Of a stretch of DNA of 48,416 bases, positions 1 to 48,416 are shown piece after piece. The translations under genes and the position numbers were made by a program. Each line of letters opens with the position of its first letter. The first letter of the stretch is position 1. Location of the stretch: positions 1 through 48,416 of the forward strand of contig CACYIR010000001.1 in NCBI GenBank assembly GCA_902774525.1. The letters are read 5' to 3'. The DNA comes from an uncultured Lachnospiraceae bacterium (GTDB lineage: Bacteria; Bacillota; Clostridia; Lachnospirales; Lachnospiraceae). The notes below the pieces were generated by a model. That model saw nothing but the letters and a program-made list of their open reading frames with translations, did not search any database and was not told where the DNA came from.

Positions 1-1724
1 ACCTCGCTCGGAGCACCTACCATGACATCCTGTGCCTTGCCGTTCATCGGGAAAGGTATAACCTCCCTGATGGACTCTTCGCCGGTAAGAAGCATGATCA
101 TTCTGTCCACTCCGGGAGCTGCACCTGCATGAGGCGGTGCACCGTAGCAGAATGCATTGTACATTGCGGGGAACTTGGACTTAACCTCATCCTCACCAAG
201 GCCTACCAAGTTAAATGCCTTAACCATGATCTCGGGATTATGATTTCTTACTGCTCCCGATGCCGACTCGTAACCGTTGATTACGAGGTCATACTGGAAT
301 GCATTGATAGTAAGAGGATCAACCTCGCCTTTTTCTGCCTTCTCCAGGATCTCTAATCCGCCGTTGGGCATCGAGAAAGGATTGTGACAGAATTCAAGCT
401 CTCCCGATTCCTCACCTATCTCATACATAGGGAAGTCAACTATCCAGCAGAACTGGTACTGTTCCTTGTCCATATGATCGGGACATAAGATCCCGAGCTT
501 AGAACGCATAACGCCTGCAGTCTTCTGAGCTGCATCAAGCTTATCGCATGCAGCTATGCCTACGAAATATCCGGGCTTTAAATTAAGAGCTGCTACTACT
601 TTATCCTTTACAGGCTGTATAAACTTTGCGATACCGCCCACGATCTCACCCTGCTCGTCCATACGGAACCAGTAGGTCTTACGTGCGGTCTGTACTTCTA
701 CATCAGCCACTAATTGATCGATCTGCTTTCTGGTAGCTGTGAATCCCGATACGGGGATAACCTTTATCTTCTTACCTGCAAACGCATCAAAGCCTATGTC
801 CGCAAGAAGCTCTGTAGCATCCTGTATCTCAAGGTCTATACGAAGGTCGGGCTTGTCGCTTCCGTACTTTTCCATTGCCTCACGGAAAGGAATCCTCTTA
901 AAAGGTGCGGGAGAAATCCTCTTATATACACCGTACTTTTCAAATACGGGAGGAAGAACTCTCTCAAATACACCGAGTACATCATCCTGTGACGCAAATG
1001 CCATCTCCATATCAAGCTGGTAGAACTCGCCGGGAGTTCTGTCACCGCGGGCATCCTCATCTCTGAAACAGGGAGCCACCTGGAAATAACGGTCGAAGCC
1101 CGATGTCATGAGCAGCTGCTTAAACTGCTGGGGTGCCTGGGGAAGTGCATAGAACTTTCCGGGGAACTTACGGCTCGGAACTATATAGTCTCTTGCACCC
1201 TCGGGTGATGAAGCTGTAAGTATGGGAGTGGTGATCTCCAAAAATCCCTCATCCGTCATGGCACGTCGAAGGTCAGCCACTACCTTGCTTCTTAAAACTA
1301 TCTTTGATTTAACTTCAGGGTTTCTTAAATCAAGGAACCTGTACTTAAGTCTGGTATTCTCATCTGCCTCCTTTGATCTCAATATCTCAAAGGGAAGCTC
1401 GTTATATATACATTTTCCGAGTATATCTATTTTCTCGGGTACTACTTCGATATCACCTGTGGGAAGGCTCGGATTCTTGCTGCTTCTCTCTCTTACGGTA
1501 CCGGTAACGGAGATGGTGGACTCGTTGTTGATGCCGTCTAAGATATTCATCATATCCTCGGTCTCAACGACTATCTGTGTGGTGCCGTAAAAGTCACGGA
1601 GTACCAGGAAACCTAAGGTCTTGCTGACCTTTCTCATATTTTCATACCAGCCGCATAAGGTAACGTTCTTTCCGACATCACTTATACGGAGTTCATTACA
1701 GTTGTGTGTCCTTGATTGTGTCAT
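1..1724 (-). CDS. aspS: Aspartate--tRNA ligase, missing the last ~20 aa at the window edge
   Basis: Absent from the ORF track because it has no stop in the window. Reverse-strand ATG at 1722-1724 gives MTQSRTHNCNELRISDVGKNVTLCGWYENMRKV..., a typical AspRS N-terminus. The reverse translation of bases 1-160 reads ...AFCYGAPPHAGAAPGVDRMIMLLTGEESIREVIPFP..., the class II motif 3 region of AspRS. Confidence 0.9.
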   Translation of the reverse strand, partial: MTQSRTHNCNELRISDVGKNVTLCGWYENMRKVSKTLGFLVLRDFYGTTQIVVETEDMMNILDGINNESTISVTGTVRERSSKNPSLPTGDIEVVPEKIDILGKCIYNELPFEILRSKEADENTRLKYRFLDLRNPEVKSKIVLRSKVVADLRRAMTDEGFLEITTPILTASSPEGARDYIVPSRKFPGKFYALPQAPQQFKQLLMTSGFDRYFQVAPCFRDEDARGDRTPGEFYQLDMEMAFASQDDVLGVFERVLPPVFEKYGVYKRISPAPFKRIPFREAMEKYGSDKPDLRIDLEIQDATELLADIGFDAFAGKKIKVIPVSGFTATRKQIDQLVADVEVQTARKTYWFRMDEQGEIVGGIAKFIQPVKDKVVAALNLKPGYFVGIAACDKLDAAQKTAGVMRSKLGILCPDHMDKEQYQFCWIVDFPMYEIGEESGELEFCHNPFSMPNGGLEILEKAEKGEVDPLTINAFQYDLVINGYESASGAVRNHNPEIMVKAFNLVGLGEDEVKSKFPAMYNAFCYGAPPHAGAAPGVDRMIMLLTGEESIREVIPFPMNGKAQDVMVGAPSE

Positions 1725-1743
1725 TTTGTAAAGCCTTTCTGTT

Positions 1744-3072
1744 TCATCTTGATTTTTCGTAAATATATTTTATAAATTCTGCCCTGTCTTCTTCAGGTAT
1801 CTTTTCCACATCGATAACCAGGGCATTGTCATCCGATACATACAGGAACAGGTATCCCTGGAAATTAGCCAGTCTGAACACCTGCGGATAGATGAATTCG
1901 GCTATGGAATCGATACCCGACAATGTAAAGAATTCATCATAAAATCTGTATACCGCGGTAACACTCTTTTTCTTCTTTATTTCGTAACGCTTCATCATGT
2001 TGTCCTGGAATTTTTCTTTTCCGGAGAATCTGTGATATAAAAGAATGAATGCTACCGTTATACCTACTATGAGGACAAATGTGCTGCCGAGATATGTGGC
2101 ATATCCGACAAATCCCACATAGATAAGCGCCATGATAATATCTTTTTTAATGTTCTTAAACCAGAAATTAAAAGTACTGTATGCTTCGATCAGCTTAGCG
2201 TCATACTCGGTCTCAACCTCATATTTTATGCCGCTTATATCAACTTTTCCGTCTTTTTTACGAGTACGGAAATCGTAAAGCTTTTTCGATACATCCTCGA
2301 TCTTTCTCTTTTTCTTCTTCTGCTGCTGTTTGCTTATGACATACAATATCACCATAAGCAGGATGCCGCCGCCGAAGAAACAGCCGATCGTGGTCCATGT
2401 TTTTCTTACCCTGGCCTCGTATTCCTCACGGGTCATCTTGGTGGTAAGCTTTACATGATTGATAAAATCTACGAGGATCTCTTCCTTAAAACCTTCCTTG
2501 TTCCTGCTGTCATCCATACTAAACTGTATTCCCATACCGTTTACTATGGTACCGTAGGTGACCTCGGAAATGCCGTCTTCTATGGTCTCGGAAAGATTTA
2601 TCTTATACATGTTCATGTCCGGATGGGCATAAGTTCCGACAGTTATCTCGGTATTCTCAATCTCGGGCAGGATTTTCTTTGCGTATTCGATAAGATCCTC
2701 ATCACTGTATCCGGAAATATCAAAAGCCCTTAATGCTTCATCCGTTTTTTTCTGTACGAAGTATATATATGAATGCGTGTCGGGCACAAAATAAACAGCT
2801 ACCACTCCACGTGCTTCATATTCTTCCTTTGCATTTTTGGCATCCGGTATCTCTGCCTGCTCCCATATGGGATCGGCGTCCTTTAAAGATGTATCGAGAC
2901 GGATATAATCATCCGGAACATCTATCGTCAGATACTGCATCGGGAAGTTTTGGGTAGTGTAACCGCTTCCATCTTCGGCTCCCGATACCGGTATCTGTAT
3001 ATTACATATCAATCCTAACACAAAGAGCAGGCTTAATACTAAGCCCACTCTTTTTGCTCTTGCATAAATCAT
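1744..3072 (-). CDS. Hypothetical membrane protein: signal peptide, ~200-aa ectodomain, TM, K-rich linker, two more TMs and a YcxB-like C-terminal region
   Basis: ORF 1744..3084. I prefer the ATG at 3072 (MIYARAKRVGLVLSLLFVLG...), which sits 6 nt after GGAG. The YcxB-like call rests only on the architecture of the last ~150 aa (two TMs then YRFYDEFFTLSG...LFLYVSDDNALVI). Confidence 0.6.
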   Translation of the reverse strand: MIYARAKRVGLVLSLLFVLGLICNIQIPVSGAEDGSGYTTQNFPMQYLTIDVPDDYIRLDTSLKDADPIWEQAEIPDAKNAKEEYEARGVVAVYFVPDTHSYIYFVQKKTDEALRAFDISGYSDEDLIEYAKKILPEIENTEITVGTYAHPDMNMYKINLSETIEDGISEVTYGTIVNGMGIQFSMDDSRNKEGFKEEILVDFINHVKLTTKMTREEYEARVRKTWTTIGCFFGGGILLMVILYVISKQQQKKKKRKIEDVSKKLYDFRTRKKDGKVDISGIKYEVETEYDAKLIEAYSTFNFWFKNIKKDIIMALIYVGFVGYATYLGSTFVLIVGITVAFILLYHRFSGKEKFQDNMMKRYEIKKKKSVTAVYRFYDEFFTLSGIDSIAEFIYPQVFRLANFQGYLFLYVSDDNALVIDVEKIPEEDRAEFIKYIYEKSR

Positions 3073-3100
3073 TAAAAACTCCAATCAATTGTTACAGTTA

Positions 3101-5005
3101 TTATCTTACCATATTTCTGATTCTTCTGGGAAGCATGCTCATAAGGCTGTCTAAACTCAGGCCGTTTCTTGAGAGCTTGTCAAGAGCACGTGTATACATA
3201 TCAGGCATATCTGCTGCTTCACAGTTCTCGATCATCTTATCCCAGTCAAGATCTTCTAAGAAGTCCTTGATATCGTTGTTGTTCTCGATATCAACAGTCT
3301 TTGAAGGAGCTTTGATCGTTGATGCTGAAGATTTCTTTAATGAAAGGTCTGCAGTGATGAGCTTCTTGTCATCTTCCTTAAGTACTACATTAACCTTTGA
3401 GCTCTTTACTACAAGGTCGAAATCAACGGTAACGGTAAATCCTCTGAATGAAGATGAACCGATGAGCTTAGACAGATCATACTCAAGCTTACCTGAAGGA
3501 TTACCTGAAAGAAGCTTTCTTACATCAACATCGATAAAGTCGATCGAGGTTCTTACAGAACCTGAACGTACATAATTAACTGTACCGGTAACCTTGTTTC
3601 CGCTGATAGTTCCGTCGATCGAATAGCCTTTTCTTAATTCGTCGTTTCTGTACTCACCGATCTCAAATCCGAAGCTGTTATCATCACCGATAACATACTG
3701 ATAGCCTTCTATGAGTTTTGCATCGGCATCAAATATATGCTGTGCAACTATATCACCTGCGCCGTCAACATATACTTCAAGTGAGATCTCGTCAAAGTGT
3801 CTGTTGTCAAGGTTATCAAGGGCATTGTTGATCTCTTCATAGAATGCATCAACATAGCCTTCTGTTTTGAAAACGCCTGCATCTTCCATACGCATAAGGA
3901 TCTTCTCAAGCTCTGCATCATCAAGTATCTCATTGAGTACTGCGTCATAGATGTCCTTCATGAGTTCTTCATCAATGACAACTCTGTATCTTGTATACTC
4001 GCCGCTTGCTTTTCCGACTTTAAGCTTAACATCCTTCTTAACGTTGTTAACCTTCTTGATCTTGCTGAGTGCAACCTTGGTGTATCTGGATACAAGACTC
4101 TTGATCTCTTTTGTGGTAGGAAGAGCGTCCTTATAAGTCTCAATCTCATCGATCTTGTCAAGGATCTCATCGCCGCCGAGCTTGTCAGCAAGATCGATAG
4201 CTGCATACTGGCTGTTAAGAAGAGGTAATCCTATGTATGCATAGGCATCATTAAAGTCAACGATGAAGTCAAAATCAAAGAGAGTCTTCTTATTTGCCGT
4301 GATACCGCCGTTAAGCTGTACGCTCTTATCCTTCATGGCAAAAGCAGCTTCAACCTTTCCTGTTTTAAGCCATGTAAGGTCAAGCTTTTTGCCTGATGCC
4401 TTATTAAGCGTCTCTAATAAATCTTCCGCATCTTTGCTGATATCGATGTCACCGGAAAGTGCAAACTCTGATTTATAAAAATCAAGTAATTCGAGAATAT
4501 CGCTCTCGTATGCTGTAGTGAGCATATCTGCAAGATCCTCTACTGCTGCCTGCTCTACGCTTACAAAATAGCTCTCATCGGATGAGAAAGCTTTTTTAAC
4601 CGCATTTCTTGCTGACTTTGAAAGTAAGAATATAGCTGCAACCACAACTACAACTGCTGCAACTGCGATAAGTGCGATCTTAACGGGTGATATACCCTTG
4701 CCGCTCTTTTCCTTCTTCTGCTTAGGGGGCTTAGCTGCTACGGGAACTGCTTCCTGACCTACAGCCTGTGCCTGATCAACTGCAGCCTCTACCTGTGCAG
4801 GTACTGCCTCGGGAGCTGCCGCAACCTGCTGTGCTACTGTTTCAGCCTGCTGTTCTACGGCTGCTGCTTCAGAAGTTACCACCTCAGCTGCCTTAGCTGC
4901 TTCCTTTTTTGCTTCCTTTACTGCCGCTGCTGCAGCTTTTGCGCCGCAATTAGGGCAGAAAGCACTTCCGTCAGGTATCTTGCTACCGCATTTTTCACAA
5001 AACAT
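3101..5005 (-). CDS. Zinc-ribbon membrane protein: CxxC-N12-CxxC, A/E/Q/V-rich linker, one TM and a ~480-aa domain of unknown function
   Basis: ORF 3101..5059. The ATG at 5005 follows GGAGGT and gives MFCEKCGSKIPDGSAFCPNCGAK. The TM is VKIALIAVAAVVVVVAAIFLL. The large C-terminal domain has no motif I recognise. Confidence 0.7.
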   Translation of the reverse strand: MFCEKCGSKIPDGSAFCPNCGAKAAAAAVKEAKKEAAKAAEVVTSEAAAVEQQAETVAQQVAAAPEAVPAQVEAAVDQAQAVGQEAVPVAAKPPKQKKEKSGKGISPVKIALIAVAAVVVVVAAIFLLSKSARNAVKKAFSSDESYFVSVEQAAVEDLADMLTTAYESDILELLDFYKSEFALSGDIDISKDAEDLLETLNKASGKKLDLTWLKTGKVEAAFAMKDKSVQLNGGITANKKTLFDFDFIVDFNDAYAYIGLPLLNSQYAAIDLADKLGGDEILDKIDEIETYKDALPTTKEIKSLVSRYTKVALSKIKKVNNVKKDVKLKVGKASGEYTRYRVVIDEELMKDIYDAVLNEILDDAELEKILMRMEDAGVFKTEGYVDAFYEEINNALDNLDNRHFDEISLEVYVDGAGDIVAQHIFDADAKLIEGYQYVIGDDNSFGFEIGEYRNDELRKGYSIDGTISGNKVTGTVNYVRSGSVRTSIDFIDVDVRKLLSGNPSGKLEYDLSKLIGSSSFRGFTVTVDFDLVVKSSKVNVVLKEDDKKLITADLSLKKSSASTIKAPSKTVDIENNNDIKDFLEDLDWDKMIENCEAADMPDMYTRALDKLSRNGLSLDSLMSMLPRRIRNMVR

Positions 5006-5041
5006 AATATACCTCCATAAATATAATAAGATGTAAAAAAT

Positions 5042-5081
5042 TTGCAGATTCCATTGCAAAAGCGTGATTTTATGATAAAAT
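5042..5081 (+). promoter_or_regulatory. Putative sigma-A promoter of the cellobiose phosphorylase gene, overlapped by an inverted repeat
   Basis: -35 TTGCAA (5054-5059), 16-nt spacer, extended -10 TGaTAAAAT (5073-5081). Inverted repeat TTGCA-N8-TGCAA at 5042-5059 overlaps the -35. Confidence 0.4.
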
Positions 5082-5125
5082 GGACCTATGATCTATCACT
5101 ATTTATAAAGGAAAGGATTCTATTT

Positions 5126-7546
5126 ATGAAGTTCGGATTTTTCGATGATGCAGCAAAAGAATACTGCATAACCACACCTTTTACTCCTCTTCCCTGGATC
5201 AATTACTTAGGGAATGACGGCTTTTACGGACTTATTTCCAACACCGCCGGCGGCTACTGCTTCTACCGTGACGCAAAGCTCAGACGAATCACCAGATATC
5301 GTTATAACGATGTTCCCGGTGATATAGGCGGAAGGCTTTATTACATCAAGGACGGTAATACCGTATGGAGCCCCGCATACCGTCCCGCAGAGACAGAGCT
5401 TGACAGCTACGAGTGCAGACATGGTATGGGCTATACCACATTTAACAGCACCAAAGACGGCGTTAATGCAAAGCTTACTTTCTTCGTTCCTTTAGGAGAT
5501 GCATGTGAGCTCCATAAATTAGAAGTTACCAATAATTCAGGCGCAGCCAAAGAGCTTACCCTCTTCTCCGGAATCGAGTGGTGCTTATGGAATGCGGTTG
5601 ACGATTCACAGAACTACCAGAGAAACTTAAGTATCGGTGAGCTTGAGGTAGTCGGCAGCACCATCTATCATAAGACAGAATTCCGTGAGAGACGTAACCA
5701 TTACGCTTTCTTCACCGTTAATACCGAGGTGGACGGTTTTGATACCGACCGTGACGTATTCTTAGGTGCAAGACGCGCCTGGAACAATCCTATAGCCATT
5801 GAGAACGGAAAGAGCGGCAACACCGTTGCTTCCGGCTGGTATCCCATCGCAAGCCACAGTATCAAGGTTACTCTTGCTCCCGGCGAGAAGAAATCTTATG
5901 TATTCCAGCTCGGATATATTGAGGTTCCCAAGACCGAAAAATGGGAATCAAAGGGCGTTATCAACAAGAAGCCCGCTATCGCTCTTATCAATAAATACAA
6001 TACCGCTGAAGCATGTGACGCGGCATTCGATGCATTAAAGAAATACTGGGATAACCTTCTCTCCATCTACCATGTTGAGAGCAAGGATGAAAAGGTTAAC
6101 CGCATGGTTAATATCTGGCATCAGTACCAGGTAATGGTTACCTTTAACATGAGCCGTTCCGCTTCATACTGGGAGACCGGTATCGGACGTGGTATGGGAT
6201 TCAGAGATTCCTGTCAGGACTTACTCGGATTCATGCATCTTATCCCTGAGAGAGCAAGGGACAGAATTATCGATATCGCTTCCATCCAGTTTGAAAACGG
6301 TTCAACATATCATCAGTACCAGCCTCTTACCAAGCGTGGTAATGCAGATATCGGCGGCGGCTTTAACGATGACCCGTTATGGCTTGTTGCATGTACTGCA
6401 GCTTATATCCGCGAGACAGGCGATGCTACGATCCTTGATCATCCTACACCTTTCAACAATGTTGAAGGCAGCGAGAAGCCCCTTATGGAGCATCTCCGCA
6501 GAAGCATCAACTTCACTATCAATAACAAAGGACCTCACGGTCTTCCCCTTATCGGACGTGCCGACTGGAATGACTGTCTGAACCTTAACTGCTTCTCAGA
6601 GGAGCCCGGTGAATCCTTCCAGACATTCGGTCCCAGTGAGGGTCCCGTTGCTGAGTCTGTATTTATCGCAGGTATGTTTGTTAAGTACGGTAAGGAATAT
6701 GCAGATATCTGTGATTATGTAGGACTTGCCGATGAAGCAAAGGCTGTCAGGGCTGAGGTAGATAAGGTTAAAGCCGCTACCGAAGAGTTCGGATGGGACG
6801 GCGAGTGGTTCTTACGTGCATATGATGCATACGGAAACAAAGTTGGTTCAAATGAATGTGAAGAAGGCAAGATCTTCATCGAGCCTCAGGGCTTCTGTAC
6901 CATGGCAGGCATCGGCGAAGAGAAGGGCTACGGCGCTAAGGCACTTGATTCCATCTACAAGCACCTGATGAATGATTACGGTATCGAGATCTTAGCTCCC
7001 TGCTATACTACTTATCACGTTGAACTGGGTGAGATTTCTTCATATCCGCCCGGATACAAGGAGAACGGTGCAATCTTCACACATAACAATCCCTGGTGTT
7101 CAGTGGCTGCAACTGTTATCGGTGATGCTGAAAAGGCATTTGATATCTATAAGAGAAGCTGTCCTGCGTTCCTTGAGGACGTAAGCGAGATCCACCGTAC
7201 AGAGCCTTACGTATACAGCCAGATGATCGCAGGCCGTGCAGCTGTTCATTACGGCGAGGCTAAGAACTCATTCCTTACAGGTACCGCTGCATGGGTTGTA
7301 GTTGATATCACCCAGGCTATCTTAGGTATCCAGCCTACATTACACGGTCTTTCGATCAAGCCTTGTGTTACCAAGGACTTCGGAAGCTACAAGGTAACAC
7401 GTAAGTACAGAGGCGCAACATACAACATCAGTATTATCCAGGATGGCAGCGGCAAGGGTCTCGTAGTAGACGGTGCAGCTGTAGCCGGCAACCTTGTTCC
7501 TGCCGCAGCAGGTAAGACCGAGTATAACGTAGAGTACTACATCTGA
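5126..7546 (+). CDS. Cellobiose (or cellodextrin/chitobiose) phosphorylase, glycoside hydrolase family 94
   Basis: ORF 5042..7546. The ATG at 5126 follows AAAGGAAAGGA and gives MKFGFFDDAAKEYCITTPFTPLPWINYLG...NTAGGYCFYRDAKLRRITRYRYNDVP, matching characterised clostridial cellobiose phosphorylases. The ~806-aa length also fits. Confidence 0.9.
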   Translation: MKFGFFDDAAKEYCITTPFTPLPWINYLGNDGFYGLISNTAGGYCFYRDAKLRRITRYRYNDVPGDIGGRLYYIKDGNTVWSPAYRPAETELDSYECRHGMGYTTFNSTKDGVNAKLTFFVPLGDACELHKLEVTNNSGAAKELTLFSGIEWCLWNAVDDSQNYQRNLSIGELEVVGSTIYHKTEFRERRNHYAFFTVNTEVDGFDTDRDVFLGARRAWNNPIAIENGKSGNTVASGWYPIASHSIKVTLAPGEKKSYVFQLGYIEVPKTEKWESKGVINKKPAIALINKYNTAEACDAAFDALKKYWDNLLSIYHVESKDEKVNRMVNIWHQYQVMVTFNMSRSASYWETGIGRGMGFRDSCQDLLGFMHLIPERARDRIIDIASIQFENGSTYHQYQPLTKRGNADIGGGFNDDPLWLVACTAAYIRETGDATILDHPTPFNNVEGSEKPLMEHLRRSINFTINNKGPHGLPLIGRADWNDCLNLNCFSEEPGESFQTFGPSEGPVAESVFIAGMFVKYGKEYADICDYVGLADEAKAVRAEVDKVKAATEEFGWDGEWFLRAYDAYGNKVGSNECEEGKIFIEPQGFCTMAGIGEEKGYGAKALDSIYKHLMNDYGIEILAPCYTTYHVELGEISSYPPGYKENGAIFTHNNPWCSVAATVIGDAEKAFDIYKRSCPAFLEDVSEIHRTEPYVYSQMIAGRAAVHYGEAKNSFLTGTAAWVVVDITQAILGIQPTLHGLSIKPCVTKDFGSYKVTRKYRGATYNISIIQDGSGKGLVVDGAAVAGNLVPAAAGKTEYNVEYYI

Positions 7547-7597
7547 TCTTATTAATATCCCGGTCAGGTACCATAATAATTTATAAACTTTAATTAA

Positions 7598-7676
7598 CCC
7601 GCGGGGGCCACGGATCATTTCCCCGGACACACTCCAAAGAGTGTCCGGAAAAACAATCCGCGCCCCCGCTTTTTTA
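7598..7676 (+). terminator. Compound rho-independent terminator after the phosphorylase gene
   Basis: Outer stem GCGGGGGC (7601-7608) pairs with GCCCCCGC (7662-7669), extended by CGGAT/ATCCG. An inner hairpin CCGGACAC (7623-7630)/GTGTCCGG (7641-7648) is nested inside. TTTTTT follows at 7670-7675. Confidence 0.7.
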
Positions 7677-7680
7677 CCGT

Positions 7681-7713
7681 AAAATTAAAAAGGGCTCTGT
7701 CCGGACAGAGCCC
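7681..7713 (-). terminator. Rho-independent terminator of the GGDEF gene
   Basis: GGGCTCTG-TCCGGA-CAGAGCCC hairpin (7692-7713), followed on the minus strand by TTTTTAATTTT. Confidence 0.7.
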
Positions 7714-7746
7714 GTATTTGTTATCAGATTTTTTTGGTTCCTTCCC

Positions 7747-8838
7747 CTACTGGGGCTTGCGGCGCTCGCCCTTCATAGCACGTTTGTTGGCGTACATTTC
7801 ACGGTCGGCGCGTTTGTATACATCATCGAATACCTCATTATCCTGCATAGTGGCACTGCCTATGGCGAAGCGGTATTTTGATGCGTTCATGTCCATAAGG
7901 AGACAGGTAAGCATCTTATCCGTCTTTTCCTGAGGTACGCCGATCGAGACTATCACAAACTCATCTCCGCCCACACGGTAGAAATGACTGCCCTTAAGCA
8001 GGTCTTTCCTTATTACCTGTGCTGCGCCTTTTATGGCTTCGTCTCCTGCCGGATGTCCTAAAGTATCATTTATCTTTTTCAGATCGTTCAGATCTATCGA
8101 GAATACCGTTACCTCATCCTTGCTCTCAAGATTTCTGGTATCTGCATAAAAGCTTACACGGTTAAGCGCTCCTGTCAGGATATCCCTCTTAAAGTACTCC
8201 ACATGCATGAACATGTAAAAGAATGCAACATCAAGAGATACTACTCCGATAAGGATTCCTCTTAACTGGAACATGGTCTCAACAAATGTGGCAAGCAGTG
8301 AAAGCATGGTAGCCACACAAACCACGATCGATTCACGCCATCTGTCATATTTTAAGATGTAAATGCCGTATACAAACAGTATCACGGCATATAGGAACGA
8401 AACCACGTGAGGAGTATAACTTAACGGGCCTCTCATTATGCTTCCGTCCTCGCCGTACCAGAATACCAGTTTTGTGAAGAAAGCAAGCATCGTGATCACA
8501 AAATTGACAACGGCCGGTATGACCAAAATATTCTTAAGTATCTTCTTTTCTTCCCTCAGCTCTATGAATATCAGTGAAAGCATCAGGCAGATACGGATAT
8601 TGTACCCGAGTACTGCAGAAAGGACATGTATAAAGCCGGTATTACGACCGTTCAGCAGATAATAATCTATGTTATCGATAACAATGAGTATTATCAGAAA
8701 GAACAGGGGCTTTACGAACATCTCCGTTACTTCATGCTCATATACATCATTAAATCCTATAAAAATGATAAGGAAGATTATAATGCACAGCGGCAGGACA
8801 TTGATCTGTATCAACTGCTGCAGAAATTCATCGTACAT
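7747..8838 (-). CDS. Membrane-anchored diguanylate cyclase (multi-TM N-terminal domain plus GGDEF domain)
   Basis: The C-terminal ~165 aa contain LNDLKKINDTLGHPAGDEAIK...FYRVGGDEFVIV (GGDEF active site). The N-terminal ~195 aa form about six hydrophobic segments. Confidence 0.85.
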   Translation of the reverse strand: MYDEFLQQLIQINVLPLCIIIFLIIFIGFNDVYEHEVTEMFVKPLFFLIILIVIDNIDYYLLNGRNTGFIHVLSAVLGYNIRICLMLSLIFIELREEKKILKNILVIPAVVNFVITMLAFFTKLVFWYGEDGSIMRGPLSYTPHVVSFLYAVILFVYGIYILKYDRWRESIVVCVATMLSLLATFVETMFQLRGILIGVVSLDVAFFYMFMHVEYFKRDILTGALNRVSFYADTRNLESKDEVTVFSIDLNDLKKINDTLGHPAGDEAIKGAAQVIRKDLLKGSHFYRVGGDEFVIVSIGVPQEKTDKMLTCLLMDMNASKYRFAIGSATMQDNEVFDDVYKRADREMYANKRAMKGERRKPQ

Positions 8839-8914
8839 ATACTCCTCCTTTCTATTACGGGTCAGGTACTGTTAAATATTAAAGATCCTTCGCTAATGCT
8901 CAGTATGACATGTT

Positions 8915-9514
8915 TTACAATACAGCCTTTATTGCTGCCATAAATTCCTCGTATGTCTCGAATGCGGGGAGCTCCGGATGATCAGCCTTGATCTGTTCGG
9001 TACTTCTGAACAGGAAGCCTGCCTTGCTTGCAAGTATCATGCCAAGGTCGTTATGGCTGTCACCTGCTGCAATAGTATCAAAACCTATGGACTGAAGTGC
9101 CTTTACGGTTGTAAGCTTAGACTGCTCGCATCTCATCTTAAATCCTGTGATCTCACCGTTCTCTCCCACTACAAGCTCATTACAGAATATAGTCGGATAT
9201 CCGAGCTTCTTCATCAAAGGTCCCGCGAACTGTGAGAAAGTATCACTTAAGATAAGTACCTGTGTGATGGAACGGAGTTCATCCAAAAACTCCTTTGCTC
9301 CGGGCATCGGATCTATCTTTGCTATAGTTTCCTGGATTTCCTTAAGTCCCAATCCATGCTCTTTAAGTATCCCGATCCGGAATTTCATGAGCTTATCATA
9401 ATCCGGCTCATCCCTTGTGGTCCTTCTAAGCTCGGGTATCCCGCTTGCTTCGGAAAAGGCGATCCAGATCTCGGGTACAAGCACTCCCTCTAAATCCAGG
9501 CATACTATGTTCAT
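8915..9514 (-). CDS. thrH: ThrH-type phosphoserine phosphatase / homoserine phosphotransferase (HAD superfamily)
   Basis: ORF 8915..9574. The ATG at 9514 follows GGAGGAC. MNIVCLDLEGVLVPEIWIAFSE...TTRDEPDYDKLMKFRIGILKEHGL...ILSDTF...AAGDSHND is near-collinear with Pseudomonas aeruginosa ThrH as I recall it. Confidence 0.8.
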   Translation of the reverse strand: MNIVCLDLEGVLVPEIWIAFSEASGIPELRRTTRDEPDYDKLMKFRIGILKEHGLGLKEIQETIAKIDPMPGAKEFLDELRSITQVLILSDTFSQFAGPLMKKLGYPTIFCNELVVGENGEITGFKMRCEQSKLTTVKALQSIGFDTIAAGDSHNDLGMILASKAGFLFRSTEQIKADHPELPAFETYEEFMAAIKAVL

Positions 9515-9584
9515 TGTTTTGTCCTCCAAAATAATTCTTTTACTGACTCTTTCCGTCAATATGATTTCTGTCACATACGGAAAC

Positions 9585-9614
9585 AGTATAGTACATTTTG
9601 CATGGTTTTGTCAA
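9585..9614 (-). promoter_or_regulatory. Putative sigma-A promoter of thrH
   Basis: On the minus strand: TTGACA (9609-9614), 18-nt spacer, TATACT (9585-9590). Confidence 0.45.
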
Positions 9615-9675
9615 TTACGGCATTTTATTTGTCATTATTCACAAATAATATAAGTAGGCATTTAAAAATTTTTAC

Positions 9676-9704
9676 TTGCCTTTTTTTTGTATTATTGATA
9701 AAAT
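9676..9704 (+). promoter_or_regulatory. Putative sigma-A promoter of typA
   Basis: TTGCCT (9676-9681), 17-nt spacer, extended -10 TGaTAAAAT (9696-9704). This leaves a ~85-nt leader before the ATG at 9795. Confidence 0.45.
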
Positions 9705-9794
9705 ATTTGAGTTTGAAGATGAAATATCCTTCGGAACATAAGTATCCGAGGATGACATAACTATAAACCATTGCATAATAATAAGAGGTTTAAA

Positions 9795-11621
9795 ATGAAG
9801 CGTGAAGATATCAGAAACATAGCGATAATTGCACATGTTGACCATGGTAAAACAACCCTTGTCGATGCACTTCTCCGCCAGAGCGGCGTATTCCGTTCAA
9901 ACCAGGTGGTCGAAGAAAGAGTCATGGACTCAAACGATCTTGAAAGAGAAAGAGGTATCACCATTCTTTCAAAGAATACCGCGGTTAACTATAACGGAGT
10001 AAAAATAAATATCATCGATACACCCGGTCATGCCGATTTCGGCGGTGAGGTTGAGCGAGTTCTGAAAATGGTTAACGGTGTAGTACTGGTCGTTGACGCA
10101 TTTGAAGGACCCATGCCTCAGACCAAGTTCGTATTAAAGAAAGCTTTGGAGCTTAATCTTCCCGTTATATGCTGTATAAATAAGATAGACAGACCCGAGG
10201 CAGATCCCAAGCGTGTTATCGACGAGGTACTCGAGCTCTTTATCGAGCTTGATGCAAGCGATGAGCAGCTTGACTGTCCTTTCGTATATGCATCAGCGAA
10301 ATCAGGTGTAGCGATCTTAGAGCTTAATGATACACCTCAGAACATGAAGCCCTTATTTGATACGATCCTTGAATACATCCCCGCTCCCGAGGGTGACCCC
10401 GACCGCGGAACACAGGTACTTGTAAGCACCATCGATTATAACGAGTACGTAGGAAGGATCGGTGTAGGTAAAGTTGACAACGGTACCATCAAGGTCGGTC
10501 AGGATGTTGTGATCGTAAACTACCATGATCCCGATAAAACAAAGAAGGTAAAGATAAGCAAGCTTTACGAATACGACGGCTTAAAGAAGGTAGAGGTACA
10601 GAGCGCCACAATAGGTTCCATCGTAGCTTTCTCGGGTATCGAAGATATCCATATCGGTGATACACTCTGCTCTCCCGATGATGTAGAGGCTATACCTTTC
10701 CAGAAGATCTCAGAGCCCACTCTTTCAATGAATTTTGTGGTAAACGATTCACCTTTGGCAGGTAAGGAAGGAAAATGGGTTACCTCACGTCACTTAAGAG
10801 ACAGGCTTTTCCGCGAATTAAATACGGATGTAAGCTTAAAGGTTGAAGAAACCGATACTACCGAGGCATTTAAGGTATCGGGCCGTGGCGAGCTTCATCT
10901 TTCAATCCTCATAGAAACCATGAGACGTGAAGGATATGAGTTTGCTGTAAGCAAGGCACAGGTAATCTTCAAGAAGGGCGAAAACGGTGAAAAACTCGAG
11001 CCCATGGAAAAAGCTTACGTTGATGTCCCTGAGGAGTTTTCCGGTACGGTTATTGAAAAGCTCAGCAACCGTAAGGGCGAGCTGCTCAATATGTCCACCG
11101 TTTCAGGCGGATATACAAGACTTGAATTCTCCATCCCCGCAAGAGGTCTTATCGGATACCGCGGTGAGTTCATGACAGATACCAAGGGTAACGGCATACT
11201 TAATACGATATTCGACGGATACGGTCCTTACAAGGGAGATATAGCTTTCAGAAAGCAGGGAAGCCTTATAGCATTCGAGAGCGGTGAATCCGTAACATAC
11301 GGTCTGTATAATGCCCAGGAACGCGGAACTCTGTTTATCGGTGCAGGTGAGCAGGTATATGCAGGAATGGTTGTAGGCCAGAGCGGTAAGGGCGAGGATA
11401 TCGAGCTTAACGTATGTAAGAGAAAGCAGATGACCAACACCCGTTCATCAAGTGCAGATGAAGCATTAAGACTTACACCTCCGAGAATACTCTCACTCGA
11501 GCAGGCACTCGAATTTATCGATGATGATGAGCTTTTGGAGATCACTCCCAAGAACTTAAGGATCAGGAAAAAGATACTTGATCCCACACTCAGAAAGCGT
11601 GCAGGATTTAAAAAGGGATGA
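9795..11621 (+). CDS. typA: Translational GTPase TypA/BipA
   Basis: ORF 9771..11621. The ATG at 9795 follows AAGAGG. MKREDIRNIAIIAHVDHGKTTLVD...DTPGHADFGGEVER...NKIDR. The length (608 aa) and C-terminal region are typical of BipA. Confidence 0.95.
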   Translation: MKREDIRNIAIIAHVDHGKTTLVDALLRQSGVFRSNQVVEERVMDSNDLERERGITILSKNTAVNYNGVKINIIDTPGHADFGGEVERVLKMVNGVVLVVDAFEGPMPQTKFVLKKALELNLPVICCINKIDRPEADPKRVIDEVLELFIELDASDEQLDCPFVYASAKSGVAILELNDTPQNMKPLFDTILEYIPAPEGDPDRGTQVLVSTIDYNEYVGRIGVGKVDNGTIKVGQDVVIVNYHDPDKTKKVKISKLYEYDGLKKVEVQSATIGSIVAFSGIEDIHIGDTLCSPDDVEAIPFQKISEPTLSMNFVVNDSPLAGKEGKWVTSRHLRDRLFRELNTDVSLKVEETDTTEAFKVSGRGELHLSILIETMRREGYEFAVSKAQVIFKKGENGEKLEPMEKAYVDVPEEFSGTVIEKLSNRKGELLNMSTVSGGYTRLEFSIPARGLIGYRGEFMTDTKGNGILNTIFDGYGPYKGDIAFRKQGSLIAFESGESVTYGLYNAQERGTLFIGAGEQVYAGMVVGQSGKGEDIELNVCKRKQMTNTRSSSADEALRLTPPRILSLEQALEFIDDDELLEITPKNLRIRKKILDPTLRKRAGFKKG

Positions 11622-11640
11622 TACCCGACAGATAAGTAAA

Positions 11641-11671
11641 GGCTGTGAACTTATTCACAGCCTTATTTTTT
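11641..11671 (+). terminator. Rho-independent terminator of typA, possibly shared with the convergent gene
   Basis: GGCTGTGAA-CTTA-TTCACAGCC (11641-11662) followed by TTATTTTTT. Confidence 0.8.
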
Positions 11672-11716
11672 ATGTTTTATTACTGCTTTTTATGTTTTAT
11701 CACTACAGTTACCTTT

Positions 11717-12541
11717 TTAATTTAAAGGCACTTTTTTCTCTTTATCGGTAAGTGAAGAAACCGTTTTCTTTCTTATGGTCTCAAGCCTCTTAAATATGAA
11801 GGTTTCCACATCTTTTATTTTTTTGACCTTGGCCTGTTCAAACAGTTCCCCGTATATTTTTTTCATCAGTTCATTGGATACCGATCGTCTGGTCTTTTCC
11901 TGAGGCGGTCCGCAGAGCCTGAAGCGTTCTGCTGCAAGCAGACTGTTGAATGCTCTTTCTCCATACCAGGAAAACATTTCGGATACAAAGGATATTATTT
12001 CCTTCGTCTGTTCGTCTATAAGCTTATCAGGGGAAAGGGTAGAGTTACTGAAAAATACGGAGTTTTTAAAGCCTTCCGCCACTGTCTTATACGGTGAATT
12101 GCCGTTTCCTTTGGTGGGCTGATAAATATCGTCAAATACAGGCTTCCCTAAAAACTTTAAAGAAAGTATCTGGGACCATAACAGTATAACATCCAGATGT
12201 GCCTGTGAAAGTGTACCCGGACATGTATCGATAATGTACTGAGCTATAAGCAGTATCCTGCTTTCAAGTATCGGCTTATAAAGCTTTGTCAGGCTCTTCC
12301 TGTAGGCCACACCCGTTATCTTATCCCCGTTATTTATCAGCAGTTCCTGAAAACTGTTTTTATCGCGGTACAGCTGATAAAGCTTCTGGGTATATTCATT
12401 ATCGGGTATGGTCTTCATACCGGCATACAGCACTATGGTTGTTTCACCCCATCCCAAGAGCTTTGCAAGGGGCTTTTTTCCGATATCGTACATTTCGAGC
12501 AGATTTTTAAGTTCGTCCTTGTCGATACTCTTCTTTTCCAT
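11717..12541 (-). CDS. Hypothetical protein with an HTH-like N-terminus and a Panacea/DUF4065 (SocA-like antitoxin)-like central region; tentative
   Basis: The N-terminal segment KPLAKLLGWGETTIVLYAGMKTIPDNEY looks like a helix-turn-helix. HLDVILLWSQILSLKFLGKPVFDDIYQPTKGNGNSPYKTV resembles the Panacea core pattern (LQKLLYxAQ...G.PLF.E.F.AW..GPV). The call is by eye only. Confidence 0.4.
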   Translation of the reverse strand: MEKKSIDKDELKNLLEMYDIGKKPLAKLLGWGETTIVLYAGMKTIPDNEYTQKLYQLYRDKNSFQELLINNGDKITGVAYRKSLTKLYKPILESRILLIAQYIIDTCPGTLSQAHLDVILLWSQILSLKFLGKPVFDDIYQPTKGNGNSPYKTVAEGFKNSVFFSNSTLSPDKLIDEQTKEIISFVSEMFSWYGERAFNSLLAAERFRLCGPPQEKTRRSVSNELMKKIYGELFEQAKVKKIKDVETFIFKRLETIRKKTVSSLTDKEKKVPLN

Positions 12542-12557
12542 CCGTACCCCCTATGTG

Positions 12558-12572
12558 TATCCGGACCGGATA
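12558..12572. promoter_or_regulatory. Perfect 15-nt palindrome upstream of the Panacea-like gene (candidate operator)
   Basis: TATCCGGaCCGGATA at 12558-12572, 17-31 nt upstream of the ATG at 12541, inside the 80-nt gap between the two islet genes. Confidence 0.3.
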
Positions 12573-12621
12573 ACCCTGTCCGTTACGTACCCTGATATAC
12601 CTATCCCGTGGCTAAAGCAGA

Positions 12622-13278
12622 TCAGAATACATTTGCGATGATCCACGGAATACCGTATGAGATAAGACACATTATAACTGTTGCCATGAGCAATCCCAAT
12701 ATAACGGCCGGGAATGCCTTTTTAAACTTTATATTTAATAAGGAAGCGATAAGTGAACCGGTCCATGCTCCGGTGCCGGGAAGCGGGATACCGACAAACA
12801 GGACAAGTCCGATGAATTCATACTTTTTGATCTTTTCGCTCTTACCCATCGACTTATTTTCCAGCTTTTCAACTATGGGTTTAAAGAGCTTGGTCTTCTT
12901 AAGCCATGTAAATATCGGTGTGATAAGAAGCAGGATAAAAGGTACCGGTATGATATTGCCGGCTATACAGATACCTATCGCCTTAAAGAGCGGTATGCCT
13001 TTTATAGCTGCAATGATAAGACCTCCTCTAAGCTCTATAACGGGTACCATTGAGATTATAAAACATACCAGTTCGTCAGGCAGTCCCGAAAGCTTTCCGG
13101 CCAGCTTGCCTGCAAATGAATCATTTACCTCCTCTTCTGATTCATTTGAGATTTCGGCAGTCTCGGTTCCTGTTGTATTATCTTCTTTTTCAGAACTGCA
13201 TGCGGTCATTATAAAGACCGATAATGTCATTATCAGAAGGAGTACCATGATCCTTCCGGTTCTTTTGATAGTTATCAT
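12622..13278 (-). CDS. COG2426 / small-multidrug-export-like (PF06695-type) membrane protein with a lipoprotein-like N-terminal extension
   Basis: ORF 12622..13359. The ATG at 13278 follows GAGGAA. The N-terminus MITIKRTGRIMVLLLIMTLSVFIMTAC has a lipobox-like IMTAC, followed by an acidic linker. The core VPVIELRGGLIIAAIKGIP...GNIIPVPFILL...GIPLPGTGAWTGSL is typical of the family. Confidence 0.55.
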   Translation of the reverse strand: MITIKRTGRIMVLLLIMTLSVFIMTACSSEKEDNTTGTETAEISNESEEEVNDSFAGKLAGKLSGLPDELVCFIISMVPVIELRGGLIIAAIKGIPLFKAIGICIAGNIIPVPFILLLITPIFTWLKKTKLFKPIVEKLENKSMGKSEKIKKYEFIGLVLFVGIPLPGTGAWTGSLIASLLNIKFKKAFPAVILGLLMATVIMCLISYGIPWIIANVF

Positions 13279-13337
13279 TATTAATTCCTCAATTTCTTTA
13301 TGATTCTTCGCTTCTCTCAGAATGACGATATTTAAAA

Positions 13338-13370
13338 CAAAATAAAAGCCCCAAACCAAATGTTTGAGGC
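13338..13370 (-). terminator. Rho-independent terminator after tRNA-Arg
   Basis: On the minus strand, CCTCAAAC-attt-g-GTTTGGGG (one G-U pair) is followed by CTTTTATTTTGTTTT. Confidence 0.65.
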
Positions 13371-13373
13371 CTA

Positions 13374-13447
13374 TGTGTGTGACAAGATTCGAACTCGCGA
13401 CCTTCTGGTCCGTAGCCAGACGCTCTATCCAGCTGAGCTACACACAC
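13374..13447 (-). tRNA. tRNA-Arg (anticodon ACG)
   Basis: Reverse complement: GTGTGTG-TA-GCTC-AGCTGGATA-GAGC-G-TCTGG-CTACGGA-CCAGA-AGGTC-GCGAG-TTCGAAT-CTTGT-CACACAC-A. It folds as a full cloverleaf with the GTTCGAAT T-loop and an anticodon loop CT-ACG-GA. CCA is not encoded. Confidence 0.9.
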
Positions 13448-13471
13448 ATTCGTTTCGCAACGACATTAGAT

Positions 13472-13500
13472 ATATTACCTCAAAACCACATATATGTCAA
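13472..13500 (-). promoter_or_regulatory. Near-consensus sigma-A promoter of the tRNA-Arg gene
   Basis: On the minus strand: TTGACA (13495-13500), 17-nt spacer, TAATAT (13472-13477), about 25 nt upstream of the mature 5' end. Confidence 0.6.
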
Positions 13501-13565
13501 GCAGTTTTTAAATTATCTTTCACTTAACCTGCATATAAATGTATATGGTTGCGTATCCGGCATTC

Positions 13566-14318
13566 TTACTCCATGTCAAGTTCCACAGGACAATGATCGG
13601 AACCCATTATATCCGAGTGTATAACCGCATCCTTAAGCCTTCCTTTGAGCTTCCCGGACACAACAAAGTAGTCTATACGCCAGCCTGTATTCCTCTCCCT
13701 TGACTTAAACATATATGACCACCAGGAATAAGCTTCTTTTTTATCCGGATAAAAGTACCTGAAGGAATCGATATAACCGTTCTCAAGCACCCTGGTAAAG
13801 CACTCTCTTTCCCTGTCGGTAAAGCCTGCGTTCATATGGTTTGAATCGGGATTCTTAAGGTCGATCTCTTTATGTGCCACATTAAGGTCCCCGCAGTATA
13901 TCACCGGCTTCTTCTTTTCCAACCCTTTTATATAGGAAAGAAAATCTTTTTCCCATTCCATTCGGTAATCGATACGGGCAAGCTCACGCTGGGAATTGGG
14001 AACGTATACGTCTACAAAATAAAAATCCTTGTATTCCGCTGTGATTACTCTTCCCTCATGGTCATGCTCTTCTATATTTATGCCATATGTAACAGATACA
14101 GGTTCTTCTTTTGTAAATAAAGCAGTACCTGAGTATCCTTTTTTCTCAGCATAATTCCAATACTGATGATAACCTTCCAAGGGGAGTTCGATCTGTCCTT
14201 CGGAAAGCTTGGTCTCCTGTAGACAGAATATGTCAGCATCTATTTCCTTAAAGAAATCCATAAAGCCTTTTTGCATGCATGCTCTAAGTCCGTTTACATT
14301 CCATGATATGAATTTCAT
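13566..14318 (-). CDS. xth: Exodeoxyribonuclease III (AP endonuclease)
   Basis: MKFISWNVNGLRACMQKGFMDFFKEIDADIFCLQETK...GDLNVAHKEIDL...WRIDYF...GSDHCPV. These are canonical ExoIII/EEP motifs. Confidence 0.92.
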   Translation of the reverse strand: MKFISWNVNGLRACMQKGFMDFFKEIDADIFCLQETKLSEGQIELPLEGYHQYWNYAEKKGYSGTALFTKEEPVSVTYGINIEEHDHEGRVITAEYKDFYFVDVYVPNSQRELARIDYRMEWEKDFLSYIKGLEKKKPVIYCGDLNVAHKEIDLKNPDSNHMNAGFTDRERECFTRVLENGYIDSFRYFYPDKKEAYSWWSYMFKSRERNTGWRIDYFVVSGKLKGRLKDAVIHSDIMGSDHCPVELDME

Positions 14319-14348
14319 CAGCTTCTTTACCTCTCTTTACAGAATTAA

Positions 14349-14376
14349 CGGGAAGAACTTTTAAAGGCTCTTCCCG
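14349..14376 (-). terminator. Probable terminator closing the xpaC-telA operon
   Basis: CGGGAAGA (14349-14356) pairs with TCTTCCCG (14369-14376), 16 nt downstream of the stop at 14392. The U-tract (TTAATTCT) is weak. Confidence 0.4.
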
Positions 14377-14391
14377 TATAATAGAAAAATC

Positions 14392-15390
14392 CTATCTTTC
14401 TTTTTTCAAAGGACCGCTTCTGTAGGATGAACTTCCGGGCTCATTCTCGAAGTAGTTGCTCTTTGCGCTTTCCTCAAGACCGCTTGTATTCGGTGCAGGT
14501 CTTGAACTCTGGTTCTGATAATTTCCGTATTGAACATTCTGGTTGTTCATATTGTTATTTGGTCTGTAATTTTGGTTGTTCCCGCCGCCGTACTGTACGT
14601 TCTGGTTATAACTGCCGCTGTTCGGAGCATATCCGTTATATCCGTTGTATCCGTTCTGTCCGGGACGTCCGCCCTGACCGCCCTGTACGTTTTCATAACG
14701 TCTCTGGTTATTGTTCTGGCGGGCGTTATTGTACTGACCGTTGTTGTATTGCTGATTGTAATTACCCTGACGGCCGTTATTATACTGCTGGTTGTTTCCG
14801 CTGTAATATCCGCCCTGCTGCCCGGTACGTGCCGCATCTCTGACATCTCCGGTCATGCTTGCATTGTAATTCTGGCCGTTATATCTTCCACCGTATCCTG
14901 CACTCATCCTGTCTGTTGAGCTGTAGGGATTGGCTCCGTGATTTACAGTAGAACTGTAGGGATTGGCCGAGGTATTGGGTCTGTTATTATTGTTAAACAG
15001 CTTTCCCATCTCGATACCGAGTTTGTTGGCTCCCCGGCCTACCTTTTCAGTGATCCTTTCGGCAGTCTGGCTCATCTTCTGGCTGAAACTGCCGTTGGCG
15101 GAATTAAATCCGTTGTTAACACCCTGTGCCGTCTGCTTCGGGCTCTCTATCTGAGGTCCGTTATACTGCTCTAAAAGCTTTTTTTCTTTTGAAGACTGTA
15201 TTGCTTTTCCGATACCGCATCCGGCCATCAACACTCCAGCTCCGACCAGGCCTCCGGCCACAGTCATCGCATGTTGAAACATTGAAGCATCCGTAAGCGC
15301 CGGGCTCAGTTTTACGGCACCTATTATGGTACAAGCGAGTATTGCGATCGCCACGCCCGTCTTCTGGAAAAATCTTTTTATCTTTCCCAC
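14392..15390 (-). CDS. Hypothetical membrane-anchored protein with a ~220-aa Q/N/G/Y-rich low-complexity (prion-like) region
   Basis: GTG start at 15390 after AAGGATGG. There are two N-terminal hydrophobic segments (GVAIAILACTIIGAV; VAGGLVGAGVLMAGCGIG). The rest reads ...GGYYSGNNQQYNNGRQGNYNQQYNNGQYNNARQNNNQ...NQNVQYGGGNNQNYRPNNNMNNQNVQYGNYQNQ. Confidence 0.6.
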   Translation of the reverse strand: MGKIKRFFQKTGVAIAILACTIIGAVKLSPALTDASMFQHAMTVAGGLVGAGVLMAGCGIGKAIQSSKEKKLLEQYNGPQIESPKQTAQGVNNGFNSANGSFSQKMSQTAERITEKVGRGANKLGIEMGKLFNNNNRPNTSANPYSSTVNHGANPYSSTDRMSAGYGGRYNGQNYNASMTGDVRDAARTGQQGGYYSGNNQQYNNGRQGNYNQQYNNGQYNNARQNNNQRRYENVQGGQGGRPGQNGYNGYNGYAPNSGSYNQNVQYGGGNNQNYRPNNNMNNQNVQYGNYQNQSSRPAPNTSGLEESAKSNYFENEPGSSSYRSGPLKKER

Positions 15391-15417
15391 TAACTATCCA
15401 TCCTTTTAAAAGATTCT

Positions 15418-16671
15418 TCAGCTCTTAAGCTCCATAAGCTTCTGCTTTAATTCGCCTTCGATCCTTCCGAGTTCCTGCTCGGCTGCTGCACGCTTAGCCT
15501 TGCCTTCGGTCTGGATCTTCATTACTTCGTCTAATGTGCTGATAAGATTCTCATTTGTAGTCTTTAATGTCTCAATATCTACTACAGATCTCTCTGCTTC
15601 CTTAGCAGTCTCGATAGTAGCCATTTTCAATGTCTCGGCATTCTTCTTTAAGAGCTCGTTTGTCATATTGGTAACTGCCGACTGAGCAGCTGTAGCCTGA
15701 CGTCCGTGTTCGATACCGAGTGCAAGTACCATCTGTGATTTCCACAGCGGGATCGTATTAACGATAGAGGACTGTATCTTTTCTACCATCAATGTATCAT
15801 TGTTCTGAAGCATTCTGGTCTGAGGACCCATCTGAATAGAGATCATACGGGTAAGTTCAAGATCATGAAGCTTTTTCTCAAAACGGTCACAAAGATTGGA
15901 GAAATCATTGTATGCCTGAGCATCTTCCTGTGCACCGGTCTCCTCTGCCTTCTTACGGAGCTCCTGAAGCTCATTTGCACGTACCTCGGCAAGTCTCTTC
16001 TTACCGGCAATGATATACATTGTAAGCTCTTTATAATACTTAAGGTTAAGATCGTACATCTGGTCAAAAAGGGCTATGTCCTTCATAAGTGTTACCTGAT
16101 GCTGCTCAAGCATTTCAACGATCTTATCCACATTGGCCTCAGCCTTTGTATAATTAGCCTTCATGGTGGCTACATCACGCTTTTTCTTCTGGAACCATCC
16201 TGCGATACCCTTCTTCTCGGGCTCGTCCAGGGTTTTCAGCTGAACAACCAGTGAAGAAAGTGTCTCGCCTATCTGACCGAGATCCTTAGTCTTAACACTG
16301 TTAAGTGCTGATTCCGAGAATGAAGCGATATGCTGCTGTGCTGCAGAACCATAGGTCATTACCATATTTGAATCGGAAATATCGATCTTGGATGCAAAGT
16401 CATTAACAATCGCCTTTTCCTCTTCGGTAAGCATGTCCTCGTTGATCTGAACGGGATCTGCTTCCTGCTGTGCCTGCTGACCGTTCTGCTTTTCAGCTTC
16501 AGGATTAAGTGTAAGTGTAGGTGCTGACGGAACAGCAGATACCTGTATTGCCTGAGGCTGCGCGGGAGCAGCTGCTGCCTGGGGCATCGAAGGTGCCTCA
16601 ATAGCTGCAGGTGCAGCGGGTGCTGCCATTGCATTAGGTTCAAGTGTTAATGAAGGTATTCCGTTATCCAT
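15418..16671 (-). CDS. telA: TelA/YaaN-family toxic anion resistance protein with a ~75-aa P/A/Q-rich N-terminal extension
   Basis: The ATG at 16671 follows GGAGGAA. The body (EEKAIVNDFASKIDISD...GSAAQQHIASFSE...IQSSIVNTIPLWKSQ...VDIETLKTTNENLISTLDEV...GELKQKL) is collinear with B. subtilis YaaN as I recall it. Confidence 0.85.
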   Translation of the reverse strand: MDNGIPSLTLEPNAMAAPAAPAAIEAPSMPQAAAAPAQPQAIQVSAVPSAPTLTLNPEAEKQNGQQAQQEADPVQINEDMLTEEEKAIVNDFASKIDISDSNMVMTYGSAAQQHIASFSESALNSVKTKDLGQIGETLSSLVVQLKTLDEPEKKGIAGWFQKKKRDVATMKANYTKAEANVDKIVEMLEQHQVTLMKDIALFDQMYDLNLKYYKELTMYIIAGKKRLAEVRANELQELRKKAEETGAQEDAQAYNDFSNLCDRFEKKLHDLELTRMISIQMGPQTRMLQNNDTLMVEKIQSSIVNTIPLWKSQMVLALGIEHGRQATAAQSAVTNMTNELLKKNAETLKMATIETAKEAERSVVDIETLKTTNENLISTLDEVMKIQTEGKAKRAAAEQELGRIEGELKQKLMELKS

Positions 16672-16803
16672 AAAATATTTCCTCCTCGTAAAACCTTTCG
16701 GATCTTTAGATAATATACCATATGGTTTTTATAAACAATAGTGCGGACTTTCTTAAATAGTCCTTAAATAATCTGTTACTTTTGCAAATTACGGAACTTT
16801 AAT

Positions 16804-17532
16804 TTATCTTAAGCCCGTGATCGCGTCATCTTTAAGCCCTTCCTGTGCAAGCATTCCCTCCATGACCTTGATCTCTGCGGAAATATCAAGCGCATCATCG
16901 GCATAAAGTGCATCCAGCTGCTTATCGAACGCTGCAAGAGAGGTGTCCATCATTTCTTCAACCTTACCCTTGGTACCGTCGATATTCATGCCGGAAATAC
17001 CGGTTTCATCCATCCTGTCATAAGCATTTAACAGCTTAAGAGTAGTAGGAAGATAGTAATTAAAGAACTTCCTGACCTGACTTTTCTTCGAAGGATTCTC
17101 CACGATAAAGTTCACTATCTTGGTAGTCACTTCTTCAAGATGGACTATCTGTCCGGATACTTTTTCATCCTCTATAGCTTTGTCCAGACGTCTCATTTCA
17201 GCTATAGCCTTTTCTTCTTCATCAAGAAGCGCATCTATGGATGCGTCTCCGGTTCTCGGTCTCTTCTTGATACCCTGATCCGGCTCGGGTTTCTTTTCCT
17301 CCTGCTTTACAGGTTCCGGTGCAGGTTCAGGCTTTTTGGAATTATCCTCCAGCTCAACCAGCTGCTTTGGCCAGAACATCTTACTGATGGCCCAGCCGCA
17401 GAATGAGGATAACCCGGCCAGAAACATACCGGATACCGTAGCCGGGAAAACAAGTACTCCGCCAACAAAAGCTGCTGCAGCCACATATATAGGTCCTGCC
17501 GAGCTCCAGGGGCTTTTTTTGAACGTTTTCAT
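16804..17532 (-). CDS. xpaC: XpaC-family (5-bromo-4-chloroindolyl phosphate hydrolysis, PF10112-type) membrane protein
   Basis: Two N-terminal TMs, then a P/E/K linker, then KKSQVRKFFNYYLPTTLKLLNAYDRMDE...AAFDKQLDALY. It lies directly upstream of telA, as xpaC-yaaN does in B. subtilis. Confidence 0.75.
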   Translation of the reverse strand: MKTFKKSPWSSAGPIYVAAAAFVGGVLVFPATVSGMFLAGLSSFCGWAISKMFWPKQLVELEDNSKKPEPAPEPVKQEEKKPEPDQGIKKRPRTGDASIDALLDEEEKAIAEMRRLDKAIEDEKVSGQIVHLEEVTTKIVNFIVENPSKKSQVRKFFNYYLPTTLKLLNAYDRMDETGISGMNIDGTKGKVEEMMDTSLAAFDKQLDALYADDALDISAEIKVMEGMLAQEGLKDDAITGLR

Positions 17533-17562
17533 CTAAAAGGTTACTCCTTTTTAACTACGGGA

Positions 17563-19032
17563 TTATCTTTTTAAGGTCTTATTTCCTTCATCTGATACCT
17601 TAAGAACATGATCTTCAGCGATGTACCACTTGATCTCGGTATCACCCTTCTTCTCAATTACCTCGAATTCATAGCCTTCTTTGTCAACAATGTTCTCGAT
17701 TCTCTTCAGGCCCATTCGTTCTTCATTGATGTAAATTACATAATCCTTAAATACGAAATCCTTTATGGCAAATCTGTCAGTATCATTTTCATATGTGTAA
17801 TTTACATACGGTGTATACTTGGAATATCTGATAAGTAAGGACTTTGTATTCTTATAAGGCAATGTGATCTGGTTAAGTATCTTAATTGTATTGATCAGTG
17901 AAACTGAAGACTGTTTCAAAGCCTGTTGATAATAATCTTCATTTCTTGCTTCAACACGTTTTGCTTCTGCATCCTTGAAAAGCAGACACTTGTTATACAG
18001 CTCGGCTGCTTCGGCATACTGTCCGTCTTTAAAGAGTCTGTCAGCCTCATTGTAATATACAATGTTCTTAACCTCTACCAGCTTGGCATTAAGCTCTTTG
18101 AAGCGCTCAACGTCAGCCTTGGGTGCCGGATCTGTAAGCCCCACATTATACATAATGTTCTTGATAGATGATTCTATCTTTGCCCAGTTGGTATATACCA
18201 CAAAACCAAGTACCGCTACCACTGCAAGCGGAATAAGTATTTTGAGGAAACCAAAGTAGTTTCTGACAACCTTGGGACCCTTCTGCTTCCTTGATGCTGT
18301 ACGTTCGTTCTTCGGACGTGCTGCAGGTGCGGGACGGCTTACGGTCGGACGACCGGGAGCAGGTGCTGTTACTGTAGCTGCAGGTGCTGTATACGGTGCC
18401 TCTTCTGCTGGAGCTGAAGATACATTGCTTGCTGCGGATGAATTTCCGCCCGGCATATATACGGCAGGGGCTGCAGGTGCTGCAGGTGCTACAGGCTTGG
18501 GTTCGGGTGCAGGTGTGTAAGATGCTGCAGTATTGGTAGCAGTCGACTTAACACCGGTATCGATCCTTGCACCGATAACCGTCTTGCCTTTGAGCGACTC
18601 CTTTGCCGTAGCCATACGTTTCTTCATATATGAAGCAACCAGTAAAGCCATGGCACTGATGCCGCCGCCGATAAGTACTACGGTAATGATAGCCTTAACT
18701 TTGGAATTGTTTGCTCCTACAATGATAAGTATCAAAGCAAGTACTGAGATCACGATTGCGGCAAAAGCAACTGCAGATGCGATAAGTGAGAATTTCTGAC
18801 ATGACAGATAATCCTTAACGTTCTTATTGCTCTTGCGTACTACTATTTCTTCAGCTGCTGCTATTTCCTCATCAGTACCTATCCTTGATATATTATTTAA
18901 TGTATCGTCGAGTATTTCGTTCAGAACCTGTCTTGTTTCATTATCATTTGCTGCATTCAGGGCATTTCGGGCAGCAATAAGTCTGAAATACAAGTGTTCA
19001 GATTCGCTCGAGAAAATTTCGTCTACTGTCAT
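17563..19032 (-). CDS. Hypothetical 3-TM protein with a P/A-rich linker and a C-terminal TPR-like/unknown domain
   Basis: The ATG at 19032 follows AGGCGGAG. TMs: FSLIASAVAFAAIVISVLALILIIV, AIITVVLIGGGISAMALLVASYM, FLKILIPLAVVAVLGFVVY. The linker is PAPEPKPVAPAAPAAPAVY...APAPGRPTVSRPAPAARP. I recognise no family. Confidence 0.6.
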   Translation of the reverse strand: MTVDEIFSSESEHLYFRLIAARNALNAANDNETRQVLNEILDDTLNNISRIGTDEEIAAAEEIVVRKSNKNVKDYLSCQKFSLIASAVAFAAIVISVLALILIIVGANNSKVKAIITVVLIGGGISAMALLVASYMKKRMATAKESLKGKTVIGARIDTGVKSTATNTAASYTPAPEPKPVAPAAPAAPAVYMPGGNSSAASNVSSAPAEEAPYTAPAATVTAPAPGRPTVSRPAPAARPKNERTASRKQKGPKVVRNYFGFLKILIPLAVVAVLGFVVYTNWAKIESSIKNIMYNVGLTDPAPKADVERFKELNAKLVEVKNIVYYNEADRLFKDGQYAEAAELYNKCLLFKDAEAKRVEARNEDYYQQALKQSSVSLINTIKILNQITLPYKNTKSLLIRYSKYTPYVNYTYENDTDRFAIKDFVFKDYVIYINEERMGLKRIENIVDKEGYEFEVIEKKGDTEIKWYIAEDHVLKVSDEGNKTLKR

Positions 19033-19056
19033 TTTGTACTCCGCCTTTCACTAAAC

Positions 19057-21630
19057 TTAATGCCTTGCCTCTTCTTCCCTTATCCTTACGTCGATCTCAC
19101 GCATGGAGTTCTCAATATCTTTTATTTTCTGGTTTGCGACCGAACGTCTCTCATCAACTGCCCTGCTCTTATCCTTTAATGCCTGCAGAGCTTCCTTCTT
19201 GGCAGAGATGACTGACTGGTTCTCTTCGATCGTCTCATTAAGTGCTGCGAGATCTTTATCAAATTTCTCTTTTACTTTCTGATGTTCTTCAATGGTAGCC
19301 TTGCTGTTTATCTGTGCCACCTCGAACTGGTTCTTTATTGAATCAAGTTCCTTCTCGGCATTTTCTCTGTCCTCGGTCTTCTGCTTATACAGCATAACCT
19401 TCTTACGTTTTCCGGACGCTGCTTTTTCTCTGAAAATAGCCTCGATCTCACCTGCAAGTTCTACTGCCGCGAAAGCAGTCCTTAAATCATCCTTAAGTTT
19501 CAGAAGTCTCTTCCTCTCAGTCTGTTCCTTATATGTGTATCTGTTCTCGGATTCCTGTGCCTGTGCCTCAAGATCCTTTTTCCTGCTCTGTGCATTGAAC
19601 AGTGTTGCGTTAACCTGGTTCTCAACCTGCATGAACTGGTTACGTTCAAGGTCGTACTGCTTTTCGATCTCAGCCTTCTCAAGCATACATGCGTTGATCT
19701 CGGATGCAACCTCAACTCTCTGCTGGATGAGCTTGTCCTTTTCGGCCTTTAACGATCCGACAGCCATATCCTCATGCATTCTCAGATCCTCTGCATGCTG
19801 TTTAAGCTGTGCATGACGTTTTTCTTCGTCCATCTTCTGATGCAGCTCTTCCTCACGACGTCTTTCTTCACGCTGTCTTAATTCATCACGGCGCTGTTTC
19901 TCTGCAAGACGTTCCGCTTCAACAGTCTCTGCCTTTGCTACAGCACTCTGGTTAAGCTCTTTGGAAGCCTGCTGCATGGGCTTTTCGGTAAGAATTGCAG
20001 GAGCGGGAGTATTGGGATTAAGAACTCTCTGGATCTCATACTGGGCTGCGGCAGCCTTAGCTGCTGCAATCCTTTCTGCTTCCCTTTGTGCACGCTCTGC
20101 AGCTTCTTTTTCAAGACGTGCTTTTTCTTCAGCCTCTCTTGCTGCTCTTTCGGCTGCGGCCTTAGCTGCCTTTTCTCTTGCAGACCTTTCGGCCTCGGCT
20201 TTTTCTCTGGCGATACGCTCTGCCTGAGCTTTCTCCTCGGCTTCTCTTTCTTCTTTAGCTATCCTTGCTGCGGCTGCCTTGGCTTTTTCTTCTGCTTCCT
20301 TTGCAAGTCTCTCGGCTTCTTCCTTAGCCTTTTCTTCGGCTTCTTCCTTAGCCTTTTCGGTCTCTATACGTTCCTTTTCGGCTCTCTCTATCTCTAAGCG
20401 GGCTGCTTCCTCTCTTGCCTTATCCGATGCCAGCTTTCTGGCTGCTTCAACCTTGGCAAGTGTAGCCTTTCTCTCTTCTTCGGCGCGCTTTGCTTCTTCC
20501 TTTGCCTTGCGGATAGCTTCCTCAGCCGCACGCTTTCCTGCTTCCTCAGCTGCTCTTTTCTCTTCCTCAACCCTGCGGATAGCTTCTTCAGCTGCTCTCT
20601 TTTGTTCTTCTTCCTTACGTCTTGCTTCTTCGGCTGCCTTTCTTTCTTCCTCAGCCTTGCGGGCTGCTTCTTCAGCTGCCTTACGCTCTGCTTCTTCTCT
20701 CGCCTTGCGCTCTTCCTCAGCCTTGCGGGCTGCTTCTTCAGCCGCCTTACGCTCTGCTTCTTCTCTCGCCTTGCGCTCTTCCTCAGCCTTGCGGGCTGCT
20801 TCTTCGGCTGCCTTGCGCTCTGCTTCTTCTCTCGCCTTGCGCTCTTCCTCAGCCTTGCGGGCCGCTTCTTCGGCTGCCTTACGTTCAGCTTCTTCTCTTG
20901 CCTTGCGCTCTTCCTCAGCCTTGCGGGCTGCCTCTTCAGCTGCTATCCTTTCGGCTTCCTTGCGCTCTTTTTCTTTTCTTTCAGCTTCGGCAGCTTCATT
21001 TCCGGCCCAGGTAATGGTGTCCAGCCATTCCTTTACGACCTTATCCATACTGCCTGTAGAATACTTATTGTTAAAAATTACACGAAACTTTAATACACGT
21101 CCGTTAAGCTCTATGAACACATAGTAATTGCAACACATGGACGACAAGACACGTCTAATAAAACCGCCTGTAATTTTTCCAAAAGAATATTCAAGAAGAG
21201 CTAACTTGGACTTGTTAACTCCACCCTTTACCATATCGTCATAAACGCCCTGAAGGATCTCGGCACCGCTCTTGCCGTTTGCGGTATCGTTACCGACATG
21301 GAGAAGCTCTACCGGCTTTTCCTCGTCAACATCGTTCAGAACGAATTCTTTTTTCTCATTCTCACTGGGAACCCATGCCAGGAAATCACGCTGCTGTCCG
21401 TTCTGGCTGACAGACTGCAGATTGATCTTGAAACCGTCAGGTATAGCAATCCTGTAGCCGGTTCCGAAAACGAGCTTGTTTTCTTTGAAAGTGAATTCCG
21501 CCACGTCGTTCTCATCCATCATTTCACCGAGTGAATCCTGGAAGGAATTCAATGCACGCAAAAGGTCGCCCAGCGACTTTCCGGAGTCTTTTGTGTTGTT
21601 CCCGGTGGCCTGATTTTCCGATCTGTCCAT
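19057..21630 (-). CDS. Hypothetical 857-aa protein: ~225-aa unknown globular N-domain, ~320-aa E/R/K/A-rich helix, ~300-aa heptad-type coiled coil
   Basis: ORF 19057..21699. The ATG at 21630 lies 6 nt after GGAGG (MDRSENQATGNN...). There is no TM and no signal peptide. The central region contains AAEEAARKAEEERKAREEAERK repeated about 4.5 times within a longer E/A/K/R tract. Confidence 0.7.
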   Translation of the reverse strand: MDRSENQATGNNTKDSGKSLGDLLRALNSFQDSLGEMMDENDVAEFTFKENKLVFGTGYRIAIPDGFKINLQSVSQNGQQRDFLAWVPSENEKKEFVLNDVDEEKPVELLHVGNDTANGKSGAEILQGVYDDMVKGGVNKSKLALLEYSFGKITGGFIRRVLSSMCCNYYVFIELNGRVLKFRVIFNNKYSTGSMDKVVKEWLDTITWAGNEAAEAERKEKERKEAERIAAEEAARKAEEERKAREEAERKAAEEAARKAEEERKAREEAERKAAEEAARKAEEERKAREEAERKAAEEAARKAEEERKAREEAERKAAEEAARKAEEERKAAEEARRKEEEQKRAAEEAIRRVEEEKRAAEEAGKRAAEEAIRKAKEEAKRAEEERKATLAKVEAARKLASDKAREEAARLEIERAEKERIETEKAKEEAEEKAKEEAERLAKEAEEKAKAAAARIAKEEREAEEKAQAERIAREKAEAERSAREKAAKAAAERAAREAEEKARLEKEAAERAQREAERIAAAKAAAAQYEIQRVLNPNTPAPAILTEKPMQQASKELNQSAVAKAETVEAERLAEKQRRDELRQREERRREEELHQKMDEEKRHAQLKQHAEDLRMHEDMAVGSLKAEKDKLIQQRVEVASEINACMLEKAEIEKQYDLERNQFMQVENQVNATLFNAQSRKKDLEAQAQESENRYTYKEQTERKRLLKLKDDLRTAFAAVELAGEIEAIFREKAASGKRKKVMLYKQKTEDRENAEKELDSIKNQFEVAQINSKATIEEHQKVKEKFDKDLAALNETIEENQSVISAKKEALQALKDKSRAVDERRSVANQKIKDIENSMREIDVRIREEEARH
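20649..20945 (-). repeat. Coding tandem repeat, 66-nt unit x ~4.5 copies
   Basis: Units start at 20649, 20715, 20781, 20847 and 20913. The first three differ by 1-3 nt, and the differences between them that I checked are synonymous. Each unit encodes a 22-aa block AAEEAARKAEEERKAREEAERK. Confidence 0.9.
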
Positions 21631-21720
21631 ACTTAACCTCCATGCTGTTTTTTCCAGCTTTAAAAAGCACGAAATATGACAAAAAACAATACCCCACATT
21701 ATTTTTTATCATTCTATACT

Positions 21721-21749
21721 ATTATACACTTATTTGTTTTTAAAATCAA
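21721..21749 (-). promoter_or_regulatory. Consensus-like sigma-A promoter of the five-gene xpaC-telA operon
   Basis: On the minus strand: TTGATT (21744-21749), 17-nt spacer, TATAAT (21721-21726), about 90 nt upstream of the ATG at 21630. Confidence 0.6.
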
Positions 21750-21765
21750 CAAAAATCAATAAAAA

Positions 21766-22677
21766 TCAACCTTTTTCCAATAATTTCTTTCTTCCTTCAA
21801 GGAAATACCATGCAATCCCGCTTACAACAGGCACAACAAACAGTAAAACCGCGTTCTCCTGAACCCATGCAGGCAGCAATGTAAGCAGAAAATTAAACCC
21901 GTTGAACATGGCATGGAAAATGATCGAAGGTATTATCGAACCGTACTTATAAGCGACATAAGCCATAAAAAGCCCCATAACACCGGCATATATGCCCTGG
22001 ACTACATTCAGATGGAATATACCGAAATATATAGCCGAAATGAGTATTGCAAGTACCGGAGCCATTGATTTTTTAAGCCTTGTGAGAATGATACCCCTCA
22101 TGATGCACTCTTCATTTATGGGAGCCAGCACTACGGTCAGGATTATCACTTTCGCACTGACATTGTTCATCCCGGCATCTTCCATAAGCTCATTGTATTT
22201 TTCCATGGAAGCAGGACTTACAAAGTCTATGATCGCCACTACAAAAAAAGTTATGTAATAAAGCGCGACAGCCGCAAAAAACAGACCGGCGAGAATATCG
22301 GGCTTAATGCATTTTCTGCAGGTTGCCTTAAGATCGGCAAGTCTGTATCCCCTGCAGTATACTTTTCTGTACCATATCACTGCCACTATGAGTGAAACAA
22401 GAGTCGCAACAAAAGATACCTGCGTTGTGTCGAGCGATTCCAGGATTTCGGCCGTCCGCTCCATATCCGAAAGCCCCGGATCAAGATCCGCGCCCTGCTC
22501 CCTTATCTTTGCTATGATAAAAGGGATCATCACGATCATCTGGATCACAAGGAACGCGATCATTATCAGGAAGCACACCAATGCTTCAAGAGCAGGATTT
22601 TTGTTGTCCCTGTACTGTTTCGGGACATACCGCTGTTCCCCATCCTGCATGATATTGTTATTTTCGTTTTCCTGCAT
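21766..22677 (-). CDS. CPBP-family intramembrane glutamic endopeptidase (CAAX protease / Abi-like)
   Basis: Multi-TM protein carrying the three family motifs: PINEECIMRG (EExxxR), YFGIFHL (FxxxH) and FHAMFNG (HxxxN). Confidence 0.8.
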   Translation of the reverse strand: MQENENNNIMQDGEQRYVPKQYRDNKNPALEALVCFLIMIAFLVIQMIVMIPFIIAKIREQGADLDPGLSDMERTAEILESLDTTQVSFVATLVSLIVAVIWYRKVYCRGYRLADLKATCRKCIKPDILAGLFFAAVALYYITFFVVAIIDFVSPASMEKYNELMEDAGMNNVSAKVIILTVVLAPINEECIMRGIILTRLKKSMAPVLAILISAIYFGIFHLNVVQGIYAGVMGLFMAYVAYKYGSIIPSIIFHAMFNGFNFLLTLLPAWVQENAVLLFVVPVVSGIAWYFLEGRKKLLEKG

Positions 22678-22699
22678 AATCAGTTACCAAAACCTTATT

Positions 22700-23665
22700 C
22701 TATTCATCTTCTCCGGAATTTGATGCGTCGGGAACACTGAACAATGCTTCCACAAATGACTGCGGATCAAATTTCTGAAGATCGTCTATATGCTCTCCTA
22801 CACCGATATATTTAACCGGGATCCCGAGCTCCTTCTGTATGGCTACTGCAATACCTCCCTTGGCTGTACCGTCAAGCTTGGTGATGATGATACCTGTTAT
22901 ATCGGCCACTTCACTGAACTGCTTGGCCTGAGCCAAAGCATTCTGTCCGGTGGTCCCGTCCAGAACTACCAGGGTCTCCCTGTAGCAGTCAGGGTACTCA
23001 CGGTCAACTATCCTGTTTATCTTCTTTAGCTCGTCCATGAGGTTCTTTTTATTGTGAAGCCTTCCGGCGGTATCACATAAAAGAACATCGGTCTTTCTTG
23101 ACTTTGCCGCAGATACCGCGTCAAATACAACTGCTGCGGGATCGGAACCCTCTGACTGCGCTATGATATCCACTCCTGCCCTGTTGGTCCACTCGGTAAG
23201 CTGTTCAATGGCAGCCGCACGGAAAGTATCTGCCGCTGCGACAAGCACTTTTTTACCCATGCCTTTAAGCTGTCCGGCCAGTTTTCCTATGGATGTGGTC
23301 TTGCCCACACCGTTAACACCTATGACCATGACAACCGATTTTCTGTTCTCAAATTCATAGGCATCCTCAGGTACGGACATCTGCTCTATGATACTGTCCA
23401 TCAGCAGCTGCCTGCAGGCTTCGGGCTCTTTAATCTTGTTTTCTTTTACTTTTTCCTTAAGGTTTTCCACTATGGCTTCCGTAGCATTTATGCCGATATC
23501 GGCCATAATAAGAGTTTCTTCCAGCTCTTCATAAAAATCATCATCAATGGATGAAAAAGCGCTGAAAATACTGTTAAGTCCGTTTGCTATGCTTTTTCTG
23601 GTCTTCGACAGTCCCGAAACCAGACGTCTGAAAAATCCTTTTTTCTTCTCTTTCTCTTCTTCCAT
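22700..23665 (-). CDS. ftsY: Signal recognition particle receptor FtsY
   Basis: VIGVNGVGKTTSIGKLA...DTAGRLHNK...TKLDGTAKGG. The ATG follows GGAGGGG, and the gene is syntenic with smc. Confidence 0.95.
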   Translation of the reverse strand: MEEEKEKKKGFFRRLVSGLSKTRKSIANGLNSIFSAFSSIDDDFYEELEETLIMADIGINATEAIVENLKEKVKENKIKEPEACRQLLMDSIIEQMSVPEDAYEFENRKSVVMVIGVNGVGKTTSIGKLAGQLKGMGKKVLVAAADTFRAAAIEQLTEWTNRAGVDIIAQSEGSDPAAVVFDAVSAAKSRKTDVLLCDTAGRLHNKKNLMDELKKINRIVDREYPDCYRETLVVLDGTTGQNALAQAKQFSEVADITGIIITKLDGTAKGGIAVAIQKELGIPVKYIGVGEHIDDLQKFDPQSFVEALFSVPDASNSGEDE

Positions 23666-23695
23666 AGTGAAACCCCTCCTGTAAAATAATAATCA

Positions 23696-26600
23696 CTACT
23701 TGTCAAGGTCGTCTTCTATTAAATTGACCGATACAAGCGTCGACACACCCTTTTCCTGCATGGTGATACCGTAGAGGATATCAGCCGATGCCATGGTACC
23801 GCGCCTGTGAGTGATAACGATGAACTGTGAATTCTTGGTCAGTTTATGCAGATAGCTTGCATAACGCTTTACATTCGAATCATCAAGCGCCGCTTCTATC
23901 TCATCAAGCAGACAGAACGGTGACGGCTTTAAGTTCTGGATCGCAAAAAGCAGGCTGATGGCTGTCAGTGCCTTCTCTCCGCCTGAAAGCTGCATCATGT
24001 TCTGCAGCTTCTTTCCGGGCGGCTGTGCGATGATCCTTATACCTGCCGAAAGTATATCCTCATCCTCGATAAGCTCGAGTTCACCCTTTCCGCCTCCGAA
24101 AAGCTCCCTGAATACATTGTTGAATTCGGTCCTTATCAGCTCAAACTGCTCGGCAAACTGCTTTCTCATGGCTTCATCAAGCTCTCCGATCATGGCCGTG
24201 ATCTTCTCCATGGATTCGGTGAGATCATTTCTCTGACCGCTTAAAAGCTCATAACGCTCGGATACATTTTTATAGTCTTCAATAGCGTTGACATTGACAT
24301 TGCCGAGTTTTTTGATCTCCTGACGGCACTCATTGATGTTCTTTCTCGCAGAAGAAGCCTTAAATTCGGGATCAAAATAGTTCCCTGCGGTAGTAAGCGT
24401 AAGCTGGTACTCCTCCCACATATACGTGGTGGCGGCGTCCATGATCTCTCCGGTCTTTTCCCTCATGCCCTGGAGCCTTAATACCTCTTTATCAAGATCA
24501 TTGATACGTTTAGTAAGCTCCGACCATGAATTGAAGAACTCTTTATGATCATGATTGATCTTTTCCTTTTTACCGGTAAGTTCATCTATCGCTTCTTTAA
24601 GCTTCTCGCTCTCGGATTTAGCGTTTTCAATCTCCTCCGAACAAAGTTCTATCTGCTTATTCTTGCTTTCGTATTCCTTACGGTTTTCGTCTTCGCCGTT
24701 CCTGATCCTTTCACTGTCATTCTTTAAACGCTCTATATCAGAATCAATACGCGCGATATTCTCATCGGCATACCCTAATGCCTGTTCGATGTTTGAATAC
24801 TCTACGGTTATATCGGATACGGAAGTTACCGCTTCTTCTTCCTTTACTCTCGCTTCACCTACGGCGATACCGGCAGCTTCGATATTCTTTCTTAACTCAC
24901 CGGTCTTTCTCTCATTCTCGCTTAAGGACTGCTTCTGAACCTCAAGTTCAGTTTTAAGCTCCCTGGTCTTAAGCTCAAGATCGGAAGATTCTCTCTTATA
25001 GTCGGCGATCTTTGTCCTGATCTCTTCCAAACGATCCGATTCACGCTTAAGTTCAAGCTTAGCGGTGTTCTGGCCGACATAAAGATCCCGCAAACTGCCC
25101 CTTATGCTCTCAATATCCTCACGGATGTGCCGTTTTTCATCAGATACTGAGCTCTGCTCGGTACGGATCTTTTCAAGCTCTGCTTTTCTGTCCGAAACAG
25201 ACTTTTCAAGCTCTTCGAGCTCACGCTTTCTTGCTAAGAGATTACCCTTATTCTTAAATGCACCGCCGGCAATGGATCCGCCGGGAGATAAAAGCTCACC
25301 TTCTAAGGTAACGAGTCTTACGTTATAATCATACTTTTTAGCTATCAAAAGAGCATTGTCGATATTATCGACTACCACAAAGCTCTTTAAAAGATGTCTT
25401 ACTATACCGTCATATTTTTTATCCGCTTTTGCTAAAGATGCGGCATCACCTATGACACCCTTTTCCTTAAATATTCCGTCGTCCACCTTGCCCCTGTTAC
25501 CGTCACCGATAGACGTGATGGGAAGGAAAGTGGCACGTCCTGCCTTCTCTTTTTTCAGGTATTCTATCACTGCCTTGGCGGTCTTTTCATCCTCGGTCAC
25601 TATGTGCTGGATGGATGCTCCGAGTGCAGTTTCAACAGCAGTTTCGTACTTCTTTTCGGAAGAAATTATATCCGCTACAACGCCGCATATACCGGGAAAC
25701 TGTTCCCGGTTTTCCATGATCTTCTTTACACTTGCACTGTATCCGTCATATCTTTCGGCTATCTGCCTGATAGCTTCAAGACGGGATTTTGCACTTAAGT
25801 AATCCTGGTTTTTGGCATCAAGATTAAGAACAAGCTTTTTAGAGAGCGCATCCTTCTCCAAAAGCTTTTCAGAAAGAAGGTTACCCTCTTTTTCCTTGTC
25901 CTCAACAGATTTTGATATTGAATCATATTTCTTTTCGAGATCCCCGACTAAAGCGGAAACCTCTGCTTCGTCACTCTTTAATACAAGCAGCCTTCTTGAA
26001 AGCTCCGAATGCCTGATATTATTCTGTTCCAGGACAGTATCGGCATGCTCGATCGTGGTTTTTACATGTCCGTCGGAATTGGCCAGGCTCAGTATCTCGC
26101 TGTTTGCCTCCTCGATCTTCCTGTTTAAAGCCTCGATCTCTTTTCTTATATCATCAAGACGGCCAGCAGCCGCCTGTTTTTTCTGTGCACAGCTCTCAAG
26201 TTTTTCGGCATAGGAAAGCTTCTGCTTTTCAAATACAGCTCTTTCCGAATACTTTTCATCTATACCGGTCTTAATCTCATCGATACGTTCCGAGATCCTC
26301 TTGGAGTTGGCTCCGATGTTTTCCAACTGCTGGGTAAGGAGTTTTATCTCGCCTTCCTTTTTCTCGGCAAATATAAGGAGTTCCTGTCGTTTGTTCCGGT
26401 GTTCGTTAAGAAGCGAATCTATCTCGACTATTCTCTCTTCAAGCTTTTTATACTCGCTTTCAGCCTTTTCATTCTCTGCCTTTGTATCGGCAAGTTCCGA
26501 AGAAGCCGCCTCATACTTTGCGTCGAGCTCTTTCTTTCTCTTACCGCTTTCCTCATATTCCCTTAGGAAATTGTTGACTTCGAGGTTCTTTAATATCTCC

Positions 26601-27256
26601 TTTAAACGCAGATATTCCCTTGCCTGTTCGGACTGTTCCTTTAAAGGTCCTATCTGCTTTTCCAGCTCGCCTATAATGTCATTTACGCGCAAAAGGTTAT
26701 CCGAGGTTTCCTGAAGGTTTTTCTCGGCTATATTTTTTCTCTTTTTGAATTTTACTATGCCGGCCGCTTCATCAAAAAGCTCTCTTCTGTCCTCCGGCTT
26801 TGTACTTAAGATCTTGTCGATCTGGCCCTGTCCTATGATGGAATAGCCTTCCTTGCCGATACCGGTGTCCATGAACATTTCCTGGACATCCTTCAGTCTG
26901 CATACGTTTCCGTTTATCAGATATTCGCTTTCACCGGATCTGTATACACGTCTTGCAACAGCGATCTCTTCATAGTCCACGGGAAGTGTATGGTCGGAAT
27001 TGTCAAAAGTGATCTCAACATAAGCGTAGCCCATCGGTTTTCTGGCCTCAGAACCCGAAAAGATGACATCCTGCATGGATGAACCGCGGAGCTGTTTTGC
27101 ACTCTGCTCTCCGAGTACCCATCTTACCGCATCCGCAACATTGCTTTTGCCGCTGCCGTTGGGACCGACTATAGCTGTGATACCGTCATGGAATTCAAAA
27201 AGTATTTTATTTGCAAAGGATTTAAACCCATGTATCTCTATGCTCTTTAAATACAT
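23696..27256 (-). CDS. smc: Chromosome segregation protein SMC
   Basis: 1186 aa. Walker A GPNGSGKSN, a long coiled coil with a central hinge, signature LSGGEKALTA and Walker B FCLLDEIEAALD. It sits in the rnc-smc-ftsY arrangement. Confidence 0.95.
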   Translation of the reverse strand: MYLKSIEIHGFKSFANKILFEFHDGITAIVGPNGSGKSNVADAVRWVLGEQSAKQLRGSSMQDVIFSGSEARKPMGYAYVEITFDNSDHTLPVDYEEIAVARRVYRSGESEYLINGNVCRLKDVQEMFMDTGIGKEGYSIIGQGQIDKILSTKPEDRRELFDEAAGIVKFKKRKNIAEKNLQETSDNLLRVNDIIGELEKQIGPLKEQSEQAREYLRLKEILKNLEVNNFLREYEESGKRKKELDAKYEAASSELADTKAENEKAESEYKKLEERIVEIDSLLNEHRNKRQELLIFAEKKEGEIKLLTQQLENIGANSKRISERIDEIKTGIDEKYSERAVFEKQKLSYAEKLESCAQKKQAAAGRLDDIRKEIEALNRKIEEANSEILSLANSDGHVKTTIEHADTVLEQNNIRHSELSRRLLVLKSDEAEVSALVGDLEKKYDSISKSVEDKEKEGNLLSEKLLEKDALSKKLVLNLDAKNQDYLSAKSRLEAIRQIAERYDGYSASVKKIMENREQFPGICGVVADIISSEKKYETAVETALGASIQHIVTEDEKTAKAVIEYLKKEKAGRATFLPITSIGDGNRGKVDDGIFKEKGVIGDAASLAKADKKYDGIVRHLLKSFVVVDNIDNALLIAKKYDYNVRLVTLEGELLSPGGSIAGGAFKNKGNLLARKRELEELEKSVSDRKAELEKIRTEQSSVSDEKRHIREDIESIRGSLRDLYVGQNTAKLELKRESDRLEEIRTKIADYKRESSDLELKTRELKTELEVQKQSLSENERKTGELRKNIEAAGIAVGEARVKEEEAVTSVSDITVEYSNIEQALGYADENIARIDSDIERLKNDSERIRNGEDENRKEYESKNKQIELCSEEIENAKSESEKLKEAIDELTGKKEKINHDHKEFFNSWSELTKRINDLDKEVLRLQGMREKTGEIMDAATTYMWEEYQLTLTTAGNYFDPEFKASSARKNINECRQEIKKLGNVNVNAIEDYKNVSERYELLSGQRNDLTESMEKITAMIGELDEAMRKQFAEQFELIRTEFNNVFRELFGGGKGELELIEDEDILSAGIRIIAQPPGKKLQNMMQLSGGEKALTAISLLFAIQNLKPSPFCLLDEIEAALDDSNVKRYASYLHKLTKNSQFIVITHRRGTMASADILYGITMQEKGVSTLVSVNLIEDDLDK

Positions 27257-27279
27257 AACGCTGCCGTGCCCTGCATGTT

Positions 27280-27975
27280 TTAAGCCAGGTCACTCTGTCT
27301 CCTTGTTCTTACTATAGCTTCCATAGCCGCATTCTGTTCTGCGGCCTTCTTGTTGTGCCCGGTACCGTGCCCCAACACAACACCGTTTATAGAGACGACT
27401 ACCTCGAACTGTCTGTCATGTTCGGGTCCCGTCTCTCCTACAAGCTCATATACTATTTTCGCGTTGCTGCGTCCCTGTACTATCTCCTGGAAACGTGACT
27501 TGTAATCGACAAATGTTCCGTTTCCGCTCTCGAGTACTCTTTTGATGATGAACGCAGATACCACCTGGTAACCGCCGTCAAGGTAAATAGCTCCGATTAT
27601 CGCTTCAAATGCGTCCGCAAGGATCGAATCCCTGTTTGCACCGCCGTTGGCTGCCTCGCCCTTACCCAAAAGCAGGTAATCCCCGAGGTTTATCTCTCTT
27701 GCAGCAGATGCCAGAGCCTTTTCGCACACAAGCGCAGCTCTTTGCTTTGACATTACACCTTCCTTGTCCTGGGGTCTGGTCTTATACAGGTACTCACTCG
27801 AAACCATCTCCAGGATGGCATCCCCCAGGAACTCTATTCTCTCATTGCACTGTCTGTTCCTCACGGTAAGCTCATTTACATATGAGCTGTGTGACAGTGC
27901 AAGTGTAAGAAGATCCTTGTCCTTAAAAGTGTATTCCAGCTTTTCTTCCAGTCCGCTGATCTTTTCCGTATTCAT
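27280..27975 (-). CDS. rnc: Ribonuclease III
   Basis: NERIEFLGDAILE signature plus a C-terminal dsRBD (GPEHDRQFEV...GHGTGHNKKAAEQNAA). Confidence 0.95.
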   Translation of the reverse strand: MNTEKISGLEEKLEYTFKDKDLLTLALSHSSYVNELTVRNRQCNERIEFLGDAILEMVSSEYLYKTRPQDKEGVMSKQRAALVCEKALASAAREINLGDYLLLGKGEAANGGANRDSILADAFEAIIGAIYLDGGYQVVSAFIIKRVLESGNGTFVDYKSRFQEIVQGRSNAKIVYELVGETGPEHDRQFEVVVSINGVVLGHGTGHNKKAAEQNAAMEAIVRTRRQSDLA

Positions 27976-28068
27976 TTATTTTCCTTCCGTTTTGCCGCAC
28001 AGGTCCCGGTAAATGCTTAAAGTTAGTGCAGGCATAAATAGAAGCTGTCTATCCGACAGCCTCTTAAA

Positions 28069-28299
28069 TCAGTTTATAGCATTCTTGATCTGTTCAACTG
28101 CATCTCTGACCGTAACAATATTTTCGGCATTTTCATTGGCGATCTCAATGTCGAATTCCTCTTCAATTCCCATAATGATCTGGAAAACATCAAGTGAATC
28201 AGCTCCAAGGTCATCGATAAATGTAGTGTCCATCGTGATCTTGTCCGGCTCAACATTCAGAACCTCAGAAATGATCTTCTGCAATTTCTCAAATTCCAT
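28069..28299 (-). CDS. acpP: Acyl carrier protein
   Basis: The ORF-track start is an upstream GTG. The ATG at 28299 lies 5 nt after GGAGG. MEFEKLQKIISEVL...DLGADSLD carries the phosphopantetheine serine motif. Confidence 0.92.
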   Translation of the reverse strand: MEFEKLQKIISEVLNVEPDKITMDTTFIDDLGADSLDVFQIIMGIEEEFDIEIANENAENIVTVRDAVEQIKNAIN

Positions 28300-28326
28300 A
28301 ACAACCTCCACAATTTTGATACTGTT

Positions 28327-29331
28327 TTATTCCTGTAAATTTCTCCTGATCTTGTCAGGAATATTACTTTCACTGAACTTAATGCACTGCAGGATAGAGT
28401 TCTTAACCTCTATAGCCTTTGCATTGCCATGGGTTTTCATAACGAGTCCGTTAAGACCGAGCATGGGAGCTCCGCCGTAATCGTCCATACTGAAGCCCTT
28501 AAGGGTCTTCTTAAGAGACTTTTTACTGAGCAGCGCACCGATCTTGCTTACAGGTGTAGCCATAAGGCCTTCCTTGATCTTTGTAACCAGTGCTCCGGCA
28601 ACTCCTTCATACATTTTAAGGATTACATTGCCTACAAAAGCCTCACATACGATAACATCCGCATCGCCGTAAGGTATCTGGCGTGACTCGATACTACCCA
28701 CAAAATTGATATCGGAACAATTCTTAAGGAGCGGGAATGTCTCTTTTACAAGGGCATTTCCTTTTTCTTCCTCGGTACCGATATTTACTATGGCTACTCT
28801 CGGATTCTTAACTCCTATGACATTTTCCATATATATGGAACCCATCTTGGCAAACTGCACCAGATGTGAAGCACGTGCATCAACATTGGCTCCGCAGTCG
28901 ATAAGAAGAGATACACCTTTAAGTGTAGGTACTACAGGTGCCAACGGTGTTCTTTCAACACCCTTGATCCTGCCTGCAATGAGCTGTGCTCCCACAAGCA
29001 CTGCGCCGGTACTTCCTGCCGAGATAAATCCGTCCGCTTCCCCGGACTTCACAAGATTAAGTCCGACAACTATAGAAGACTCCTTCTTACGTCTGATGGC
29101 CATTACGGGAGCTTCATCATTTGTGATGACATCATCTGCATTGACAATAGCGATACGGTCTTTATCATACTCGTATGATGCAAGTTCCTTCTTTATGACA
29201 TCCTCTTTACCTACAAGGAAGCATTTAAGCTTTTCACTTGAATTCACGGCTTCAACCGTGCCTTTGACAAGTTCTAAAGGGGCATTATCCCCTCCCATGG
29301 CATCTATTGCCACCTTAACTAATCCGTCCAT
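28327..29331 (-). CDS. plsX: Phosphate acyltransferase PlsX
   Basis: VKVAIDAMGGDNAP...FISAGSTGA...GAPMLGLNGLVMKTHG, 334 aa, located upstream of acpP. Confidence 0.95.
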   Translation of the reverse strand: MDGLVKVAIDAMGGDNAPLELVKGTVEAVNSSEKLKCFLVGKEDVIKKELASYEYDKDRIAIVNADDVITNDEAPVMAIRRKKESSIVVGLNLVKSGEADGFISAGSTGAVLVGAQLIAGRIKGVERTPLAPVVPTLKGVSLLIDCGANVDARASHLVQFAKMGSIYMENVIGVKNPRVAIVNIGTEEEKGNALVKETFPLLKNCSDINFVGSIESRQIPYGDADVIVCEAFVGNVILKMYEGVAGALVTKIKEGLMATPVSKIGALLSKKSLKKTLKGFSMDDYGGAPMLGLNGLVMKTHGNAKAIEVKNSILQCIKFSESNIPDKIRRNLQE

Positions 29332-29354
29332 CTCGCACTCCGTTTTCTAAAATA

Positions 29355-29383
29355 ACTATAACCCATAAAAAATAAAAAATCAA
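29355..29383 (-). promoter_or_regulatory. Putative sigma-A promoter of plsX-acpP-rnc-smc-ftsY
   Basis: On the minus strand: TTGATT (29378-29383), 17-nt spacer, TATAGT (29355-29360). Confidence 0.5.
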
Positions 29384-29402
29384 TACAAAATCCCAAGAAA
29401 AA

Positions 29403-30176
29403 TCATTGTTTTTTATAAAAAAAAGATGAAATTAATGTAAAATTATACTCCTGCGGATAAAGAATCTGTTCGGTGTTCCCCAAGAACAGGATACCTCCCT
29501 TATTCAGGGCTTTATTGAAGTTAAAATAAATGCCTTCCTTGGCCTCATTCGTAAAGTAGATAAGCACATTCCTGCAAAGGATAAGATCACATCCGATCGG
29601 GTACGGATCTGTCAGCAGATTATGCTCCCTGAAGGTAACACATCTTTTAACCTCGTCGGAGATGCTGAACATTCCGGGAGAAGTCTCTGTAAAAAAGCTT
29701 ACCTTAAACTCTTGCGGCAGCCCTTTAAGACTTTTGGCAGGATATATGCCCTCTTTTGCCTTCTGCAGTATCTGCTTGTCTATATCGGTGGCAAGCACTC
29801 TTATCTTAGACAGAGGAAGGTATTTACTTAAAAGCATCACAAGTGAATAAGGCTCATCGCCTGTTGCACACGCCGCGCTCCAGACCTTGATACCTTCACC
29901 TTTTATAAGCCCGGGGAGTATGCTTTTGTCAAGTATCTCCCATTGCTCGGTATTACGCCAGAATTCTGAGACATTTATCGTCATGAAGCTGATAAACTCT
30001 TCAAGTTTTGTCCTGTCCCCCTTGATCAGGCTGATATACTCATGATAGTCACGGAGCTTATTCCGGACAAGCAGAGAATCCAGCCTTCGTTTCATCTGGT
30101 TTTCCTTGTATGAATCAAGGTTTATCCCTGAAAGCTGTTTTATCTGTTTTTTGAATAGATCATAGCCGTCAGACAT
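29403..30176 (-). CDS. cheR: CheR-type protein-glutamate O-methyltransferase
   Basis: TINVSEFWRN... and the SAM-binding VWSAACATGDEPYS...LATDID...CRNVLIYF motifs. The ATG follows GGAGGTACC. Confidence 0.85.
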   Translation of the reverse strand: MSDGYDLFKKQIKQLSGINLDSYKENQMKRRLDSLLVRNKLRDYHEYISLIKGDRTKLEEFISFMTINVSEFWRNTEQWEILDKSILPGLIKGEGIKVWSAACATGDEPYSLVMLLSKYLPLSKIRVLATDIDKQILQKAKEGIYPAKSLKGLPQEFKVSFFTETSPGMFSISDEVKRCVTFREHNLLTDPYPIGCDLILCRNVLIYFTNEAKEGIYFNFNKALNKGGILFLGNTEQILYPQEYNFTLISSFFYKKQ

Positions 30177-30200
30177 GGTACCTCCTTTAGTCCATACAGT

Positions 30201-30242
30201 AAAACAAAAACAGACTTAAAGCCTAAAGCCGCTTTAAGTCTG
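30201..30242 (-). terminator. Rho-independent terminator after ispH/S1, immediately upstream of cheR
   Basis: An 11-bp stem, CAGACTTAAAG (30211-30221) with CTTTAAGTCTG (30232-30242). On the minus strand it is followed by TTTTTGTTTT. Confidence 0.75.
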
Positions 30243-30269
30243 TTCTATTAACGATGATCAACCGAAAAA

Positions 30270-32249
30270 TTATTCAGCAGAAACGCTTTCCGACTCTTCA
30301 GCAGCTTCCGTACCGGTAGTATTCTCTGCAGCACCCTCGGTCTCATTCTCCTTAGGAGGAAGAAGAGCCTTGATACTAAGACTGATCTTCTTGTCTTCAA
30401 GATTGAAGTCAACTATCTTAGCGGTGATCTCCTGACCTGCCTTTAATACATCTGAAGGCTTCTCAATGTGATCTCTTGATATCTGTGATACATGAAGAAG
30501 TGCATCAACGCCGGGAAGGAGCTCTACAAATGCACCGAAATCGGTCATACGTGCAACCTTACCTGTAACTACGTTTCCAACTGCAAATTTCTCTTCAGCG
30601 TCAGCCCAAGGATTCTGATCGGGGAACTTCATTGAAAGAGCAACCTTATTTCCCTGGATATCCTTAATAAATGCACGGACTGTCTCGCCAACCTTAAATA
30701 CTTTCTTAGGGCTCTCAACTCTGCCCCATGACATCTCTGAAATATGAAGGAGTCCGTCAGCTCCGCCGAGATCGATGAATGCACCGAAATCGGTGATATT
30801 CTTAACTGTACCTTCGATAACGTCACCAACCTTGATGGTATCGAAGAGCTTCTTCATAGCCTCTGCTTTTCTTGCAACAAGGAGCTGCTTGCGGTCGCCG
30901 ATGATCCTTCTCTTCTTGGGCTGGAATTCGGTAACAACAAACTCGATCTCCTGATCCTTGTATTTATCGAGGTTCTTTTCATAGGTATCCGATACAAGAC
31001 TTGCAGGGATAAATACCCTTGCCTCATCATATACAACACAGATACCTCCGCCAAGAACTTCGGTAACCTTTGCTTTAAGGACCTCTTTGTCTTCAAACGC
31101 CTTAGCAAGCTTTTCGCTTCCGCGCTCTGCAGCCAGTCTCTTGTATGTAAGAGAAACCTGACCTTCCCCATCATTAACCTTAAGTACCTTTGCCTGAATC
31201 GTGTCGCCTTCCTTCACAACGGTTCTTAAATCAAGATTGGGGGTATTGGTATATTCGCTTCTGGGAATAATGCCATCTGCTTTATATCCGATGTCAAGAG
31301 CTATTTCGTCTTCTTTGACATAAATGACTTTACCTTCGACTACCTCCCCGTTGTGTATTGTCTTCATTGATTCATCAAGCATTGCGTCAAAATTCATTTC
31401 TGACATGATTTCCTGAACCTCCCTGATAATAGTTTTTGGGGTGGATGCCCCTGCTGTAATACCTACGCAACGGAAAGATCTAAATGATTTCAGATCCAAG
31501 TCTTTACCAGTCTGAATGTGGTAAGTGTTTTTGCATTCCTTCTCCGAGATCTCAACCAGCTTACGCGTATTTGAACTGTTGCTTCCTCCGATGACTATCA
31601 TCGCATCTGACACGGCCGCCAGCTCCGATGTTTCGCGCTGTCTCTTCTCGGTAGCGTTGCAAATAGAGTTAACAACATTTATATTATATATTTTTTTTTG
31701 TAAAATTTCAACTAATACTTTAAATTTTTTTAAATTATATGTAGTCTGTGCCACAAGCACCGTTTTTTCGTCATTTTCAGGGTTGTATCCTAAAGCTTCC
31801 TCTTCGGAATCTATAATGGTACATTTCCCTTTGCACCATCCGGATATACCCTCAACTTCAGGATGCGATGCATCCCCGATCACGATGATGCTGCTCCCTT
31901 TTCCGGATTCTTCGGATACTATCTTATGTATCCTTCCGACAAAAGGACATGTCGCATCAATAATGGTATTATGCCTGCTCTCCTCCGTCGCTTTTAACTT
32001 TAAGTATGTTTCTTCATTTACTCCGTGTGATCTTATGATTATGACGGAATCACTGATACCGTCAGCTTCAGATACATCATTTATGATACGGACACCTTTT
32101 TCTTCCAGTTCGGAACATACTATCTCATTATGCGTGATCGGACCGAAGGTATATACAGGTACTTTTTTCTCAAGCTGTTCATATACGGTTTTTACAGCAC
32201 ATTCTATACCAAAACAGAAACCGGCACTTTCAGCGACCTTTACTGTCAT
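30270..32249 (-). CDS. ispH: Bifunctional 4-hydroxy-3-methylbut-2-enyl diphosphate reductase (IspH) / ribosomal protein S1-like fusion
   Basis: The N-terminal ~285 aa (AESAGFCFGIECAV...ATCPFV...NSICNATEKRQ) are IspH. The C-terminal ~370 aa carry four S1 OB-fold repeats (e.g. GTVKNITDFGAFIDLGGADGLLHISE; GKVARMTDFGAFVELLPGVDALLHVSQ). Confidence 0.9.
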   Translation of the reverse strand: MTVKVAESAGFCFGIECAVKTVYEQLEKKVPVYTFGPITHNEIVCSELEEKGVRIINDVSEADGISDSVIIIRSHGVNEETYLKLKATEESRHNTIIDATCPFVGRIHKIVSEESGKGSSIIVIGDASHPEVEGISGWCKGKCTIIDSEEEALGYNPENDEKTVLVAQTTYNLKKFKVLVEILQKKIYNINVVNSICNATEKRQRETSELAAVSDAMIVIGGSNSSNTRKLVEISEKECKNTYHIQTGKDLDLKSFRSFRCVGITAGASTPKTIIREVQEIMSEMNFDAMLDESMKTIHNGEVVEGKVIYVKEDEIALDIGYKADGIIPRSEYTNTPNLDLRTVVKEGDTIQAKVLKVNDGEGQVSLTYKRLAAERGSEKLAKAFEDKEVLKAKVTEVLGGGICVVYDEARVFIPASLVSDTYEKNLDKYKDQEIEFVVTEFQPKKRRIIGDRKQLLVARKAEAMKKLFDTIKVGDVIEGTVKNITDFGAFIDLGGADGLLHISEMSWGRVESPKKVFKVGETVRAFIKDIQGNKVALSMKFPDQNPWADAEEKFAVGNVVTGKVARMTDFGAFVELLPGVDALLHVSQISRDHIEKPSDVLKAGQEITAKIVDFNLEDKKISLSIKALLPPKENETEGAAENTTGTEAAEESESVSAE

Positions 32250-32261
32250 CCTTTAACTCCC

Positions 32262-32924
32262 TTAAGATGCAGATTTTACAAGCTTAAATACAGCTTCGCA
32301 GACTTCATCTATCGACATATCTGAAGAATCTATGACTTCGGCGCCGGGGGCACAGACAAGAGGTGATATCTCGCGGGTCATATCCCTGTGATCGCGTTCT
32401 TCTATCTCCTGCTTTATCTTTTCAATGTCACATTCCTGACCGGCAGCCGTATATTCCGCATATCTTCTTCTCGCACGTTCTTCCACGCTTGCGGTAAGAT
32501 ATATCTTTACTGTGGCGTTCGGAAGCACTACGGATCCGATATCCCTTCCGTCCATTACGACATTGTCGTTAGCGGCCATATCGCGCTGGAGTCCTAAAAG
32601 GGAAGCACGCACCGCAGGATATGCCGATATCTTGGATGCTCCCGCACCGACCTCGCTTGTCCTTATGCGGTCACTGACATCTATCTCTCCCAAAAAGACA
32701 TGCTGGGCTCCGTCAATATATTTAATGCCTACCTTTATACGTCCGCAAAGCGATGATACGGATACTTCATTATCCACATCCATGCCTCTGGATATAAAAT
32801 AATATGCCATGGTCCTGTATATGGCACCGGTATCGATATATGTATAACCGAGTGTTCCGGCTACTTTTTTTGCTATAGTGCTTTTTCCTGCTCCCGCAGG
32901 TCCGTCAATGGCAATGCTTATCAT
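32262..32924 (-). CDS. cmk: Cytidylate kinase
   Basis: ISIAIDGPAGAGKSTIAKKVA...YIDTGAIYR...DGRDIG. Confidence 0.93.
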   Translation of the reverse strand: MISIAIDGPAGAGKSTIAKKVAGTLGYTYIDTGAIYRTMAYYFISRGMDVDNEVSVSSLCGRIKVGIKYIDGAQHVFLGEIDVSDRIRTSEVGAGASKISAYPAVRASLLGLQRDMAANDNVVMDGRDIGSVVLPNATVKIYLTASVEERARRRYAEYTAAGQECDIEKIKQEIEERDHRDMTREISPLVCAPGAEVIDSSDMSIDEVCEAVFKLVKSAS

Positions 32925-32963
32925 ATTCCGCTCCTCTCAATACACCGCTTTTTTTAACAAAAA

Positions 32964-34199
32964 TCACACTCCGGACAATGCGGAACCTGCCGCATATCCC
33001 GTGGACCACGCTATCTGAAGGTTAAATCCTCCGGTAAAAGCGTCCACATCTATTATCTCACCTGCAAAATACACGTTTTTTACAAGCTTTGATTCCATAG
33101 TCTTAGGATCGATCTCATTAACCTTTATCCCGCCCTTGGTAACGACCGCTTCATTGAAGCCGCCCGCACCTGTTACATTCAGCTCAAAACCCTTTAGAAC
33201 GCTCACGATCTTTTTTCTTTCGGGAGCAGTTACGGAGTTAACCTTTTTCTCCCCGCTTATACTGCAGAGCCTTAAAAAAGGCATTATCATCGATGAAGGT
33301 ATAAGTGACCTCATGACATTTTTAATCTCTTTATTCGATGCGGCCGAAAATTCCTTAAGCAGCCTCTCTTCAAGTACTTCAGTTGTAAGCGACGGTTTCA
33401 GATCTATCAGAAGCTTTAGACCTTCACCTTCTGCCAGGTTCCTTGCAAAAAGTGCCGAAACCGTAAGTATCAGCGGACCGCTTACACCGTTATGCGTAAA
33501 CAGCATCTCACCCTGCTCGGAATACTTCTTCTTTCCGGCAAGATATGCGTCAAGCCTGATATTCTTAAGCGAAAGACCCTCCATCTCGCTTACAAACTTC
33601 TCTTCGGTCTTAAGGCCGACCAGTGAAGGCACGCACGGCACAACCGTATGCCCCATCTTCAGGGCAAAACCATATCCGTCCCCCGTAGAACCGGTAGACG
33701 GATAACTTAATCCTCCCGTAGCTATGATGCATGCGTCAGCTTCTATCTCTTTTCCGCCGGTGAGTCTTACCGAACGGAACTCTCCGTTTTCGGTTCCTAT
33801 ACCGGTCACTTCGGTATTGAGAAGTATGCTGACCCCTGCTTTTCGTAAAGCTTTCTCCAAAGTTTTGGTAACATCCGAGGCATGATCCGAAACAGGGAAA
33901 ACCCTGTTGCCTCTCTCCGTTTTTGTTTCAAGTCCGAGTTCATTGAACAGAGCCACCGTAGCATCAGGATCAAGTCTTGATACCGCTCCGTACAGAAATC
34001 TCGGATTGGACACAACATTTTTTAAAAAGGACTGCATATCACAGCTGTTTGCCAGATTGCATCTGCCTTTTCCTGTTATATATATCTTTTTCCCGAGTTT
34101 TTCATTTTTTTCCAGCAGGATCACCTCATTCGGTCCCGCCGCTGCGGCATATGCAGCCATAAGTCCTGCCGCACCGCCTCCTATAACAATGATCTTCAC
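32964..34199 (-). CDS. HI0933/BaiN-family NAD(P)/FAD-dependent oxidoreductase
   Basis: MKIIVIGGGAAGLMAA...GKGRCNL...ATGGLSYPSTGSTGDGY...YFAGEIIDVDAFTGGFNLQIAWSTG. Confidence 0.85.
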   Translation of the reverse strand: MKIIVIGGGAAGLMAAYAAAAGPNEVILLEKNEKLGKKIYITGKGRCNLANSCDMQSFLKNVVSNPRFLYGAVSRLDPDATVALFNELGLETKTERGNRVFPVSDHASDVTKTLEKALRKAGVSILLNTEVTGIGTENGEFRSVRLTGGKEIEADACIIATGGLSYPSTGSTGDGYGFALKMGHTVVPCVPSLVGLKTEEKFVSEMEGLSLKNIRLDAYLAGKKKYSEQGEMLFTHNGVSGPLILTVSALFARNLAEGEGLKLLIDLKPSLTTEVLEERLLKEFSAASNKEIKNVMRSLIPSSMIMPFLRLCSISGEKKVNSVTAPERKKIVSVLKGFELNVTGAGGFNEAVVTKGGIKVNEIDPKTMESKLVKNVYFAGEIIDVDAFTGGFNLQIAWSTGYAAGSALSGV

Positions 34200-34768
34200 T
34201 TCTTTAGATATACCTTTCCGCCGTCAAGCCGGATAGAATCCGTAGAATAAGCTTTTCCGGATATGGTGAATGTCACTCCTTCAACATCATCACAGTTGTC
34301 TATAATACTCATGGCATATGCATCAAGTATCAGTTTTTCGAGTTTCTGATCCTTTTTTGCCGTGCTTTTCATGTCGTCATCAAAGTCAATGATACATATA
34401 TTATCCTTGACCGAAATGGCATTTATGGCGACATTGATCTCCTCGTCCTCAAGTGCATCGGATACATATTCCGAGATCATCTCGGGAGTGACCGTAACCT
34501 CGCTCCCTATAGCGGTCTCGGCAGTATCAAGCTTTAAGCCGGATAGTTTTATCACGTAGTACCTGACACTTTTAAGTACACCACCGTTGTTGTTCCCCGT
34601 TGTAGGTACAACTATTATCCTCTGAGTGGGTACATTCCGGTTTTCTGTCCCGTTAGGATCAGTCAGGTCCTCTTCTTTTTCCTTTTCCGACAAAAGCACA
34701 TATATGCACAGGATGACAAGCAGGATTATCGCAACTATACATACTGCCAGTCTGATATCTTTCTTCAC
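34196..34768 (-). CDS. Membrane-anchored GerMN-like domain protein (tentative)
   Basis: GTG start at 34768, 5 nt after GGAGG. One TM (LAVCIVAIILLVILCIYVLL), then a ~130-aa domain resembling GerMN (...DNICIIDFDDDM...ILDAYAMSIIDNC.DVEGVTFTISG). Its stop overlaps the next gene's start by 4 nt. Confidence 0.45.
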   Translation of the reverse strand: MKKDIRLAVCIVAIILLVILCIYVLLSEKEKEEDLTDPNGTENRNVPTQRIIVVPTTGNNNGGVLKSVRYYVIKLSGLKLDTAETAIGSEVTVTPEMISEYVSDALEDEEINVAINAISVKDNICIIDFDDDMKSTAKKDQKLEKLILDAYAMSIIDNCDDVEGVTFTISGKAYSTDSIRLDGGKVYLKK

Positions 34769-34783
34769 CGTATCCTCCCAGTG

Positions 34784-35371
34784 TTACTTGTACGAGATTT
34801 CCAATGCCTTTCTGTTTCTTACGATATAATCGATAAGTGAGATAACTGTAAGTGCCGTTGCAAGGTACATAAGTACAACACCTGTTACAGCAAACCATTC
34901 CATTCCGTTGTCAAGGAATTCCGGCATGATGATATAGTCAAGACACATAAACAGCTGAACTACAGTCTTAACCTTACCCCATATTCCGGCAGCAATGATG
35001 ATACCCTTGTCAGCTGCAAGCTGTCTGATACCGCTTATTACAAATTCTCTTGACATAATGATGATGGCACACCATGTAGGAAAACTGTAGCTGCCGACAA
35101 CATCCGCACCTCTCAGTTTCACAAAGCAGATAAGAGTGATGCAGACAAGAAGCTTGTCAGCCAAAGGATCCATAAGCTTTCCGAAATCGGTTACCATATT
35201 GTTTTTTCTGGCAAGATATCCGTCTAAGAAATCCGACAGCGAAGCCACGGCAAAAATACAGAGCGCTATGATATCCGAGGCTGTCTCATTGGGGATCCTC
35301 AGCAGGAAAAACACAACAAAAACAGGTATCAGAACCACTCTGAACAAAGTGATCTTATTAGGTGCATTCAT
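34784..35371 (-). CDS. pgsA: CDP-diacylglycerol--glycerol-3-phosphate 3-phosphatidyltransferase
   Basis: CDP-alcohol phosphatidyltransferase motif DFLDGYLARKNNMVTDFGKLMDPLADK in a multi-TM protein of 195 aa. Confidence 0.9.
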   Translation of the reverse strand: MNAPNKITLFRVVLIPVFVVFFLLRIPNETASDIIALCIFAVASLSDFLDGYLARKNNMVTDFGKLMDPLADKLLVCITLICFVKLRGADVVGSYSFPTWCAIIIMSREFVISGIRQLAADKGIIIAAGIWGKVKTVVQLFMCLDYIIMPEFLDNGMEWFAVTGVVLMYLATALTVISLIDYIVRNRKALEISYK

Positions 35372-36715
35372 TTATATAACCTCCTCAGCTGTAAGATCAT
35401 ATCCTGCAGCTCCATTAATTTTTACATCCGTTACAGTCCCTAAGACTATGTCCCTATCCGAGCTTACAAAGCAGCATCCGTCCACGTCGGGAGCATCCCT
35501 GTAAGTCCTCGCCACATATACTTTTTCTTCGGGAAGATATCCTTCAGCCACAGCCTTTAAAACCTTTCCGTACAGTTTTTCGTTTTCCTCAAAAACTATC
35601 TCCTGCTGGGCAAGCATAAGTTCCTTACGTCTTTTTTCTTTTATCTTTTTAAGTACTACAGGCTTAAAACGTGCAGCCGGAGTATTTTCTTCTTTTGAAT
35701 ATGTAAAAACACCCACTCTGTCAAGCCTGTACTCTTTTATGAACTCAAGAAGCTCTGTATGGTCTTCCTCGGTCTCTCCCGGGAAACCGGTTATAAGGGA
35801 AGTCCTGATCGCTATACCGGGGATCTCTCTTCTGAGTTTAACTATCAGTTTTCTGATATCATCTCCCGTAGTCTTTCTTCCCATCCTTTTAAGGATGCTG
35901 TCCGAAATATGCTGTATCGGCATATCTATGTACTTGCATACCTTATCGATATCTCTTATGGCATTTATCAGCTCGTCGTCTATCTCTTCGGGATAGCAGT
36001 ACATGAGTCTTATCCACTCTAAACCTTCTATATCGTTTAATGCATATAAAAGCTCGGAAAGTCTTTTCCTTCCGTACAGGTCGGTACCGTATACTGTAGT
36101 CTCCTGAGCTATAAGGATCAGCTCATTCTTGCCCTTTTCCACTGCATCGCGGGCTTCCGATATGATGTCCTCGAAAGGAAAGCTGCGGTATTCTCCCTTG
36201 ATAGAAGGGATTACGCAGTATGTACAGTGTTTGCTGCAGCCCTCACCTATCTTTATATATGCATAGTTTTTCAGATTATTATGCAGTCTCTTTTTCCCGA
36301 GATCCGGATCCCTGTTTATATCCTTTATGATGCTCTTGCTTTCAAGTCCTTTCCCTGAAAGCTTCTTTAAACACGAATCAAGCTCATCAGCTGCCGATGA
36401 CGAAAGGATCGCATCCACCTCGGGAAGATACTCGCTTATCTCATCGTGATATCTTGTGGCAAGGCAGCCTGTAACTATCAGATATTTCAGCCTTCCGGTC
36501 TTTTTATAACCGGCTGTTTCGATGATCGTATCAATGCTCTCCTGCTTTGCGTCATGGATAAAACAGCAGGTATTTATGATCACCGCTTCGGCATCTGCTA
36601 TTATATCTGTAACTTCATATCCGCTGTCATTCATCATGGCAAGCATCTTCTCGCTGTCAACCAGGTTCTTGTCACAGCCAAGGGAAATAAAACTAATCTT
36701 CATCTTCTTCATCAT
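35372..36715 (-). CDS. rimO: Ribosomal protein S12 methylthiotransferase RimO
   Basis: MKISFISLGCDKNLVDSE..., radical-SAM CSKHCTYC motif and a C-terminal TRAM domain. The start is ambiguous: TTG 36718, ATG 36715/36712/36703, none with a clear SD. All candidates overlap the end of the upstream gene. Confidence 0.88.
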   Translation of the reverse strand: MMKKMKISFISLGCDKNLVDSEKMLAMMNDSGYEVTDIIADAEAVIINTCCFIHDAKQESIDTIIETAGYKKTGRLKYLIVTGCLATRYHDEISEYLPEVDAILSSSAADELDSCLKKLSGKGLESKSIIKDINRDPDLGKKRLHNNLKNYAYIKIGEGCSKHCTYCVIPSIKGEYRSFPFEDIISEARDAVEKGKNELILIAQETTVYGTDLYGRKRLSELLYALNDIEGLEWIRLMYCYPEEIDDELINAIRDIDKVCKYIDMPIQHISDSILKRMGRKTTGDDIRKLIVKLRREIPGIAIRTSLITGFPGETEEDHTELLEFIKEYRLDRVGVFTYSKEENTPAARFKPVVLKKIKEKRRKELMLAQQEIVFEENEKLYGKVLKAVAEGYLPEEKVYVARTYRDAPDVDGCCFVSSDRDIVLGTVTDVKINGAAGYDLTAEEVI

Positions 36716-37295
36716 CAAATTCTATATCATCATAATCGTCATAATCTTCATCATAATCTTCGTCTTCATCATAATACAGATCACTCAGATCGATGCTTCC
36801 CTCAAGATAATCCCAGTCGGAAAGATCCTCGGTAAATATGATAACGGATTCATCAAGCGCTGTGTTCTCAGTGCTTCCGAAAAGACCGGTGGTCGCCGTA
36901 GTCTTAAGGCTTACCGTTCCTTCTTCAACATAGAATTCCATATCTACCTTTCCGTCGAATCTGCCCTCAAAATATCCGTCAAAGCAGAACATTTCCTCAG
37001 AACCTTCAAATGTGATATAGATACCGAGATCTCCGCCGTCCTCATCAAATTCCACCGGCTTAAACGAACCGGATACGGACTTGCCTGCGTTTAAAGCTCC
37101 GTTATACATATCTGCATATTCAAATTCTTCCTCCGCTGCCTCAAATACGACACGGAGTGATGTGATGTTCTTATCCGTATTGTTCTTTATCGAATATCTG
37201 CAGCCCGAAAAGCCTTCGATCGCAACCAGTATGATGACTGCGAGCAGTAAAACTGCCACTGCGGATATAATTATTATTTTTGTTTTCTTACTCAT
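36693..37295 (-). CDS. Hypothetical single-TM protein with an extremely acidic C-terminal tail
   Basis: The ATG at 37295 follows GAGGGGA. MSKKTKIIIISAVAVLLLAVIILVAI..., ending in DLYYDEDEDYDEDYDDYDDIEFDDEEDED. I recognise no family. Confidence 0.6.
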   Translation of the reverse strand: MSKKTKIIIISAVAVLLLAVIILVAIEGFSGCRYSIKNNTDKNITSLRVVFEAAEEEFEYADMYNGALNAGKSVSGSFKPVEFDEDGGDLGIYITFEGSEEMFCFDGYFEGRFDGKVDMEFYVEEGTVSLKTTATTGLFGSTENTALDESVIIFTEDLSDWDYLEGSIDLSDLYYDEDEDYDEDYDDYDDIEFDDEEDED

Positions 37296-37346
37296 TTAGT
37301 TTAAGTCCCCTCTTGATACCTGTATTTTCTTTCAAATATAATACCC

Positions 37347-37685
37347 TTATTTCGCCTTATTTTCAAGTTCTTTTTGGCCGGCATGAACTTCCAGGTCGGA
37401 ATTCATGGTACTTTTAACCATATTACTCAACAGATGACCTGAAACAGGTGATGTAAGCCAGAAAAGCACCAGTACTCCCAAAAGCTTAAGCGAAGTAAAA
37501 GTAAATCCGCCGATGCAGATAAGTCCCAGTATCATAAACAACAGACCGCAGGTATCTCCCAGTGCAGCCGCATGCATCCTGTTCATAACAAACTTCATTC
37601 TGAAGACTCCAATGACGGAAAGCAGTATAAATATCATTCCGACCGAAAGGAGAACTATTGCCAGTATTATCCTGAATGTACTCAT
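37347..37685 (-). CDS. mrpG: Mrp/Mnh-type cation:proton antiporter subunit G
   Basis: GVFRMKFVMNRMHAAALGDTCG...LTSPVSGHLL matches the MnhG pattern (R.HA....TlG...t.Pv..H). 112 aa, 3 TMs. Confidence 0.8.
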   Translation of the reverse strand: MSTFRIILAIVLLSVGMIFILLSVIGVFRMKFVMNRMHAAALGDTCGLLFMILGLICIGGFTFTSLKLLGVLVLFWLTSPVSGHLLSNMVKSTMNSDLEVHAGQKELENKAK

Positions 37686-37697
37686 AAAAAAATCCCT

Positions 37698-38045
37698 TTA
37701 TCTGTCTTTCGCACCATCATTTAAATGCGCTTCTTCATTTTCCGCTTCATCACCGAACATTTCGGCATGCTTTTTTCTGTATATACCGATATATATTTTC
37801 GTAAGTACGACAACGCCTAAGAAACTGAGCAGTGCATATACCGCAGCCACATCGGCAAGCCATGCTTCCCCGAGCAGAATGGTAAGTACCGCTATTATTA
37901 TGATCATCTGCGTACCTATCATATTTATAGCCAGTATCCTGTCCGGTATGGTCGGTCCCATCACCGCACGTACAAAACAGATAATGCTTATGCAGGCACA
38001 AAATATGATCACAGCCTTTAAAAATATTTCCAAATATCCGTCCAT
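37698..38045 (-). CDS. mrpF: Mrp/Mnh-type cation:proton antiporter subunit F
   Basis: RAVMGPTIPDRILAINMIGT...ADVAAVYALLSFLG matches the MnhF pattern (GPT..DR..A.D....DVAlvYAll.F). Confidence 0.8.
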   Translation of the reverse strand: MDGYLEIFLKAVIIFCACISIICFVRAVMGPTIPDRILAINMIGTQMIIIIAVLTILLGEAWLADVAAVYALLSFLGVVVLTKIYIGIYRKKHAEMFGDEAENEEAHLNDGAKDR

Positions 38046-38073
38046 AAAACAATCCTTTATTAGGTTAAGCCGG

Positions 38074-38532
38074 TCACTGCTCTATTTTTTTTAGTATTTT
38101 TACAAAAGAGGATGATTCTATACCCTCACACAGCGATACATCAAGACAGTGTACCTTGAATTTTCCGTTTCTCATGGAAACGGAGATTGTCCCGGGAGTA
38201 AGTGTTATGGAATTAGCCAGTATTGATGATGCATATTCCGTCTTTAACGGTGAATCAAAGCATACTATCACGGGTTTTATCTTTTTATTTCCCTTTATGA
38301 TAAATGCGGCGGTAATGATATTGGCCTTCACTATCTCAAATACAAGCACCGGAATATAAAGCAATATGAAAGGCAGCTTTTTATACAGCTTCAGTTCCGC
38401 CTTAATACTGTATTCGGTAAGGATCGACATAAAAGCGCATACAGCGGCACTCAATACTATACCGAACAGCATTATCTCCAATGTAACTGCCCCGTTGAAA
38501 ATGATCCACGCGGCAAGAACTATAAAAAACAT
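38074..38532 (-). CDS. mrpE: Mrp/Mnh-type cation:proton antiporter subunit E
   Basis: The ORF-track start is TTG at 38571. The ATG at 38532 lies 6 nt after AGGAGA. It contains the MnhE hallmark ANSITLTPGT and ends ...FKVHCLD. Confidence 0.8.
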   Translation of the reverse strand: MFFIVLAAWIIFNGAVTLEIMLFGIVLSAAVCAFMSILTEYSIKAELKLYKKLPFILLYIPVLVFEIVKANIITAAFIIKGNKKIKPVIVCFDSPLKTEYASSILANSITLTPGTISVSMRNGKFKVHCLDVSLCEGIESSSFVKILKKIEQ

Positions 38533-38559
38533 ATCCTGTCTCCTTAAAAACACAGACTC

Positions 38560-38605
38560 CGAAAATAACAAAGTACACCTGATTTGAATAAATCAAATCA
38601 GGTGT
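38560..38605 (-). terminator. Rho-independent terminator directly after ftsZ
   Basis: A 13-bp perfect stem, ACACCTGATTTGA (38575-38587) with TCAAATCAGGTGT (38593-38605), and a 5-nt loop. On the minus strand it is followed by ACTTTGTTATTTT. Confidence 0.7.
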
Positions 38606-38610
38606 CCGAA

Positions 38611-39876
38611 TCAGTTATTATTCTGTCTGGAGATCCACTCAGGTATCAATATTGAACTTCCATCCGCTACGTTACGGTTTGCGTTACCGTTTGTCTTCGG
38701 GCTCCTGTACTGTCCGCTCTGGTTTGCAGACGGTGCAGCAGGCTGCTTAACCGCTCCTGTCGCAGGTCTGCCGAATGCAGGCTGCTTAGGCTGTGCCTGA
38801 GGTGCTGCCTGGAAAGGACTTGTAGCGGCAGGCTTCTTAGCAGGCTGATTCATGTTAAGGAAACCAAGTCCCGGACGGTTAGCACTCTGTGCTCCCACAG
38901 AACCCTCGATAACCTGAAGGTCGGGACTGTTCTTAATACCTGTAGCAATGATCGTAACTGAACATGTATCAGGTTCGGAATCATCATAAGCCTCACCGAA
39001 GATAACGTTTGTATCAGGTCCGACAATCTCTTTAACATAATTGGATGCGTTAATGGTATCATCAAATACAAGGTCACCTGAGAAGTGGATGATGATATTG
39101 TCTGCACCCTCGATATTGGTCTCAAGAAGAGGAGATGCGATAGCCATCTGTACAGCCTGCATACAGCTGTCATCACCTGTAGCACGGCCGATACCGATAT
39201 GTGCAACGCCTTTATCTCTCATTACGGTACATACATCCTCGAAGTCAAGGTTGATATCGCCCATCCTGTTGATGATATCGGTGATACCCTGTACGCCCTG
39301 ACGGAGTACGCTGTCTGCCATCTTTAATACTTCGGGGAAACGAGCCTTCTTGTCGCAGATCTGACGAAGTTTCTCATTGGGGATGACTATCATGGTATCA
39401 ACATGTTCCTTAAGATTAGCGATACCGTCCATAGCCTGCTCCATACGGACATCACCCTCATGATCAAAGGGCTTTGATACTACTGCAACGGTAAGGATAC
39501 CCATTTCTTTTGCAATCTGTGCTATGACAGGTGCTGCACCTGTACCTGTTCCTCCGCCCATACCACAGGTTACAAACACCATTTCTGCTTCCTTGATTGC
39601 TTCTGTAAGTATCTCTTTGCTTTCCTCTGCGGAATTTCTTCCTACCTCAGGGTTTCCTCCTGCACCGCGACCCTTTGTAAGTTTTTCACCTATCTGAATG
39701 CAGTTGGGCGCCTTGCATTTCCTGAGCTGCTGACTATCTGTATTAACGCAGATATACTCTACACCCTGTATGCCGTCCTCTATCATTCTGTTGACTACGT
39801 TGTTGCCGGCACCGCCGACACCTACTACAATAATTTTTGCACCATAGTTGCTCTCTTCGTTAGTAATCTCGACCAA
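38611..39876 (-). CDS. ftsZ: Cell division protein FtsZ
   Basis: [17 protein letters not shown]...[18 protein letters not shown]-rich C-terminal linker and a terminal ILIPEWISR peptide. Apparent TTG start at 39876, 8 nt after GGAGGG. Confidence 0.93.
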
Positions 39877-39944
39877 GGTCTTGCCCTCCTCTGTACGACT
39901 GTTGATATCTGATTTCCCTTATAAAAAGAAACCACACACAATAT

Positions 39945-39973
39945 ATAATACATTTATTGTAGAAAATAATCAA
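39945..39973 (-). promoter_or_regulatory. Putative sigma-A promoter proximal to ftsZ
   Basis: On the minus strand: TTGATT (39968-39973), 17-nt spacer, TATTAT (39945-39950), within the 120-nt ftsQ-ftsZ gap. Confidence 0.5.
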
Positions 39974-39996
39974 GTATAATCTTAAAAAATTTACAA

Positions 39997-40725
39997 TTAT
40001 TCTACATTATTTATCTTTTTACCGGTTATTTCACCTGATTCAGGTGTGTAATTTCTAAGATCATAGATATAAGCAACTCCTCCGGAAGCATCCAAAACCT
40101 TCTTCAAGGCACTTATCTGGTAATCATGAACTTTCTCTCCTCCAAGCAGTGCCTCGGAATTTCCTATATACAGTTTTACATTCCTTCTGATGTCAAAATC
40201 GATCCTCTGGCACTCTATGCCGTTTTTCTGCAGCTGCAGTGTCAGTTCCTGTATCTTTTCAAAAAACACATCATCTTCTATCTCAAGCTTCTGTCCGAGC
40301 ACAACCTTGGTAAAAGGAAGTCCCGTGATGACCGGTACTCCTTTATCGGGTTTTTCCGTGCTCTCGACGATTATCCCTTCCCTGTCGAAATGCATATATC
40401 TTCCCATATGCTCGACACAGCCTGTTATTATCTTATCATATACCTGGACATGGATAGTATTTCTGTCCACTATCTCAAAATCCATTTTCTCTACAAAAGG
40501 GATAGGATCGGGCGATGAGAACACATTGTATTTCAGATAAAAAACATGGGTATACCTGTCCACATCACTTTTTATCAGCATCTCTTCTATCTCTTCGGGA
40601 CTGTAGTGGCTGCTTCCCTCAATTATAAGGCTTGTCAGCTTGAAGTTTTCAAAATACCATATAACACCGGCTATGATCAGGCACAATACTGCAATTTTGA
40701 TAACGGTACTTCTTTTTATCCTCAT
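39997..40725 (-). CDS. ftsQ: Cell division protein FtsQ/DivIB (TM plus POTRA)
   Basis: N-terminal TM (VIKIAVLCLIIAGVIWYF), followed by F.L..I.IEG...Y (POTRA-like). It occupies the position between ftsW and ftsZ. Confidence 0.75.
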   Translation of the reverse strand: MRIKRSTVIKIAVLCLIIAGVIWYFENFKLTSLIIEGSSHYSPEEIEEMLIKSDVDRYTHVFYLKYNVFSSPDPIPFVEKMDFEIVDRNTIHVQVYDKIITGCVEHMGRYMHFDREGIIVESTEKPDKGVPVITGLPFTKVVLGQKLEIEDDVFFEKIQELTLQLQKNGIECQRIDFDIRRNVKLYIGNSEALLGGEKVHDYQISALKKVLDASGGVAYIYDLRNYTPESGEITGKKINNVE

Positions 40726-40782
40726 TGTGCCCTCCTCCCTGTAAACTGACAGCCATTAGCGCTGTTTAAAGGTTATCCGGGG

Positions 40783-41979
40783 TTATTCCTCAAATTCCTC
40801 TTCCCCTTCATCCTCTTCTTCTATTACATCCTTAGTACGTTTTGATACATTTAAAACAATACCGATCTCCGCCAGCATGATGAGCAGAGAGCTTCCTCCG
40901 TAGCTTACAAACGGAAGCGGAACACCCGTTGCCGGTATGCTGTTGGTTACAACGGCTATATTCATTATGATCTGGACCGACAGCTGTGCAAGTACACCTG
41001 TGGCTATAAGTGCTCCGTATATATCAGGCGCATTAAGTGCTATCTTGAATATCCTCCACAAAAGCAGAAGGAAAAGTCCTATAAGTGCTATGCCGCCTAT
41101 AATACCGAGTTCCTCGCATATGATGGTAAATATCATATCCGTATGTACTTCGGGGATATTTCCAAGCTTCTGTACGCTGTTTCCGAGTCCTTTTCCGAAA
41201 AGTCCGCCCGAAGCTATAGCGTAAAGTCCCTGCAGTATCTGATCTCCGGGGTCCATGCTCTCCGGATACAGGAAATGCATGATACGTTCCGATCTGTATG
41301 CCTTAAGCCAGATAAACAGAGCCACGGCTCCTACAAGTATAAGGAAAACGACCAGGATATATTTTTTATCCATGGAAACACAGAATATGATCACCGTTAC
41401 AATACCTGCTAGTATGATAGCAGATGAAAGGTTCTGATACGCTACTATTCCCAGTATCGGAATAAAGAAAGTAAACAGGAGAAAAAAACCACCCAGATTC
41501 TTAAAGAAATTTCCCGTATTTACAAATCTTTTCTTTTTGCCTGCAAGCAATGCCGCAAGGAGAACAAAGCATACCTTTGATACCTCTGACGGCTGGAAGT
41601 TCATACCGCCGCCAAGCTCTATCCAGCGCTTTGATCCGCCTGACTGATGTCCTTTGAACAATGCATATATATGCAGAGCCAGACACAAAAAGTATAATAT
41701 TACTATAGGTCTTATCTTTATAAATTTGATCTTTTTAAGATATATCCTGTAATCTATCAGTGAAACGAGGATCATGACAGCAGCTCCCACTACTATGAAG
41801 AGCCCCTGTCTCTTAAAATACAGTTTCGAATCCCCATAGTAATACTCTGCCCTGTAGGAACTCGCGCTGTATATCATTATAAGTCCGAATACGCATATGA
41901 ACAAAACCAGTATGGCTAGTATTGCGTCATAATGGCTCAGGACTTTTTTTAACCTGTTTCTCTGAAGATTTTTATCCAC
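40783..41979 (-). CDS. ftsW: FtsW/RodA/SpoVE-family peptidoglycan glycosyltransferase
   Basis: Ten-TM SEDS pattern: NFQPSEVSKV...PEVHTDMIFTIICEELG...LPFVSYGGSSLL. Confidence 0.88.
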   Translation of the reverse strand: MDKNLQRNRLKKVLSHYDAILAILVLFICVFGLIMIYSASSYRAEYYYGDSKLYFKRQGLFIVVGAAVMILVSLIDYRIYLKKIKFIKIRPIVILYFLCLALHIYALFKGHQSGGSKRWIELGGGMNFQPSEVSKVCFVLLAALLAGKKKRFVNTGNFFKNLGGFFLLFTFFIPILGIVAYQNLSSAIILAGIVTVIIFCVSMDKKYILVVFLILVGAVALFIWLKAYRSERIMHFLYPESMDPGDQILQGLYAIASGGLFGKGLGNSVQKLGNIPEVHTDMIFTIICEELGIIGGIALIGLFLLLLWRIFKIALNAPDIYGALIATGVLAQLSVQIIMNIAVVTNSIPATGVPLPFVSYGGSSLLIMLAEIGIVLNVSKRTKDVIEEEDEGEEEFEE

Positions 41980-41981
41980 GT

Positions 41982-43343
41982 TTATCCTCTGTTCTTTTCA
42001 TGTACAAGATCTTTAAATATCCTGCCGCGTTCCTCGTAATTCTTGAACATTCCCCAGCTTGCACAGCAGGGTGAAAGAAGTACGGTGTCACCGCTTACCG
42101 CATTTTTATAGCAATAATCCACTGCTTCTTCCATGCTTCCCACAAACTCTATTTCGGTAAATCCGTGCTTCCTCGCACATTCGGCAATCTTGTCACGGGT
42201 CTGTCCCATAAGGAGCAGCTTCTTGATCTTTCCGTCGAAGCTTTCGATCCACTCATCATATTCCGAGCCTTTGTCATATCCTCCGCCGATCAGGAAGGTG
42301 GGACCTGACATAGCCTTTACCGCCTGAATGGATGCGTCGGGATTGGTACCCTTAGAATCGTTGTAATACTTTACTCCGTTTATGGTATCCACATACTCGA
42401 TACGGTGCTCAACGGGTTTGAAATTCTTAAGACCTTCACGTATAAGCTCCATCGGCACATTCATAAATCTTGCGGCTGCTACGGCTGCCATAACGTTTTC
42501 ATAGTTATGTCTTCCGATAAGCATCATCTGATCAACATCTATGACCTTTTCCCTTACGCCTGCTTTTACTTCATATATAACGCCGTCTTCATAAACCATG
42601 CCGTCATTAAGGGCTGTTTTTGAAGAGAACCAGCAGATTTTTGCCTTTATGTTTGCAGCTGCTTTTCTTAATATCTCATCCTCATAATTTAATATGCAGA
42701 GTTCATCCTCTGTCTGATTCTTTGTACAGTTAAGCTTGGCATTGATGTAGTTTTCCATCGTATGATGCCTGTCAAGATGATCGGGCGTGATATTTAAGAT
42801 CATGCTGATATAGGGATGGAATGTTACGGTGGTATCAAGCTGGAAGCTGCTCATCTCGGCCACGGTCACTCCGTCATCAGAACTGTTTAAACATATCTCT
42901 GTATAGGGGATACCGATATTGCCTCCCACAAGGGTATTCTCATATTTAAGCTTCATTAACGCACCGGTAAGTGCTGTTGTCGTTGTCTTGCCGTTAGTTC
43001 CTGTAACTGCTACTATCTTTCCCTTTGTGAAATAATAAGCAAGCTCAACCTCGCCTATCACACATGCGCCTTTATCCTTATATTTTAATACCTTTTCCGA
43101 ATCAATGGGGACTCCGGGGCTAAGTACCAGATAATCGGGATTGCCTGCTGTATCCTCAGGAAGATTCTCCGAGATTATCCTTCCCTTAAAATCAGGAGAC
43201 AGTTTCTTTAATACTTCAGCCTCATCCAGCTTTTTGTCATCGTAAAGGATGATATCCGCATCCTTTGATGTAAGGAGATTGGCTGCTGCTATGCCGCTCT
43301 TTCCCGCTCCTATTATCAGTACCTTTTTACCCTGAAAATCCAT
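41982..43343 (-). CDS. murD: UDP-N-acetylmuramoyl-L-alanine--D-glutamate ligase
   Basis: KKVLIIGAGKSGIAAANLL...VTGTNGKTTTTAL...NDSKGTNP. Confidence 0.93.
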   Translation of the reverse strand: MDFQGKKVLIIGAGKSGIAAANLLTSKDADIILYDDKKLDEAEVLKKLSPDFKGRIISENLPEDTAGNPDYLVLSPGVPIDSEKVLKYKDKGACVIGEVELAYYFTKGKIVAVTGTNGKTTTTALTGALMKLKYENTLVGGNIGIPYTEICLNSSDDGVTVAEMSSFQLDTTVTFHPYISMILNITPDHLDRHHTMENYINAKLNCTKNQTEDELCILNYEDEILRKAAANIKAKICWFSSKTALNDGMVYEDGVIYEVKAGVREKVIDVDQMMLIGRHNYENVMAAVAAARFMNVPMELIREGLKNFKPVEHRIEYVDTINGVKYYNDSKGTNPDASIQAVKAMSGPTFLIGGGYDKGSEYDEWIESFDGKIKKLLLMGQTRDKIAECARKHGFTEIEFVGSMEEAVDYCYKNAVSGDTVLLSPCCASWGMFKNYEERGRIFKDLVHEKNRG

Positions 43344-43367
43344 AACACGCCTCCAAATAAATATTAT

Positions 43368-45260
43368 TTACATAACTTCCTCATCTATACCGTCGGGAAG
43401 TACATCACTGTTTATCTCGTCGCCTATATCGATATCCGGCTCCTGTATAAGGTCAAGGTCTACAACATAGTTTATCTCGCCTTCAGGATAAAGCCCGAGA
43501 TACGGAAGTATTTCATTAAGTATCTCCGAAGTCATCCTTGTGGCGGGGCTGCTGCTTCCGGCAAGGCTCTCATCCTGTATCTCGTCTATTACCACATAGG
43601 TCATGACCTGGGGATCGTCTGCAGGTGCAAAGCCTACGAAAGATACAACATATTTCTTTTCGGTCCTCGGTCTCTTCTGTGCGGTACCGGTCTTTCCTCC
43701 GACGAGGTAGCCCGCTACCTTAGCGGGAGTAGCCGTTCCTTTTTCTACCGTCATATACAGTGCTTCATGTATAAACTCGGATGTGGTCTTACTTACTGTT
43801 TCCCTGACGGGTCCGTTCTCTTCTTTCCTTACGGGTACTCCGTCCTCATCCTTCATCTGCTTTACAACATGGGGTGTATAATATATTCCGCCGTTAAGTA
43901 TCGAAGCATATGCCGCAGCTATCTGTATCATGGTGACATTGAATGTGGTGCCGAAACTGCTTGTCGCAAGTTCCGTTACATTCAGTTTGCTTCTCGGTAT
44001 AAGGATACCGGTTGCTTCGCCGGTAAGGTCTATTCCCGTCTTATCACCGAAACCGAACTGTTTCTGGTATCTGTAAAATGCATCAGCGCCAAGCTTTTCA
44101 ACTATTTCCATCAATGCGCAGTTACATGATTTCATAAGAGCTTCCGCTAAGGTAAGTTTTCCGTGACCGCTCTTTTTGTTGCAGCCTATCCTCCATCCGC
44201 CCTTTTCCGAATAACCGTTGCAGGTAAACGTACTTGAACCCGATACCACGCACTCCTCCAATGCAGATGCTACAGTGATCGTCTTAAATGTCGAACCGGG
44301 TTCATAAGTATCGGATATGCAGAAGTTCCTCCACATCTTGAAAAGCTCATTTGTCTTCTGATCCTGAGTCATCTCCTCAAGTTCTTCCTCGCTGAACAGT
44401 CCTTCGAGTGAACGGGGATTGTTAAGATCGTATTCGTAGTTGGAAGCCATGCCGTATATCTCGCCGTTATTGGGGTTCATGACTATGACTCCGATATTTT
44501 TGCATCCGGTCTCGGTACGGAAATTCTCGATCTTTTTCTGGATAACGGTCTGGATATTGTAATCGAGCGTGGTCTCCAAAGTATATCCGTTTCTTGCTTC
44601 CTTTACGGTCTTCTGACGGTTGAGTTCGGGATCGTAATATCCGAATTCCAATCCTTCAACTCCTCTTAAGTATTCGTCGTAGTACTGCTCAAGTCCGTAA
44701 TTACCGCCGTCTCTTGTGGCAAATCCGATGACATGCGAAGCAAAATTCCCGTAAGGATATACTCTTGTATATTCCTCTTCAAACCATACGCCTACTACGA
44801 ATTTATGCTTTGATTTATAGCTGTTAAAATCCGAAACCTTTGTATAATCAATATTTTTCTCATATACGAGATATCTGCTCTTTGAATTATCGTTTATAAC
44901 TTTTGTGATAGTCTCCTGATCGTAACCTAAGCACTCCTCCATAGCCTTCAAAGTGGGCTCTAAGTAATAATCGTGGCTTAAGATCACATCGGGATCTAGT
45001 ATCACGTTATAGGTCTTTTCGCTTCTTGCAAGCACTATACCGTTTCTGTCGGTGATAGCCCCTCTTTCGGCAACCAGCGTCTTATTTGCATATGCCTGCT
45101 GCGACAGGACCTTTCTGGCATACTCGTCACCGTTATTGTTGTTGATGTAGACCATTCTGCCTATAAGATAAACACAGGCTGCTATTACCCCGATAAATAC
45201 AAGATAAAGGCCGGTCTTCATTATATCATTAAATCTTCTTGTCCTTTTTCTCCTCTTCAT
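43368..45260 (-). CDS. Class B penicillin-binding protein (FtsI/SpoVD-type transpeptidase)
   Basis: N-terminal TM, then the transpeptidase motifs STFK (GSTFKTIT), SCN and KTGTA. Confidence 0.9.
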   Translation of the reverse strand: MKRRKRTRRFNDIMKTGLYLVFIGVIAACVYLIGRMVYINNNNGDEYARKVLSQQAYANKTLVAERGAITDRNGIVLARSEKTYNVILDPDVILSHDYYLEPTLKAMEECLGYDQETITKVINDNSKSRYLVYEKNIDYTKVSDFNSYKSKHKFVVGVWFEEEYTRVYPYGNFASHVIGFATRDGGNYGLEQYYDEYLRGVEGLEFGYYDPELNRQKTVKEARNGYTLETTLDYNIQTVIQKKIENFRTETGCKNIGVIVMNPNNGEIYGMASNYEYDLNNPRSLEGLFSEEELEEMTQDQKTNELFKMWRNFCISDTYEPGSTFKTITVASALEECVVSGSSTFTCNGYSEKGGWRIGCNKKSGHGKLTLAEALMKSCNCALMEIVEKLGADAFYRYQKQFGFGDKTGIDLTGEATGILIPRSKLNVTELATSSFGTTFNVTMIQIAAAYASILNGGIYYTPHVVKQMKDEDGVPVRKEENGPVRETVSKTTSEFIHEALYMTVEKGTATPAKVAGYLVGGKTGTAQKRPRTEKKYVVSFVGFAPADDPQVMTYVVIDEIQDESLAGSSSPATRMTSEILNEILPYLGLYPEGEINYVVDLDLIQEPDIDIGDEINSDVLPDGIDEEVM

Positions 45261-45358
45261 CCTGTCTCCCGTCCGTTAAGCAACCCTTATTAATAACGCT
45301 ATAATGGGTGAAGGAAATATGTATTCCCTCACCCAGTTAAGATCAACTGCAGTTTATT

Positions 45359-45946
45359 TTATTTTAATTCGGGTATATCATGATACTGTCTCACATACCC
45401 TTCATCGGCCTTGGTGTAATAGATTATGTCATTCTCCTTCGGATATTTCATGCCAAGCTTACCGACTGCCATGGCGTATATGTAGTTTCTGTCCATTTCG
45501 ACATCAAGCTGGCTCATCAGTGCCGAATTCTTATTCTGGATATCCTTTAACTCTGTCTTTGCCACCTCGATCTTTTTGTTGGCCTGTGTGATCTCGGCTC
45601 TTACCTCTATGTACCTGTAACTTGCAAGAACCAATGCTCCTAATGATACAACCGTCATGAGCAAAGTAAAGAGCCTGAATTTATATAATACCTTTACTTT
45701 CTCTTTCCTGCTGCCACGGCGGGGTTCCGTGTATATCTCAGGCTTTACTGTTTCACGTTTTTTAGGGGAAGTTTCAAAATCGTATTCGGAATATTCCTCA
45801 TCAAAAGCTTCGCCATTCTCGAAGAAATCCTCCTCGTACTCTATGGCGTTAAGATCCTTTGCTGCAGTGCCTGCTACATGAACCTTATCCATGTTCTCGT
45901 AGTAGTTCCTGTCATACGTAAATTTGTTTTTTCTTATTTCTGCCAT
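45359..45946 (-). CDS. ftsL: FtsL-like cell division protein with a ~85-aa acidic N-terminal extension
   Basis: A single TM (LFTLLMTVVSLGALVLASY), then a coiled-coil segment, then ...IYAMAVGKLGMKYP. It lies between rsmH and the PBP gene. Confidence 0.7.
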   Translation of the reverse strand: MAEIRKNKFTYDRNYYENMDKVHVAGTAAKDLNAIEYEEDFFENGEAFDEEYSEYDFETSPKKRETVKPEIYTEPRRGSRKEKVKVLYKFRLFTLLMTVVSLGALVLASYRYIEVRAEITQANKKIEVAKTELKDIQNKNSALMSQLDVEMDRNYIYAMAVGKLGMKYPKENDIIYYTKADEGYVRQYHDIPELK

Positions 45947-45997
45947 TCTTTTCCCTGCGCTGTTCCCTGCGCTTTCCCCTTTTGTTTTTTTAGAACA

Positions 45998-46945
45998 TTA
46001 TCCGCTTCGCTCAAATATCCTGAGTTTGCTGCTTTTACTCCTCGGATTGTCATTCATCTCGACATCTGACGGAGTGATGGCTTTTTTGGTAAGATGTTTT
46101 CCCTTTGGTTTCCTCCCGCATACGCATACCGGAAATCCCGGCGGGCATATACACGGGTTTTCTGCTGTATTGAAGGCCTTCTTTACTATCCTGTCCTCTA
46201 AGGAATGGAATGTTATGATGCAAAGCCTTCCTTTGTCGTTCAGCAGATCTATCATCGTTTCAAGACTTTCGGATAAAACCTCAAGTTCCCGGTTCAGTTC
46301 TATCCTTATCGCCTGAAATGTACGTTTTGAAGGATGTCCTCCCGTCTCCCGCACCTTCGCGGGTATCGAAGCTCTTATAATTTCGTTCAGTTCAAATGTT
46401 GTTTCTATTTTTTTTACCGCTCTGGCGGCTGCTATATGCTTTGCAATGTTCTTGGCAAATCTGTCTTCTCCGTAATCCCTTATGATCCGGAAAAGCTCGT
46501 TTTCGCTGTATCCGTTTACTATGTCCGACGCGGTCCTTGTTGATTCCGTATCCATCCTCATGTCAAGCGGTGCGTCGTTCATGTACGAAAAGCCCCTTTC
46601 AGGGGTGTCAAGTTGATAGGACGAAACACCCAGATCCAAGAGTATACCGTCCACCTTATCTATATTATTTTCCTTAAGTATCTGTGCTATATTTTCGTAG
46701 TTGCTTTTTACTATCGTGACTCTGTCGCCGTATGGTTTGAGTTTTTCCGTCGCCGCTTTTATGGCGTCCGGATCCTGGTCGATGCCGATGAGATGTGCGG
46801 TCTTTTCTCTTTTAAGCAGCTCCGAGGAATGTCCTGCACCTCCTAAGGTTCCGTCCACATATATCCCGCCGGGCTTAAGGTCAAGCCCCGTTATGGTTTC
46901 CTCCAAGAGGACCGATCTGTGATTAAACTGTATCTCCTCACCCAT
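45998..46945 (-). CDS. rsmH: 16S rRNA (cytosine1402-N4)-methyltransferase
   Basis: HRSVLLEE...[12 protein letters not shown]...[10 protein letters not shown]...FHSLEDR. Confidence 0.95.
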
Positions 46946-46955
46946 ATGAACCTCA

Positions 46956-47387
46956 TCAGAACTTAAGTCCGTACTCTGTAGAAAGCTTCTCTACGATATC
47001 CTCCATGCTTTCATCACCTGACTGGCTGTCAAGCTTCTCTTTGCTCCAGATCTCAACCTTGCTGACCGAACCGATCATGACGATGTCCTTCTCCAGTCCT
47101 GCCAGGTCCTTTAAGCCCTGAGGGATAACTATTCTTCCCTGCTTATCGGGTTCACATTCCTGTGCGTTTCTCATAAAGAATCTGACCAGCTGTCTTGATT
47201 CGTTTGTCATAGGAAGCTCTGCAAGTCTTTTAGCGAACTCCTCCCAGTCGGCTTTCTTGGTGAGGTAAAGGCATCCGTCCAATCCGGCAGATACCACAAA
47301 CTGCTCTCCTAATTCATCACGGAACTTTGCAGGCACAATGACTCTGTTCTTTACGTCTATTGAATGATTAAATTCACCCATGAACAT
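46956..47387 (-). CDS. mraZ: Transcriptional regulator MraZ
   Basis: The ORF-track start is GTG at 47432. The ATG at 47387 lies 7 nt after [29 protein letters not shown] plus a second SpoVT/AbrB-like repeat ([11 protein letters not shown]). Confidence 0.92.
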
Positions 47388-47398
47388 CGTCATCACCT

Positions 47399-47432
47399 CC
47401 ACTTCATTCCACAATTCACCACTTTTCACCAC
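47399..47432 (-). promoter_or_regulatory. Putative MraZ operator: four direct GTGG repeats with exact 10-nt periodicity
   Basis: The minus strand reads GTGGTGAAAA GTGGTGAATT GTGGAATGAA GTGGAGGTGA. On the + strand this is CCAC at 47429-32, 47419-22, 47409-12 and 47399-402. It lies between the predicted -10 and the mraZ start codon. Confidence 0.6.
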
Positions 47433-47443
47433 TGGATACCCTA

Positions 47444-47472
47444 ATCATATAACAATCTTTTTAGAAAATCAA
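47444..47472 (-). promoter_or_regulatory. Putative Pmra sigma-A promoter of the dcw operon
   Basis: On the minus strand: TTGATT (47467-47472), 17-nt spacer, TATGAT (47444-47449). Confidence 0.55.
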
Positions 47473-47594
47473 TACCTTTTTGAGTAAAAATACATATTTT
47501 TTAATATTTTTTTATTCCGTTTTTGTGCAATATCTATATATTGTGTGCGAATATATGTTCTCCACAAGAAATGAATAAAAATACAGAAAAGAAT

Positions 47595-47630
47595 ATAAAA
47601 AAAGACCCTGCTTCGTTCAAAAGCAGAGTC
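47595..47630 (-). terminator. Rho-independent terminator of lgt
   Basis: On the minus strand, GACTCTGCTT-ttgaacg-AAGCAGGGTC (one G-U pair) is followed by TTTTTTTATATTC. Confidence 0.75.
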
Positions 47631-47663
47631 TTTACCATAATATGTATCTTTTATTTATTCATT

Positions 47664-48416
47664 TTATTCTTTAGAGATATCTTTGTATTTCGGATCCTTT
47701 ATCTTCATATCGATATATTCCGCGTCTTTGATCTCGGCATCGACAACTTTTCCGCTATTATCCTCTTTTGCATCAAATGCTGTATAAGAAGCATCCTCTG
47801 TATCCTCTTCGTCCTTTTTGACCGAAGCTGCGCTGAGCACCAGTGATACATGTTTTGCCTCGCCCGAGCGGATAGCTTTGGTCCTGAATACAATGATCAG
47901 AACCACTGCCGCTATGAACAGTATCGCAGAGAGCACCTGTGAAACCGCAAGACCGGTACCCCAGATATAGAGCTGGTCAGTTCTGATACCCTCAATGAAG
48001 AATCTTCCGAAACCGTATCCTGCCAGATACATAAGAAGTATCTCGCCGTTAAACTTCTTCTTAGGCCATGCGATAAGAAGGATGATGAGTACCAGTATAT
48101 TCCATACCGATTCATACAGGAATGTGGGATGTACCTGGATAAACTGTCTTCCGTCGGAAAGTACCATGATATTGTTACGGATCTCTATTATATTATTAAG
48201 GGTATCTTCCTTGCCGGCAAACATGTTTTTCAGCAGGCTCTCGGATACAAGCGACGGGTTATATATACTGTTCAATGCCTTATCCGAGATATCGATCTGC
48301 ATCGCGAAGACCGAATCCGTAAACTTACCGAACACTTCCCTGTTAAAGAAGTTGCCCCAGCGTCCGATTATCTGTCCTAAGATTAGTCCGATGATACCGG
48401 TATCGGCCATAAGTCC
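47664..48416 (-). CDS. lgt: Prolipoprotein diacylglyceryl transferase, N-terminus outside the window, with a ~60-aa charged C-terminal tail
   Basis: GQIIGRWGNFFNREVFG (Lgt signature G-R-x-G-N-F-x-N-x-E)...FLYESVWN...GYGFGRFFIEGIRTD. The frame stays open to the window edge, so the M at 48410 is internal. Confidence 0.88.
   Translation of the reverse strand, partial: GLMADTGIIGLILGQIIGRWGNFFNREVFGKFTDSVFAMQIDISDKALNSIYNPSLVSESLLKNMFAGKEDTLNNIIEIRNNIMVLSDGRQFIQVHPTFLYESVWNILVLIILLIAWPKKKFNGEILLMYLAGYGFGRFFIEGIRTDQLYIWGTGLAVSQVLSAILFIAAVVLIIVFRTKAIRSGEAKHVSLVLSAASVKKDEEDTEDASYTAFDAKEDNSGKVVDAEIKDAEYIDMKIKDPKYKDISKE

Follow-up and report, generated by a model that had tools for sequence, protein, structure and literature searches.

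A P1-P2-xpaC-telA-P5 operon from an uncultured rumen Lachnospiraceae lineage: a proposed elaboration of a Clostridial envelope-stress cluster

The window, the whole stretch of 48,416 nucleotides that was analysed, comes from an uncultured rumen Lachnospiraceae lineage and carries the gene block P1-P2-xpaC-telA-P5 (Table 1). The five genes with their one promoter are a real operon, in which two clade-restricted orphans, P1 and P2, are joined to the known xpaC-telA pair. We consider it somewhat probable (roughly 55%) that the block elaborates the Clostridial envelope-stress cluster xpaC-telA-tpm in a lineage-specific way and works by the mechanism proposed below.

Layout and boundaries of the block

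As the preliminary description had it, the five genes lie on one strand with gaps of 24, 30, 132 and 27 nt from P1 to P5, and they are kept together in related genomes as a tight block with a single promoter. A Shine-Dalgarno-like motif precedes each gene. The start of P1 was placed at the ATG that follows a GGAGG by 7 nt; its orthologues begin with MD(R/N/K). The surroundings are indeed housekeeping, a core region running rnc-smc-ftsY ... xth-bipA, with a CPBP/Abi-type protease gene directly upstream of P1. The terminator scan found no terminator between the CPBP gene and the P1 promoter, and none at the 30-nt P2-xpaC junction.

Table 1. Features of the block and its borders (window coordinates)
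Feature	Position	Strand	Description
Three direct TTGATTTT repeats	21742..21770	-	10-bp period; overlap the -35 hexamer
Sigma-70-type promoter TTGATT-17-TATAAT	21721..21749	-	best-scoring site in region, 10 of 12
P1 5' untranslated leader	21631..21720	-	read from sequence
P1 ORF	19057-21699	-	start ATG 21630, 857 aa
P1 residues 1-215	20986..21630	-	invariant N-terminal helix (16-36) and alpha/beta domain, predicted PsbP/Mog1/DUF1795-like fold
P1 residues 216-545	19996..20985	-	putative ER/K single alpha-helix (SAH)-type spacer, ~330 residues
P1 residues 546-857	19060..19995	-	short non-helical linker, then ~270-residue heptad-type coiled-coil region
P2	17563-19032	-	489 aa
P2 residues 1-78	18799..19032	-	nearly invariant cytosolic helical head
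P2 residues 79-296	18145..18798	-	TM hairpin, disordered P/A-rich cytosolic linker (160-250), third TM helix
P2 residues 297-489	17566..18144	-	extracytoplasmic; TPR-like helical part and 8-strand beta part
xpaC	16804-17532	-	242 aa; membrane-anchored, cytosolic helical domain
xpaC-telA spacer	16672..16803	-	132 nt; candidate weak internal promoter TTGTTT...TGGTATATT, read from sequence
telA	15418-16671	-	417 aa
P5	14392-15390	-	332 aa, GTG start
P5-xth stem-loop	14349..14376	-	hairpin and fold
xth (exodeoxyribonuclease III)	13566..14318	-	candidate read-through or sixth gene

Taken together, promoter-like sites are no more frequent in this DNA than expected by chance (24 versus 15.3 +/- 4.9 in shuffles). 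The promoter claimed for P1 is present and is credible because all orthologous loci conserve it ahead of P1: the -35/-10 pair is kept in L001, L006, L007, L009-L011, L016 and L096, and L014, which has a different upstream flank, carries the version TTGATT-17-TATACT. The promoter that precedes xpaC in loci without P1 and P2 differs from it. The block promoter shows no sigmaW-type motif. The adjoining TTGATTTT repeats (period 10 and 2.9 copies by TRF, two copies kept in relatives) are a possible regulator site or UP-like element. A small leader stem, GCTG-loop-CAGC (21644-21658), lies just before the RBS GGAGG (21637-21641), and both are conserved in relatives; the leader has no match in Rfam. 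The spacer before telA, 22-145 nt long in relatives, could hold an internal promoter. The candidate site there is not listed by the promoter scan, and the spacer contains no stable structure (z = 0.23).

The hairpin that had been taken to close the unit exists, and the 77-nt P5-xth intergenic stretch folds with -22.2 kcal/mol (z = -2.8). The closing function did not hold: in most relatives, translation of xth is coupled to that of P5, so that the hairpin does not clearly mark the end of the operon. The P5-xth gap is -4 to 13 nt in seven of the 11 relatives that have both genes (L001, L006, L010, L011, L013, L016 and L096). The hairpin lacks a U-tract (tail TTAATTCTG) and is unlisted in the terminator scan, which found no canonical terminator between P5 and xth in the window. 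The same hairpin occurs in L007, L008 and L009, with a TTTTTT tail in L007 only, and is absent where xth abuts P5. The stem-loop would at best be a weak or partial terminator, and xth is probably co-transcribed with the block while being functionally unrelated to it.

Proteins of the block

XpaC and TelA are assigned by Pfam with PF10112 (69.8 bits against a cut-off of 29.8, E = 3.8e-19) and PF05816 (410 bits, E = 6e-123), respectively. TelA also matches PHROG 5890, 'tellurite resistance' (E = 1e-60), has no sequence relatives in the PDB, and is 66-97% identical in relatives over the best aligned segment. The two genes form a conserved pair, as the preliminary description stated, with xpaC upstream of telA in nearly all of 80 telA loci. 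Regarding the two transmembrane (TM) segments ascribed to XpaC, a crude scan finds one strongly hydrophobic segment; the second, at about residues 33-54, is weaker and was recognized by eye alone. In B. subtilis the pair, as xpaC-yaaN, is part of the core sigmaW regulon (PMC3498285). In E. faecium, a YycG mutation up-regulates xpaC and telA, and when xpaC is deleted the daptomycin MIC falls 8-fold and anionic lipid domains are relocated, both only with telA intact (PMC6811118). A Listeria telA mutant has a higher nisin sensitivity, according to the citation of Collins 2010 in PMC12791056. TelA is found in Ter and phage contexts and has been proposed to form sub-membrane structures (PMC7824862). 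The membrane-associated envelope-stress role suggested for the block fits this published work.

P5 has the two TM segments and the low-complexity tail described before (N 20%, G 14%, Q 10%, Y 9%); the tail is cytosolic and includes conserved short motifs. It does belong to a recognisable family: by sequence homology, P5 is the TPM-domain gene that stands downstream of telA in other genomes, minus the outer TPM domain and with both TM segments kept. When searched against 6070 ORFs, a profile of the P5 N-terminus matched, beyond the P5 family, almost exclusively the genes that come right after telA (E from 4e-10). Both TM1 and TM2 of P5 find a match in L019, with a TPM domain between them, and Pfam finds TPM in genes directly after telA. 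In 55 of 80 other Clostridial species (Lachnospiraceae and Oscillospiraceae), the gene after telA is of the TPM type, directly in 48 of the 80 telA loci and in seven after a small intervening gene, which is of the LemA family where checked (L083). The remaining loci have a P5-type gene (9/80), neither type (14/80) or a contig end (2/80). Because P5 derives from the TPM-domain gene, TelA/XpaC already has a widespread third partner. No description of the xpaC-telA-(lemA)-tpm cluster was found in the searchable literature.

The claim of no recognisable family did stand for P1 and P2, neither of which has a match in Pfam, NCBIfam, PADLOC or PHROG. P1 has the described architecture of a globular domain, an ER/K helix and a coiled coil; it has no TM segment, and its length in relatives is 784-981 aa. 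The AlphaFold2 (AF2) model of the head (pLDDT 78.8, pTM 0.74) is the one good model of five, from an alignment of 11 sequences. A Foldseek search against the PDB matched it to PsbP (1v2b, E = 1.7e-4, probability 1.0, TM 0.41-0.57) and also to BT_1490, Apa, Tsi3 and SciW/EagT6, and the modelled head has a PsbP/Mog1-like fold. By profile search, the sequence relatives of the head form their own unnamed family, which extends to other coiled-coil and wHTH proteins; the remote members lie in mobile-element or nuclease contexts (an ICE-like region, or beside RNase_T, UvrD or SbcCD-like genes) and not in telA contexts.

The ER/K segment is composed of 59% E/R/K, 30% A and 6% hydrophobic residues, with 0.42 i/i+4 opposite-charge pairs per residue, and would extend for ~50 nm if fully helical. 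Its coding region includes a 66-bp repeat in five copies of 92% identity (TRF), and the spacer length varies by repeat copy number. The C-terminal segment has a mean column identity of 84% over 10 species and 24% hydrophobic residues. It was not linked to TelA by hhalign, and no significant PDB sequence match was found, with one hit at E = 0.049.

P2 has the three TM helices and the P/A-rich linker reported before. The AF2 model displays three helices and a short strand in the head, helices at 70-106, 109-147 and 259-296, pLDDT values below 50 for residues 160-261, and above 90 for the extracytoplasmic domain, which has no PDB fold match better than E = 0.26. The K/R distribution points to an N-in, C-out topology. 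The linker is confined to close relatives. Mean pairwise identity is 0.85 for the head versus 0.40 for the outer domain (27 sequences), and residues ~304-448 are hypervariable. Between the window and L089, nucleotide identity is ~90% on both flanks and there is zero nucleotide similarity across this region; the alignment indicates that the outer domain is swapped cassette-like between ~90% identical strains.

Distribution, proposed role and alternative explanations

P1 and P2 are confined to a narrow clade of rumen Lachnospiraceae, where the order is always P1-P2-xpaC-telA. All five genes are present in the six GTDB species loci that are long enough (L009-L012, L014 and L016), L014 retaining the intact block despite its changed upstream flank. 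Metagenome loci retrieved with the P2 profile have P1 upstream in 13 of 13 cases and XpaC downstream in all but two truncated contigs. The neighbourhood check thus bore out the association: P1-P2 adjoin xpaC-telA in every P2-carrying locus, and the pair was never found apart from it (19 loci). None of the other 65 telA loci has a P1- or P2-like gene near telA, and their upstream neighbours are unrelated. The co-occurrence has little statistical weight because the carriers are roughly genus-level relatives with ~20 kb of shared synteny, so the adjacency could be inherited rather than selected. The basal relative L015 has xpaC-telA-P5 without P1 and P2, which weighs against a TelA-linked reading; in the TelA+XpaC tree, loss and later gain of P1-P2 both fit. 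The clade with P1-P2 is also the one in which the TPM ectodomain was lost, a coincidence that suggests a linked remodelling of the module.

We infer a physical role for P1 and P2 in the TelA/XpaC membrane-stress module. In the proposed mechanism, XpaC and P5 would be small membrane anchors that hold the soluble helical TelA under the membrane, in keeping with its proposed 'sub-membrane structure' role. P2 would span the membrane, with its fast-changing TPR-like/beta domain facing the cell wall and its almost invariant head offered to the cytosol. The invariant N-terminal helix and the PsbP-like domain of P1 may dock on the P2 head or on TelA/XpaC, and the ER/K helix together with the conserved coiled coil would form a long strut or tether. 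Upon envelope damage, the assembly would stabilise or reorganise the membrane.

Alternatively, P1-P2 may be a separate two-gene module, such as a cell-surface sensing or cytoskeletal element, that was inserted once, in a single ancestor, between the CPBP protease gene and xpaC, and merely has its promoter in common with the TelA cluster, without acting together with TelA or XpaC. We regard this as possible but doubtful. The narrow distribution, L015, the absence of similar genes at any other telA locus, the different xpaC promoter in loci without the pair, the unrelated contexts of P1-head relatives and the possible internal promoter before telA are all consistent with it. Against it stand the 19 loci in which the pair is never separated, the short terminator-free P2-xpaC junction, the intact block in L014 and the clade shared with the loss of the TPM ectodomain.

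By analogy with Ter systems, the block might be an anti-phage or anti-bacteriocin system with the hypervariable P2 outer domain as sensor or decoy for an external agent, P1 as a signal-relaying scaffold and TelA/XpaC as the membrane effector. The cassette-like replacement in P2, typical of surface proteins under antagonistic selection, the Ter/phage contexts and PHROG match of TelA, the genomic contexts of P1-head relatives and the CPBP/Abi-type gene upstream lean this way. We find it improbable, since none of the five proteins has an above-noise match in PADLOC, the locus is a core housekeeping region and not a defence island, the block has no nuclease, NTPase or toxin-like effector, and the published TelA/XpaC phenotypes concern membrane-active antibiotics. 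The phage-responsive role of the preliminary description found no support in anything tested. That the genes simply happen to lie side by side in an extended same-strand series (rnc-smc-ftsY-CPBP-...-xth-tRNA) containing several internal starts is very improbable: the lack of terminators from CPBP to the P1 promoter and from P5 to xth, the 132-nt gap and the generally chance-level promoter matches would suit it, but at three of the four junctions the genes are only 24-30 nt apart, each time with an RBS, the conserved P1 promoter accompanies the block, and gene order is invariant in all P2-carrying loci.

Relation to known systems

Among known systems, the block resembles xpaC-telA of Firmicutes (B. 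subtilis xpaC-yaaN, L. monocytogenes lmo1966-1967, E. faecium), in which these two genes stand in this order, one partner membrane-anchored and the other soluble and helical. Here, two further genes precede the pair and one follows it within a longer unit, and, in contrast to the sigmaW-regulated B. subtilis pair, the promoter is sigma-70-like. Gene order also agrees with the xpaC-telA-(lemA)-tpm clusters of Lachnospiraceae and Oscillospiraceae, which lack P1 and P2. P5 and the TPM-type gene have in common two TM segments, a cytosolic tail of low complexity and, at the N-terminus, the signature K-F/I-F-Q/K-K-x-G/W-V-A; the closest TPM-type relatives also share an NPYS motif in the tail. P5 lacks the ~200-residue extracytoplasmic TPM domain (PF04536), and its tail is N/Q/Y-rich, whereas that of the TPM-type gene is G/S/R-rich.

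In the Psp and Lia systems (PspA with PspB/C; LiaH with LiaI), small membrane anchors recruit a soluble all-helical protein, and the systems are induced by or protective against membrane-active agents. The resemblance of the block to these envelope-stress systems is a functional analogy with no sequence relationship, and none of the five proteins has a PspA/IM30 match in Pfam. Mog1/PsbP/DUF1795-like proteins (PsbP, Tsi3, Eag/SciW chaperones, LpqN, Apa, BT_1490), generally protein-binding modules, match the alpha/beta sandwich predicted for the P1 head at 8-14% sequence identity and with no Pfam hit. Unlike them, the head is a cytosolic domain fused to a helical rod of ~600 residues. The ER/K segment has the composition and i/i+4 charge pattern of the SAH spacers known from myosin VI/X, caldesmon and others, and its predicted length would be unusual for a bacterial protein. 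TelA is likewise combined with a membrane protein and another partner in the kilA/Te-resistance operon of IncP plasmid RK2, klaA-klaB(telA)-klaC(telB); that operon is plasmid-borne in a proteobacterial host and encodes other proteins as partners.

Gene organization and limits of the block

ORF calling places five minus-strand genes between 14392 and 21630 (see the table). The gaps between them are, in order, 24, 30, 132 and 27 nt, and an SD-like motif is found at every gene. A longer ORF of P1 extends to 21699, but the ATG at 21630 is the true start because GGAGG lies 7 nt upstream of it and all orthologues start with MD(R/N/K). The order, the gaps and the promoter given in the preliminary description are borne out by the coordinates, the SD-like motifs and the conservation of the promoter. 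P1, P2 and P5 match no family in Pfam, NCBIfam, PADLOC or PHROGs, and no paralogy among the five protein families was found with hhalign.

Features of the block and of its flanks
Feature	Position	Strand	Remarks
CPBP/Rce1-like intramembrane protease gene	21766-22677	−	PF02517, E = 4e-22; directly 5' of the P1 promoter
P1 promoter, TTGATT-17-TATAAT	21749-21721	−	top-scoring site of the region
P1	19057-21630	−	857 aa from the ATG at 21630
P2	17563-19032	−	489 aa
XpaC	16804-17532	−	242 aa; PF10112, E = 3.8e-19
TelA	15418-16671	−	417 aa; PF05816, E = 6e-123
P5	14392-15390	−	332 aa; GTG start
tRNA-Arg(ACG) promoter, TTGACA-17-TAATAT	13500-13472	−	promoter scan
tRNA-Arg(ACG)	13373-13448	−	directly 3' of xth
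Intrinsic terminator after tRNA-Arg(ACG)	13372-13346	−	clear; terminator scan
274-aa protein gene and Sm_multidrug_ex (PF06695) membrane protein gene	11717-12541 and 12622-13359	−	both syntenic with the block

Promoter-like sites as a class show no enrichment over shuffled sequences (24 vs 15.3 ± 4.9); the P1 promoter is credible because it is conserved in orthologous loci. Three TTGATTTT repeats with a 10-bp spacing (21742-21770) overlap its -35 hexamer, and a small GCTG-A6-CAGC stem (21644-21658) lies just 5' of the P1 ribosome-binding site, both being conserved in relatives. When the leader and the spacers were searched against Rfam, a tRNA was the sole match, and neither the repeats nor the stem matched a family. 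Folding revealed no stable structure in the xpaC-telA spacer, which may contain a weak promoter. An insertion of P1-P2 behind an ancestral xpaC promoter is unsupported, as the TTGATTTT promoter is absent 5' of xpaC in loci that lack the two genes.

The hairpin at 14349-14376, initially thought to close the unit, is real, but it has no U-tract and the terminator scan made no call there. In 7 of the 11 relatives having both P5 and xth, the two genes are separated by -4 to 13 nt, with some stop and start codons overlapping. A P5-xth spacer of 73-152 nt with the hairpin occurs in the window and in the relatives L007, L008 and L009, a proper T-run being present in L007 alone. In view of this spacing and the poor terminator, transcription probably reads through into xth. 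The tRNA gene that follows has its own promoter and terminator. For the next gene, the ORF list gives a TTG start at 13359; this start overlaps the terminator and was probably set too far 5'. On the 5' side, no terminator was found between the CPBP gene and the P1 promoter. The CPBP/Rce1-like protease evolves fast, with 40-62 % identity among relatives compared with 94-98 % for the neighbouring FtsY. In almost all relatives, among them the locus L014, synteny with the block extends to the genes of the 274-aa protein (51-70 % identity in relatives) and of Sm_multidrug_ex, which may be part of the same neighbourhood.

P5 and the TPM gene

Eighty GTDB telA loci were sampled, about 35 from Lachnospiraceae and about 45 from Oscillospiraceae, and xpaC is the immediate 5' neighbour of telA in nearly all. 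The gene after telA encodes a TPM-type protein in 48 of the 80 loci, with a further seven having it as the second gene; a P5-type gene is found in nine loci, neither type in 14, and telA stands at a contig end in the remaining two. In the TPM-type proteins, two TM segments flank a TPM domain (PF04536), and a tail rich in Gly/Ser/Arg or Asn/Gly follows. In seven Oscillospiraceae loci (L040, L049, L067, L068, L082, L083 and L087), a gene for a single-TM protein of 170-190 aa lies between telA and the TPM gene. The intervening gene of L083 belongs to the LemA family (PF04011, above cut-off), giving the order xpaC-telA-lemA-tpm; that of L040 has no Pfam match.

The 6070 ORFs of the fetched loci were searched with a profile built from P5 residues 1-75. 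Beyond the P5 family it returned about 37 further matches, nearly all directly 3' of telA (E from 4e-10 to about 1e-2). In the TPM gene of L019, one of the fetched loci, TM1 (residues 2-29) and TM2 (234-276) both match P5 and the TPM domain sits between them. P5 has no Pfam match to the TPM domain, and its inter-TM stretch spans about 10-15 residues vs about 200 in L019. The NPYS tail motif is common to P5 and the TPM proteins of the sister clade. Because the flanking TM segments, the tail and the position match while the TPM domain is missing, P5 is a TPM gene whose outer domain has been deleted: it descends from the TPM gene, yet stands outside the TPM-domain family. The initial view of P5 as an unrecognisable partner is thus replaced, and the number of such partners falls from three to two. 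P1 and P2 are still without a Pfam family.

Architecture of P1 and P2

P1 has no TM segment and no signal peptide. Its layout is the proposed one, a globular domain followed by a putative ER/K helix and a coiled coil. The head (residues 1-215), in which an invariant helix (SGKSLGDLLRALNSFQDSLGE) accompanies an alpha/beta domain, was modelled from 11 sequences with a pLDDT of 78.8 and a pTM of 0.74 in the one good run out of five. A Foldseek search of the PDB, for which the input was this model obtained in one of five runs only, matched PsbP (probability 1.0), BT_1490, Apa, Tsi3 and the Eag/SciW chaperones, with E values down to 1.7e-4 and TM scores of 0.41-0.57. A comparison with viral structures returned nothing but phage lipoproteins sharing this general fold, and was uninformative. 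A Mog1/PsbP/DUF1795-like fold is predicted for the head, which matches none of the Pfam members of that fold by sequence profile. Proteins with this fold generally act as protein-binding modules.

An exhaustive profile search with the P1 head yielded 33 matches. The remote relatives (E 1e-20 to 1e-6) share a domain of pattern GYxIxIPDGF...RDFxAW.P...NYHC...QFRxIFNKxYS...WLxT, which belongs to no Pfam family and in several of them precedes coiled coils or apparent winged-helix segments. They form a domain family that has no name so far and may be associated with mobile elements or conflict. None of the readable contexts (L104 P0055, L103 P0052 and L105 P0057) is near telA; these relatives lie in an ICE-like region with TraG, M23 peptidase, ArdC-N and TTRAP genes, after RNase_T and a UvrD helicase, and after SbcCD-like genes.

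The P1 spacer (residues 216-545, 330 residues) contains 59 % E/R/K, 30 % A and 6 % hydrophobic residues, with 0.42 i/i+4 charge pairs per residue. This E/R/K run with opposite charges at i/i+4 and almost no hydrophobic seam is what defines an ER/K single alpha-helix in sequence, and, if helical, the spacer would be about 50 nm long. It is built partly of five copies of a 66-bp repeat, and the total length of P1 is 784-981 aa in relatives. The coiled coil (residues 586-857) has a mean column identity of 84 %; searches revealed neither a relative nor a link to TelA, and no PDB sequence matched it significantly. Its candidacy as a TelA paralogue was rejected (hhalign probability 0.1 %).

In the AF2 model of P2, run on 27 sequences, a cytosolic head of three helices (residues 1-69) is followed by a TM hairpin, a disordered linker whose P/A-richness is confined to close relatives, a third TM helix and an outer domain with pLDDT above 90, in which TPR-like helices (308-404) precede an eight-strand beta part (412-488). 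K/R counts indicate an N-in, C-out topology. The fold has no significant match in the PDB, where only weak TPR-like matches were obtained (best E = 0.26). Mean pairwise identity is 0.85 in the head vs 0.40 over residues 336-448. Between the window and the locus L089, nucleotide similarity is absent over residues ~304-448, but the DNA to either side of them is about 90 % identical. This mosaic pattern indicates that the exposed part has been replaced in a cassette-like manner, and suggests recombination or diversifying selection. The segment (window 17566-18144) also looks unrelated in L094 and L009, again between flanks of about 90 % identity, as in L089.

A likeness of the P2 head to TelA residues ~340-400 was considered and is not significant (hhalign E = 0.06, probability 0.9 %); an HMM search gave TelA as its only outside matches, at E = 0.06-0.8, and the full-length comparison missed it. 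TelA itself has a P/A-rich N-terminus (residues 1-75, window 16450-16671) with two copies of a P-[ST]-LTL-[EDN]-P motif, PSLTLEPN ... PTLTLNPE. The motif is kept in the Lachnospiraceae relatives inspected, L014 and L015 among them, and may serve as a docking peptide.

Distribution, interpretation and known systems

The rumen metagenome contig JAEEGK010000274.1 carries the block with 99-100 % protein identity, and the nearest GTDB genome is a Lachnospiraceae MAG from water-buffalo rumen with a TelA 97 % identical. Searches with the P1 head and with P2 returned 12 and 34 proteins, respectively, all in rumen or gut Lachnospiraceae assemblies. The word-indexed search under-samples P1, since its C-terminal query gave a single match despite many orthologues. 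The order P1-P2-xpaC-telA-P5 is found in every contig long enough to show it, including six GTDB species loci in which the five genes are complete and each of the 13 metagenome loci that the P2 profile recovered. The anticipated co-occurrence of the partners holds in that P1-P2 are always accompanied by xpaC-telA in long contigs, but within a narrow clade.

On the reading that we prefer, XpaC and P5 would anchor TelA below the membrane, P2 would couple its exposed, fast-changing domain to its invariant cytosolic head, and P1 would dock on this head or on TelA/XpaC and act as a long strut. Loss of the TPM outer domain and gain of P1-P2 in the same clade hint at linked remodelling, but they amount to one evolutionary event only. 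A bolder reading, which we consider improbable, at roughly 15 %, is that P1, P2, XpaC, TelA and P5 form a single trans-envelope machine. The hypervariable outer domain of P2 would then detect, or be targeted by, an external antagonist such as a phage, a bacteriocin or wall damage, and the signal would run from the P2 head to P1, whose 50-nm ER/K rod and coiled coil would order TelA into a sub-membrane lattice held by XpaC and the TPM-less P5. The clade would, on this bolder reading, have exchanged the ancestral TPM outer domain for that of P2. The tie of P1 and P2 to TelA is one that we infer from adjacency within a narrow, uncultured clade.

Alternatively, P1-P2 may be an independent module. 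The locus L015, which has xpaC-telA-P5 only, behind an ABC-F gene, would agree with this; the constant association of P1-P2 with xpaC-telA in long contigs speaks for a common unit. In the TelA+XpaC tree, L014 and L015 both fall at the unresolved base of the clade, and a gain of P1-P2 after the L015 split and a loss in L015 are equally possible. The block might also be a defence or antagonist-sensing system, with which the mosaic outer domain of P2 would be compatible; in PADLOC-DB 2.0 the five proteins found no match better than E = 0.02, all being short and below significance. The five genes might, thirdly, be co-directional neighbours only. Composition gave no foreign-DNA signature apart from a repeat-driven skew within P1. 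Most carriers share ~20 kb of synteny (rnc-smc-ftsY-CPBP-[block]-xth-Sm_multidrug_ex-orf-bipA; SMC 67-84 % and FtsY 94-98 % identical), a roughly genus-level conservation that is weak evidence by itself. More can be learnt from L015 and from L014, where the five genes and the promoter are kept next to a different upstream flank (glycosyltransferases) and with no xth. The place after P5 is taken in L014 (12295-13521) by the gene of a DUF6709 membrane protein (PF20456, E = 1e-11). Its long tail is rich in S/N, so that the cluster has one more membrane protein with a low-complexity tail.

The trans-envelope machine, if true, would supply the long-enigmatic TelA family with a sensing input and with its first defined set of physical partners. 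Candidate interaction surfaces are suggested in the N-terminal helix of P1, in the P2 head, which is invariant, and in the P5 tail with its motifs NPYSS...DRMSAGYGG and NYFxNEPGSSSYRSGPLKK, and a clade that discarded the TPM domain and added two proteins points to dispensable parts. A more general by-product is the xpaC-telA-(lemA)-tpm cluster common in Clostridia, in which the pair usually has a TPM-type third partner across Lachnospiraceae and Oscillospiraceae, sometimes with LemA in between. This cluster may be of more use as a lead, being open to tests in culture; xpaC-telA-tpm is present in such cultured strains as Pseudoflavonifractor capillosus ATCC 29799, Flintibacter and Lachnospiraceae YSD2013. 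A search of the accessible literature gave no paper that connects TPM or LemA with TelA.

TelA and XpaC affect nisin, daptomycin and tellurite resistance in pathogens, and we know of no description of their biochemistry. Published work supports a role of the XpaC-TelA core in membrane stress. In B. subtilis, the xpaC-yaaN pair is part of the core sigmaW regulon (PMC3498285). In E. faecium, a YycG mutation raises xpaC and telA expression, and strains deleted for xpaC show an 8-fold lower daptomycin MIC and a changed location of lipid domains, only with telA intact (PMC6811118). A Listeria telA mutant is mentioned, as a cited result, to be more sensitive to nisin (cited in PMC12791056), and TelA has been proposed to form sub-membrane structures (PMC7824862).

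At E ≤ 0.1, Pfam lists neither PspA/IM30 (PF04012) nor ESCRT-III (PF03357) for any of the five proteins. P5 is like the YgcG-like TM-TPM-TM-tail proteins in its flanks and position, and differs from them in lacking the TPM domain. XpaC resembles its family in its PF10112 match (69.8 bits vs a cut-off of 29.8), its N-terminal anchor (a hydrophobic segment at residues 10-28, with a second, weaker one judged by eye) and the location of its gene directly 5' of telA. TelA of this locus is a full-length counterpart of the TelA family, matching PF05816 over profile positions 1-331 of 332 with 410.5 bits vs a cut-off of 30.
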